Assembly: GCA_964565565.1 (NCBI GenBank)
Contig: CAZMFM010000005.1
Coordinates: 21,292-85,291 of the forward strand
Length of the DNA: 64,000 nt
From: an uncultured Spirochaetaceae bacterium
Lineage (GTDB): Bacteria; Myxococcota_A; UBA9160; UBA4427
Direction of reading: 5' to 3'
Each line of letters starts with the position of its first letter. Within the stretch, counting starts at the first letter, position 1. Shown piece by piece: positions 1-64,000 of this stretch. A model generated the notes under the pieces. That model ran no database searches and had not been told where the DNA came from. It saw nothing but the letters and a program-made list of their open reading frames with translations. The translations under genes and the position numbers were made by a program.

Positions 1-375
1 GTGATCATTGATCGAAAAAAAATCAAGGCCCGAGCAATAGCGAGCAAAGTCGCAGGCGTCGGCGGGTGGATGGGCGCCCTCCCCCTGCATGATGGGCAAG
101 CTCGTCAGGAAGGCGTCGACAGAAAATGTCGTGTGAACATGAAGATCACCGAAGAGGATCTGCTTCGCAGAGTCCGATCCGATCTCCATGGCCGATGCGC
201 GCTGGACGTCATCTTGTTCAGCAACGAAGGCCGCAGGTCGCTCCGTCTGAGAAATAACACCCGGCGATTCGTCACGACCGAGCTTTCCGCGCATCGCTGC
301 CATCGAATAGGCAACGAAGATCAAGACCGGGACCAGAACCAATACGACGAAGAGCAGTGAAACCCGTTTCAACAT
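1..375 (-). CDS. DUF3604-family protein, N-terminal fragment (gene runs off the left edge)
   Basis: Absent from the ORF track because it has no stop in the window. Reverse-strand ATG at 375 gives MLKRVSLLFVVLVLVPVLIFVAY (signal/TM) ... ILFGDLHVHTTFSVDAF ... DFFSINDH. These parallel FFGDLHVHTARSQDAS ... DFAAVTDH in the paralog at 11878-13878. Confidence 0.75.
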   Translation of the reverse strand, partial: MLKRVSLLFVVLVLVPVLIFVAYSMAAMRGKLGRDESPGVISQTERPAAFVAEQDDVQRASAMEIGSDSAKQILFGDLHVHTTFSVDAFLTSLPIMQGEGAHPPADACDFARYCSGLDFFSINDH

Positions 376-488
376 GTTCGAGCAACCTTTCGTTGGGATG
401 ATTCCTTCCAACGCCTTAGGCGAAGGAGCCATGTTTTCGGCCGCCGGAGCTGGGGCGCCGAGGCATTGCCTGCGCTATTGGGTAGCCC

Positions 489-1283
489 ATGAGCACTTCG
501 ACCGGCAGCCATCGCGCCCCGCTTCCCCAACACGGCCCACCCCGCGCAAATCGCGCCAAACGCCGACTGGCCGAGGGCGGCGTTGTCACGGCCGTAGCCG
601 GCCATTCGATGAGCGCGGATAGCATCGACTTTCTCGGCCCGCTGGGTTTCGACGCGGTCTGGCTTGAAGGCGAACACGGTCCCGCGGACTGGGAACGCAT
701 CGGCGATCAGAGCCGAGCCTGCGATCTATGGGGTCTCTCGGCCTTGATGCGGCTGCGTACATTGGAGCCCTCACTCGTCGGACGCGCGCTCTCCCTCGGT
801 GTTCACGGAATCGTGATCCCCCAGGTGGGGACCGCCGCCGAAGCCGAAGCCCTGGTCGATGCCGCCAAATTCGCACCGCAAGGCCACCGGGGTGTCTCGC
901 GCGGACGTCGGTCGTACGGTAATCCCGATTTCCTGGCACGCGACAATGACGAGACCTTTCTCGTCGTACAGATCGAAGACCCGAAAGCGTTAGGCCAGAT
1001 CGAAGCGATTGCGGCAACCCCGCATCTGGACGTCGTTTTCATTGCACCCAACGACCTCGCCCAGGCCATGGGCCATCAAGGCCAGCCGGACCATCCGGAG
1101 GTCGTCGCGGCGATCGAAGACGGATTGCGGCGAATTGCCGCGGTCGGCGGCGCCGCTCCCGGAACCTTTTGCAAGGGCGAGGCAGCCGCGCACTTGATCG
1201 AACTCGGCACCCGCTTTCTCTATGTGAACTACGACGCCTGGGTCGCCGCGTCGAGTGAGCAGTGGCTAGGCAGCCTACGTTAG
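489..1283 (+). CDS. HpcH/HpaI-family aldolase (2-keto-3-deoxy-acid aldolase type)
   Basis: 264 aa. GFDAVWLEGEHGP, LSLGVHGIVIPQVGTAAEAEALV, VVQIEDPKALGQIEAIAATPHLDVVFIAPNDLAQAMG are typical of the HpcH/HpaI TIM-barrel aldolase family. Confidence 0.85.
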   Translation: MSTSTGSHRAPLPQHGPPRANRAKRRLAEGGVVTAVAGHSMSADSIDFLGPLGFDAVWLEGEHGPADWERIGDQSRACDLWGLSALMRLRTLEPSLVGRALSLGVHGIVIPQVGTAAEAEALVDAAKFAPQGHRGVSRGRRSYGNPDFLARDNDETFLVVQIEDPKALGQIEAIAATPHLDVVFIAPNDLAQAMGHQGQPDHPEVVAAIEDGLRRIAAVGGAAPGTFCKGEAAAHLIELGTRFLYVNYDAWVAASSEQWLGSLR

Positions 1284-1870
1284 ACGCCCGACAGATCTGG
1301 CTCATTCAAAAGGATCGGCACGACATAGCGCTCGACCATGGCCCGCTCTTCTTCCTCGGTCTCGCCAGGCATCGTCAGTAGGGAGACGATCACGCGAACG
1401 ACCCAACGGGCGCGCAACGCGCGCGCCGGCTCGTCGTCTTGCGATTCGAGAAAGCGTTGAACAAATACGGACGAGATCGAGCCGATCACCCCCGATCTCT
1501 GGGAGACTCGCGCCGCACGGCCGGATGCCAACGGATCGAACCAGGCCGCCAGACCCGGAGCATCACGCACCGCTCGGACGGCCATGAGAATGCCCTCGAG
1601 TATCCGTTCCCTCGGATCTTCGATTCCCACCAGCTCGCTCGCAAGGCGCGCAGAAAGCAAGCGGGTGGAGCGATCGATATAGGCAAGGTCCAACTCGGCG
1701 CGTGTCTTGAAATAGCGGTACAAAGTGCCGCGCGAGCAACAGGCGTATTGTGCGATGTGTCCCATCCGCGTGCGCGAAACACCGAGGTCGATGAAAGCCC
1801 GAGGGGCCGCTTCGAGAATCTTGCCGACGGCTAGGTCGGCTTGCTCTTCACGCAACCACGCACCGGACAT
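1280..1870 (-). CDS. TetR-family transcriptional regulator
   Basis: 196 aa. N-terminal HTH (ILEAAPRAFIDLGVSRTRMGHIAQYACCSRGTLYRYFKTRAEL). Its ATG overlaps the stop of the upstream P450 (TGATG at 1868-1872). Confidence 0.85.
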   Translation of the reverse strand: MSGAWLREEQADLAVGKILEAAPRAFIDLGVSRTRMGHIAQYACCSRGTLYRYFKTRAELDLAYIDRSTRLLSARLASELVGIEDPRERILEGILMAVRAVRDAPGLAAWFDPLASGRAARVSQRSGVIGSISSVFVQRFLESQDDEPARALRARWVVRVIVSLLTMPGETEEEERAMVERYVVPILLNEPDLSGV

Positions 1871-3069
1871 CAGGCAGCACCCGTCGCATCGAAGGGCAAC
1901 GTCTCATAGCGACGAACGAAATGCCCAGGGGCGAATCGCCCGGCTTCGCCATCGACCGTGAAGTCAGGGCAGCGAGCGAGCAGTTCTTCAAGGGCGATGC
2001 TCGCCTGCAATCGCGCGATCGCCGCACCAATACAATGGTGGGCACCATAACTGAAGGAGAGATGGCGTCGAATTTTCCGTGTGACGTCACAATCGCCAGC
2101 GCCGGGACCGAATTCGCGCTCATCACGATTGCCCGACGCATAGAGCAACATCACTTTTCGATCCGCCGGGATCGTCCGGCCGCTTATATCGACATCCCGG
2201 GTCGTCATGCGCGCCAGTCCTTGAACCGGCGAAGCCAGCCGCAAGAACTCTTCGACCGCCGACCGGAGCAGACTCGGATCCCCGCGAAGCAATGCACGCT
2301 GACCCGGATTTTTCGTGAGTAGATCGGCGGCCACCCCGAGTAGCCCAGTGGTCGTATCGTTGCCGCCCGTGACCATCGTGAAGGCCATACCGAGCAGCTT
2401 TGCGGCCGACACCGGCTCGCCGTCGAGCCGTGCGTGAACGAGGGTCGAAATCATATCGTCGGCGGGATCACTGCGGCGCTTTTCGATCAGTCTGGCAAAG
2501 TAGGCAAAGAGCTCAGCGACTGCGTCGGCGGCACTCAGCACGTCCCCGGTTGCGTTGGCCGAAACGATCGCATCGCTCCAGCCGTCGAAATGCGCCCGAT
2601 CCGATTGCGGGACGCCTAACGAATGGGCCACGACGAGACTCGGCAGTGGCTTGAAGAGTTCGGCGATGATGTCGCCCTGCCCGATCTCGCGCAGTCGCTC
2701 GACGCGTTCGACCACGAATGCACGAATCAAGGGCTCGATGTCCCTTACCTGCTTCGGGGTAAATCGCTTGGTCGCAAGTTTGCGCAGGGCGGTGTGATCG
2801 GGGGGATCCATCATCACGATGGGTGCCTCGATCCCGATCTTTTCCATCTCGCCGTATTGAAAGGTCAGGCCCTGGGCCGACGAATAGGTCTGGAAATCCA
2901 CCGCGGCGCCCATGATGTCTTCGAAGCGCGACAGGACCCAATAGTCGCCGGACCCTGAACTCACCTCGTGAACGGGATCATGATCGCGTAACGCTGCGTA
3001 CATCGAAAACGGGTCACGCCAGGAGTCCCCGGTGCGAGGGACGTAGTGTGCGTCAGCGCGGGTCGACAT
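1870..3069 (-). CDS. Cytochrome P450
   Basis: 399 aa. Heme-binding loop FSYGAHHCIGAAIARLQ (FxxGxHxCxG), EEFLR (ExxR) and I-helix TGGNDTTT. Confidence 0.9.
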   Translation of the reverse strand: MSTRADAHYVPRTGDSWRDPFSMYAALRDHDPVHEVSSGSGDYWVLSRFEDIMGAAVDFQTYSSAQGLTFQYGEMEKIGIEAPIVMMDPPDHTALRKLATKRFTPKQVRDIEPLIRAFVVERVERLREIGQGDIIAELFKPLPSLVVAHSLGVPQSDRAHFDGWSDAIVSANATGDVLSAADAVAELFAYFARLIEKRRSDPADDMISTLVHARLDGEPVSAAKLLGMAFTMVTGGNDTTTGLLGVAADLLTKNPGQRALLRGDPSLLRSAVEEFLRLASPVQGLARMTTRDVDISGRTIPADRKVMLLYASGNRDEREFGPGAGDCDVTRKIRRHLSFSYGAHHCIGAAIARLQASIALEELLARCPDFTVDGEAGRFAPGHFVRRYETLPFDATGAA

Positions 3070-3239
3070 GTTTTCTCCAACGACAAAGTTTGCATTCTAC
3101 AAATTTTTTGGAATTGTTCATCACACTAGGTGATTCAGAAAATATGCTCCGTCACTTCTCCTCGGTGTCGAGGCTGAACGGAATCTTGCCAGCCACGACT
3201 CCCATCACTAGCTTGATGTGAATACGTATTCAGCTAGAA

Positions 3240-3753
3240 GTGAAACCCATGCCATCTCGAATGGCATGGGGGGTCTCGTTGGAAACGCTGATCGTGGAAC
3301 GAAGGGACGGCGTCGTGAAAGTAACGATGAACCGCCCCGAAAAGATGAATGCGCCGAGCCACACGATGTTTCGCGAACTGCTCGAGGTCTTCCTCGAGAT
3401 CGGCCAAAGCGAAAGCGACGACGACCGCGTCCTCGTCCTCGTCCTCACGGGCGCTGAGGGAAATTTCAGTGCCGGCGCGGATCTGGGTTCCCACAGACCC
3501 GACCTGCACTTCCTCGCCAGCATGCGATTCCATGGCAGTGTTGGCCTCGCACTTCACAATCTTCCGAAGCCTACGATCGCGAAGATTCGCGGCGTCGCTG
3601 ACGCTCCTGGCCGATATCGTCCCTGCCGAGGAAGCAGAACGGATTGGACTGGTAGACCGGGCCGTACCGGACGGCCAACTCGACGCGTTCGTCGACGATT
3701 GGGCCCAGCGACTAGCTTGCTCTTCTTCGAGCCAGTCGATGACATCCGAATAG
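3240..3753 (+). pseudogene. Enoyl-CoA hydratase/isomerase (crotonase) remnant with internal deletion, frameshift and 3' truncation
   Basis: Frame of 3240 encodes a good crotonase N-terminus (VERRDGVVKVTMNRPEKMNA ... LTGAEGNFSAGADLG ... KPTIAKIRGVA). At about 3590-3600 the homology jumps to the frame of 3349 (LTLLADIVPAEEAERIGLVDRAVPDGQLDAFVDDWAQRLA). The oxyanion-hole/active-site segment (about 55 aa) is skipped and the last about 50 aa are missing. Confidence 0.6.
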
Positions 3754-5127
3754 CGCGAACAACCCTGCTGAGGCAGCAAGAATCGCATTGGGCTCGGGGA
3801 TCTCGAGCGTGATCCAGGTTCGATTGGCGTTGCCGCCCGAAATATCACGAGCGGTCATGGAACCCGTCACGAGCGCGACGACACCATTGCCCGCCGCGTC
3901 ACGCGCGTCGATACCCGTCCGAATGAACATCTCCGAAGTCGCACCAAGGATATCGGTCACCGTAATCGAGAGCCTCCCGGTCGTCAGCGGAAAGCCGACG
4001 CCCTGGTTGCCCTGGCCGGTCACCGGAATACCAGCGCCAATCACCGTAATCGCCGCACCTTGACCAATGATCGTGCCGTTGAAACCCAGGGTCGCGGTAA
4101 AGACACCCGCATTCGTCGTAAACGCCGTACCAATAGCCAGTCCGTCGAAGGCGCCGCCAGCTACCCCGACCGTCGCATCGGATCCCGTCAGATCGACGAC
4201 AGACAGCGAGAACTGACACGGGCCGCCCGTAATGAACGGAACGAAGAAACCCTGAGCGGTCGTCCCTTCGCCTGGCGTGGCAGTGGCCTTGCACGGTAGC
4301 TGCGTTGCCGGATCCAGGGGGACGCCATTGAAGTAGACCTTCGCCGTGCCGATGGCGCGACCGATGGACTGGCCTCCGAATTGGTTGCCCGTCGACGTGA
4401 ACCGAGCGATTCCGTTGACGGGCGGAATGGCTGAGTTGCCAGCCATGGGCGTCTGAATCGTCTGCGGGGGCGCCCCGTTCCCATAGTTGTCAGTCGGACT
4501 ACCAGCCGCCGACGCGCCCGCGTAGTAGGTCACCGTTGCCGCGCCGACGCGGCCACCCGCAGCGAATACGTTCGCACCAGCGGAAGGAATGATCCCACCG
4601 AACTCCTGGGTCACGGCGGGGCCCCCCGAAACCGTGGTTCCGGGATGTGGGCTGTCGTAGGTCAGATTCGTCTGAACTGCGAAAACCGCGGGATTGACGT
4701 TCGCACCACCGAGCGAGCCTTCGGGTTGACCGCCGTAGTGAAAGGCACCGGGAATCAACGTCAACCGGCGCGGACCGGTTCCCGGCGCGGCGGTCTGCAT
4801 GATCGTCGCCATCGGGGTCGGCTTGATCTGACCGGGCTGGCCGAGACCCAAGCCTACCAGCGGCAAGCCATCGGGTGTGGCCGGAACCGTCTGGATCGTG
4901 ATGGCCGTGAATGGACCGGCGGTCGCGGAAAGACCTACGCCGCCCTGGGCGGGCGCGACCGAGATGGGAAGCGGAAGACCGCTGCCGATCTGGCCACGTA
5001 TCTGACCGCCAAGACCACAAGACGTGCCGGAACAAGCGGCGCCTGCCTGTGCCGACGCGGTACCGGCGAGAATAGCGGGCGCTAAGAATGCAGCCATCAG
5101 AATCGCCAACCTGCTGTAGCTAGACAT
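3712..5127 (-). CDS. PEP-CTERM-anchored secreted Gly/Thr/Ala-rich protein
   Basis: 471 aa. Signal peptide MSSYSRLAILMAAFLAPAILAGTASAQA. C-terminus IPEPNAILAASAGLFALFGCHRLARRRAS has a PEP motif, a TM helix and a basic tail. Confidence 0.8.
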   Translation of the reverse strand: MSSYSRLAILMAAFLAPAILAGTASAQAGAACSGTSCGLGGQIRGQIGSGLPLPISVAPAQGGVGLSATAGPFTAITIQTVPATPDGLPLVGLGLGQPGQIKPTPMATIMQTAAPGTGPRRLTLIPGAFHYGGQPEGSLGGANVNPAVFAVQTNLTYDSPHPGTTVSGGPAVTQEFGGIIPSAGANVFAAGGRVGAATVTYYAGASAAGSPTDNYGNGAPPQTIQTPMAGNSAIPPVNGIARFTSTGNQFGGQSIGRAIGTAKVYFNGVPLDPATQLPCKATATPGEGTTAQGFFVPFITGGPCQFSLSVVDLTGSDATVGVAGGAFDGLAIGTAFTTNAGVFTATLGFNGTIIGQGAAITVIGAGIPVTGQGNQGVGFPLTTGRLSITVTDILGATSEMFIRTGIDARDAAGNGVVALVTGSMTARDISGGNANRTWITLEIPEPNAILAASAGLFALFGCHRLARRRAS

Positions 5128-5341
5128 GGGTGGAATTTCCTGAAAAAGAGATCGGCCGAAATGCCGAAATCAGTTTTGACTATAAATGAATTTCGATTCA
5201 GCTGGTGAGCGAACTGCTATTCAAATTCGGAATCAATCCGACACTCCCAGCGGGGTGCACCGAGACGAAGAGCCCTCCGGGCGATGACGCACAAACACCA
5301 CGGAGAACCCTTGCGAGACCTCGCCCCTTGAAACAAGGCGA

Positions 5342-6373
5342 TCAGGCCAGCTCTGCTCGGACGAGATTGCGACCTTCGACCATCGCCTTCAATTTCCCAA
5401 AGGAAACGTCGCGCGGAAGATATTTGAAACCACAGTCCGGGGCGATCACCAGGCGTTCTGCGGGAACGTGTCCCAGGGCCGCGCGAATGCGCGTGGCGAC
5501 TTGCTCCGGAGTCTCGACCGTCGTATCCCGAAGATCCAACACGCCTAACAATATCGTCTTGGACGGCAGACACGTGAGAACCGCGGGGTCGACGTTCGGC
5601 TGCGCGCACTCCAGTGAGATCTGGTCAGCTGCGCAGACATCGAGCTCCTCCAGGAAAGAATATCCCAGCGGTTTGTCCGCGACGTGCTTGCCGTACCCGA
5701 AACAGACGTGGAGTGCCGTGGTTCCAGCCACATCCGCAAACGCCCGATCGATCGCCGGGACCGCATAACGACGGGCCTGCTCAGCTCGAGCTTGCACATA
5801 GGGTTCGTCAATCTGGACGATGTCCACCCCGGCAGAAAAGAGATCCCGAACTTCCTCGTTAACCGCCGCCGCGTACGCCAGAGCCAGGGATTCCTCATCC
5901 GGGTAGTGGTCGTTCTGCGCTTGCTGAGCCATGGTGAAGGGACCGGGAAGCGTGATTTTGAGCGGTCGGTCGGTATGTGACTTCAAGAACGCAATGTGAT
6001 CGACTTCGACAGTTCTGGTTCTGCGAATCTCGCCGGTCACACGAGGTACGGGTACCTCTTTCCCTGTTCGATCAATCGCCGTACCCGGATTGTCGAGATC
6101 GACTCCCTCGAGTGCGTTCGCGAATCGATTTGAATAGCTCTCCCGCCGCATCTCGCCGTCAGTCACGATATCGATGCCGGCTCGCTCCTGATCATGCAGC
6201 GCCAATATGGTCGCATCGTTCTGCGCCTCTTCGAGCTGCTTGGGATCGATGCGCCACAACTCGGCGGCGCGCACTCGTGGAGGCAGTCGTTCACCAAGCC
6301 GGCCACGGTCGATCAGCCAATCGGGCTGCGCATAGCTACCGACCAATGTCGTAGGCAAATAGGGAACATCCAT
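5342..6373 (-). CDS. Cobalamin-independent methionine synthase (MetE C-terminal domain) family methyltransferase
   Basis: 343 aa. LPTTLVGSYAQPDWL, DIVTDGEMRRESYSNRF, DIVQIDEPY and IAPDCGFKYLPRD match the single-domain MetE-like family. Confidence 0.8.
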   Translation of the reverse strand: MDVPYLPTTLVGSYAQPDWLIDRGRLGERLPPRVRAAELWRIDPKQLEEAQNDATILALHDQERAGIDIVTDGEMRRESYSNRFANALEGVDLDNPGTAIDRTGKEVPVPRVTGEIRRTRTVEVDHIAFLKSHTDRPLKITLPGPFTMAQQAQNDHYPDEESLALAYAAAVNEEVRDLFSAGVDIVQIDEPYVQARAEQARRYAVPAIDRAFADVAGTTALHVCFGYGKHVADKPLGYSFLEELDVCAADQISLECAQPNVDPAVLTCLPSKTILLGVLDLRDTTVETPEQVATRIRAALGHVPAERLVIAPDCGFKYLPRDVSFGKLKAMVEGRNLVRAELA

Positions 6374-6376
6374 CGA

Positions 6377-7090
6377 CTACTCTCCTTCGAGCCCCTGATC
6401 CGAGCCCTCATCCAGGCCGGGCTCGACCGTCGCAAAGAGCGTTCGATAGAAGACCCGCGCCATGGTCTCGATCGCCACGTCATCGGATATCGAAGAACGA
6501 CCGACTTCGCCCCCTTCGATCAACCAGACATAACAGAAGTAGTCCATCATTGAGCCGAGAGCCGAAGCCGTCGCTTCGGGTTCTGGATTCACGGCTCGAC
6601 CGGACACGTTCAAGGCGCGAATCCCCGCCGCGATCCCGTCGCGCGCATCCGAGCGAATCTCTCGCCAGCGCTTTGCGAATCGTTCATCGATCATCGAAGC
6701 TTGAAAGATCGCCGCTAGCTCCGGAGCGTGATTCTTGCAGCTGACCCAATACACGGCGCACAGCTGGCGAATCACATCGTAGTGCTCTCCAGCCGTCAGA
6801 TCGAGCTTCGTCACACGCAGATCGATTTCAGCCTTGAAATCCTCCGCAAGCTGCTCGAGTACCTCTTCCTTGTTGGCAAAATAGGTATAGAAGGAACCGA
6901 GGGCCTTGCCGGCTTCCTGGGTGATGTCGGCAATCTTGGTATTCGCATAGCCATTGTGCTGAAAGAGTCGCCGGGCGGCATCGAGCAGGGCCGCGCGACT
7001 GCGGACACCCCGTGCGGTCAGGATGGACCCATCGGCTGGCAGCGATTGATCAGCGCGGACGTCGGTGACAGTCATCTTCTCGTTAGGCAT
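6377..7090 (-). CDS. TetR-family transcriptional regulator
   Basis: The ORF-track N-terminus (to 7276) overlaps the upstream gene. The internal ATG at 7090 (MPNEKMTV...) sits 8 nt after that gene's stop. HTH LLDAARRLFQHNGYANTKIADITQEAGKALGSFYTYFANKEEVL. Confidence 0.8.
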   Translation of the reverse strand: MPNEKMTVTDVRADQSLPADGSILTARGVRSRAALLDAARRLFQHNGYANTKIADITQEAGKALGSFYTYFANKEEVLEQLAEDFKAEIDLRVTKLDLTAGEHYDVIRQLCAVYWVSCKNHAPELAAIFQASMIDERFAKRWREIRSDARDGIAAGIRALNVSGRAVNPEPEATASALGSMMDYFCYVWLIEGGEVGRSSISDDVAIETMARVFYRTLFATVEPGLDEGSDQGLEGE

Positions 7091-7098
7091 CTTCGACT

Positions 7099-7650
7099 TC
7101 AGACGAGCTTTCCGATCGACTCTTCCTTGCGCTCTTCCTCGGCGAACTCCGAGCTCGGCTGGCGCAACAGCCGCAACGCTTCCTCTTCGCTTTGCACGAA
7201 CCCGTCCGCGTCGGTCGTCACGCAGTACTCGACCATGATCCCGTTGGGGTCGAGGGTATAGATCGAAGTACACCATCCATGATCAATCTGGATGATGCTC
7301 TCGATCCCGCGCTCATGCATGCGCTTCGTCATCGCTTCCAGTTCTTCCATCGTATCGAGCCGGAAAGCAATGTGGTTCGCCCAGGGTGGAAGCCCAAGAC
7401 CTGTCGATACTTCGGTCTTGTACTCCGGGTCTTCACCGACATTCTCGAGATAGAAGAAGGCGATCGCCTCGCCCGACCCCATTCCGAAGAAAAAATGCCG
7501 AAAATGACCCTCCCCCTGTCGGTGGTTCTCCGTACGAAGCAGTCGCATGCCGAGTTTTTGGGTATAGAAGTCATAGGTCGCCTCTATGTCCCGGGTGGTG
7601 TACGCGACGTGATGAACGCCCTTTGATTCAAGGCTACTCGGATCTGACAT
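7099..7650 (-). CDS. VOC-superfamily protein (glyoxalase/bleomycin resistance/extradiol dioxygenase fold)
   Basis: Start chosen at ATG 7650 (MSDPSSLESKGVHHVAYTTRDIEATYDFYTQKLGMRL), which is preceded by AGAGGAGA. GVHHVAY ... HIAFR is the typical paired beta-alpha-beta-beta-beta module. Confidence 0.8.
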   Translation of the reverse strand: MSDPSSLESKGVHHVAYTTRDIEATYDFYTQKLGMRLLRTENHRQGEGHFRHFFFGMGSGEAIAFFYLENVGEDPEYKTEVSTGLGLPPWANHIAFRLDTMEELEAMTKRMHERGIESIIQIDHGWCTSIYTLDPNGIMVEYCVTTDADGFVQSEEEALRLLRQPSSEFAEEERKEESIGKLV

Positions 7651-7837
7651 CGTGGTTGTCTCCTCTTCTGATTCACCGCAAAGCAGCGACCGCCATCCAT
7701 CGAGGGCACGCCGCAATGACATCCAAGGCGACCGGCAATCGCCCACCTCGCGCTTGAACAACGTAGCCTTGACTGAATCAGCATTCAATCTAACATGAAT
7801 ATATATTCGACTTCAAAACACAGGACGACCGACCGAG

Positions 7838-8305
7838 TTGACGATCCAAGCACCCGATCTCGAGTACCTCTTTTCCTATACCGCCGACATCGAGGAGCCT
7901 CAGCAACGTATTGGAGCAGGGCCCTTCGGGCATCGCATGATCGCGAAAGTGACAGGCGGTCGTGTCGAAGGTCCGCGCATGAACGGCAAAGTCCTGCCAG
8001 GCGGCGGCGACTGGGCATTGATCGAAGACAGATTGACCCTGCGCCTGGACGCTCGACTCACCATCGAGACCCACGACGGCGCGCTCATCTTCGCAAGCTA
8101 TCGCGGCGTCATCACACCGATCGATCCGGCCACAGTGGCCAAGGTCATTTCCGGTGAGATCGCAGCCGGCGAATTCTATTACCGCACCACGCCCAGCTTC
8201 GAGACCGGCGATGAACGCTATGCCTGGTTGAATACGACCGTTTGCGTAGCGGTCGGAAACCTCAGCGCCGAAGGGGTCTCGTACGATGTCTTCGCCGTCC
8301 TCTGA
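7838..8305 (+). CDS. DUF3237-family protein
   Basis: 155 aa. GAGPFGHRMIAKVTGGRVEGPRMNGKVLPGGGDWALI ... THDGALIFASYRGV ... YYRTTPSFETGDERYAWLN resembles the DUF3237/UPF0311 beta-barrel family. Confidence 0.7.
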   Translation: MTIQAPDLEYLFSYTADIEEPQQRIGAGPFGHRMIAKVTGGRVEGPRMNGKVLPGGGDWALIEDRLTLRLDARLTIETHDGALIFASYRGVITPIDPATVAKVISGEIAAGEFYYRTTPSFETGDERYAWLNTTVCVAVGNLSAEGVSYDVFAVL

Positions 8306-8942
8306 AACGACGAGTATCCTTCATGTCATTGGCAGCCCGAAGACCGACACCTCAACCTCGACGCGCATCGCCCGTGCCTTTCTCGAGGGCTGCCTGGCGA
8401 ACGACTCCGGCCAACCCGAGCGGCGAACGAGCGTCACCACCCTCGACGTCTGGAACGCCGACCTGCCCCCCTTCGACCGCGAACTCGCGATCGCAAAACT
8501 GGCACCGATCGTGGGTGAAAAGAGAACGGCCGCTCAAAACACCGCCTGGGCCCGGATCGAAGCGGTGATTGCTGAATTCGCGTGCTTCGACAAAATCGTT
8601 CTCTCCACACCGATGTGGAATTTCTCCCTGCCCTATCGCCTGAAACACTATATCGACCTCCTGGTTCAACCCGGCATCACCTTCGGCCTCAACGCAGAAA
8701 TGCGACACGTCGGCCTACTGAATGACCGCCCCCTCCAACTCATCCTCACCCGGTCGAGCCCACTTCCGGAGGGAAGCCCCGAGGACTTCCAACTTCCCTA
8801 TCTGAGACATGTCTTTTCCTTCATCGGTCTGCGCGACGTCCGCGCCCTAGTCGTCGAAGGGACGACGCTTCCCGCCGAAGCACGCGAGAAATTCATCGCC
8901 GAGCAATGCGAACGCGCACGCGTCGTCGGCGCTTCTTTCTAG
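8286..8942 (+). CDS. FMN-dependent NADH-azoreductase-like flavodoxin-fold protein
   Basis: 218 aa. ILHVIGSPKTDTSTSTRIA and FDKIVLSTPMWNFSLPYRLKHYIDLLVQPGITF are AzoR/ACP-phosphodiesterase family hallmarks. Confidence 0.8.
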   Translation: MSSPSSETTSILHVIGSPKTDTSTSTRIARAFLEGCLANDSGQPERRTSVTTLDVWNADLPPFDRELAIAKLAPIVGEKRTAAQNTAWARIEAVIAEFACFDKIVLSTPMWNFSLPYRLKHYIDLLVQPGITFGLNAEMRHVGLLNDRPLQLILTRSSPLPEGSPEDFQLPYLRHVFSFIGLRDVRALVVEGTTLPAEAREKFIAEQCERARVVGASF

Positions 8943-8966
8943 CCGTGTCCTCGTGATGCCCTAGCC

Positions 8967-10183
8967 ATGTCGATCACCTGCCCAGTCCCTTTCCAACACC
9001 GGAGCTCGCCCTGACAACGCAACCCGACTGTCTGCTCGATTCCGAAACGATCCTCGCCAATGCACGCCAACTCGCGCCGACCATTCGCAAACAGGCCGAT
9101 GCCATCGAGGCCGATCGACGCATACCCGAGCCGTTAGTCGAAGCGATGTCACGGGCCGGGATCTTTCGCATCGCCATGCCCCGCGCCTGGGGTGGACCCG
9201 AAATGTCGCCGCTCGAGCAAATCGAATTGATGGAGATCATCGCCCTCGCCGATCCCTCCGCGGCCTGGTGCGCTTCCATCCTGTCGGACAGCGGCTTCTA
9301 CGCGGGATTTCTCGAAGACGAAGTAGCCCGGAAGCTCTTCCCGAGCCTTGATGCTCGCTGTGCCGGGATGTTGGCGCCGGTTGGCCGAGCCGAAATCGTC
9401 CCAGGCGGCTATCGCGTCACCGGCCATTGGGCCTTCGGCAGCGGCTCGCTACACGCAACCCATTTGACGGGCGGCTGCCTCGTTACGAAGAACGGACAGC
9501 CGATCCTGGAAGAAAACGGCTTTCCGCGTTGGCGCGTGATGATCTTCGACCCCACGGAGGTCGAGATCAAGGACACCTGGCATGTGACCGGGCTCGCGGG
9601 CAGCGGCAGCAACGACTACAGCGTGGCCGACATCTTTGTTCCGGAGCAACACAGCTTCCACGCGCTCGGCGAACCCCGACGTGCCGAACCCCTTTATCGC
9701 TATCACGGATTTTTCTTCGCCAATGTGCCGGGCATCCCGTTCGGGATCGCGCGCGCGGCCCTCGATGAGGCGAGAGAGATCGCAGGGAACAAGCTCACCT
9801 TCCCGGCCGCGCAACGCCTGCGGGAGAACGCGCAGATCCAGACCGCCTTTGGCGAGGCCGAAGCGACGCTCGCGGCCGCCCGATGTTATGTGACTGATGT
9901 CATGGGGTCCGCGTGGGAAACTCTCGTCGGCGGCGATGCCCTCAGTCTCGAGCAGCGTGCCAAGATCGGGCTCTGCCTCGTGCATGCAGGTCGAAGCGCC
10001 GGGCGAGTCGTCGATCTCGCCTGCGAGATCGCGGGAACCACAGCGCTCTACAAGAAGAATCGACTGGAGCGGCTTCGCCGCGACATGATCGCCGTGAATT
10101 CACACATCGTTCATCAGAAGAAGACCTACGGTGCCGCTGGACGGGTGTTGTTGGGCGCGGAACCGGCGCCCTCCTTTTTCTAA
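8967..10183 (+). CDS. Acyl-CoA dehydrogenase family protein (5' end needs a -1 frame change or a non-canonical start)
   Basis: The track ORF 9146-10183 is N-truncated. In the same frame, homology continues upstream to the TGA at 8954 (ETILANARQLAPTIRKQADAIEADRRIPEPLVEAMSRAGIF) with no ATG/GTG/TTG. The only ATG (8967) lies in the other frame and the two frames meet at C-CCT-TTC (8987-8993). Confidence 0.75.
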
Positions 10184-10213
10184 CAACTCAATCATCACGA
10201 GCCACCGCCCGGA

Positions 10214-11623
10214 CTATCCGCGAAGCACACTGCCGCCGGCGATTTCCACGGGAACGTCGGTCCCGTTCACCAGCGAAACGGATCCGACGATCGCTATGTC
10301 AGCCCCGAAACGATGATCCCCTCGCACCGAAAACCGTTGACACTTCGACAGCGATGGCGCACCGACCGGAAACCGCGCCTGCAGGTCATCGACATGCTGG
10401 TAGTGGTCGGGGTCGAGATCGATCACGCGAATTCGATTCGCCTCCGCGTCGACGGGGATCATCCGCGAGTCCTCACTGACGCGATAGGCATCGGACCAGA
10501 GCGAAAGCAGATCGTTCGTCGTCTTGACCGGTGCGAATCGATCACGTGAAACTACGATCGCTTCGGCCCCATCGAAACACTCAATCGCCGAACCCATCGC
10601 CGTCTCGAGCTGAAAACAGACCGGACTCGACGAATCCTTCGGCTGCACATGCTTCACATTCTTCATGACCGGCAAGGGCAGCCCCGAATCCGAAGCGTCC
10701 AGTCGAGACGCCAGAACATCGAGATCGATCCAGAGATTGTTCGTATTGAAATAGTGGTGCCGGTCGATGTCCTGGAAGGATTCGACATCGGCCTCGGAAC
10801 ATTGGGCCGTCTCACGCAACATCAAACGACCGCCGCGCCGGGCCAGATGGCCGCCCTTCTTGTCGGACTCCGTTCGCTGGGCGACTTCCATGGCGAAGGG
10901 AAGCTGCTTCGAGGCGAACCAACCCAGAATGCTGGGATCGAGCACGGCGCCGAGGTTGTCCGCGTTCGACATGAACGCATAGCGGATTCCTTGCGCGCGC
11001 AAGGTCTGCAACATGCCCGAACTCTCGAGCGCGATATAGATGTCGCCATGACCGGGCGGACACCAACCGAGCGATTCGTCGTCAGGCCAATCCACAGGGG
11101 TCCAGGATTCGGCGTCGATGCGAGGCACCTTGTGTTGAACGAAGTCGAGGGGGATCTCTGTCGCGAGCTCCGCATGCGCCGCTAACGCGGCCAGGGAATC
11201 GTCCCGGGTGCGATAGCTATTCATCAGGACCAGGGGAAGTTGGCTGCCCCAATTCTCGCGCTGCCAGAGAACCTGCCGTGCGATGAGATCCAGAAACGAG
11301 AGGCCGGGGCGAACCGGAAGCAGGCTCTTCGCCTTGGACAGTCCCATGCTCGTCCCGAGGCCGCCATTCAACTTGATGACGACGGTCTTCGACGCCGCGG
11401 CACGACCGGCCTCAGCGAAATGCTCGAGCCCCGCGGCTTCCGGCAGAGAGGCCACCGGCTCGATCGACGCTTCCGGAATCGTTGTCTCGCCTCCACTGGA
11501 AACGAAACGCAGCGCCGCAAGAAAGCTACGCGTCGCGATCTCCGGCAGACCTTCGCCGCGCATCCGATCCGCGAAGCGCGCCAGGCCTGCGTCGTCCAAC
11601 CCCTGCTGACCCATCTCTGACAA
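10214..11623 (-). CDS. UTP--glucose-1-phosphate uridylyltransferase, UDPGP (eukaryote-type) family
   Basis: 469 aa. VVIKLNGGLGTSMGLSKAKSLLPV is the UDPGP-family nucleotide-binding signature. PPGHGDIY and FMSNADNLGA are also present. Confidence 0.85.
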   Translation of the reverse strand: MSEMGQQGLDDAGLARFADRMRGEGLPEIATRSFLAALRFVSSGGETTIPEASIEPVASLPEAAGLEHFAEAGRAAASKTVVIKLNGGLGTSMGLSKAKSLLPVRPGLSFLDLIARQVLWQRENWGSQLPLVLMNSYRTRDDSLAALAAHAELATEIPLDFVQHKVPRIDAESWTPVDWPDDESLGWCPPGHGDIYIALESSGMLQTLRAQGIRYAFMSNADNLGAVLDPSILGWFASKQLPFAMEVAQRTESDKKGGHLARRGGRLMLRETAQCSEADVESFQDIDRHHYFNTNNLWIDLDVLASRLDASDSGLPLPVMKNVKHVQPKDSSSPVCFQLETAMGSAIECFDGAEAIVVSRDRFAPVKTTNDLLSLWSDAYRVSEDSRMIPVDAEANRIRVIDLDPDHYQHVDDLQARFPVGAPSLSKCQRFSVRGDHRFGADIAIVGSVSLVNGTDVPVEIAGGSVLRG

Positions 11624-11877
11624 TTCCTTTCCCTGCTCGTCCTAGAGTCCTAGATCTTGCCTGCTCTTCGAAGTCCGCATGCGGCGAGGAACCGGCCGCT
11701 CCGCTCGCCCGGAGTTAGTACTCACTTCGAACCACTAAAGCCAGTGCTAGCCTTCGCCGGTCGGTCCGCCTGCACAAGAACTGAAGCGAAGGACCGATCG
11801 GCCGAGGCGATTCACGACGCCATCATGGGAGGTGGAAGCGAGACATGATTCATTTTGGCGGTTTGCGAACGACGGGG

Positions 11878-13878
11878 ATGAGGAGCGGGATCCTTTTCGC
11901 CCTCCTCTCACTATCCGTCTTCATGCAAACAACCGCGGTCGCGGATCCCGCAGACCTTCCTGATAGCGAGCGATCTTCGGAAGCCACCGCCAAGCCATCC
12001 ATTCGCCCCTATGCGATCACAGAAGAGCGCGAACCCTGCACAGAGATGGCGCCCCTGCGGCGGCCCTTCTTCGGCGACCTGCACGTCCATACCGCCCGTT
12101 CGCAAGATGCGTCGACCCAAGACACGCGTGTCACACCCGCAGAGGCGTACCGATTCGCCCAGGGCGCTCCACTCGGGATTCAACCCTTCGATGCCAACGA
12201 CAATCCGCTTCGCACGGTTCAACTCGCAAGGCCCCTCGACTTCGCGGCCGTGACCGACCACGCCAACCAACTCGGCGAGGTTCATATCTGCAGGACGCCG
12301 GGACAACCCGGCCATGATTCCCTCGTTTGTCGGCTCTATCGAAACTTTCCCCGGGTCGCCTTCTTCGTGATGAACGCGCGTTACTCGGTCTTCCAATCTC
12401 GCTGGGGATTTTGCGGCGAGGACGATGTCCATTGCCTCGCAGCGGCCGGAATCGTCTGGAACGAACATCGCCTCGCCGCGGAAGAGGCCTACGACCGAAG
12501 CCGCCAATGCGAGTTTACGACCTTCGTCGCCTACGAATGGACCGCGGCCATCAACGGCGCCGGCCATCTCCATCGGAACGTCATCTTCCGCAACGAGCGG
12601 GTTCCCGAGTTACCGATCAGCGTCATGGAGACGACGGCCATGGCGATTCATCTCTGGCACCGCCTCGACGCCGAATGCCGGGATGGGCAGGACGGATGCG
12701 AGGCGCTCACGATTCCGCACAACTCGAATTGGAGCAAGGGATCGGCCTTCACTTCCGCCGTTCGCCTCCACGAGGAGATCGGACTCGAAGAGGCAGCCAT
12801 ACGGGCACGCTACGATCGCCTCGTCGAGGTGATGCAACACAAGGGCGAATCCGAATGCGCCCTGGTTCCAGGCGTCACCGACGAGGGTTGCGGTTTCGAG
12901 AAGGCGCCTAACACACATGATTTTAGACCGGGCGGACCCGAAGTCGTCGCCATCAACTTCGCGCGCGACGCACTCAAGCGAGGCCTCGCCCTCGAACAGG
13001 CGCTCGGAGACAACCCGCTCAAATTCGGCTTGATCGGCAGTACCGACACACATCTTGGGACCCCGGGCCTCGTCATGGAGCGCGGATTCACCGGGCATGG
13101 AGGCGCCGGCAAGCCGGGAACCGAAGCCCTCGAACCCGGCTTCCCGGATATTACGTCGCTCAACCCGGGCGGGCTTGCCGTGCTCTGGGCCGAGGAGAAT
13201 GCGCGAGATTCGCTTTTCGAAGCGATGCGAAGAAAAGAGGCCTACGGAACGAGTGGGACGCGCCCCGTCCTGCGCTTTTTTGGCGGTTGGGAATACGAAA
13301 ACGATGCCTGTGAGAGCGGGGATCCAGCTGAGATTGGCTATGCGTTAGGCGTACCGATGGGAGGTGACCTTGCGCTGCCGGCGGCAGACTCGTCCAGCCC
13401 GGGTACCGACGCAACTCCGAGCGCACCGACGTTTCTGGTGGCCGCCTCGCGCGATCCACACCCGAATGGCGGCGACCTTCAGCGCATCGAGATCGTCAAG
13501 GGTTGGCTCGAGAATGGCGAGCAGCGAGAGCGCGTCTTGACCGTTGCAGGCGGACCCAACGACGCAGACGTCGACCTCTCGACCTGCGATCGGCGTGGTG
13601 CCGGCCGAACAAATCTTTGCTCAGCCTGGCGCGATCCCGACTTCGATCCCTCTCAGCCGGCCTTCTACTACGCCCGGCTATTGGAGAACCCGAGCTGTCG
13701 TTGGACGCAATGGGCGTGTATTGACGCCGGCGTTCACTGCGACGATCCGAGTACGATCAGCGAGGGCTTCGAAGCCTGCTGCACGGACGAAATCCCGAAG
13801 ACCATTCAGGAACGCGCCTGGTCTTCACCGATCTGGTACACGCCCCAGGCGAATCAAGATACGCCTCCTGGCGCCTGA
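11878..13878 (+). CDS. DUF3604-family secreted protein (PHP-like metal-dependent hydrolase fold)
   Basis: Start moved to ATG 11878 (MRSGILFALLSLSVFMQTTAVADP signal peptide). PFFGDLHVHTARSQDAS, DFAAVTDHANQLGE, TIPHNSNWSKG, IGSTDTHLGTPG and WSSPIWY are also present. Confidence 0.85.
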   Translation: MRSGILFALLSLSVFMQTTAVADPADLPDSERSSEATAKPSIRPYAITEEREPCTEMAPLRRPFFGDLHVHTARSQDASTQDTRVTPAEAYRFAQGAPLGIQPFDANDNPLRTVQLARPLDFAAVTDHANQLGEVHICRTPGQPGHDSLVCRLYRNFPRVAFFVMNARYSVFQSRWGFCGEDDVHCLAAAGIVWNEHRLAAEEAYDRSRQCEFTTFVAYEWTAAINGAGHLHRNVIFRNERVPELPISVMETTAMAIHLWHRLDAECRDGQDGCEALTIPHNSNWSKGSAFTSAVRLHEEIGLEEAAIRARYDRLVEVMQHKGESECALVPGVTDEGCGFEKAPNTHDFRPGGPEVVAINFARDALKRGLALEQALGDNPLKFGLIGSTDTHLGTPGLVMERGFTGHGGAGKPGTEALEPGFPDITSLNPGGLAVLWAEENARDSLFEAMRRKEAYGTSGTRPVLRFFGGWEYENDACESGDPAEIGYALGVPMGGDLALPAADSSSPGTDATPSAPTFLVAASRDPHPNGGDLQRIEIVKGWLENGEQRERVLTVAGGPNDADVDLSTCDRRGAGRTNLCSAWRDPDFDPSQPAFYYARLLENPSCRWTQWACIDAGVHCDDPSTISEGFEACCTDEIPKTIQERAWSSPIWYTPQANQDTPPGA

Positions 13879-14231
13879 CGCGGCCCGCAGACATAACGGC
13901 CTCCGCCACAAGGATGTCCTCTGTGACAGGAGCCCGATAGTTGAGTTTGAACTCGGTCGTCGCCGCCCACTGTCCGGGTTTCTTATGCGGATAGCAGACG
14001 CAGCCCAGAACATGATCACAAAGGCCCGCCAAGACGCCCCCGTGCATATTTCCGAAGGGCGTCAGCAGGTAGGTCTGGGCGAACGGGCACCTCTGCCCGA
14101 AGTTTCCCCGGGCTGAATTCGGAGAATGAGCAACCCAGAAACCCTGGAAGGCCGCTGTCGTTCATCTCGGTCGCCAGGAAGCGATCCGCAATCGACGGGT
14201 CGAAACCCTCTTTGAGACTTTTCCTGACCAT
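13757..14231 (-). pseudogene. PaaI/hotdog-fold thioesterase, frameshifted and probably C-terminally truncated
   Basis: The N-part (MVRKSLKEGFDPSIADRFLATEMNDSGLPGFLGCSFSEFSPGKLRAEVPVRPDL) is in the frame of 14016-14267. The continuation (LLTPFGNMHGGVLAGLCDHVLGCV ... FKLNYRAPV) is in the frame of 13757-14047. The frames switch near 14055-14075. The tail overlaps the DUF3604 3' end by about 120 nt and loses family resemblance. Confidence 0.5.
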
Positions 14232-14256
14232 AACGTTTCTACTCGGTCGACCGGGA

Positions 14257-15471
14257 CTAGCGGTCAAATCGAAGAGGCAATGATTTTGGGCCTCGCAGAA
14301 TGAGCGAGTCGATCCATTCGATCTGATCCGTCGTTCGTCTGAGATTGGCGCAGCGCGAGAAAAGCGTTTCGAGCGCGACCTTCGCTTCTAGACGCGCAAG
14401 AGACGCGCCTAGACAAAAGTGCGTCCCGAAACCGAACCCGATATGCCCCTTCAATTCTCGTGTTATGTCGAACGTTCCGGCATCGGGAAGCCATTCTTCA
14501 TCATGATTCGCCGAGCCGAGGAGAAGCATGACCAGCTTTCCCGCTGGAATCGTCACGCCTCTCAATTCGGTGTCGCAAGCCATCTGTCGAAAGATCGCTT
14601 GGACGGGCGAATCGTATCGAAGTGCCTCTTCGACAAGGTTCGGAACCAGCGAGGGATTCGCGCAGACCTTTTCGAGTTGTTCTGGATGAGCCGTGAGTGC
14701 GATGAGCGTATTGCCAATCAGGTTCGTCGTCGTCTCGTTTCCAGCGACGAGCAGAAGAACCGTAAAGGACAGGACTTCGCCTGCGGTCAGGGCACCTTCA
14801 CCTTTCTCGGCGCGAACCAGAGTCGAGATCAGGTCTTCGCCCGGACTCTCTCGTCTCGCAGCGATCGCCTCTTCGAAGAAATCCAGGAATTCATCCCGGG
14901 CCTCACGATGCGCGGCCGCGTTGTCGTCCTGGGCGACGCCGGTCGAACTCGTGATAATGGCATCGGACCACCGCTTGAAGTCCCGAAGGCGTTCGCGAGG
15001 AACCCCTAATAGGTCCGCAATGACGGTCACTGGCACCGGAATCGAAAGGTCTCCGACCAAATCCATTTCGCCCTTCACGGCGACCGAATCGATCGCTTCT
15101 TCCGCGATCTTTCGGATGTGCGGTTCGAGCTCGGCGATTCTGCGCGGCGTAAATCCGCGATTCACGACGGCACGAAGCCGTTCGTGAATTTCCCCGTCTG
15201 ACGAGATCAGACTATTCGCTTCGGTCAACGCCCCCATCCGACCGGGCTCGGCCGAAGAGCCCATCATCCCCGTTTGCCCAGTCATCAGGGCGCGCATACC
15301 GGATGACGAAAAAATCTCCGGATGTTTCAGTGCATGAAGAATGTCCTCGTGTCGGCTCAATGCGAAGACCCCAAAAGCCTCGAGTTCAAACACGGGCGAC
15401 TCGGATCGTAGCCAGGCATAACCCGGATACGGATTCGCGCGGGCCTCAGGCGAGAGTGGGTTGAAGTCCAT
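14257..15471 (-). CDS. Cytochrome P450
   Basis: Start at ATG 15471 (MDFNPLSPEARANPYPGYAWLR). Heme loop FGFGTHFCLGASLARLE, EEALRYDSP (ExxR) and I-helix LLVAGNETTT. Confidence 0.9.
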   Translation of the reverse strand: MDFNPLSPEARANPYPGYAWLRSESPVFELEAFGVFALSRHEDILHALKHPEIFSSSGMRALMTGQTGMMGSSAEPGRMGALTEANSLISSDGEIHERLRAVVNRGFTPRRIAELEPHIRKIAEEAIDSVAVKGEMDLVGDLSIPVPVTVIADLLGVPRERLRDFKRWSDAIITSSTGVAQDDNAAAHREARDEFLDFFEEAIAARRESPGEDLISTLVRAEKGEGALTAGEVLSFTVLLLVAGNETTTNLIGNTLIALTAHPEQLEKVCANPSLVPNLVEEALRYDSPVQAIFRQMACDTELRGVTIPAGKLVMLLLGSANHDEEWLPDAGTFDITRELKGHIGFGFGTHFCLGASLARLEAKVALETLFSRCANLRRTTDQIEWIDSLILRGPKSLPLRFDR

Positions 15472-15566
15472 TCGAGTTCTCCAATCTTTATCCGGTGTGT
15501 GAGAGGGGTGGGTCCTGCTGTCGGCCGATAGAAAACTTTCAGCGTCCGGGGTCCGTGGGGCAAGGG

Positions 15567-16268
15567 TCAGGGCACGCTTCGGTCCTGATTCGATCGCGCC
15601 AGGAGCGGAGCGAAGAGCCTGCGGACCTGAGGTGCTGCGAGTGTCAAGGGTTGCTCGCTGGGATCCTCGATCCAACGAGTCGCGACGGTCGTGACGGTTC
15701 CGATCAGCGAAAGCGCGAAGGTCTCGGCGTCGATGTCGTCGAGGCCTCCCGCACGCTTGACCTCGTGGGTGCGCTCGATCAGCCAGATCGTAAAGTCCTG
15801 AAAGACCTGGAGTGACTTTTTCCCCATCGATTGCCGTACGCGCCAGGGAAGTCCGTGCGTAGTGTTGGCGTAGATGCGCATCAGGTGACGATGTTCATCG
15901 AAGCAGGCGAACAACTCATCGACCACACACAGCAACCGCTCGGCGGGATCGACAATGTCACGTACGTGGCTCTTGACGCGATCGCCGACCGTTTCCGCAG
16001 CGCGGGAAATGACCGCCTCGTAGAGTTCCTCCTTTCCCTTGAAGAGCGTATACACCGAATTGAGTGAAACTTCGGCGGAGTTGGCAATCTCGGCAACCTG
16101 GGTTCCCTGAAAACCCCGATCCGCAAAAGCCTGGCTCGCAGCAGCGAGAATATCGTCGCGCCGCAGCGCGGATTCACGTTCCCGACGCTCTTGTTTCAGG
16201 GATCGAGGGGCCTTTCTCGACGGCGCTCTCTTCGGCGAGGCCCTTTTCGGAGCGGACTTTGTCGGCAA
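15567..16268 (-). CDS. TetR-family transcriptional regulator (start uncertain)
   Basis: HTH ILAAASQAFADRGFQGTQVAEIANSAEVSLNSVYTLFKGKEELY. The track ORF starts at a TTG at 16382. An internal TTG at 16268 gives a basic N-tail (LPTKSAPKRASPKRAPSRK...) and is my guess. Confidence 0.75.
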   Translation of the reverse strand: MPTKSAPKRASPKRAPSRKAPRSLKQERRERESALRRDDILAAASQAFADRGFQGTQVAEIANSAEVSLNSVYTLFKGKEELYEAVISRAAETVGDRVKSHVRDIVDPAERLLCVVDELFACFDEHRHLMRIYANTTHGLPWRVRQSMGKKSLQVFQDFTIWLIERTHEVKRAGGLDDIDAETFALSLIGTVTTVATRWIEDPSEQPLTLAAPQVRRLFAPLLARSNQDRSVP

Positions 16269-16381
16269 TGAACAGCTACCTCGCGAGTCGCTTGCGAGCG
16301 GCTCCAAAGACGATACGATAACCAAGATTATCCACTTCGCATCCTTGAATATCGAAGCAAAGACGGCAACGTCGAGGCGCA

Positions 16382-17245
16382 ATGCGCGAATACCACACCG
16401 CGATCATGGACACCGGCCGTTGGGCTCAATTCAAGCCGCGCCCAGATGACATTTTCGTGTGTACGCCCGCCAAATGTGGCACGACCTGGACCCAGACGAT
16501 TGTGGCCAACCTGCTCTGGCCCAAAGGGGACCTGCCCGGCCCGATCATGACCTGGTCGCCCTGGATCGAAGCCAAGTTCATGCCGGTCGAAATCATGCAC
16601 CCGATGCTCGAGGCACAGACCCATCGCCGCGTCATGAAGACACACACCCCTGCGGATGGCATTCCGTTTTTCGAAGACGCGAAGTACATCGTCGTCGGAC
16701 GCGACGGGCGCGATGCCTTCATGTCGCTTACGAATCACGTCGAGCGGATGAAGGGAATCGACGACTTGAACGCGAAGGCGCGGGAGGACGGTGTTCCCGA
16801 GTTACAACAATACGATGGCGACCCCCATACCTTCTTCGATCGCTGGTTAGACGACGAGGATCAGTTTTTCCACATCATCGCGACCTATTGGGAACGCCGC
16901 AGCCAATCCAATCTGCTCTTCGTGCACTACAACGATCTTAAGGCAGACCTCTCCGCCGAGATGCACCGAATCGCCGACTTCCTCGCGATCGACGTGCCGG
17001 CGTCACACTGGGACGGAGTCGTCGATCGCTGCACCTTCGAATCGATGCGGGAGAACGAAGACATGCTCGGCCCGCTCGACGTCATCTTCGAAGGCGGCAC
17101 CAAGGGTTTCATCTTCAAGGGGACCAACGGCCGGTGGCGCGACGTCTTGACCAGCGCTGAGGTCGCCCGCTACCAGCAACGCGCGAGCGAACTCCTCCCT
17201 CGCGAGGCGACGCATTGGCTAGAACAAGGCCGCGCCACGCGCTGA
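16382..17245 (+). CDS. Sulfotransferase-family protein (PAPS-dependent)
   Basis: 287 aa. 5'-PSB loop TPAKCGTTWTQTIV and 3'-PB region VVGRDGRDAFMS. Divergent from the TetR gene. Confidence 0.85.
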   Translation: MREYHTAIMDTGRWAQFKPRPDDIFVCTPAKCGTTWTQTIVANLLWPKGDLPGPIMTWSPWIEAKFMPVEIMHPMLEAQTHRRVMKTHTPADGIPFFEDAKYIVVGRDGRDAFMSLTNHVERMKGIDDLNAKAREDGVPELQQYDGDPHTFFDRWLDDEDQFFHIIATYWERRSQSNLLFVHYNDLKADLSAEMHRIADFLAIDVPASHWDGVVDRCTFESMRENEDMLGPLDVIFEGGTKGFIFKGTNGRWRDVLTSAEVARYQQRASELLPREATHWLEQGRATR

Positions 17246-17581
17246 AACCGGGCCCCACGACTCCGTGAATCGGCCCGCAGTCGCGGTCGCGGTTTGCCGG
17301 CCCGCGCTCAACACAGCATTGCTTGCCCGAAGCGCTCCTCCGCTGTCCGGGCCCCTCATATCAAAGACCAGTCAATCGGATTCAACGACCCACGCGGCCG
17401 TCGCGGAGGGAATCGGGGATTCCTTCCTTGAATATCCCTCAAACTCCCGATCTCACTAGGGATAATCCTCTACAGGCAACTCCGGATTTCACCGATAGGC
17501 AATAGAGAAGCAGGGCTTCCCCCTCGCATACGCACGGAACAGGAATCCCGCGAAATCCTCTGTCTCGCGACAAAGTTCGAA

Positions 17582-24901: not shown

Positions 24902-27900
24902 GACGCCTGGCCCTGGGTATGATCGGCTTCGGCGTTTTCCTCACCGCCACGACATCCCTCTACGCCGAAATCGACGCGCGTCGCATCAACCTCTCGTCGG
25001 AGTTCGCCGATCCGGTCGCATGGCGAAACGTGGAGGGGCTACCGTTTTGGGTGGCCGGACAACGGCCTCGCTACGCCTTCGAAGACCGTAGTCATCACGT
25101 CGAGCTGGCACCTGGCGATGAAATTCAACTGATCGTACCGACCGGCGAAGGCGTACTCGTCCAAGGAGAATCCGGCGAGATCGCGCAGCTCGAATGGTCC
25201 ACTTCGAACGGTTCGGGGCTCTGGGCGCAAGCCGTTGCGGTTGAGACCGAGGAGAACGATCAGCTCATGCTTCCCTTTTCGGTGCGCAGCACGCGCCTGA
25301 TTTCGATCCGTCTCACGCAAGACGCGACGCAACCGATCGACATCAAGGTCTTTGTCTCCCGTCGCGACCGAGGCACGACGCTTCGCTTCGAGCGAAAGTC
25401 CATCCCGCTCCGCGCGAATCGACGCACGTTGTTTCTTGGGCTGCAGCACCAGGCGGGGCCCCTCTACGAGCTGAGTCCGGGCGACGAATTGAGTGTCGAG
25501 GTCGACGGCGGGCATCGCTATCTGCTCGAACATCGGGTCTTCTATCCCCGCGATATCTCGGATCGGCGCTTCAACTATCGCGTCGAGCTTCGCGCTGGCG
25601 ATCGCTCGAGTGAGAGTGAATTCGTGGCATCCCCCGAAGTGCGCGATTGGGCGACCGTCGGCGGACGACCACGCGTCGTCGGACGCCTCATGCGAAGCTA
25701 CATCGATGTGCCCGCCGGACATAGCGCACTCGCTATCCGGACAGATGCACCACTTCTTGCCAGACTGCTAGGCCCCTTCGACGAACATCGTGCCAACTGG
25801 GCCAGTCATTCCGAATCCACCGCCGAAGGATCGGCGTGGCTAGCCGATTGGTCGACGATCGAATCGGATGCCGTCTCAGATCCTCGTTCAAACGCTCACC
25901 AGCGCGGACTGCTGCGGATCGCGAGAGACAACCGTCGAGAGGACGCCGGATTGCTCGCAGCAGAAAGGGCGATCGCCGAGGCTCGCGCCATGCCGAATAT
26001 TCCGCCCCTGCGCAGGTTCGCCCAAACGCTTTCCATCTCACAGATCGGCTACCGCGGCCTACTCCCCCATCGAGACAAGAAGGTGAGTTCCCTGGAGTCT
26101 CGCTCCTACATCTATGTCACCGCTGCAATTCGTTCACCCGTCGACGACCGGGATCGCTACGTATTAGGCGACCAACACGCGACGTCTCTACGAAGGCAGA
26201 CACTCTCCGGCCGCTTTGCCCCTCTACCCGCGGCCGGCGAGGAACTCGTCTACAGCCTGCCTGAGAGAGCGGCTTCGAGCAGACTTCGTCTCGCCCTGCA
26301 ACCTCGGGGGCCGGCCGGAGATACTTGCCGACTGAGTATCGATCTCGACGGGAACCACGGGGTAGAACTCCGCGTCGGGTCGATGCCGGCTCTGAACCTG
26401 CTCGACGTGGGTGCCGCAGCGGTGGCCACCTCCCTGCAAACGGAGGGCGGCGATATTCCCGGCAATGTCGCCGGCCTTGGCTGGAGTTCCGAGACATCGA
26501 GCACCGAGTTCGATTTACCGAAGTCCACGCAGATCGTCCGGGTCCGGGCCACGGAATGCGAGGGACGACGAATCGCGTTGGCCTACGGAATTGGCCGACA
26601 GGATTCGATGAACGAGGCCGAGTATCGCGCAGCGGTGAATGCGATCGGCGGACCAGAGGCCGGAACGCGCCTTTTCTTTACGGCCCTCGACAAGCTCGAC
26701 GAAGTTCTGAATGGCGAAACGCCCCTGGCGTCAGCCATAGGCAAGGCGGCTGGCGAAACAGCCTGGCAACGGGCGGCGTCGGCTCGACTCTTGAACCATT
26801 GGATTCCCTCCCTCAACCGACTCCGAGCCTGGAGCATCGCCTACCGCCATCAAAGCGAGGCGATCGGGCCGAGGACCGCCGATCATTCCACTGTCAACGA
26901 AGCCCGGGGATCGAGTGATCTGCGCGTCACGGCGACCGAGCTCGAAGCGGACAGGAATTGGCTGGCGGCCTACGAAACCTGGATGAAGATCGCGCGTGCT
27001 GGAACGCTTGAAGCGGCGAGCCGAGCTCGACTACGAGCCGCCCACGCCTTGCTCGAATCTGGCGATGCGAGCCTCGCCGCAGCGATCCTGAAATCAGAAA
27101 CCAGTCACGCCCCTGACCGAAGCCTTCGCACGCAGGCCTTCGAACAGCTCGCCGCAATCTATCATCGCCAGGGAAACGATGTTGAGCTGGTCGGGTTGTT
27201 GGCTTCACGGGCCATATCGACCGTCGATGGCACCCGCGGCGAAGCGCTGGCCCGACTAGCCGATCTGGCGTTGGAAGAAGGCAAGCGAACGCTTGCCCTG
27301 CGACTCGATCTGATCCTTCCTGAAGCGAATTTCGACAGCGAGCGCCGAATCGAAGCGGCCTATCTGAATGGATGGTGGACGACATTCGAAGAGTCGCTCT
27401 CGGCAAACGAGCAGACGGTTGCCAATCGTTGGCGCGGCTACCGAGCCCAACAAGCGGGGGATTTTTCCGCGGCGCGGCGGCATTGGCGAGACGCGGACGG
27501 CGTCGGACGGTCTGCGCTCGATGCGTTGGAGCGAGCCTTCGAGATTCGAGAAGAACTCGTTGACGGCAGCACCCGGGAGCGCCACCACGCCCTGCAACGT
27601 TGGGCTGGCTGGCGTCGCCGGCTGCCCGGACGACGGGTCTGGAAGTCCGCGGAGCACCTGGTCGTCACCGAAGATGGTGGAGAGCGGCTGCGATCACGGT
27701 CCATTGGCGCATTTTCGCGCTGGGCTCGCTCGACACCTGGTCGACCCGTCCGAATCCGTGTCGTCGGTCCGACCACGCTTCGGATCGATACGCGCCCGCT
27801 ACTAGGCGAGGCCGACCCGCGTAATGAACCCGGCTGGCTCACCTTCCGGACCAAACGCCGACATTGGCGATCACCCCTCGATCGTGCATCGATCTCGACG

Positions 27901-30225
27901 GGACTCGAGCGTTTGCAGGACGGACTTGAACGGGTCGGAACGCGATCTCGCAGCCAGCTCGTCATCGATCCCGGAGTTCATGAAATCGAAATCTTCGACC
28001 CACGAGGCCCGACACTCGTCCGACTCTTCGAAGAAAAGGCGCAGCTCGACTTTGCCATTCTGCCAGACCTCGGCCCGGGCGCCCTCGATTGGCTCTCTGG
28101 CAACTCGCCACCGGCCGCAACATCCGCCATCGACTGCAGCACCTTCGCCGGACATAACATATGCTCTCGCCCCCTTCTGGCTCTTCCGAAGGCAGCGGGC
28201 GAAAGCACCGCGCTCGTTGACGTGACAAAACGCTTTGACCCTGCACTCTTCGAAGAAGCCATCGGCGAAGACTTCGACGCGGCCTGGCCTTTCCTGATAC
28301 CGGCCGCAGAACTTCCTCCCGCCGACGCAGCCGTCAGCGACGTGTTTCGGCCCGCAACCGGACCGGAAGAGATCGTTCGCGACACCTGGCTGATCGCCGA
28401 AAGAAACCGTCAACCGAACGGACGAATGGCGCGCATCGGCGCGTTGGCCGATCTCTCTCTCGACGATCCGATGATCCAGCGTCTCTACAAGCGAACGATG
28501 TCTAGTTTTCACTGGAAGCGAATCAAGAGGGTTGTGGAAAGCGCGGGCGTTCGTCGCGTCCCCCAGACTTTGGGCGCGCCTCTTACACCCGGCTCCCGAA
28601 GAGCCTGGCCCCTGCTGAGCGCCGCCTGTCGTCAAAGCGATCGATTGCGTGAGTCGAGAGAACTCGTCGTGAACGTCGAGCTTGGCCGCCACCGCGCGCT
28701 GACGGTCGAGATCGAACTTTGTCACGCGACTTCCCGGACACCCAGGCCTGGGAGCGCCTTGATCGAAGTGGACGGCGAGCTGCGTGACGAGTTCCTGCTC
28801 GATGCGACGCTGCGGATGGCAAAGCTCGACCTGGAGCTGGAGCCCGGGTCGCATTCGATCCGAGTCCTCGCGGGCATGGTACCCCGGGGCCAGACACTCG
28901 GCGTCCGCGTCCTCCAGAACGGGCAGCCGATCAACGCGAACCGCAAGCGCGCCTACCATCTGGCCCGGCCGGATTCGCCCGTCGTCATGCAGATCGAGGG
29001 CCCAACGCGCCTGCGCATCGATCGGCTCCATGCGGGCGTGACACGTACCGCCTATCGCTCGATCCCAGCCGGCGGTTCGCGCATCGAGCTTGGGACCGAA
29101 GGTCGTTCCCAAATGCTCTATCGGGTGACGCGTGCTGTCCGAAACGACACCACGCCTGCGCCCCACGAAGCAACGCCGCCCCGCCCGGGCCCCGACTTCC
29201 CAGCTCATCTGGTCGCCTCCCTCGACGAGCCACCTCCTCCCCCGGAACCGTTGGCCACCAAGGACGTCCGCGCCGGCCACGAGGACGGAACCTGGACGGC
29301 CACCGCACGATATATCTCCCGAAGTACCGACAATGATGATCCGAGGTCGCGCGTCAGCGAGGCCATGGGTGAGCTACGTGGGACACACCGCTTCCTCAAT
29401 CGGTCCTGGGGATTCTATTCCCAGACAGATCTATTAGCGCGACCTAGAAAGGATGGAGGACCCACATTCGGGGGAAGGACCAAATGGGTCTGGCCGAGCT
29501 TCGGTGTCTGGCGCGGCCTCGAACGACGAGCCAGTCTGACAACGTTCTTGCAACCTCCGACGGACGGTCCGAACCGACTCGAAGCGCTATTAGGCGGTCA
29601 GGTCGAGGCTGCACTTCCCCACTCGATCACAGCCAAGCTTCGGCACCGACCTTCGGTCGCCCTCTTCGCTCGCTGGCTGAGTCTCGACGATCGCAATGGA
29701 TATCCGAGGGAAAATCTGGATCGAGATGTCTTCACCCCCTACAAGGCCGACCATCTCTACGGGTTGCGCCTGAAAGATTCCCTGTCGCTTCGTCCAATGC
29801 GAGATGTCTTGACGAGGTTCGACATCGGAATCCAATCCAACGAGGACTTCAACGTCTTCTCTCCCGATCGACTCTCCCTCGGGCTTTCGGGAGCCACCCT
29901 CTACGAAGGCCTGGGAATCAGTGCCGGTTACGCCTGGCGCCACTACTTCGAAGACGACGATCGAAGTCAAGACATCGATCGCCATGACCTCTTCTTGAAT
30001 CTCCAACTCGAACGATGGATGCCGCTGGCCCGTCGATGGCAATTTGGCGTGCGAACCCGCTACGAGATCACGAGAGGGACGACTGACCTGATGCTCACGC
30101 TCTCGTTGCATTTTGGTCGCGAACGCGGTTTCAGGGACTTCGCTCCGAATTCGATCCGATTTCGAAGCGAACGAGATCTATCGCGACGTCGACAAACGAA
30201 TTCGAGCCGGAGACACAAAAATTGA
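24898..30225 (+). CDS. Operon gene E: 1776-aa secreted protein with central TPR-like region, Pro-rich linker and C-terminal beta-barrel-like domain (candidate outer-membrane export component)
   Basis: Start taken at ATG 24898 (ATGA overlap with D), giving signal peptide MRRLALGMIGFGVFLTATTSLYAEID. TPR-like helices lie around 26930-27560. PPPPPEP linker at about 29230. The last about 280 aa show alternating-hydrophobic strands (YGLRLKDSLSL, TRFDIGIQSN, LSLGLSGATLY, GISAGYAWRHYF, LFLNLQLERW, WQFGVRTRYEI, LMLTLSLHFG). Confidence 0.7.
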   Translation: MRRLALGMIGFGVFLTATTSLYAEIDARRINLSSEFADPVAWRNVEGLPFWVAGQRPRYAFEDRSHHVELAPGDEIQLIVPTGEGVLVQGESGEIAQLEWSTSNGSGLWAQAVAVETEENDQLMLPFSVRSTRLISIRLTQDATQPIDIKVFVSRRDRGTTLRFERKSIPLRANRRTLFLGLQHQAGPLYELSPGDELSVEVDGGHRYLLEHRVFYPRDISDRRFNYRVELRAGDRSSESEFVASPEVRDWATVGGRPRVVGRLMRSYIDVPAGHSALAIRTDAPLLARLLGPFDEHRANWASHSESTAEGSAWLADWSTIESDAVSDPRSNAHQRGLLRIARDNRREDAGLLAAERAIAEARAMPNIPPLRRFAQTLSISQIGYRGLLPHRDKKVSSLESRSYIYVTAAIRSPVDDRDRYVLGDQHATSLRRQTLSGRFAPLPAAGEELVYSLPERAASSRLRLALQPRGPAGDTCRLSIDLDGNHGVELRVGSMPALNLLDVGAAAVATSLQTEGGDIPGNVAGLGWSSETSSTEFDLPKSTQIVRVRATECEGRRIALAYGIGRQDSMNEAEYRAAVNAIGGPEAGTRLFFTALDKLDEVLNGETPLASAIGKAAGETAWQRAASARLLNHWIPSLNRLRAWSIAYRHQSEAIGPRTADHSTVNEARGSSDLRVTATELEADRNWLAAYETWMKIARAGTLEAASRARLRAAHALLESGDASLAAAILKSETSHAPDRSLRTQAFEQLAAIYHRQGNDVELVGLLASRAISTVDGTRGEALARLADLALEEGKRTLALRLDLILPEANFDSERRIEAAYLNGWWTTFEESLSANEQTVANRWRGYRAQQAGDFSAARRHWRDADGVGRSALDALERAFEIREELVDGSTRERHHALQRWAGWRRRLPGRRVWKSAEHLVVTEDGGERLRSRSIGAFSRWARSTPGRPVRIRVVGPTTLRIDTRPLLGEADPRNEPGWLTFRTKRRHWRSPLDRASISTGLERLQDGLERVGTRSRSQLVIDPGVHEIEIFDPRGPTLVRLFEEKAQLDFAILPDLGPGALDWLSGNSPPAATSAIDCSTFAGHNICSRPLLALPKAAGESTALVDVTKRFDPALFEEAIGEDFDAAWPFLIPAAELPPADAAVSDVFRPATGPEEIVRDTWLIAERNRQPNGRMARIGALADLSLDDPMIQRLYKRTMSSFHWKRIKRVVESAGVRRVPQTLGAPLTPGSRRAWPLLSAACRQSDRLRESRELVVNVELGRHRALTVEIELCHATSRTPRPGSALIEVDGELRDEFLLDATLRMAKLDLELEPGSHSIRVLAGMVPRGQTLGVRVLQNGQPINANRKRAYHLARPDSPVVMQIEGPTRLRIDRLHAGVTRTAYRSIPAGGSRIELGTEGRSQMLYRVTRAVRNDTTPAPHEATPPRPGPDFPAHLVASLDEPPPPPEPLATKDVRAGHEDGTWTATARYISRSTDNDDPRSRVSEAMGELRGTHRFLNRSWGFYSQTDLLARPRKDGGPTFGGRTKWVWPSFGVWRGLERRASLTTFLQPPTDGPNRLEALLGGQVEAALPHSITAKLRHRPSVALFARWLSLDDRNGYPRENLDRDVFTPYKADHLYGLRLKDSLSLRPMRDVLTRFDIGIQSNEDFNVFSPDRLSLGLSGATLYEGLGISAGYAWRHYFEDDDRSQDIDRHDLFLNLQLERWMPLARRWQFGVRTRYEITRGTTDLMLTLSLHFGRERGFRDFAPNSIRFRSERDLSRRRQTNSSRRHKN

Positions 30226-32258
30226 CTCGGCCCGGTCTCGGACAGTTCCTGTCGCAAGGATTGCGACCCCTCGCACTCCGCGTCGAAGCCACTCGGCTCC
30301 TTGAGCTCGAGGAGCAGCTCGTCGCGCGCGGTGTCGACGCAGCGAAGCCGGACGCCAGCCGGGTCGTGGAGTTGCTCGTTACCACCACGGAGAGCGCGAC
30401 CCAAGAACTGGCCTTGCTACGCCAGAGTTATGTCGACTTCGCGTCGAGCTATCAGAGCTCCGAGGGCGGAGCTGAATGCGATGAAATCATCCTGGAATTT
30501 GCGAAATGCCTGGGGTCCGAGGGTGTCGCGTTGCGCGAAGACCGGAAGGCGCTGCGGCGCTATTTCGACTACGACGCGGTGGTCGAGCGATTCAGTCGCC
30601 GCGAACAAATCGCGGAGCAGCGGATCGGCTTCCTGATCGAACGGGTCGGATCGATCGCCTCGGCAGTCATGCGAGGCGCGTTGCCGGTCGAGTCGTTGCC
30701 TCTCTTTCAGCGCTTTGAGATCGAATCCCTGGCTACGCCGCTGCTTGCGCATGTGGGTGACGAGCGCGTGCGAGTCGAGGCCTTCCGCTGTTTGTCCCGC
30801 TGCCTGACCACCCTTCCCGCCGGCCAGGAAATCGGGGCGGTCGCGGCGCAGCTCGTCCAGTTCGTCAATCGGGCTGCGTTGGATCCCGGCCAGAACATTT
30901 GGATCCAATCGGAAGCCCTCGCCCTCGTGCTCCATACATCGCCGTCGATCTTTGCCCGTACCGTCCGCAAGAGACTCTCAGATCCGCGCGAGGGCGATGA
31001 TCTCTTCGTGCGCCGCAGAGCCGTTCGCATGATTGCCTCACGACTTCGCGATCAGCCCGAGCTGAACGAATGCATCGAATTGATCGTCGCCGACCCGAGC
31101 CCCTACGTGCGACAGGAGCTCCCGGGATGCCTGGCCAGAAGCCTTCCTGAAAAATCCCTCGACGTGATCGGCTCGTTGGTACGCAACGATCCGGCCGGCC
31201 CGGTACGCGCTTCCGCTCTCCTGGCCCTGCCGCTCCTGGCCGAGGCGGGTGAGGAGATCATGTCCCTTCGTATCCTGCTCGAGGAAGTCTTCTCCTACGA
31301 ACGGGACGACTATGTCATTCGAGTCGGCCTGCGCGTGGCGGACGAACTCCAGAAGACCGTGCTTCTCGCCGGGGATCTCGAGCTTGCCGCGGGCTGGTAT
31401 CGCGCGCTCCGCCCTGCCCTCGAACGCCTCCACTGTCAGGCGAATTCCTTCGTCGTTCGGCGCGCGGCCGCGCGCACGCGCGAACGATTGTGGAGTCGTG
31501 CAGACGCGGACCGACGCGCCGTCCTCGAAGGCCTCGAAGCGATCCGAGACGCAACTCGGCCACATGATCGGACACGACGATCGTGCGAAAAGTTGAGGGC
31601 GGTCTCTCGAGAAACGCTCGGGCGCCTCATGGCCGTCGCGGCTGAACACGACTTCGGCCTCTTCGCGGAGACACGAAGCCGCCGATTCCGAATCACCCGC
31701 GGCCACCGCTTCGGCTTTCGCCTTTGGCGCCTATTGCACGAGTTGCGAAATCCCGCGACCGACAAACGACAGGCACATCGCCACATCATCGGTCGCGTCT
31801 TTCGCGGTGACCTGCACGCGCCGTCCGCGATCCTTGCCGAACTCTCCGAAACGACCGTTCCCGGCGAACCCCTCTACATCGAGGAAGAAGACGGTTGGCG
31901 ACCCTACCTACCACTCGTCGATGAGGTCATTTCGAGCCTCGATGAAGGATTCAAGGCCCGCACCCTCGAGATCTATTCAGCAGAGGGTGTCACGGAGGTC
32001 ATCTCGCCCGACGCACTCTTCGCGCGGCTGCGAGCCCGAATGCGACTGTGCCGGCGATTTCAACACTATGCGAGATTGCGAAATTGGCGTGTGGATCGCG
32101 GAGGACGGCCATCTTCCTACGTCGAAGCTTTGCGCGAACTGGGCATCGAGGTCCGCTATCGACCGCACGACGAGCAAGCGGGCAGTCCCGGTAGCGATCC
32201 GCACGCGGCCACCTCTTCGGACGAGTCAGTCCTGCGATTCTTCGAGGATGCGAAATGA
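30222..32258 (+). CDS. Operon gene F: cytoplasmic HEAT-repeat protein of unknown function
   Basis: 678 aa, TTG start inside a TTGA overlap with E. No TM or signal peptide. Repeated xxVRxxAxxxL helices (DERVRVEAFRCLSR, DLFVRRRAVRMIASRL, PSPYVRQELPGCLARSL, DPAGPVRASALLALPLL, DYVIRVGLRVADEL, SFVVRRAAARTRERL). Confidence 0.6.
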   Translation: MTRPGLGQFLSQGLRPLALRVEATRLLELEEQLVARGVDAAKPDASRVVELLVTTTESATQELALLRQSYVDFASSYQSSEGGAECDEIILEFAKCLGSEGVALREDRKALRRYFDYDAVVERFSRREQIAEQRIGFLIERVGSIASAVMRGALPVESLPLFQRFEIESLATPLLAHVGDERVRVEAFRCLSRCLTTLPAGQEIGAVAAQLVQFVNRAALDPGQNIWIQSEALALVLHTSPSIFARTVRKRLSDPREGDDLFVRRRAVRMIASRLRDQPELNECIELIVADPSPYVRQELPGCLARSLPEKSLDVIGSLVRNDPAGPVRASALLALPLLAEAGEEIMSLRILLEEVFSYERDDYVIRVGLRVADELQKTVLLAGDLELAAGWYRALRPALERLHCQANSFVVRRAAARTRERLWSRADADRRAVLEGLEAIRDATRPHDRTRRSCEKLRAVSRETLGRLMAVAAEHDFGLFAETRSRRFRITRGHRFGFRLWRLLHELRNPATDKRQAHRHIIGRVFRGDLHAPSAILAELSETTVPGEPLYIEEEDGWRPYLPLVDEVISSLDEGFKARTLEIYSAEGVTEVISPDALFARLRARMRLCRRFQHYARLRNWRVDRGGRPSSYVEALRELGIEVRYRPHDEQAGSPGSDPHAATSSDESVLRFFEDAK

Positions 32259-40233: not shown

Positions 40234-41124
40234 TCAATTCCGCCCTCTACGAAGAGCCAGGGCGATGAATCCCAGGCCCGTGAGCAAGGCGCTGCTGGGC
40301 TCGGGGATGACGCTCGCCGAGCGCGGCAGGAGCGGCGCGTTGCTTCCGAATTGAGTCAGGAAGGATTCCGACGAGCCGGCTGCGATGGTCGTGCTCCACT
40401 GAAATCCCGCCGTGAAATCACCGGGACCGAAAGCCAGTCCGGAGTTGTCGAAGTTGTCGACGTTGTTGTCCGTGAGGTCTCGGAGCAGGGTTCGCCACGG
40501 TGTCACCTGGTAGGCGGTCGCCCCATAGCCAATGATCGGTGCCGAATCCGCGCCGTCGCTAACGTTGATTTCGATGCCATTCGGATTGGTCGCCAGAATC
40601 GCAGAGTCCCCGTTGAAGGAACCCGCAAGATCGAGATCGGAGTAGTGGAAGATGTCGATCGTCAGACTCGCGCCACTGGTATTCGTGACCGAGAGGTTCT
40701 GAAATAGGTTCCCCATGTCGACGCCGGTATCGAGCACCTCGAAGGCGAGCGTTGCACCAAAGAGACCGGCGCCTCCCGGGTCAGTCCAGTCCAGCGAACC
40801 GATCGAGCCCGAATAGATCTCGCTGTTCGGTGCGCCGAACGCGGTCTCACGACCATCGCCCGAGACGCGGAAGAACCACCAGGATTCCCAGGTGAGGTCG
40901 CCGGCCGCGGCACCCACGAATTGCGTATCGACCGTATTGCCTCGCGTGGTATTGAAGTCATTGGTGTAACCGAAGGTGACATCGCCGTCGGTCACCGTTC
41001 CAATCGCCGAGGCGGAAATCGGGTAGAGGGCGAAGGCCGCAACCAGAGCCGCGGTGATGGCCAAGGTCGATGGACGCGCCGAGGGATAGATCCGTTCAGG
41101 CTTTCTTTCGATAGAAGTTTCCAT
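40234..41124 (-). CDS. PEP-CTERM-anchored secreted protein
   Basis: Start at ATG 41124 (METSIERKPERIYPSARPSTLAITAALVAAFALYPISASA), with GGAG 6 nt upstream. C-terminus VIPEPSSALLTGLGFIALALRRGRN. Confidence 0.8.
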   Translation of the reverse strand: METSIERKPERIYPSARPSTLAITAALVAAFALYPISASAIGTVTDGDVTFGYTNDFNTTRGNTVDTQFVGAAAGDLTWESWWFFRVSGDGRETAFGAPNSEIYSGSIGSLDWTDPGGAGLFGATLAFEVLDTGVDMGNLFQNLSVTNTSGASLTIDIFHYSDLDLAGSFNGDSAILATNPNGIEINVSDGADSAPIIGYGATAYQVTPWRTLLRDLTDNNVDNFDNSGLAFGPGDFTAGFQWSTTIAAGSSESFLTQFGSNAPLLPRSASVIPEPSSALLTGLGFIALALRRGRN

Positions 41125-41276
41125 ACGCTGCTCCAGACACAAAGAGTCTGGGATTCGTTTCGTCTGGGCAGGTATTTTCCTGTAGAGCCAATCCGGAGAA
41201 ACACCGAGCATGCCGACGCTTTGCGTCGCCAAGCACGGAAGTGCCGGTTCGTTGCCGGTCGCCGAGTCAGGTCATG

Positions 41277-42275
41277 CTAGTCGGATGCGTCACAGTCACT
41301 AAGAAGCCAGCCCGTCACGAGTCGGGCAAGGCCGATGCGCTGCCCTGAGTAGCCATGGTCGGCTTGCTCGAAGACGAAAGTTTCGAGGGACTTCACGTCG
41401 ACGTCTCGGAGCGCTTCGATTAGCGGATCGTGATGGAGTGCCAGGGGCGTAATGACGTCTCTCTTCCCCGCAACCAGCAGCAACTTCTTCTGCGCCAGGT
41501 CTGTAGCGTGGCTTTGGGTATCGAAACGCTCTGCGTTGTCGATGATTTCCTCGACCAGGATGCGACCACCGCGTCCCTTGATCGGACCGGACCAGCCATC
41601 GAACATCTCAGCGAAACCGGCGGCCCGCTCTGGATCGTCGCCGAGGCCCCGCCCGAGTCCACCGAGGTTCGCACCCGAGAGAGATGCCACGCAGTCGATC
41701 TCAGGAAGTTCAGCTCCAGCGACCAAGGCGGCGAACCCACCCATGCTATGTCCAATGAGGGCGAGGCGGGTCGGGTCGACGCGATGCGCCTTGGCAAATT
41801 CAGGCTCGGCGATTGCTGCGACAACCGCGTGTACGTCCTCGATCACGTGCAGGAAGGAGAACTCACCGCCGCTGCCAAAGGCACCCCGGTAGTGGAAGAA
41901 GACGACATTCCAGCCGGCGCGACGAATGGCTTGGGCTAGATCGAGGTTGCGCTCGTTGCCCGGGAAGCCATGGAGCAGGACGACGGTCGGATGAGGACCG
42001 GCACCCTGCGCCTCGTAGACGATGGCATTCAAATTCGCGCCTTCGACGGTGAAGCTCAATTCGCTGATCACGGGAGGATCGACCAGGTCGAAGGGCACGG
42101 GATCCGCGCTGGCGGGATCGCTCTCCTGCCCGGCGAGCACTGGCGAAGACGAAGAGGTCGTCGACTCTGCCGTCGGGGATGGACCCGACGAGGTGGTGCA
42201 GGCGGAAAAAGACAGGAGCAGTGCCGAGGCAAAGAGCGAAAGCCGGAGTCGAGCGAGCGTCGTGTGAATCGTCAT
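41277..42275 (-). CDS. Alpha/beta-hydrolase lipoprotein
   Basis: Start at ATG 42275 (MTIHTTLARLRLSLFASALLLSFSACTT lipobox). LLHGFPGN and nucleophile elbow GHSMGG. Confidence 0.8.
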   Translation of the reverse strand: MTIHTTLARLRLSLFASALLLSFSACTTSSGPSPTAESTTSSSSPVLAGQESDPASADPVPFDLVDPPVISELSFTVEGANLNAIVYEAQGAGPHPTVVLLHGFPGNERNLDLAQAIRRAGWNVVFFHYRGAFGSGGEFSFLHVIEDVHAVVAAIAEPEFAKAHRVDPTRLALIGHSMGGFAALVAGAELPEIDCVASLSGANLGGLGRGLGDDPERAAGFAEMFDGWSGPIKGRGGRILVEEIIDNAERFDTQSHATDLAQKKLLLVAGKRDVITPLALHHDPLIEALRDVDVKSLETFVFEQADHGYSGQRIGLARLVTGWLLSDCDASD

Positions 42276-42414
42276 CAGGCGAGAATAGTCGGCTTTCGAG
42301 ATCATGCCCCAAAGACCCGGGCGAGCCGCTGACCTAGAATGCCAAGTGAAGCGATCTGGGGTGCGCACGGTGCAGGACGGGACGCACAATCCATCAAGCA
42401 ACGGAGACCAAAGC

Positions 42415-43602
42415 ATGGCAGGACCTCTCGACGGCGTTCGAATCATCGACGTGAGCGAAGTGATCTCGGGGCCCTTGGCCGTGATGATCCTGGCTGAACA
42501 GGGCGCGGACGTGATCAAGGTCGAGCCCCCCAAATACGGTGAACAGAGTCGACAACTCTCGAACTATCGCGACGGAATGGCCGCACTCTACGCGAATTGC
42601 AATCACGGAAAGCGATCGATCGGCATCAACCTCAAATCCGCCGAGGGGCTCGAAGTCTTCTATGACCTCGTACGCACGGCCGACGTCCTCGTACAGAATT
42701 GGCGACCGGGCGCCGCGGAACGACTCCGCATCGGCGAACAAGATCTGCGCGCGATTCAACCCAACCTGATCTACGCCTCGATCACGGGTTTCGGCGATGA
42801 TGGCCCCTATGCGAATCGTCGGGGCTACGATCCGATCTTCCAGGCGTTGACCGGCTTTGTGGGCGCGCAGCTGAATCCGCAGGTTCCGATACCCGATCTG
42901 GTGCGCAACGCCGTCGTCGACAAGGCGACGTCGCTCTCCCTGGCGCAGGCCGTGACGGCCGCACTCTTCGCCCGCGAGCGCGGTGCGCCCGGCCAACACG
43001 TCCGAATTTCGATGCTCGATGCCGGATTGATGTTTTTCTGGCCCGACGGGATGTTGCGACACACCCTGGTGGGAGACGATGTCGACAATTACGTCGTACC
43101 CGGCGAGCGCTATCAGCTCGCTCCGACCCAGGACGGACAGTTGGTGCTCTGGGCAGGGACCGCTCCACAGATTCGCGCGAGCTTGCGTGCGGTCGGCCAT
43201 GGCGAACTCGCGGATAGCCCGACCCAGCGCGGGCCAATCATGATGGAAGAAGAGAACCAGCGCGCCCGGGCGGAAGCGCTATCCGAGGGGCTCGCACAAC
43301 TCACGACCGCAGAGGCCTATCGTCGAATGGTCGAATCCGAAGTGCCCGCCGCACCCATCCTGAGTCATCAAGAGGTACTCGTCGATCCCCAGATCACGCA
43401 CAACGGCTCAATACTCGAGGCGGTACATCCGGTCTACGGTCGCTACCGGCGCGTGCGCCAGGCCGCACGTTTCTCGAAGACGCAGCAGGAAACGACGCCC
43501 CCGGCCGCCCTCTACGGCGAGCACTCCGACGAGATCCTCGACGAACTCGGGTGCAGTCGTGAAGAAAGGAAACGGCTTCGAGATCTCGGCGCGTTGACTT
43601 GA
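42415..43602 (+). CDS. CoA-transferase family III (CaiB/BaiF) protein
   Basis: Start at ATG 42415, with GGAGA 8 nt upstream. MAGPLDGVRIIDVSEVISGPLAVMILAEQGADVIKVEPP and VLVQNWRPG are family hallmarks. Confidence 0.85.
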   Translation: MAGPLDGVRIIDVSEVISGPLAVMILAEQGADVIKVEPPKYGEQSRQLSNYRDGMAALYANCNHGKRSIGINLKSAEGLEVFYDLVRTADVLVQNWRPGAAERLRIGEQDLRAIQPNLIYASITGFGDDGPYANRRGYDPIFQALTGFVGAQLNPQVPIPDLVRNAVVDKATSLSLAQAVTAALFARERGAPGQHVRISMLDAGLMFFWPDGMLRHTLVGDDVDNYVVPGERYQLAPTQDGQLVLWAGTAPQIRASLRAVGHGELADSPTQRGPIMMEEENQRARAEALSEGLAQLTTAEAYRRMVESEVPAAPILSHQEVLVDPQITHNGSILEAVHPVYGRYRRVRQAARFSKTQQETTPPAALYGEHSDEILDELGCSREERKRLRDLGALT

Positions 43603-43685
43603 TCTCCGCGTGAGCGACAAGTCGGGCGTTCAGAATCAGGCCGAGTCGCGCGCTATCGCCTAGCAGGCTGCGGACCGGACTCGCC

Positions 43686-45104
43686 CTACTCGACCGCCGC
43701 TTCGCGGAGCTCTTTGAACGAAGCGTCCATGCATTCTGCATAGAACTCGGGATCCGGCATCTGCGCCCGACAGGCCGTAACGGCGACCGTGATCGCGCCG
43801 TTGTAGCTGAGCACGCAATGAAAGAGGCCTATACCTTCCATGGGCAACCCGAGTCCGAAATTTCCGACCATCTTGGCGCCCGTGAAGTAAAGGGGAATCT
43901 GGGGCCCTGGAATATTCGTCACGACGCAATTCGCGATTGGCTTCATGCGCGACATGAGCCCGGTACGCGCCACCAACCTTCCCGAAATACCAGCCAGCGC
44001 ACCCGGCATGGTCTGCGTGACATCCGTCATGCTTCGCGCCCCGACCGCCTTCGACATCTCCTTCGAACTGATCGTCGTCCGATAGACCTTTTCGAGGCGC
44101 ACGACTGGGTCCGCTTCGTCGGTATGCAGCCTGACGAACATACCCGCCACCTGATTGCCGGCCGTTCCCTTTTGACTCTCTGTGCGCGTCGAAATGGGCG
44201 CGAAGGCGTTGAGCGTGCCCAATGGAAGTTCACCATGATGATCGAGATATCGCCTCAGGCTACCGCCGACGACGGCGAGAATGACGTCGTTGACCGTCGC
44301 GCCTTCGACGCGTTTGCGAATCTGCTTGACGTCGGCGAGTGAGAAGGTCGTCGCTTCGAAAACACGATGAGGCGAGACGCGACCATTGAAGCGGGTCCTC
44401 GGAATCTCCGACACTGGCGCTGCGCCTGCAGCGTCTTCTCTTTGCTGAAGGAAAGCGCGAATCGCCGGCGGCGCGGCCTCGCCAAGAATCTGCGCGAAGC
44501 GAAAGGGCTGCCGAATATTGTTGACCGTACTGCGCAATGCGAGTTCGAGCAGCGTCGGCTCCGACTCCGCGACCCACGGAGTCTCGGGGCTGGCGGCCAC
44601 GCCATCCGGTGTCAGATCGTGAATCGCTGAAACCATCTCGGTTCCCGAGACGCCGTCGATCGCGGCGTGATGGATCTTCGTCATGATCGCGAAGCTGCCG
44701 GCGGGCAGTTCTTCGACGCCGTCCAATCCTTCGATGACATACATTTCCCAGAGCGGTCGATTCAGATCGAGTGGACGCGCATGCAGGCGCGCAACCTGGA
44801 TACAGAGCTGCCGCCAATCTCCCGGCTTCGGCAATGCGATATGCCGCACGTGGAATTCGAGATCGAAATCGGCGTCTTCGATCCAATAGGGGTGGTCGAA
44901 ACCGAAGGGCACGCGGACCAGCTTCTGCCTGAAGCAGCGTGCGAGGTGGAGGCGCGATTCGACATTCGCAAGAATACCCTTGAAGGTGACCTGGCCGCCG
45001 GGCGCGGTCGATTGATCGTAGATTGCGACGCCACCGACATGGGTCGGCGCCGTGGCCGTCTCCAGATTCAGGAATGTGGCGTCGAGCCCGCTTAGTTGTT
45101 CCAT
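43686..45104 (-). CDS. Wax ester synthase/diacylglycerol acyltransferase (WS/DGAT) family
   Basis: Start at ATG 45104 (MEQLSGLDATFLNLE). Catalytic HHAAIDGVSG (HHxxxDG). C-terminal NIPGPQIPLYFTGAKM. Confidence 0.85.
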   Translation of the reverse strand: MEQLSGLDATFLNLETATAPTHVGGVAIYDQSTAPGGQVTFKGILANVESRLHLARCFRQKLVRVPFGFDHPYWIEDADFDLEFHVRHIALPKPGDWRQLCIQVARLHARPLDLNRPLWEMYVIEGLDGVEELPAGSFAIMTKIHHAAIDGVSGTEMVSAIHDLTPDGVAASPETPWVAESEPTLLELALRSTVNNIRQPFRFAQILGEAAPPAIRAFLQQREDAAGAAPVSEIPRTRFNGRVSPHRVFEATTFSLADVKQIRKRVEGATVNDVILAVVGGSLRRYLDHHGELPLGTLNAFAPISTRTESQKGTAGNQVAGMFVRLHTDEADPVVRLEKVYRTTISSKEMSKAVGARSMTDVTQTMPGALAGISGRLVARTGLMSRMKPIANCVVTNIPGPQIPLYFTGAKMVGNFGLGLPMEGIGLFHCVLSYNGAITVAVTACRAQMPDPEFYAECMDASFKELREAAVE

Positions 45105-45156
45105 GGGGATTCCTTTGCTCCGTCCCGAGGAGAATCCCACAACTACTGGTCTTCGG

Positions 45157-45771
45157 TCAAGCTTCCGGGATTTCACCTCGACCGACGCGGCTGACGACAA
45201 GCTCACTACCCTCTGATTGCAGGATCGTCGACGGCTCGGGCCACATCGGGCCGCCATCGAGCACGAGTTCGACCCGCCCCCGGAAAAGACGCTCGAGGTC
45301 CTCGGGATCCTCGAGCTCGGGCTCGTCATCCCCACTCGTGAGCGATCCGGTCACGAGTGGCTCACCCAACATCTCGACCAACATCCGACACAGAGGTGAG
45401 TCCGGCATGCGTAAGCCGATCTCCCCGTGTCGGTTCCGCATATCTCTCGGTACTTCTGCGCTGGCCTCGAGAATGATCGTATAGGAGCCGGGCAGGATCC
45501 GGCGCACAGTGCGAAAAACGCTCGTTCCCATGATCGCGAAATGACCGAAGTCACTTAGCTCATTGACCAACATCGAAAGCGGCTTCTTCGAGCGACTATC
45601 GAAGCCTTTGAGCGTGCGAATACCGGCGATTCCCTTGCGACTCGAGAGCGCGCAGCCGAAGGCGTAGCCGGTATCGGTCGGATAGAGAATGACGCGATCA
45701 CGGTGGAGGGCTTCGAGGACCGGGGCGAGCTTTCGCGGTGCCGGTCGAGCTGGATCGATTCGAACGCGCAC
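45157..45771 (-). CDS. tsaC: L-threonylcarbamoyladenylate synthase (YrdC/TsaC family)
   Basis: 204 aa. VILYPTDTGYAFGC, KGFDSRSKKPLSMLV and LPGSYTIIL are YrdC-domain motifs. Confidence 0.85.
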   Translation of the reverse strand: MRVRIDPARPAPRKLAPVLEALHRDRVILYPTDTGYAFGCALSSRKGIAGIRTLKGFDSRSKKPLSMLVNELSDFGHFAIMGTSVFRTVRRILPGSYTIILEASAEVPRDMRNRHGEIGLRMPDSPLCRMLVEMLGEPLVTGSLTSGDDEPELEDPEDLERLFRGRVELVLDGGPMWPEPSTILQSEGSELVVSRVGRGEIPEA

Positions 45772-45783
45772 TTCTCCTTCAAT

Positions 45784-46329
45784 TCATGGCGCGGGCGGGG
45801 CGCTCGTCATACGACGTGGAAAGCCGAGCTCCTCGAGCTTCGCCACGATGTCGGCGCCCGCGGTCGCCGGGCGCACACTCTTGTCGATCGCCCGCAGGAT
45901 TCCCTTCGCATCGATATAGAAGGTCCAGCGTCTGGAATAGAGTCCGCCCAATCCGATCACACCGAATTGTTTCGCGACCTCCCCCTTCGCATCACTTACC
46001 ACGGGAAGGCTCGCGCCCATCGATGCCGCGAACTTCGCGTTCTTCTCGGGCGTATCAAGGCTCACGTAGAGTACGTCGACATCGAATTCGGCGAGTTGCT
46101 GGGCGCTGTCACGCAGCGCCGCGAGTTCAGTCGTTCAACCCGGTGTAAAAGCTTTCGGAAACCAAGCGATCACCACGCCGCGTTCGCCGAGGGCGTCCGC
46201 GCGTCGATGGATCACGCCGCCCGCCCCCTGAAACTCGAAATCCGGGATCGGTGCGCCGATCTCGGGTGCAGCGGCTGCGGCCAATGGCGTACAGGCGAGA
46301 ATTCCCGCCAGTAGGGATCGAATCTTCAT
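45784..46329 (-). CDS. Secreted peroxiredoxin (BCP/AhpC-TSA type) with in-frame UGA at the peroxidatic Cys position (probable selenoprotein)
   Basis: Track ORFs 46135-46329 and 45784-46065 are in the same frame and separated by one TGA (46135-46137). Read-through gives MKIRSLLAGILACTPLAAAAAP...VVIAWFPKAFTPG-U-TTELAALRDSAQQLAEFDVDVLYVSLDTPEKN... (181 aa). Cys homologs carry FTPGCT. Confidence 0.75.
46102..46120 (-). promoter_or_regulatory. Candidate bacterial SECIS hairpin
   Basis: mRNA GGCGCU-GCGUGAC-AGCGCC is a 6-bp GC-rich stem (7 bp if the G-C closing the loop pairs). The loop contains GU. The stem begins 14 nt after the UGA and the loop lies about 21-27 nt downstream. Confidence 0.4.
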
Positions 46330-46507
46330 GGGGAGACCTTCGCTCTCCCGACGCAGGGCGGCAAGCCTGCGTTCGTGCTAACGAAAGAGTCCCGGTCGGA
46401 CCCGACCGAGCGACCCGATCGAGCATTCCCTCGGGCGTCATCATCCTACGACTTGTCTGTCATGGACACGTTCCCTTCCCTCATCCCCGCATACTCGGAG
46501 TCCCGTC

Positions 46508-47686
46508 ATGGCTGCAAAACCCGGCTTCAACTGGTCCGACCCACTCGAATTCGAAGAGCAGCTCAGCAACGAAGAGCGGCTGATCCAGGACAGCACGCGG
46601 GAATATGCCCAGGACAAATTGATGTCACGCGTCCTGATGGCCAACCGACACGAGACCTTCGATCGCGAAATCTTGAACGAGATGGGAGCCATCGGTCTGC
46701 TCGGCTCGACGCTGCCGACGAAATACGGCTGTGCAGAAGTTTCCCACGTCGCCTACGGCCTGATCGCACGGGAAGTCGAGCGGGTCGACTCCGGCTATCG
46801 CTCGGTGATGAGCGTGCAGTCGTCGCTTGTCATGCATCCGATCTTTACCTACGGAACCGAGGCGCAAAGAGAACGGTGGCTGCCCGGCCTGGCGAGTGGC
46901 GAGTTGGTTGGTTGCTTCGGACTGACCGAGCCCGACCACGGCTCCGATCCCGGCAGTATGCGGACCCGGGCCGAAAAAACGGACGGCGGCTATCTCCTGA
47001 CCGGTAGCAAGACCTGGATCACCAACAGCCCGATCGCAGACGTCGCCGTTGTCTGGGCGAAACTCGATGGCGATATTCGTGGCTTCATCCTCGAGAAGGG
47101 CATGAAGGGACTGAGCTTTCCCAAGATCGAGGGAAAGATGTCTTTGCGCGCTTCGACGACCGGCGAAATCGTCATGGATCAGGTCTTCGTCCCGGAAGAG
47201 AATTTCTTTCCCGAGATCCGCGGACTGGCCGGTCCCTTCGGTTGTCTCAACAAGGCGCGCTTCGGGATTGCCTGGGGATCGCTGGGCGCCGCCGAATTCT
47301 GCTGGCATGCGGCACGGCAATACACCCTCGATCGCGAGCAATTCGGCCGGCCCCTGGCCGCGAACCAGTTGATCCAGGTGAAATTGGTCGACATGCAAAC
47401 CGAAATCACCTTGGGGTTGCACGCTTGCCTGCGTGCGGGTCGATTGATGGACGAAGGTCGCCTGGCGCCCGAGAACATCTCCCTGCTGAAGCGGAATAAT
47501 TGTGGCAAGGCGTTGGCCATCGCGCGCGTCGCGCGGGACATGCACGGCGGCAATGGCATTTCCGACGAGTACCACGTGATTCGGCACTGCATGAACCTCG
47601 AGTCCGTGAACACCTATGAAGGGACCCACGATATCCATGCGCTGATTCTCGGTCGCGCGCAAACCGGCATCGCAGCATTCAGTTAG
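46508..47686 (+). CDS. gcdH: Glutaryl-CoA dehydrogenase
   Basis: 392 aa. [36 protein letters not shown] and [30 protein letters not shown] closely resemble proteobacterial GcdH as recalled. Confidence 0.85.
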
Positions 47687-47804
47687 TTCCCCTTTCCGAG
47701 ACGCAGGCCTTGCGCGGGGGCCCGGCGACACGACTTGGCGATGGCGCGACCAGCCGAAGAGAATCGGGCGATCGGAATACGACGACAAAACGGAAGGCCG
47801 AGCA

Positions 47805-48560
47805 ATGAAGGGATTCAGTCCATCGACCTTCGGAGAACTCTATGCCGAAGACTATGATGATTTGCACGACCCAGGCACGACCGACGAGGCCGTCGAGTTG
47901 ATCGCCGCGCTGGCCGGCGACGCGACTGGATCTGCAGCCGGAGCTGGACGAATATTGGAATTGGCGATCGGCACCGGCCGCATCGCGTTGCCCCTCGCAC
48001 AGCGCGGCCTCAGCGTCCAGGGAATTGAAGGCTCGCCCGAAATGGCCGAAAAACTTCGCGGGAAGCCGGGCGGCGAAGCAATCCCGACTGTGATCGGCGA
48101 CTTCGCAGACGTGGAAGTCGATGGCCACTTCGATCTCATTATTCTCGTTTTCAATACACTCTTCAATCTATCCACGCAGGCTGATCAGGTCCGGTGCTTC
48201 AAGAATGTCAGCGAGCATCTCGCGCCTGGCGGATCGTTCCTGGTCGAGACCTTCGTACCGGACCTCAGCCAATTCGCAGATGATCAATATTGCCGAACCC
48301 AGCAGGTCGGCTTCGACCGTGTCTGGCTCGATACCGCCCTGCACGATCCCGTCGATCAACGAATCGAGTATCAGCGCGTACACATCTCGAACGCTGGCAT
48401 CCGCATGAACCCGCTCGTGATGCGTTATGCGTGGCCTGCCGAAATGGACCTGATGGCCAGACTCGCGGGCATGCAGCTGAAGAATCGTTGGGGGGATTGG
48501 CACCGATCGCCCTTCATTGCCGCGAGCGAAATGCATGTTTCCGTCTACGCCAATTCGTAA
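47805..48560 (+). CDS. Class I SAM-dependent methyltransferase
   Basis: 251 aa. Motif I ILELAIGTGRIALPLA, followed by DLIILVFNTLFNL. Confidence 0.8.
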   Translation: MKGFSPSTFGELYAEDYDDLHDPGTTDEAVELIAALAGDATGSAAGAGRILELAIGTGRIALPLAQRGLSVQGIEGSPEMAEKLRGKPGGEAIPTVIGDFADVEVDGHFDLIILVFNTLFNLSTQADQVRCFKNVSEHLAPGGSFLVETFVPDLSQFADDQYCRTQQVGFDRVWLDTALHDPVDQRIEYQRVHISNAGIRMNPLVMRYAWPAEMDLMARLAGMQLKNRWGDWHRSPFIAASEMHVSVYANS

Positions 48561-48587
48561 CGCGCGGGCTCTGCGAAAAAGGACGAC

Positions 48588-49298
48588 ATGCCAAAGACCA
48601 ACTTCCACGACCCAGCCGATTCCTCGCCGAGCGGCGACGCCTACTCGATCGAACAAATCGGCGAATCACTACCGCTGCTCGAAGGAATCCGCACGGCGCG
48701 TGCGATCAGGCGGCTCCGTCCGGATCCCGTACCGCGCGAACTGATCCGCAAGGTCTGCGAGGCAGGCACCTTCGCGCCGAGTGGGGGAAATCGTCAACCC
48801 TGGGTTTTCGTTGCTGTAGACGACGTCGATAAGAAACGCTGGATCGCGGACAGGTATCTGCCGATCTTTCGCGACTACATCCAGCCCGCCATCGATCGCG
48901 CCGAGCGAGAGAACTTTCCAGATCGCCTGCTGCGAAATATGCGGGCGTCTCTGCATCTTGCAGAGCATCTCCATGAAGCGCCCGTGCTGCTTTTCATCGC
49001 AGGCTGGAAACGCCGCGGAGCCCCACAAGCCGAAGCCCTTTTCCCCTGTGCACAGAATGTCTTGCTCGCCTGCCGCGCGGTCGGGCTCGGGGCCTCGTTC
49101 ACGACCCTTCATCGCACCTTCGGCGCAGAATGCGATCAGCTGATCGGCCTGCCGGAAAAAATCCCCAGCTCCGTCATGTTACCGATCGGTTGGCCGCTCG
49201 GAAAACACGGCGTCCCGCCACGCGAATCGATCGATTCGAAGCTCTTCTTCAATGATTTCGATGCCTCGACGGTCGAAGAAAAGCGCGCGATCAAGTAG
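48588..49298 (+). CDS. Nitroreductase-family protein
   Basis: 236 aa. RTARAIRRLRPDPVPRELIRKVCEAGTFAPSGGNRQPWVFV is the classic nitroreductase N-terminal FMN-binding region. Confidence 0.8.
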   Translation: MPKTNFHDPADSSPSGDAYSIEQIGESLPLLEGIRTARAIRRLRPDPVPRELIRKVCEAGTFAPSGGNRQPWVFVAVDDVDKKRWIADRYLPIFRDYIQPAIDRAERENFPDRLLRNMRASLHLAEHLHEAPVLLFIAGWKRRGAPQAEALFPCAQNVLLACRAVGLGASFTTLHRTFGAECDQLIGLPEKIPSSVMLPIGWPLGKHGVPPRESIDSKLFFNDFDASTVEEKRAIK

Positions 49299-49314
49299 CG
49301 AGGCTCGCTGGCGA

Positions 49315-49340
49315 GAGATTGTTTAGTACTTTACAATCTC
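49315..49340. promoter_or_regulatory. 26-bp near-perfect palindrome (candidate operator) upstream of the thiolase gene
   Basis: GAGATTGT-tt-AGTACT-tt-ACAATCTC has 8-bp perfect arms around a palindromic AGTACT core. It lies in the 201-nt gap between the nitroreductase stop and the thiolase start. Confidence 0.3.
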
Positions 49341-49499
49341 GTCGACCGGCCCGGACTGGCTCCGCGAGGCGCATCGCGACGCTGATGCGCGCGTATGCGG
49401 CCAAGGGCACGATCGAAATCAAGAAGGACCTTTGAAGGTTCATCCACGGGCCCTTGGCCCGCACTCCAATCGAATGAAAACAATGAAAGAGGTTCCCCC

Positions 49500-50681
49500 A
49501 TGGCAGAACGAGAAGTCGTCATTGTAGAAGCAGTTCGAACACCACTGGGTCGCCGCAATGGCGCGTTGGCCGCGATGCATTCCATCGACCTGCTCGGCCT
49601 GGTTCAGGCCGAAGCGATTCGGCGTGCCGGGATCGAGGCCACGCAGATTGGCCAAGTCGTCGGTGGCTGTGTCGGACAGGTCGGTATGCAGACAATGAAC
49701 GTGACGCGAAATGCCTGGCTGACCGCGGGACTGCCGCTCGAAGTGCCGGCGACAACCGTGGATACGCAATGTGGTTCTTCTCAGCAGGCGACGAATCTGG
49801 CCTACGCCCTGATTAAGTCGGGGGTCGTCGACGTCGCCATGGGTTGTGGTGTCGAAGTCATGAGCCGCGTGCCGATGGGTGCAACCATCCCGAAGGATCC
49901 CGATGTTGGAAAGCCGGTCAACGCGAACTACTGGAAGCATTTCGAGTTCACCTCACAATTCGACGGCGCCGAGCGAATCGCCAAACAATGGGGCATCACG
50001 CGCGCGGACACCGATGCCTTCGGCAAGATGTCTCAAGATCGTGGCGCCACGGCCTGGGCGGAAGATCGCTTCGCCTCCCAGATTCTCGCCGTCGACGCCC
50101 CGGTCGGTTTCGAGGACGGCAAGCCAACCGAAGAAACCCAACATGTCGATCGCGATGGCGGGCTTCGCGAGACGACCATGGAAGCGCTGGCGGGATTGCG
50201 CACCAATATGCCCGACGGCGTGCATACGGCGGGAACGTCTTCTCAGATCTGCGACGGCGCGGCCGCGGTCTTGATGATGACGCGAGAAAAGGCGAAGGAA
50301 CTTGGCCTGACGGTCCGGGCAACCCTCGTCGATAGCTGCCTGGTCGGCTCCGATCCCGTGTTGATGCTGACGGGCCCGATCGGCGCGACCCAGAAGCTGC
50401 TCTCGAATAACGACCTGCAAATGGGCGATATCGGCGTCACCGAGATCAATGAGGCCTTTGCTTCCGTCGTGCTCGCCTGGGAGAAGGAGCTCAAGCCGGA
50501 CATGGATACGGTGAACCCGAATGGCGGCGCCATTGCGCTCGGTCATCCCCTCGGCGGCACCGGCGCCATTCTCCTGACCAAGGCCGTCCATGAGTTGGAA
50601 CGGGCCAACAAGGAGCATGCGATCGTCACGATGTGTTGTGGCGGCGGAATCGGAACCGGAACCCTGCTTCGCCGGGGCTAG
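49500..50681 (+). CDS. Acetyl-CoA C-acyltransferase (thiolase)
   Basis: Start at ATG 49500, with GAAAGAGG upstream. VVIVEAVRTPLGRRNG, active-site TVDTQCGSSQQA, NPNGGAIALGHPLGGTG and MCCGGGIG. Confidence 0.9.
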   Translation: MAEREVVIVEAVRTPLGRRNGALAAMHSIDLLGLVQAEAIRRAGIEATQIGQVVGGCVGQVGMQTMNVTRNAWLTAGLPLEVPATTVDTQCGSSQQATNLAYALIKSGVVDVAMGCGVEVMSRVPMGATIPKDPDVGKPVNANYWKHFEFTSQFDGAERIAKQWGITRADTDAFGKMSQDRGATAWAEDRFASQILAVDAPVGFEDGKPTEETQHVDRDGGLRETTMEALAGLRTNMPDGVHTAGTSSQICDGAAAVLMMTREKAKELGLTVRATLVDSCLVGSDPVLMLTGPIGATQKLLSNNDLQMGDIGVTEINEAFASVVLAWEKELKPDMDTVNPNGGAIALGHPLGGTGAILLTKAVHELERANKEHAIVTMCCGGGIGTGTLLRRG

Positions 50682-50714
50682 CCGCGAGTCGATCGGGGCG
50701 AGACTGAGAATACG

Positions 50715-51185
50715 ATGGCCGCAGCAGCAGACCACGAACTCGACGCGCCGCCCTGGCAGCGCGTCGAGTCGACGCTCATGGCCACGGCCCGTGCGATTCG
50801 TCGCGCCTATGAGATTCGGCTGGCCGATCTCGACTTGAACCTGACCGAAGCCAGCCTGCTGGCCTTTCTACTCGAAGCTGGATCGACCACCCAGTCGCGA
50901 CTTGCGTCGCGGCTGGGGCTGGGTCGCGCCGCGGCCGGTCTAGTCATCAACAGCCTCGAGAAGCGGGGACTGATCGAGCGACGCGACGACCCCGAAGATC
51001 GACGGGCCTGGTTGATCGATCTACGCCCAAAGGGCGTACGCATCGTCCAACCCATTCTCGAAATCGACCGGATTCTGCGTGCAGAGCTGCGTTCGGGCAT
51101 CTCACGCCCGGAGCGACAACAACTCGCCGGATTGCTCCTGAGACTCCAGACGAATATCGCCGGTGTGCTCGACGAAGAAGCCTGA
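50715..51185 (+). CDS. MarR-family transcriptional regulator
   Basis: 156 aa. LTEASLLAFLLEAGSTTQSRLASRLGLGRAAAGLVINSLEKRGLIERRDDPEDRRA is a winged-HTH MarR core. Confidence 0.85.
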   Translation: MAAAADHELDAPPWQRVESTLMATARAIRRAYEIRLADLDLNLTEASLLAFLLEAGSTTQSRLASRLGLGRAAAGLVINSLEKRGLIERRDDPEDRRAWLIDLRPKGVRIVQPILEIDRILRAELRSGISRPERQQLAGLLLRLQTNIAGVLDEEA

Positions 51186-51297
51186 GCCGAATCAGGATCG
51201 AACCGGCTCAATCCCTTCGAACAAGACCCGCTTCAGGGTGGTATCGTCGACGCGCTCGATCCCCCTCCGAACCCCATTGCGCAAGGACGCCCGCACC

Positions 51298-52503
51298 ATG
51301 TCGACCGACCCCCAGGCCCCTACACCCGCCGAGTTTCTCGACTCGGCCAAGCGTATCCAGCCTCGTCTCGTCGACCTGCGAAGAAGAATTCACGCTGAGC
51401 CCGAACTCGGCCTCGACAATCCGGAGACACGAGCCAAGATCCTCGCGGATCTCGAAGATCTCGACCTCGACATAACACTTCACAAGCGATCGAGCGGGAT
51501 CGTCGCCACCCTGCGCGGCGCCCGGCCCGGTCGACGGGTGTTGCTTCGCGGCGACACCGACGCGCTACCGATGCCCGAAAAGACGGACCTTCCCTTCAGC
51601 TCGAAATTCCCGGATCGCATGCATGCTTGCGGTCATGATGCCCACACTTCGATGCTCGCGGGTGCCGCGCGAATCCTCGCGGAGCGGCGCGATTCCCTGG
51701 CCGGGGAAGTCGTCTTCATGTTCCAGCCCGGCGAAGAAGCCTACGGCGGTGCGGACACCATGCTCGAAGAAGGAATGCCGGAGGTCGATGGCGCCTTTGC
51801 AATTCACATCGCACCACAGATTCCAGTCGGAATGGTCGGCACTCGGCCGGGTTCTTTCATGGCCTCCTACGACGATTTCGAGATCAATGTCGTCGGGCGC
51901 GGTGGGCATGCTTCGATGCCCCACGATTGCATCGACCCCGTTCCCATCGCCTGCGAGATCGTCCTCGCCCTGCAATCCTTCGTCACGCGCGAGATTCCAG
52001 CGACGGACCCCGGCGTCCTGACGGTGACGCAGGTCCATGCCGGGACGACGAATAACGTAATTGCTGACTCTGCCCAGATTACGGGGACGATGCGCGCCCT
52101 CTCCGATCGAACCCGCGCGCTCATGCTCGAAGGGTTGCCTCGGATCGCTGAAGGCATCGCCAACACGCATCGCGCCAAAGCGCTGGTCGACATCGCCTCG
52201 GGCTATCCCGTCGTAGTCAACGACGCAGGGTTCGAGTCCTTCACCAGAGAAGTGATTACGGACCTATTGGGGGCCAACGCCGTATTGCCCCTGCCTGACC
52301 CGATCATGGGCGCAGAAGACTTCTCCTATGTCCTTCAGCGAACGAAGGGCGCGATGGTCATGCTCGGTGTTCGACCGCCCGACACGAAACGCCCAGCCCC
52401 CTGCCATTCGAGCCAGATGATGCTCGACGAGGAAGCGATGGCACTCGGGGTCGCGCTACACGCATCGATCGCAAGCCAATTCCTGGCTGCGCCCTCGGAG
52501 TAG
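51298..52503 (+). CDS. M20D-family amidohydrolase (hippurate hydrolase / aminoacylase type)
   Basis: Start at ATG 51298. RRIHAEPELG, LLRGDTDALPM, MHACGHDAH and FQPGEEAYGGA. Confidence 0.85.
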   Translation: MSTDPQAPTPAEFLDSAKRIQPRLVDLRRRIHAEPELGLDNPETRAKILADLEDLDLDITLHKRSSGIVATLRGARPGRRVLLRGDTDALPMPEKTDLPFSSKFPDRMHACGHDAHTSMLAGAARILAERRDSLAGEVVFMFQPGEEAYGGADTMLEEGMPEVDGAFAIHIAPQIPVGMVGTRPGSFMASYDDFEINVVGRGGHASMPHDCIDPVPIACEIVLALQSFVTREIPATDPGVLTVTQVHAGTTNNVIADSAQITGTMRALSDRTRALMLEGLPRIAEGIANTHRAKALVDIASGYPVVVNDAGFESFTREVITDLLGANAVLPLPDPIMGAEDFSYVLQRTKGAMVMLGVRPPDTKRPAPCHSSQMMLDEEAMALGVALHASIASQFLAAPSE

Positions 52504-52508
52504 CCCGC

Positions 52509-53357
52509 GTGAGCGATTCAAAATGGAAAGACGTGATCGGACTCGGCGTGGCTGGGAATTTTGCCGGCCACCTCGAGCAGGCCGGTGAGGCCAGCGACTT
52601 CAAGGACCTCGAGATCGAGGATGCCCGGGCGCCCAAGGGCGTGTTCCCATTCTACGTGCCCGTCGCCGGCGACGAGCAGGCATCCCATTTCCTCCATCGC
52701 TATCCAATCTCGAGTTCCCAGATTCGACTCGGTTCCGCAGACGAAAAGCATCAGATCGAACCGGAGGTCGCGCTGCTCTGCGACCTGGAATACCGGGGCG
52801 AACGGGTCCTTCGCATCCTTCCGCGGGAAGCCATGGCGCATAACGATTGTTCAATTCGACGCGAAGGTGCCAAGAAGATCAGCGAGAAGAAGAATTGGGG
52901 AGAGGCCAGCAAGGGCACGGCGAGCCGTGGCATCCCCATCGATCGCTTCGAAGCAGGCGGCATTCTCGACCACTATCGCATCGCCTCCTATCTCCTTCGA
53001 AACGACGAGATCCATCCCTATGGAGTCGATAGTGCCGTCTCGAGCTATAGCTATATCTATGGCCAGTTGATCGATTGGCTGATCCTCAAATTGAACGATC
53101 AAAGGGACCAAGGCCCCCTCGAAGACATCGCGAATTGGTTGGCGGTCGCGGGACAGCCCTCCCAGGCGCTGATCAGCATCGGCGCGACCCGCTATACGCG
53201 TTTCGGCGAAACCACCTTTCTCGAAGTCGGCGACCAAAGCATCGTGGTCGTCTACGACGGTCGCCAAAACGACGAGGCAACGATTCGGCAAATCGTTCAG
53301 TCGGACGAAGGGGCAACGACCCCCAACCTCTCCATGCTTCGCCAGGAAGTTGTCTAA
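52509..53357 (+). CDS. Divergent FAH-fold-like hypothetical protein
   Basis: 282 aa, GTG start. VIGLGVAGNFAGHLEQAG..PKGVFPFYVP, HQIEPEVALLCDL and AHNDCSIRREGAKKISEKKNWGEASKG loosely follow the fumarylacetoacetate-hydrolase family pattern. Confidence 0.5.
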   Translation: MSDSKWKDVIGLGVAGNFAGHLEQAGEASDFKDLEIEDARAPKGVFPFYVPVAGDEQASHFLHRYPISSSQIRLGSADEKHQIEPEVALLCDLEYRGERVLRILPREAMAHNDCSIRREGAKKISEKKNWGEASKGTASRGIPIDRFEAGGILDHYRIASYLLRNDEIHPYGVDSAVSSYSYIYGQLIDWLILKLNDQRDQGPLEDIANWLAVAGQPSQALISIGATRYTRFGETTFLEVGDQSIVVVYDGRQNDEATIRQIVQSDEGATTPNLSMLRQEVV

Positions 53358-53363
53358 ACGACC

Positions 53364-54161
53364 GTGCTCGGTATCAAACTCGCGCTCGTTCTCGCGATCC
53401 TCGCCGCCGGCGCTGCCGGGAGCGCGCTACCGCTCTTGCGCCGTGGTTCGGCACAAAGCGAGCGGATTCTCGGCTGGGGCAACTCTTTCGCCGCCGGTGT
53501 TTTTTTGTCCGCCGGCCTTGTCCATATGTTGCCGGATGCCGACGCGATCTGGAGTGGGCTCGGCTGGCGCTACCCAATGGCTTTCGCCCTCGCCGCCTTC
53601 GCCTTCGCGTTCATGCTCCTGGTTGAACATGTCCTGCTGCCAGAACAAGCCCATCAGGAGGTGCACGCGCCCTCTGGTGAGCGCTTCGCTCGTATCGCCG
53701 AGCAACATCACGACACGCTCTCCGCCTACGCCGTGCTCACGGCACTCTCGATTCATTCACTCCTGGCCGGGCTGGCCCTCGGAGCACAACCGGATCTCTC
53801 ACGCGCCATCGTCATCTCGGTCGCGATCATCGCCCACAAGTCGGCGGCCGGTTTTGCGTTGGGCGTGAGCCTCGCGCGCAGTCCCCTGCCGACGGCCCAA
53901 TCCTGGCGCCTCGTCGCCCTCTTCGCCGTCGCCACACCGATTGGCGGCTTGATCGGCACTTTCCTTGGCGAGGCCCTCGACGGACGCATGGCCGCCACGA
54001 TCGAAGCGGCCTTTCTCTCGATCGCGGCAGGAACCTTCATCTACGTCGCGACCTTCGACATTCTTCGCGACGAATTTCCCGCACCCGGTGGACGCTTCAC
54101 CAAATGGTTGGTCCTGACCGCGGGCATCGCAGCGATGGGATCGCTCGCCTTTTGGATATGA
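53364..54161 (+). CDS. ZIP-family divalent metal transporter
   Basis: 265 aa, GTG start. Multi-TM protein with HSLLAGLALG and IIAHKSAAGFALGVSL motifs. Confidence 0.8.
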   Translation: MLGIKLALVLAILAAGAAGSALPLLRRGSAQSERILGWGNSFAAGVFLSAGLVHMLPDADAIWSGLGWRYPMAFALAAFAFAFMLLVEHVLLPEQAHQEVHAPSGERFARIAEQHHDTLSAYAVLTALSIHSLLAGLALGAQPDLSRAIVISVAIIAHKSAAGFALGVSLARSPLPTAQSWRLVALFAVATPIGGLIGTFLGEALDGRMAATIEAAFLSIAAGTFIYVATFDILRDEFPAPGGRFTKWLVLTAGIAAMGSLAFWI

Positions 54162-54245
54162 GGTCCTGCCGCGGAGCCGGTATCGTTTCCATCCCCGCCA
54201 CCCACTCGCGGCGAGCGCGAACCGCTCGCTGAATAGGAGAAAACG

Positions 54246-54980
54246 ATGATCGACGTCCACTACTGGCCGACCCCGAACGGCAAGAAGGTGACCATCCTGC
54301 TCGAAGAATGTGGGCTCGACTATCAGATCGTCCAATGTTCGATCGGTCAGGGTGACCAATTCAAGGACGAATTCCTATCCATCTCACCGAACAACCGGAT
54401 GCCCGCCATGGTCGATCACGCGCCTTCGGACGGCGGTCCACCGATTGCGATCTTCGAGTCCGGCGCGATCATGATGTACATCGCGGAAAAGGCAGGCCAG
54501 TTCTATCCACAAGACATTCGCGGTCGCTACGAGGTCAACCAATGGCTGATCTGGCAGATGGCCAATCAGGGGCCGAAAAGTGGCGAGGCCGGACATTTCC
54601 GTCGACTCGGCGACGGTCGGGGCGATCAATCCTACGCACTCCGACGCTTCAGCGACGAAGTCAATCGACTCTATGGGGTGATGAATAGTCGCCTCTACGA
54701 TCGCCGCTACCTCGCGGGTGACGAGTACACGATTGCCGACATGATCTCGTACCCGTGGACGGTCGGCTGGGAAGCGCAGGGCGAGGATCTCGACGCATTT
54801 CCGTATTTCAAACGTTGGTTCGACGAACTGAGCACACGCGAAGCGGTCGGGCGTGGGATGGAAGCTGGCTCCGAACTCTCGGTCGACTATTCCACGCTAG
54901 GCAAGGACGACATCAAGCGGCTTCGCGCCCTGCTCTATAACCAGCGCGCCCGTTCCGCCCCGACAGGCGGCCTGCTCTAG
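54246..54980 (+). CDS. Glutathione S-transferase, YfcG-like (Nu class)
   Basis: 244 aa. MIDVHYWPTPNGKKVTILLEECGLDYQIV..GDQFKDEFLSISPNNRMPAMVDH..ESGAIMMYIAEK closely parallels E. coli YfcG as recalled. Confidence 0.85.
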   Translation: MIDVHYWPTPNGKKVTILLEECGLDYQIVQCSIGQGDQFKDEFLSISPNNRMPAMVDHAPSDGGPPIAIFESGAIMMYIAEKAGQFYPQDIRGRYEVNQWLIWQMANQGPKSGEAGHFRRLGDGRGDQSYALRRFSDEVNRLYGVMNSRLYDRRYLAGDEYTIADMISYPWTVGWEAQGEDLDAFPYFKRWFDELSTREAVGRGMEAGSELSVDYSTLGKDDIKRLRALLYNQRARSAPTGGLL

Positions 54981-55035
54981 TACGAATCGCCACAAGCAAA
55001 TCCGGTGCTGTTTGCGCGAACCGCTGGGCGTCAAA

Positions 55036-55656
55036 CTAACGCTGCGTGGCGACACCCCAATATTGGAAGGCCGCGAATTTCGGTGTGGCGGGCAGATACA
55101 TCGAATCGATGTTCTCGATCTTGAAACCGCCCTCTTCGATCAACTTCGGGATCTGCCGGTTGACATTGCAACCGCCCGCGATCTTCTTCCAGATCGGATT
55201 GATTCGATTCTGCCACTTCCGAACGTTTTCGTCCGGCGCCTCGCCATGTTCAGCGAAAAGCAATCGTCCGCCCGGCTTGAGCACGCGGCGCATCTGGTCG
55301 AGGGCGCGGGCGAAGTCGGGAATTGTGCAAAGCGTGAAGGTCAGAAGGACGGTGTCTGCACTGTCGTCATCGAGCGGGATTTCTTCTCCCGGCAGGCCAA
55401 GCCATTCGACCGGAAAGGGCGCGTCGGCAATTCGCGGCGCAGCCTTCCTGCGCATGCCCTCGGAGGGTTCGAGCCCCCAGACCATTTCGACCCGGTCGGG
55501 GTTGTAGAAGGGAATGTTGATCGCCGAACCCATCCCCACTTCGAGAATACGCCCCTCGGCCATGGGAACGACCTTCTCCCGTTGTTTCAGGATCGGCCCG
55601 GCACCGCAGGCGACGTCAATCAATCGCGGAAGAATGTAGTTGTCGTAGAATCCCAT
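55036..55656 (-). CDS. Class I SAM-dependent methyltransferase (Methyltransf_11 type)
   Basis: 206 aa. ILEVGMGSAINIPFY (motif I), DTVLLTFTLCTIPD, LKPGGRLLFAEHG. Confidence 0.8.
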   Translation of the reverse strand: MGFYDNYILPRLIDVACGAGPILKQREKVVPMAEGRILEVGMGSAINIPFYNPDRVEMVWGLEPSEGMRRKAAPRIADAPFPVEWLGLPGEEIPLDDDSADTVLLTFTLCTIPDFARALDQMRRVLKPGGRLLFAEHGEAPDENVRKWQNRINPIWKKIAGGCNVNRQIPKLIEEGGFKIENIDSMYLPATPKFAAFQYWGVATQR

Positions 55657-55820
55657 TTTGAATCTCCTGTCATCGCCCCAGTCGTCGTGCCGAAACGCGC
55701 CCGACGAACTGGCTGAGCGGCCCCACTGTGCGACAATTTTCGCTGCGGCGCGCGCTTTCCGGGAGCTTCGGACTCGCCAGCGGCTTCTGCAATACCCAAC
55801 TGATTAGTACGGAGTGCCAG

Positions 55821-56241
55821 ATGAATCGTGACCAATCCTCTCGCCTGACGGGGACCCTTCTCGTGGTCCTGGCGCTTTGCACGTCGGCTTGCATGGACGA
55901 GCCCGCATCCTCTGACACGGCAAACATGTCGCATGCAGGCGCTCGTCTTCCCGACGGACTTCCCGAAGGCATCAACGACACCTTCATGTCCGAAGACCCC
56001 GATGTCGAGAAATTCATCGAACGCTTCGAAGGAGAATCTCGAGAGATCTACGTGGGTCGTCACGCGATCGTTGCTTCATTGGGGCTTTCGCAAGGAGACC
56101 GGATCGCGGACATCGGGGCGGGAACCGGATTCTAAAGAAGTCTTTCGCCGCGAGATCGAGCGCGCCGGCTTCGTATTCGAAAAAGAGATCCAACTGAGCG
56201 AGCTATCCGACAACTACGTTCTGCGATTCCTTCGCCCCTAG
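55821..56241 (+). pseudogene. Lipoprotein-type SAM-dependent methyltransferase remnant with internal deletion
   Basis: The N-part (MNRDQSSRLTGTLLVVLALCTSAC ... GDRIADIGAGTGF) ends at TAA 56133-56135, right after motif I. A typical C-terminus (KEVFRREIERAGFVFEKEIQLSELSDNYVLRFLRP) follows immediately in another frame. About 100 central residues are missing. Confidence 0.55.
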
Positions 56242-56274
56242 GCACACAGAGGCCCACCTAGGCATAACCATGCC

Positions 56275-57342
56275 ATGCGTGTCAGACGACGCGGCCTGAC
56301 CTACGATGCCCCGCCCAGACTGCACTCGTCCTTCAATTCAATCCACCCCGTCCAATCTCGCGTAAAGAGGTCACTCACATTGCGGAGACACGTTTGGAAA
56401 TCAGCCATCGCCTTACAGATTCGCGGCCTCCCGAAGGGTCTTGCCCCGGCGCGTGGATTGGCCTTCGCCTTGACGCTCTTGCTCGTCGCCTCACAGCTCT
56501 CTTCGACGTTGGCCCAGGCCGAGGGCCGCTCACTCATCCTGGCCACGACGACCAGTGTTCGCGACTCCGGACTCCTCGACGCACTCTTGCCCGAATTCCA
56601 GCAGAAGACGGGCATCGAGGTTCGGGTCATCGCGGTCGGCACCGGGGCCGCTCTCCGAATGGGAAGAGAGGGTGACGTCGACCTGCTCCTCACCCACGCA
56701 CCCTCCGCAGAAATGAAGCTGATCGAAGACGGCGTCGTATCCCGGCGCACGCCCTTCATGGAAAATTTCTTCGTGATCGCCGGGCCCGCCGGAGACCCTG
56801 CCCGGATTGCCGAAGCGAACTCACCGAGCGAGGCTATCCGTCAGATCGCAAAGACCCGCTCACGATGGGTCAGCCGTGCCGACGACTCCGGAACCCACAA
56901 GAAGGAGAAGAGTCTCTTCGAGGCGGCCGGCCTGAAAAGCGATGAACGGTGGAAGGGACTCGACCGGACCGGAACCGGGATGGGGCTCTCGCTGCAAGTC
57001 GCCGGCGAACTTCGCGCCTATATCCTGAGTGACATCGGTACGTTTCTGGCTTTCGAGAAGCGGATCGATCTCGTCGCGCTTTCTCGCCCGGCGGATTCGC
57101 TGCGCAATACCTATTCGATCCTCCAACTCGACGCGACGCGCTTCGACCGCCCCCTTGCGACGTCGGCCGCCGAGGAACTCGAACGATATTTCCTCGATCC
57201 CAACACCCAGACCGCGATCGGCCGATTCGGCGTCGAAAGATTCGGACGCCCCCTCTTCACACCCTTGCATGCTGCGAGCGAAGCGGTCACCCAGCACCCA
57301 GCCAACAAAACCACGATATCTGATCCAAAGATGAGCGATTGA
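56275..57342 (+). CDS. tupA: TupA-like oxyanion (tungstate/molybdate) ABC transporter substrate-binding protein
   Basis: ILATTTSVRDSGLLDALLPEFQQKTGIEVRVIAVGTGAALRMGREGDVDLLLTHAPSAE matches the TupA TTTS..DSGL signature. A TTG at 56380 preceded by AAGAGG is a likelier start than the track ATG at 56275. Confidence 0.8.
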   Translation: MRVRRRGLTYDAPPRLHSSFNSIHPVQSRVKRSLTLRRHVWKSAIALQIRGLPKGLAPARGLAFALTLLLVASQLSSTLAQAEGRSLILATTTSVRDSGLLDALLPEFQQKTGIEVRVIAVGTGAALRMGREGDVDLLLTHAPSAEMKLIEDGVVSRRTPFMENFFVIAGPAGDPARIAEANSPSEAIRQIAKTRSRWVSRADDSGTHKKEKSLFEAAGLKSDERWKGLDRTGTGMGLSLQVAGELRAYILSDIGTFLAFEKRIDLVALSRPADSLRNTYSILQLDATRFDRPLATSAAEELERYFLDPNTQTAIGRFGVERFGRPLFTPLHAASEAVTQHPANKTTISDPKMSD

Positions 57343-57345
57343 GCG

Positions 57346-58005
57346 ATGGAGGAGATGACCCTCCAGCTCATTGTCGAGATCACGCTTCGCACATTGTGGG
57401 TGTGCGGCAGCGCATTGATTGCGGCGCTTGCGATCGGAATTCCCATCGGTATCGCCCTGGGATCGAGGCGCTTCCGCGGCCGGTCCCTGGCCGTCTCGAC
57501 CGTCAATGCGGGCATGGGTGCGCCCCCGGTCGTCGTCGGTCTCGGATGTTATGTCTTGTTCGCCCGGAGCGGACTCTTCGGAGGCGTCGGACTCATCTAC
57601 AGCCTCTCCGGAATGATCATTGCGCAGACCGTGATCGCCGTTCCCCTTGTCATTGGGATCACCCTGGCGGCCGTCGGCTCACTCGACGATGAATGGGATC
57701 TTCAGGTCCGCACCCTGGGCATCGGGCGTTTGTGGCGAATCTGGCTATTGGTGCGCGAAATCCGCATGGGTCTACTCGCAGCCGTCATCGCCGCGCTCGG
57801 AGGCATCCTGTCCGAAGTGGGCGCATCGCAGATGGTCGGCGGCAACCTCGACGGAAAGACGCGAGTCTTGACGACGGCCATCATGATGAAGACCAGCATG
57901 GGAGAGTGGGAACAGGGTGCCGGGTTGGCCGCTGTCCTGATCGGCCTCACCCTGCTCCTGGCAGGAATCCTCACGATCGTTCAACAGAGCGGCCGCACGA
58001 GATGA
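57346..58005 (+). CDS. tupB: ABC transporter permease (TupB-like)
   Basis: 219 aa. About 5-6 TM helices, placed 3 nt after the binding-protein gene. Its stop overlaps the ATPase start (ATGA at 58002-58005). Confidence 0.8.
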   Translation: MEEMTLQLIVEITLRTLWVCGSALIAALAIGIPIGIALGSRRFRGRSLAVSTVNAGMGAPPVVVGLGCYVLFARSGLFGGVGLIYSLSGMIIAQTVIAVPLVIGITLAAVGSLDDEWDLQVRTLGIGRLWRIWLLVREIRMGLLAAVIAALGGILSEVGASQMVGGNLDGKTRVLTTAIMMKTSMGEWEQGAGLAAVLIGLTLLLAGILTIVQQSGRTR

Positions 58006-59120
58006 GTCAAGAATTGACTACTCGAGTCGCCCTCGCAGCCCGAGAACTCAGATGTCGTCGTGGTTCGGGCAATGATTGCTTCGATCTCTACGTGGACGCT
58101 CTATCACTGCGCGCCGGAGAGGTGTTGGTCATTCTCGGACCGAACGGCGCGGGTAAAAGCACGTTGCTGCGTGCGTTGGCCGGACTCGAGCCCACAGTTG
58201 CCAAGGACGCGATTCAACGTGGTCCCGGGCCGGTCACCCTCGTCTTCCAGCGCCCGGCCGCACTCTCGGGCAGCGCCGAGCTCAATGTCCGCGCCGCCCT
58301 GCTCGGAAAAGGTGTTCGGGAACCAGAACGGCGCGACCGCGTGGCTCGCGCGCTCGCCCGTTTCGACATCGCTCATCTCGCCGATCATAATGCCAAGACG
58401 CTTTCCGGCGGCGAGCTACGCCGGCTCGCACTCGCCCGGGCATTCGTCCTCGAACCCGAAGTCCTCCTGCTCGACGAACCCTTCGACGACCTCGACGCAG
58501 AGGGCCAGCGCCGCCTCTCATTGGATCTTCAACACGCCATCGGCGAAACCAGTGTCGCCGTCGCGATGGTGACCCATGACCTTCGTCGCGCGCTTCTGCT
58601 GGCCGATCGAATCGCCGTCTTGATTCGCGGCGAACTCGCTCAGTTCGGCCCACGCGACGAAGTCCTACGCTCGCCGGAATCGCGTGAAATCGCTCGAACC
58701 GTCGGGATGACGAACCTCGCGTCCGGTTCGGTCCGGCGGGTCGTGGACGGAATATCCTGGATCGAAATCTCGGACGATTTCGAAATCCCGACGACAGCCG
58801 AATTCGAGCCCGGCCAATCGGTCTGGATTGGAATCCGTCCAGAACATCTCAAACTCGACATCGGTCGTGGAGATGGCCAGGCGATCGGAAAGGCCGTCGT
58901 CGAAAGTCTCGTCAGCGATGGACTGGCGACCGTTGCGACCTTGCGCGCGCGAAACCACGTCTTTACGACTCATCTACTTTCGGGACGCGGCCTCTCCCGT
59001 CGACTGCGGGTCGGTGATCGCGTGTCCCTGTCCGTTCGGCCGGACCACGTTCACGCCATGGCTTGCGAGCCCTCCGAAAGCACGGGCACAGGCACAGACA
59101 CGGGCACAGGCAATACGTAG
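58002..59120 (+). CDS. tupC: ABC transporter ATP-binding protein with C-terminal TOBE/Mop-like domain (TupC-like)
   Basis: Start at ATG 58002 (MSQELTT...). Walker A GPNGAGKST, signature LSGGELRR, Walker B LLLDEPFDDLD. The C-terminal OB-like domain ends VGDRVSLSVRPDHVHAM, followed by an STGTGTDTGTGNT tail. Confidence 0.85.
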   Translation: MSQELTTRVALAARELRCRRGSGNDCFDLYVDALSLRAGEVLVILGPNGAGKSTLLRALAGLEPTVAKDAIQRGPGPVTLVFQRPAALSGSAELNVRAALLGKGVREPERRDRVARALARFDIAHLADHNAKTLSGGELRRLALARAFVLEPEVLLLDEPFDDLDAEGQRRLSLDLQHAIGETSVAVAMVTHDLRRALLLADRIAVLIRGELAQFGPRDEVLRSPESREIARTVGMTNLASGSVRRVVDGISWIEISDDFEIPTTAEFEPGQSVWIGIRPEHLKLDIGRGDGQAIGKAVVESLVSDGLATVATLRARNHVFTTHLLSGRGLSRRLRVGDRVSLSVRPDHVHAMACEPSESTGTGTDTGTGNT

Positions 59121-59287
59121 CCTCGTCCCTCGACTGCGCCCTGACGAACCTTCCATCCAATGGGCAGTTCACGTGCATACACGATGCAACCCGTGCGCGT
59201 GGCGCAGATTTCACCTCATGCCTCTCAGGATTCTTCCCGATCCGTAGCACTGGCTTGGCCATCGAGGCTCGAGCGAGAGGATCAGCC

Positions 59288-59689
59288 ATGGAACCGATGC
59301 AGGCAGAGATGCAGCCGATGCGAAGCGTCGCAAGCACGCCCGAAGAGAAACTCCAACGTCGCCGTGCTCGGCGTTGGAAGCGTCGCGCGAGGATTGCCGG
59401 ACCCTTCCTCGGCATCATGATCCTGCTCACGGCGCTCTCGCTCTCGGTCGACCTGATCGAATATCAACCTCGCGAAGACGCCCATCGCCTCTCGGACCGA
59501 CCGATCCGTCTCAGCCCTCGCCCGACCCGTGAGCGAACGGTGCGAACCCCATCCTTCGCCGCCGATTCCATCGCCTCGAAGACATCGAATCGCGACCCCG
59601 CGATCGGCTCGGACATTCGCACCCTCGATCTATCGCTGCCCTCGACACGCGTCGCGCGAGCCCCGACCGCCCCAGAAGCCACCCGTTAG
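59288..59689 (+). CDS. Hypothetical single-pass membrane protein
   Basis: ATG 59288 is preceded by AGAGGA. Basic stretch RRRARRWKRRARI, then TM AGPFLGIMILLTALSLSV. No recognisable family. Confidence 0.4.
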   Translation: MEPMQAEMQPMRSVASTPEEKLQRRRARRWKRRARIAGPFLGIMILLTALSLSVDLIEYQPREDAHRLSDRPIRLSPRPTRERTVRTPSFAADSIASKTSNRDPAIGSDIRTLDLSLPSTRVARAPTAPEATR

Positions 59690-59721
59690 AACGCGCGTTC
59701 GAGCGACGATCCTGTCGCGAA

Positions 59722-60756
59722 TCAAAACGCGTACTGCACACCGGCTGTCGTCGTCCAATCCGTTTCGAGGCCCGGCCCATCCAGCCATTGATAGACGGGC
59801 ACGCCCACTTCGACGGCGAGACGCAATCCCGAAAGCAGGCCCCCCGGCAGCGCGAAATTCACACCACCCAGCAGGCTGAGGCTCGCCGCTGCACGGCGGC
59901 CGGGGTCGGCTGTCGGGATGACGGCCGGATTGACGCTCGAGCTCTCCTCGCGCCCATGAATATTCAAGTTGTGTTGCCATTCGGCGCGCAGACTGAAACT
60001 CACCCACTTCGCAGCGTCGATCGCCCCCCACGCCGTCAGCGCATATTCATTCCCAAGCCGGTAACCGGCGTGGTTCTCATTCAATCGAATCCTGCCGCGC
60101 CCCTGTGCGCCCCAGGACCATGCATGATGATGCCCCGAATAAGTCAGCCCCGGCAAAAACTCATAGCTCCCGGATCCGAGCTGCATCGGATAGGGCAGAC
60201 GCACGGTGGCGCCGCCAGAGGCCGGAGTCTTGTCCTGCTCGGTAATCGACCCCGTCGGGAAGCTGAACCCAAGATTGCCGTGAATCTTGTGGTGATCCGA
60301 CGACCAGAGATCGACCATCGCGGTCGCGCTGACATCACCCAGCCCATCCGAGCGGGTCGTGAAGGTTCCGCCCATACGCGTCAGGTGATCCATTTCAAGC
60401 GCCACAAAGGGGACCATCACCATCATCGTCAAGCCGTCAATCGGCGAATGCATGACACCGAACATATGCATCTCCATGTCCATGCTGGTGGGCGTCACCA
60501 TGAAGTCCTGAAGTACTCGACTTCGCGAGATTCCATTGTTCCCGTCGCGCAGACCATCCATCCTCATGCGCATATAGCGATAGGAGAGCATTGTTCCACC
60601 GCGATGATGCGTATGGTCGGCGGCGACGCCAATCGGCGCGTGACCCGACGCGTGGCCTCCAGCCACGGCAACCAACGGAAGACTCCACAACAGTACGCAA
60701 ACCAGCGCCGCCACATGGCAGAACACGTTGGCTCCTCGATCTTCAATCTTGTCCAT
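59722..60756 (-). CDS. Outer-membrane beta-barrel protein (transporter / MetA-pathway-like family) with His/Met-rich segments
   Basis: Start at ATG 60756. Signal VAALVCVLLWSLPLVAVAGG, then HASGHAPIGVAADHTHHRGG and MDMEMHMFGVMH. Alternating beta-strand pattern ends in the OMP-type terminus AGVQYAF. Confidence 0.7.
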   Translation of the reverse strand: MDKIEDRGANVFCHVAALVCVLLWSLPLVAVAGGHASGHAPIGVAADHTHHRGGTMLSYRYMRMRMDGLRDGNNGISRSRVLQDFMVTPTSMDMEMHMFGVMHSPIDGLTMMVMVPFVALEMDHLTRMGGTFTTRSDGLGDVSATAMVDLWSSDHHKIHGNLGFSFPTGSITEQDKTPASGGATVRLPYPMQLGSGSYEFLPGLTYSGHHHAWSWGAQGRGRIRLNENHAGYRLGNEYALTAWGAIDAAKWVSFSLRAEWQHNLNIHGREESSSVNPAVIPTADPGRRAAASLSLLGGVNFALPGGLLSGLRLAVEVGVPVYQWLDGPGLETDWTTTAGVQYAF

Positions 60757-60921
60757 CCTATTTCCATTCCATCCCGACAAGGGAATCCATGCGTCGAGCC
60801 GGGCGGCCGATGAGGCCGCGAGCACGCCTGGAATCCAAACTTCGAAATACGACCCTCAGCGCCGCATTGCATAAACAGTGCAGGCCAAGAGGTCGAAGCG
60901 ATTTTCGAGCAGAGATGCTTG

Positions 60922-61410
60922 TCAGGTGGGAATTGGATCGATCAACTTCGCGGGCGCCGGGATCAACTGAGGCACAGGGCCTCTCGCCAGGCGGGCGGCC
61001 TCGATAGGCCAAGGAGCATCGAGCGCAGTCAGCACGAGTGGGCCGAGGCGCGCTGCACCACCGCCCACGGTGGCGCGCGAATCACCACAGCCGCACAGAC
61101 AGGTTGGCAGCCAGACCAGGGAGGATCCCATTGCGAACCGAGCATGAGGCTGGATCGCATCCGGGCTTTCCTGGGCGCCGTGATCAGCCGCATGGGCCGA
61201 GTTCGCCCGATGTGCCCGTTCGCCATGGCCCCCATGATGCTGCGGATGTGGAGACTGAGGCGTCATTCCCGTCGCAATCGACATCGAATGCGTCTCGACC
61301 GGTGATGCAGCGGACAAAAACTTTTCACCGTCCCGATCGCAGGGAAGAAAGGCAGCCGATAAATAGGCTGCGATCGCAAGGACGGCAATCATCTGGCTGG
61401 CGGAAGGCAT
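60922..61410 (-). CDS. His/Cys-rich hypothetical protein (possible metal-binding)
   Basis: 162 aa. N-terminal hydrophobic anchor MIAVLAIAAYLSAAFL. HPQHHGGHGERAHRANSAHAADHG and a CLCGCG motif. Lies upstream of the His/Met-rich OM barrel on the same strand. Confidence 0.45.
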   Translation of the reverse strand: MPSASQMIAVLAIAAYLSAAFLPCDRDGEKFLSAASPVETHSMSIATGMTPQSPHPQHHGGHGERAHRANSAHAADHGAQESPDAIQPHARFAMGSSLVWLPTCLCGCGDSRATVGGGAARLGPLVLTALDAPWPIEAARLARGPVPQLIPAPAKLIDPIPT

Positions 61411-61540
61411 CGAATCGACGCTACTTCACGACTTCCCTAGCCTCCAGCGCAATGCCCATGATCAAGCGCATCCGCAACAGACGGATGCAGTGGCCTAGTG
61501 TCTCAGTCCCAACCCGTTTCGAACCACTCAGGAGATTGCA

Positions 61541-62383
61541 ATGGAAACGCTCAGCGAATCGAAATGCTACGGCGGTATTCAAAAGACCATTCGCCATTTC
61601 TCGGAAGCCACCAACACGGAGATGAAGATCTCGATCTACTTGCCACCGCTATCGGAAACGAAATCGGTTCCCGTTCTCTATTTCCTCTCGGGACTTACCT
61701 GCACAGAAGAGAACGTCGCAGCGAAGGGCGGCGCGCAACGATTTGCGGCCAAAGCCGGCCTGGCCTTCGTCGCTCCCGACACGAGTCCCCGCGGATTGGA
61801 CCTACCGGGCGAGCATGACGATTGGGACTTCGGAAGCGGGGCCGGCTTCTACGTCGATTCGACGGAGGCGCCCTGGAGTGGCCACTATAGAATGTACGAA
61901 TACGTAACGGAGGAGCTGCCCCGTCTACTTCGAACGACACAGCCCATCGACACCGATCGCGCCTCCATCACCGGCCATTCAATGGGTGGTCACGGTGCGC
62001 TCGTCGTCGGCCTTCGTAATCCTGAACGTTATGCGTCGATCTCTGCCTTCGCCCCCATCGTTTCACCAACCCGATGCCCATGGGGCGAACGCGCCCTCGC
62101 ATCCTATCTCGGCTCGGACCGTTCGACCTGGTCTGAATACGATGCCTCGCGCCTCGTTGCGCGCGCGGCCCACCCCCATCCAATTCTAATCGATCAAGGA
62201 ACGGCTGATGGATTCCTAGAAGAACAGCTCAAACCAGAGCTATTCGAGTCCGCCTGTCGAGAAGGCGGACAAGCGCTCGTCCTTCGCATGCAAGAAGGAT
62301 ACGACCACAGCTACTTCTTCATCGCGAGTTTCATGGCCGATCACGTGGAGCATGCCGCGAAGGCGCTCAGCTCAGTTTGCTGA
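61541..62383 (+). CDS. fghA: S-formylglutathione hydrolase (esterase D family)
   Basis: 280 aa. SKCYGGIQKTIRHFSEATNTEMKISIYLPP, LSGLTCTEEN, GHSMGGHGAL and GYDHSYFFI are characteristic. Confidence 0.9.
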   Translation: METLSESKCYGGIQKTIRHFSEATNTEMKISIYLPPLSETKSVPVLYFLSGLTCTEENVAAKGGAQRFAAKAGLAFVAPDTSPRGLDLPGEHDDWDFGSGAGFYVDSTEAPWSGHYRMYEYVTEELPRLLRTTQPIDTDRASITGHSMGGHGALVVGLRNPERYASISAFAPIVSPTRCPWGERALASYLGSDRSTWSEYDASRLVARAAHPHPILIDQGTADGFLEEQLKPELFESACREGGQALVLRMQEGYDHSYFFIASFMADHVEHAAKALSSVC

Positions 62384-63323
62384 GTGCTTCAAAACTCGCT
62401 TCGGCCTCGCTCGCCAACTCAAAGAGTCGCGGGCCATCAATCCCCAGGCGGGCACCAACGGAAAGCAGTTCTTCGTCCAAGTCGGCCTGCTCGTCAGGCC
62501 ATCCCTCTTCAATCGCAACCGCTATTCGATGCCCGATCTCGACAGCCGTCGCCAACGAAGCACATTCCTCCGCAGCCTGCGAGGATTCGTGATGCGACAG
62601 GATTGCGTCACAGAAGGTTTCCGGAAACCCCCACGAAGCGAGAACCATCGCGCCTAATGAGGCATGGGTCGATTCACAGATGGCCTCGACGGTTTTGAGG
62701 CTTGGCTCCGCGCCGTCCTCTTGCCAGGCGGGGAGTTCAGAGACAAACGCAAGAACCACCAATTTCCCAAGGTCGTGTAGCAAACCCGCCAGAAAGCCCG
62801 AGCTCTCCCACGGTGGCAACTCGGCAGCGATCTCCTGGGTGGCCGAGGCGGTCAGCAATGAGTGCTTCCAGAGCTTCGTGGCTTGATCGCCGAGCCCGGG
62901 CGAACGCAGGACGGTCGCTCGAAGAGCCACGACCACGACGATCGTCCGTGCCTCACGAACACCCATTCGCATCAAGGCTTCGCGGACGTTAGGCACTTCT
63001 GTCGCCCCACGAAAATAGCTGCTATTGGCGACGCCCATGATGCGGGTTGCTAGAACCGGATCGCCATTCACCGCATCCGCGAGTTCGTCGAGATCAACCT
63101 CCGAAGATTCGATCAATCGGACGACGCGATCGACCGTCGGTGACAAAGAGGGAAGTCTCAGTCTCTTGCGCTTGATGGCGCGAACAAAGGGCTTCGTCCA
63201 GCGGACCAGACTGGCATCGCGCTCTGCGAGCTCTTGAACATCGCCGATCGCTGCTTCCGCATATCGCTCATTCGGCCGAGAACCCAGGCCCTCGTTGTCG
63301 ATCTCATCCACACCAGCGGCCAT
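62367..63323 (-). CDS. HDOD-domain signalling protein
   Basis: 318 aa. LPSLSPTVDRVVRLIESSEVDLDELADAVNGDPVLATRIMGVANSSYF and LLHDLGKLV. Confidence 0.85.
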   Translation of the reverse strand: MAAGVDEIDNEGLGSRPNERYAEAAIGDVQELAERDASLVRWTKPFVRAIKRKRLRLPSLSPTVDRVVRLIESSEVDLDELADAVNGDPVLATRIMGVANSSYFRGATEVPNVREALMRMGVREARTIVVVVALRATVLRSPGLGDQATKLWKHSLLTASATQEIAAELPPWESSGFLAGLLHDLGKLVVLAFVSELPAWQEDGAEPSLKTVEAICESTHASLGAMVLASWGFPETFCDAILSHHESSQAAEECASLATAVEIGHRIAVAIEEGWPDEQADLDEELLSVGARLGIDGPRLFELASEAEASFEALSKLS

Positions 63324-63496
63324 GACGCCTCCCGTATAGCCCTACGGCGCTCAACACCCTCGACTTGATGGGGCAAAGTCCCTGTTACGGCCTTGTCTCA
63401 GCAAGATGCAACGCATGCGCGAAAGTGACCGCAACCGAAAGCCTGCTTCAAGATCTCAGAAGCCAACGCCGATTTAACAAAAGGAGGAAGGGCTGG

Positions 63497-64000
63497 TTGG
63501 CCCGGCGAGGCCCCCTTTTGCGTGTAAAAGCCTGGATCCCTTTGACGCTCGTCGTAGTCGGTTCGCTCTTCGTGATCCGAAACACAGGCGTCCACGAATC
63601 GATCTTCTCACAATCGATTCCGGCCCGGCTCTCGAACGCATCGGGCACCAAGCACCCGGACCTTTACGCTCCACTTAAATCGAGCGCAGCAGCCGTGTCT
63701 CCGTCCATGCCCGCGACGGCAGCAATCGCTTCATCTGCCCAAGACATCGCGCAACCCATCGAAGCGACCGACCTCCTTCATGATGACTCGACCTCGGCAT
63801 CCGGCAGATCCGACAATCTGGATCTCGCCAGAGAGAGCGAAATCCGCCGAGTCCTCGAACGCGCAATCGAAGAAGAGCAACACACCCGAGCGCTCTATGT
63901 CTCGCCCGGAATCGTCGACGCCATCGCCTCCGACCAATCGCTTCGGGTCATCTTCGATCTGGGTGACGACTGGACTGAAGCGGAGACCGCGACCTTGCTC
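63497..64000 (+). CDS. Hypothetical membrane-anchored protein, 5' fragment (runs off the right edge)
   Basis: Not in the ORF track because it has no stop. This frame is open from 63326 to 64000. AAGGAGG (63481-63487) lies 9 nt before TTG 63497. The product starts MARRGPLLRVKAWIPLTLVVVGSLFVI (basic residues plus TM). Third codon positions are GC-rich. Confidence 0.5.
   Translation, partial: MARRGPLLRVKAWIPLTLVVVGSLFVIRNTGVHESIFSQSIPARLSNASGTKHPDLYAPLKSSAAAVSPSMPATAAIASSAQDIAQPIEATDLLHDDSTSASGRSDNLDLARESEIRRVLERAIEEEQHTRALYVSPGIVDAIASDQSLRVIFDLGDDWTEAETATLL

Follow-up and report, generated by a model that had tools for sequence, protein, structure and literature searches.

The stretch of DNA analyzed here (64 kb in total, referred to as the window) carries at 45784–46329, on the reverse strand, one 181-codon gene for a peroxiredoxin (Prx) of the AhpC/TSA family, BCP/PrxQ-like in type, whose sole interruption is a TGA at 46135–46137. 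The gene runs from an ATG at 46327–46329 to a terminator TGA at 45784–45786; the internal TGA, its single in-frame stop, is codon 65, and the product matches PF00578. Two open reading frames (ORFs), 46135–46329 (64 aa, terminated by the TGA) and 45784–46065 (93 aa), lie in the same frame of the reverse strand on either side of this codon, as the preliminary description of the sequence had noted and as translation confirms. Read-through of 45784–46329 yields 181 codons with one internal stop, which is preceded by VVIAWFPKAFTPG and followed by TTELAALRDSAQQ. In fuller form, the translation opens with MKIRSLLAGILACTPLAAAAAPEIG, reaches the stop with VVIAWFPKAFTPG, resumes with TTELAALRDSAQQLAEFDVDVLYVSLD, passes through RRWTFYIDAKG and ends in PPAP ahead of the terminator.

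Downstream lies a gene of the Sua5/YciO/YrdC family (45157–45771, reverse strand; PF01300, E = 6e-36), the GTG start of which is preceded by GAAGGAG and located 12 nt past the Prx terminator; the two genes are probably co-transcribed. On the other side, an acyl-CoA dehydrogenase gene (46508–47686, forward strand; PF02771/PF02770/PF00441) is oriented divergently, and its counterparts in orthologous loci are 81–93% identical and likewise divergent. The arrangement of Prx, Sua5 and acyl-CoA dehydrogenase genes is kept in 11 loci. One locus with the same gene order carries TGC instead of the internal TGA, lacks a hairpin of the kind described below, and is therefore considered a positional ortholog with Cys.

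In public annotations the Prx gene is split or shortened, in accordance with the earlier expectation that standard gene callers would truncate it, and the gene and its nearest relatives are deposited as fragments of 93–121 aa. In a clustered protein database, the nearest relatives (71–88% identity) are all truncated calls whose first residue lies just past the UGA. They measure approximately 99–121 aa, except for one call of 182 aa that also begins just after the UGA, and they start at assorted ATG, TTG and GTG codons (MAALRDSA..., MAEFDVDV..., LNEFDVDV...). An example is a 111-aa NCBI "redoxin domain-containing protein" from a Myxococcota metagenome-assembled genome (MAG). A second class of matches in the same database comprises full-length proteins of approximately 160–225 aa with 45–63% identity.

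Fold, Active Site, and Predicted Export of the Product

When Cys is substituted for the stop, residues 24–147 of the product match Pfam AhpC-TSA (PF00578; E = 1.2e-27; 96.8 bits against a cut-off of 26), a match that spans the UGA, and Redoxin (PF08534) is matched with E = 5.8e-16. The best solved relatives are of the PrxQ/BCP type, i.e., 5epf (E = 2.5e-17) and 3drn (E = 1.5e-13). The active-site motif P58-K-A-F-T62-P-G-U65 (PxxxTxxU; 46135–46158, reverse strand) is seen in the translation and, with U or Cys as its last residue, nearly unchanged across the 157 homologous loci introduced below, and corresponds to the peroxidatic-Cys motif of 5epf, in which the Cys of ...AAMTPGCTKE... pairs with residue 65. 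The earlier proposal that read-through creates the PxxxTxxC motif of peroxiredoxins with U (selenocysteine, Sec) in place of the peroxidatic Cys is thus upheld by the translation and by the 5epf alignment. The conserved catalytic Arg134 (45928–45930, reverse strand) lies in an RWTFYID motif, and its partner in the 5epf alignment is the Arg of KRTTFVID. In the family consensus, conservation reaches at least 90% for RWTFYI and for each member of the catalytic set P58, T62, Sec/Cys65 and R134.

The N-terminus reads as a Sec-type signal peptide, predicted from the sequence to cover residues 1 to approximately 21 (MKIRSLLAGILACTPLAAAAA, followed by PEIG; 46267–46329, reverse strand). It comprises a basic n-region (MKIR), a hydrophobic core and an AxA cleavage site (AAAAA/PE), and a signal-peptide-like N-terminus is conserved in the orthologs and the wider family. 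The 181-aa product with a signal peptide that had been anticipated therefore agrees with the codon count and with this prediction, and the protein is probably exported. A lipoprotein reading of the "ILAC" at residues 10–13 was rejected: Cys13 is replaced by Trp in close orthologs and is therefore not part of a lipobox.

In the window's clade the mature protein contains no Cys at all, and the site reads U-T-T-E-L-A. The resolving Cys that follows the peroxidatic residue by a few positions in the atypical 2-Cys mechanism of BCP/PrxQ enzymes (at +5 in Escherichia coli Bcp) is absent from this clade, and more distant Sec and Cys members of the family carry a second Cys at +4 (C/U-T-x-E-C). Because the mature protein is Cys-free, an intramolecular resolving step is precluded, and the enzyme would be a "1-Sec" peroxiredoxin.

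Codon 65 in Homologous Loci

The DNA of 160 related loci was taken from genome and metagenome collections, and 157 of these were long enough for the codon aligned with codon 65 to be read. This codon is TGA in 59 loci and TGC or TGT in the other 98, and neither TAA nor TAG occurs in any of the 157. The surrounding AWFPKAFT(x)G[U/C]T is almost unchanging across all of them. The alignment of Cys and Sec homologs that had been suggested earlier as a check thus reveals Sec/Cys pairing at this codon. The true terminators of the Sec-type genes, where recovered, are mixed (29 TGA, 16 TAG and 8 TAA), whereas the internal site is only ever TGA, unlike the outcome of random nonsense mutations. The 59 TGA loci represent at least four phyla, with record titles that include Myxococcota/Deltaproteobacteria, Acidobacteriota, Planctomycetota and Verrucomicrobiota. 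Their sources are marine and soil metagenomes, together with MAGs labeled Myxococcota, Acidobacteriota, Planctomycetota or Verrucomicrobiota, and the loci nearest to the window come from MAGs labeled Deltaproteobacteria, Myxococcota or Myxococcales. MAGs of relatives include JAQBEG01, CBFDDD01, DRKE01 and JAPYTP01.

A Conserved Hairpin Specific to the UGA Forms

Downstream of the UGA, at 46102–46120 on the reverse strand, the sequence GGCGCUG-CGUGA-CAGCGCC forms the core of a candidate bacterial SECIS (bSECIS) element: a perfect 7-bp stem and a 5-nt loop with G at the second loop position followed by U. The stem starts 14 nt and the loop 21 nt after the UGA, the hairpin falls within codons 71–76 (A-L-R-D-S-A), and the energy of the core is -12.1 kcal/mol. 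The GC-rich hairpin with a GU-containing loop reported earlier at 14 nt past the UGA is accordingly present, with the loop CGUGA. The published bSECIS model describes a loop of 3–9 nt, a stem of 4–16 bp, a UGA–loop distance of 16–37 nt and a minimum free energy of -7.5 kcal/mol or below, with G within the first two loop positions and usually G or U next to it (PMC13188914). The hairpin at 46102–46120 falls within all four published limits (5-nt loop, 7-bp stem, 21-nt spacing, -12.1 kcal/mol).

For its composition (61% GC coding sequence), the 71-nt stretch following the UGA has an ordinary fold energy (z = 0.17 against shuffled sequences). The significance of the hairpin therefore rests on comparison instead of thermodynamics, and because single-sequence folding is uninformative, the Cys-type genes were taken as the control. 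Pairing was counted in a fixed register (stem nucleotides 18–24 and 30–36, with the U of UGA as 1). Six or seven of the seven pairs are kept in 59 of 59 Sec-type genes (mean 6.76/7), against a mean of 4.05/7 in the Cys-type genes, only 8 of 98 of which reach six or seven pairs. The local fold energy is -17.8 kcal/mol in the Sec genes versus -13.9 kcal/mol in the Cys genes (Mann–Whitney p = 2e-7). Among the 57 distinct Sec sequences, standard pairs occupy 96.5% of cells, versus 22–63% when the 3′ arm is slid by 1–3 columns; compensatory changes occur at four of the seven pairs, in 50 cells, and the covariation score was matched by none of 500 shuffles. At the pair that closes the loop, 32 sequences have G-C and 25 have C-G; this pair couples the third base of a Leu codon (CUG/CUC, synonymous) to the third base of an Asp or Glu codon (GAC/GAG), a coupling that has no protein-level explanation. 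The loop itself is CGUGA in 45 of the 59 Sec forms, and the same hairpin register is observed across at least four phyla. The hairpin is thus conserved, covarying and specific to the Sec-type genes. Searches against Rfam returned only chance-level matches and no SECIS or tRNA-Sec family, either in the window at the gathering threshold or in 46000–46200 at permissive settings. Rfam appears to lack a general model for bacterial SECIS elements, and for this reason the negative result weighs little with respect to the hairpin.

Readings of the Internal UGA

The gene at 45784–46329 is considered to encode a Sec-containing peroxiredoxin with a probability of roughly 0.9, the UGA at 46135–46137 (reverse strand) specifying Sec at residue 65, the peroxidatic position. 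The original assignment of Sec to this position is supported by the Sec/Cys pairing, the Sec-specific covarying hairpin, equal dN/dS on both sides of the codon and retention of the TGA in a strain variant, the latter two being described below.

Among the other readings, insertion of a standard amino acid at codon 65 (Cys, Trp or Gly, by near-cognate decoding, a suppressor or a reassigned code) fares best, and is still very unlikely. It draws on the Sec-decoding machinery, which is unseen in the window: Pfam searches of 40 window ORFs revealed no selA, selB or selD, ARAGORN detected no tRNA-Sec in the 64-kb window or in 169 fetched loci, and none of these genes lies beside the homologous Prx loci. 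Sec decoding is accordingly attributed to the host by inference, on the grounds of the cis evidence and of the abundance of selenoproteins known for the former Deltaproteobacteria (PMC1794560). A reassigned code is opposed by the use of TGA as the terminator of 15 of the 34 Pfam-supported genes in the window, Prx itself included, from which the genetic code is concluded to be standard. Furthermore, plain read-through requires no hairpin, whereas conservation and covariation of a bSECIS-type hairpin are confined to the TGA forms, and the alignment places a redox-active Cys opposite the UGA, as in the classic Sec/Cys pair.

A lower probability still is assigned to the TGA being a nonsense mutation or a sequencing or assembly error, which would render the Prx gene a pseudogene. 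Gene callers do treat the TGA as a stop and split the gene; however, 59 loci spread over at least four phyla share TGA at this codon, and neither TAA nor TAG occurs there. The Prx locus was found in three other data sets, and the organism itself is represented in GCA_006243245.1, GCA_006243105.1, SRR32234005, SRR32234002 and SRR6439370. An independent assembly (GCA_006243245.1) is 99.9% identical, contains the TGA and has the same 64-aa and 93-aa gene calls, and a strain variant (SRR32234005), with 95.7% nucleotide identity and three amino-acid changes upstream, retains the TGA as well. For 10 orthologs belonging to the window's clade, dN/dS has a median of approximately 0.14 on either side of the UGA (upstream, 0.137 over 42 codons; downstream, 0.138 over 105), which indicates that both halves are translated in one frame under the same constraint, and the downstream part displays neither neutral evolution nor frame-breaking indels in relatives. 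Sequencing or assembly error and pseudogene status are thereby in effect excluded.

That the TGA is a genuine stop between two genes, one for a 64-aa secreted peptide and one for a 93-aa C-terminal redoxin fragment, is scarcely credible: both ORFs are listed mechanically and such fragments are present in public annotations, but the AhpC/TSA match continues across the stop (residues 24–147), neither fragment alone contains the complete Prx fold, the C-terminal fragments of relatives start at differing, non-homologous ATG, TTG or GTG codons, and the Cys-type homologs are single full-length proteins.

A Second UGA-Containing Gene in the Window

A redoxin-type ORF at 36101–36904 contains an in-frame TGA at 36500–36502 (motif FRGHW-U-PYC), 9.6 kb from the Prx gene. 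Among known selenoproteins, its counterpart is the catalogued family "Prx-like thiol:disulfide oxidoreductase, UxxC". In 118 of 120 full-length homologs the position of this TGA is taken by the first Cys of a CxxC motif, and two further assemblies reproduce the TGA with 100% identity; no other TGA-bearing relatives of this gene were found. The hairpin of this gene was rejected as support for Sec, since it also forms, with 5–7 of its 7 pairs, in four Cys homologs whose DNA specifies an identical VAELRRW peptide. From its sequence, the gene may represent either a recent Cys-to-Sec change or a nonsense pseudogene, which are indistinguishable here. It hints at a Sec-decoding host without constituting independent proof. 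The earlier claim of two UGA-recoded oxidoreductases within 10 kb accordingly stands as far as the second TGA is concerned, but the second gene is the weaker case, given its hairpin in Cys homologs and the lack of TGA-bearing relatives among those found; the "expanded selenoproteome" ascribed to the host is not established. When the whole window was scanned for in-frame TGA codons that combine a redox context with a hairpin resembling a bSECIS, nine matches were obtained, of which only those at 46135–46137 and 36500–36502 lie in reading frames with protein-family support. Two others, 10972–10974 and 45214–45216, run antisense to genes with Pfam support, and five further matches are known from the scan alone.

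Relationship to Known Peroxiredoxin Families

Sec-containing peroxiredoxins of the TxxU type have been a catalogued family since 2001–2006 (PMC1088965; PMC1794560; PMC9312934; PMC13188914). The experimentally verified prokaryotic selenoprotein families include "Peroxiredoxin (Prx)", TxxU, COG1225 (Bcp)/PF00578 (PMC9312934; PMC13188914), the verified protein being PrxU from Eubacterium acidaminophilum (Sohling et al., 2001, as cited in PMC9312934). Three Sec-peroxiredoxins have been reported in the myxobacterium Anaeromyxobacter dehalogenans (PMC1794560). The gene in the window is a new, unannotated member of this family and agrees with it on each sequence-level criterion tested: the Pfam domain is the same, PxxxTxxU places Sec at the peroxidatic residue, a bSECIS follows directly within the coding region, Cys homologs are widespread, and both occur in the former Deltaproteobacteria/Myxococcota. 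The comparison with this family, the reference accession of which is WP_011365628.1, was made by domain, motif and bSECIS. The window's clade differs in having a signal peptide and no resolving Cys. No discussion of the signal peptide, the Cys-free mature protein or the reach of the NCBI selenoprotein models was found in the selenoprotein reviews PMC9312934, PMC13188914 and PMC1794560.

With PrxU of E. acidaminophilum (NCBIfam NF040737, peroxi_PrxU), the protein shares the thiol-peroxidase fold and Sec in place of the peroxidatic Cys, and it differs in length, comprising 181 aa with a signal peptide, whereas the PrxU model has 233 positions. An assignment as PrxU equivalog was rejected (42 bits against the NF040737 cut-off of 270). 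The best NCBIfam match is the Bcp equivalog (PRK09437/NF006960; E = 2.7e-19), but this assignment was also rejected, at 69.6 bits against a cut-off of 140. On these scores the protein appears to belong to a diverged BCP/PrxQ-like subfamily and to be neither a PrxU ortholog nor an E. coli-type Bcp equivalog. NF040737 is the only Sec-peroxiredoxin model in NCBIfam, and it fails to reach the nearest relatives of the window's protein.

The Cys-type BCP/PrxQ enzymes (PRK09437, thioredoxin-dependent thiol peroxidase; 5epf, 3drn) share the ...TPGCT... motif and the arginine of RxTF(V/Y)ID with the window's protein, which by contrast has Sec for Cys, no second Cys (UTTEL) and an N-terminal signal peptide. 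A further parallel is the 1-Cys peroxiredoxin AhpE of Mycobacterium tuberculosis (Rv2238c), the structures of which (PDB 1xvw, 4x1u) match the protein at E of about 8e-12. Common to both are a single redox-active residue, no resolving Cys and the requirement for an external reductant; AhpE, however, is a cytoplasmic Cys enzyme of another Prx subfamily.

Proposed Mechanism, Evolution, and Significance

Under the Sec reading, the UGA at codon 65 would be recoded during translation. SelB carrying Sec-tRNA(Sec) would bind the bSECIS hairpin 14 nt downstream and deliver Sec to the ribosome in place of release factor 2, and export of the 181-residue chain via the Sec translocon would follow, with cleavage of the signal peptide. 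Once in the periplasm, U65 may attack peroxide as a selenolate, T62 and R134 of the Prx pocket providing the activation, and be converted to selenenic acid. Because the mature protein has no Cys and hence no intramolecular resolving step, the selenol would have to be regenerated by an external thiol reductant, as in 1-Cys peroxiredoxins.

On a rough neighbor-joining tree, Sec forms and Cys forms are intermingled, with a count of at least 14 state changes. A broader joint scenario, which we regard as rather unlikely, would combine two elements: an exported, Cys-free 1-Sec peroxiredoxin served by a dedicated periplasmic reductant, and a secreted family in which Sec is ancestral and has been repeatedly lost to Cys. 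One candidate for the reductant in this scenario is the membrane-anchored W-U-P-Y-C Prx-like oxidoreductase encoded 9.6 kb away; if the scenario is true, the two proteins would constitute a selenium-based relay for extracytoplasmic peroxide detoxification. The idea of ancestral Sec stems from the SECIS register common across phyla and the minimum of 14 state changes, and, if correct, its direction would be the reverse of the trend from Cys to Sec that has been reported for Prx (PMC1794560).

The Prx finding leaves selenoprotein biology as it is understood unchanged. Its chief value concerns annotation, in that this gene and its nearest relatives are stored as truncated fragments beyond the range of the NCBIfam PrxU model. 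Furthermore, the 59 Sec and 98 Cys genes, with one SECIS register, form a convenient set for studies of the constraint that a SECIS element imposes on the encoded peptide (L-R-D/E-S) and of Sec/Cys interconversion. Selenium-based extracytoplasmic peroxide defense may be under-counted in Myxococcota, Acidobacteriota, Planctomycetota and Verrucomicrobiota; in the secreted BCP-like family, Sec forms account for approximately 38% of the loci sampled (59/157).

Selenocysteine and Cysteine Forms of the Secreted BCP-Like Family

Selenocysteine (Sec) forms, with TGA at the peroxidatic codon, account for 59 of the 157 sampled members (~38%) of the secreted BCP-like family, and their contigs are labeled as Myxococcota/Deltaproteobacteria, Acidobacteriota, Planctomycetota, and Verrucomicrobiota. 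The SECIS register is identical in all 59 Sec forms, with the loop sequence CGUGA in 45 of them, and Sec and cysteine (Cys) forms are intermixed on a rough neighbor-joining (NJ) tree, with at least 14 changes. The common register, together with this interleaving, hints that Sec was ancestral in the family and was repeatedly replaced by Cys, or that lateral transfer took place. The hairpin-encoded peptide (46102–46122, codons 70–76) is nearly invariant in the Sec forms, reading (A/S)-L-R-(D/E)-S; in the Cys forms among the compared loci, the same codons vary freely (LAENG, MRENG, LRENS, and others). Judging from these sequences, the near-fixed peptide is a visible cost of accommodating a SECIS within a coding sequence.

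Members of the wider family (e.g., loci L011, L013, and L015) carry a second Cys at position +4 from the peroxidatic residue, in the motif C/U-T-x-E-C, whereas the resolving Cys of E. coli-type BCP is located at +5. The clade of the peroxiredoxin in the window (45784–46329, minus strand) reads U-T-T-E-L at these positions, and the second Cys has been lost entirely there.

Two individual loci are described briefly. An Acidobacteria MAG (L066, JADZCY010000223.1) harbors a Cys-type and a Sec-type paralog on the same strand, separated by ~700 bp, with the codons at 2528 and 3220; the former has TGC in the sequence ...AFTQGCTIECKSL... and the latter has TGA in the sequence ...AFTGG*TAECKSL.... Locus L005 (JACKFD010000006.1) is titled Spirochaetaceae, whereas its isolate name is HK-STAS-MYXO-51; its neighboring genes share their order with Myxococcota/Deltaproteobacteria loci, at a protein identity of 75–88%, and the Spirochaetaceae assignment of the title may be wrong.

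Public Annotation of the Relatives

Truncation of the peroxiredoxin gene by gene callers, anticipated in the preliminary description, is borne out by the public records. Close relatives are present in NCBI, JGI, ENA, and Logan only as C-terminal fragments of 99–121 aa with arbitrary start codons, including protein clusters P0019, P0022, P0030, P0040, P0052, and others; a Myxococcota MAG, for instance, contributes a 111-aa "redoxin domain-containing protein". The gene calls of L161, an independent assembly of the same locus, likewise split the gene.

A Second Gene With an In-Frame TGA

A second UGA-recoded gene had also been proposed, namely the membrane-anchored Prx-like/redoxin gene at 36101–36904 (minus strand), with an in-frame TGA at 36500–36502 in the motif FRGHW-U-PYC. 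Of 120 full-length homologs, 118 carry the first Cys of CxxC at the position aligned with the TGA. The TGA recurs in two further assemblies at 100% identity, but a search of the relatives for TGA yielded none besides these identical copies, and the hairpin (GUCGCCG-AGUUA-CGGCGAU) forms likewise in Cys homologs that encode an identical peptide. The TGA may be a Sec codon, or the gene may be a pseudogene.

Other Features of the Window

A 1782-aa ORF (24877–30225, plus strand) and four further long ORFs (23190–24005, 24002–24901, and 32255–34387, plus strand; 3712–5127, minus strand), the latter four without a Pfam match at E ≤ 1e-5, adjoin CHASE2-domain and CapC-like genes and have no connection with the Sec-peroxiredoxin finding. 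A strong 13-bp inverted repeat at ~50737–50770 was a false candidate of the TGA/hairpin scan; it forms a stem-loop of −23 kcal/mol ~56 nt downstream of a thiolase gene (49395–50681, plus strand) and may be a transcription terminator.
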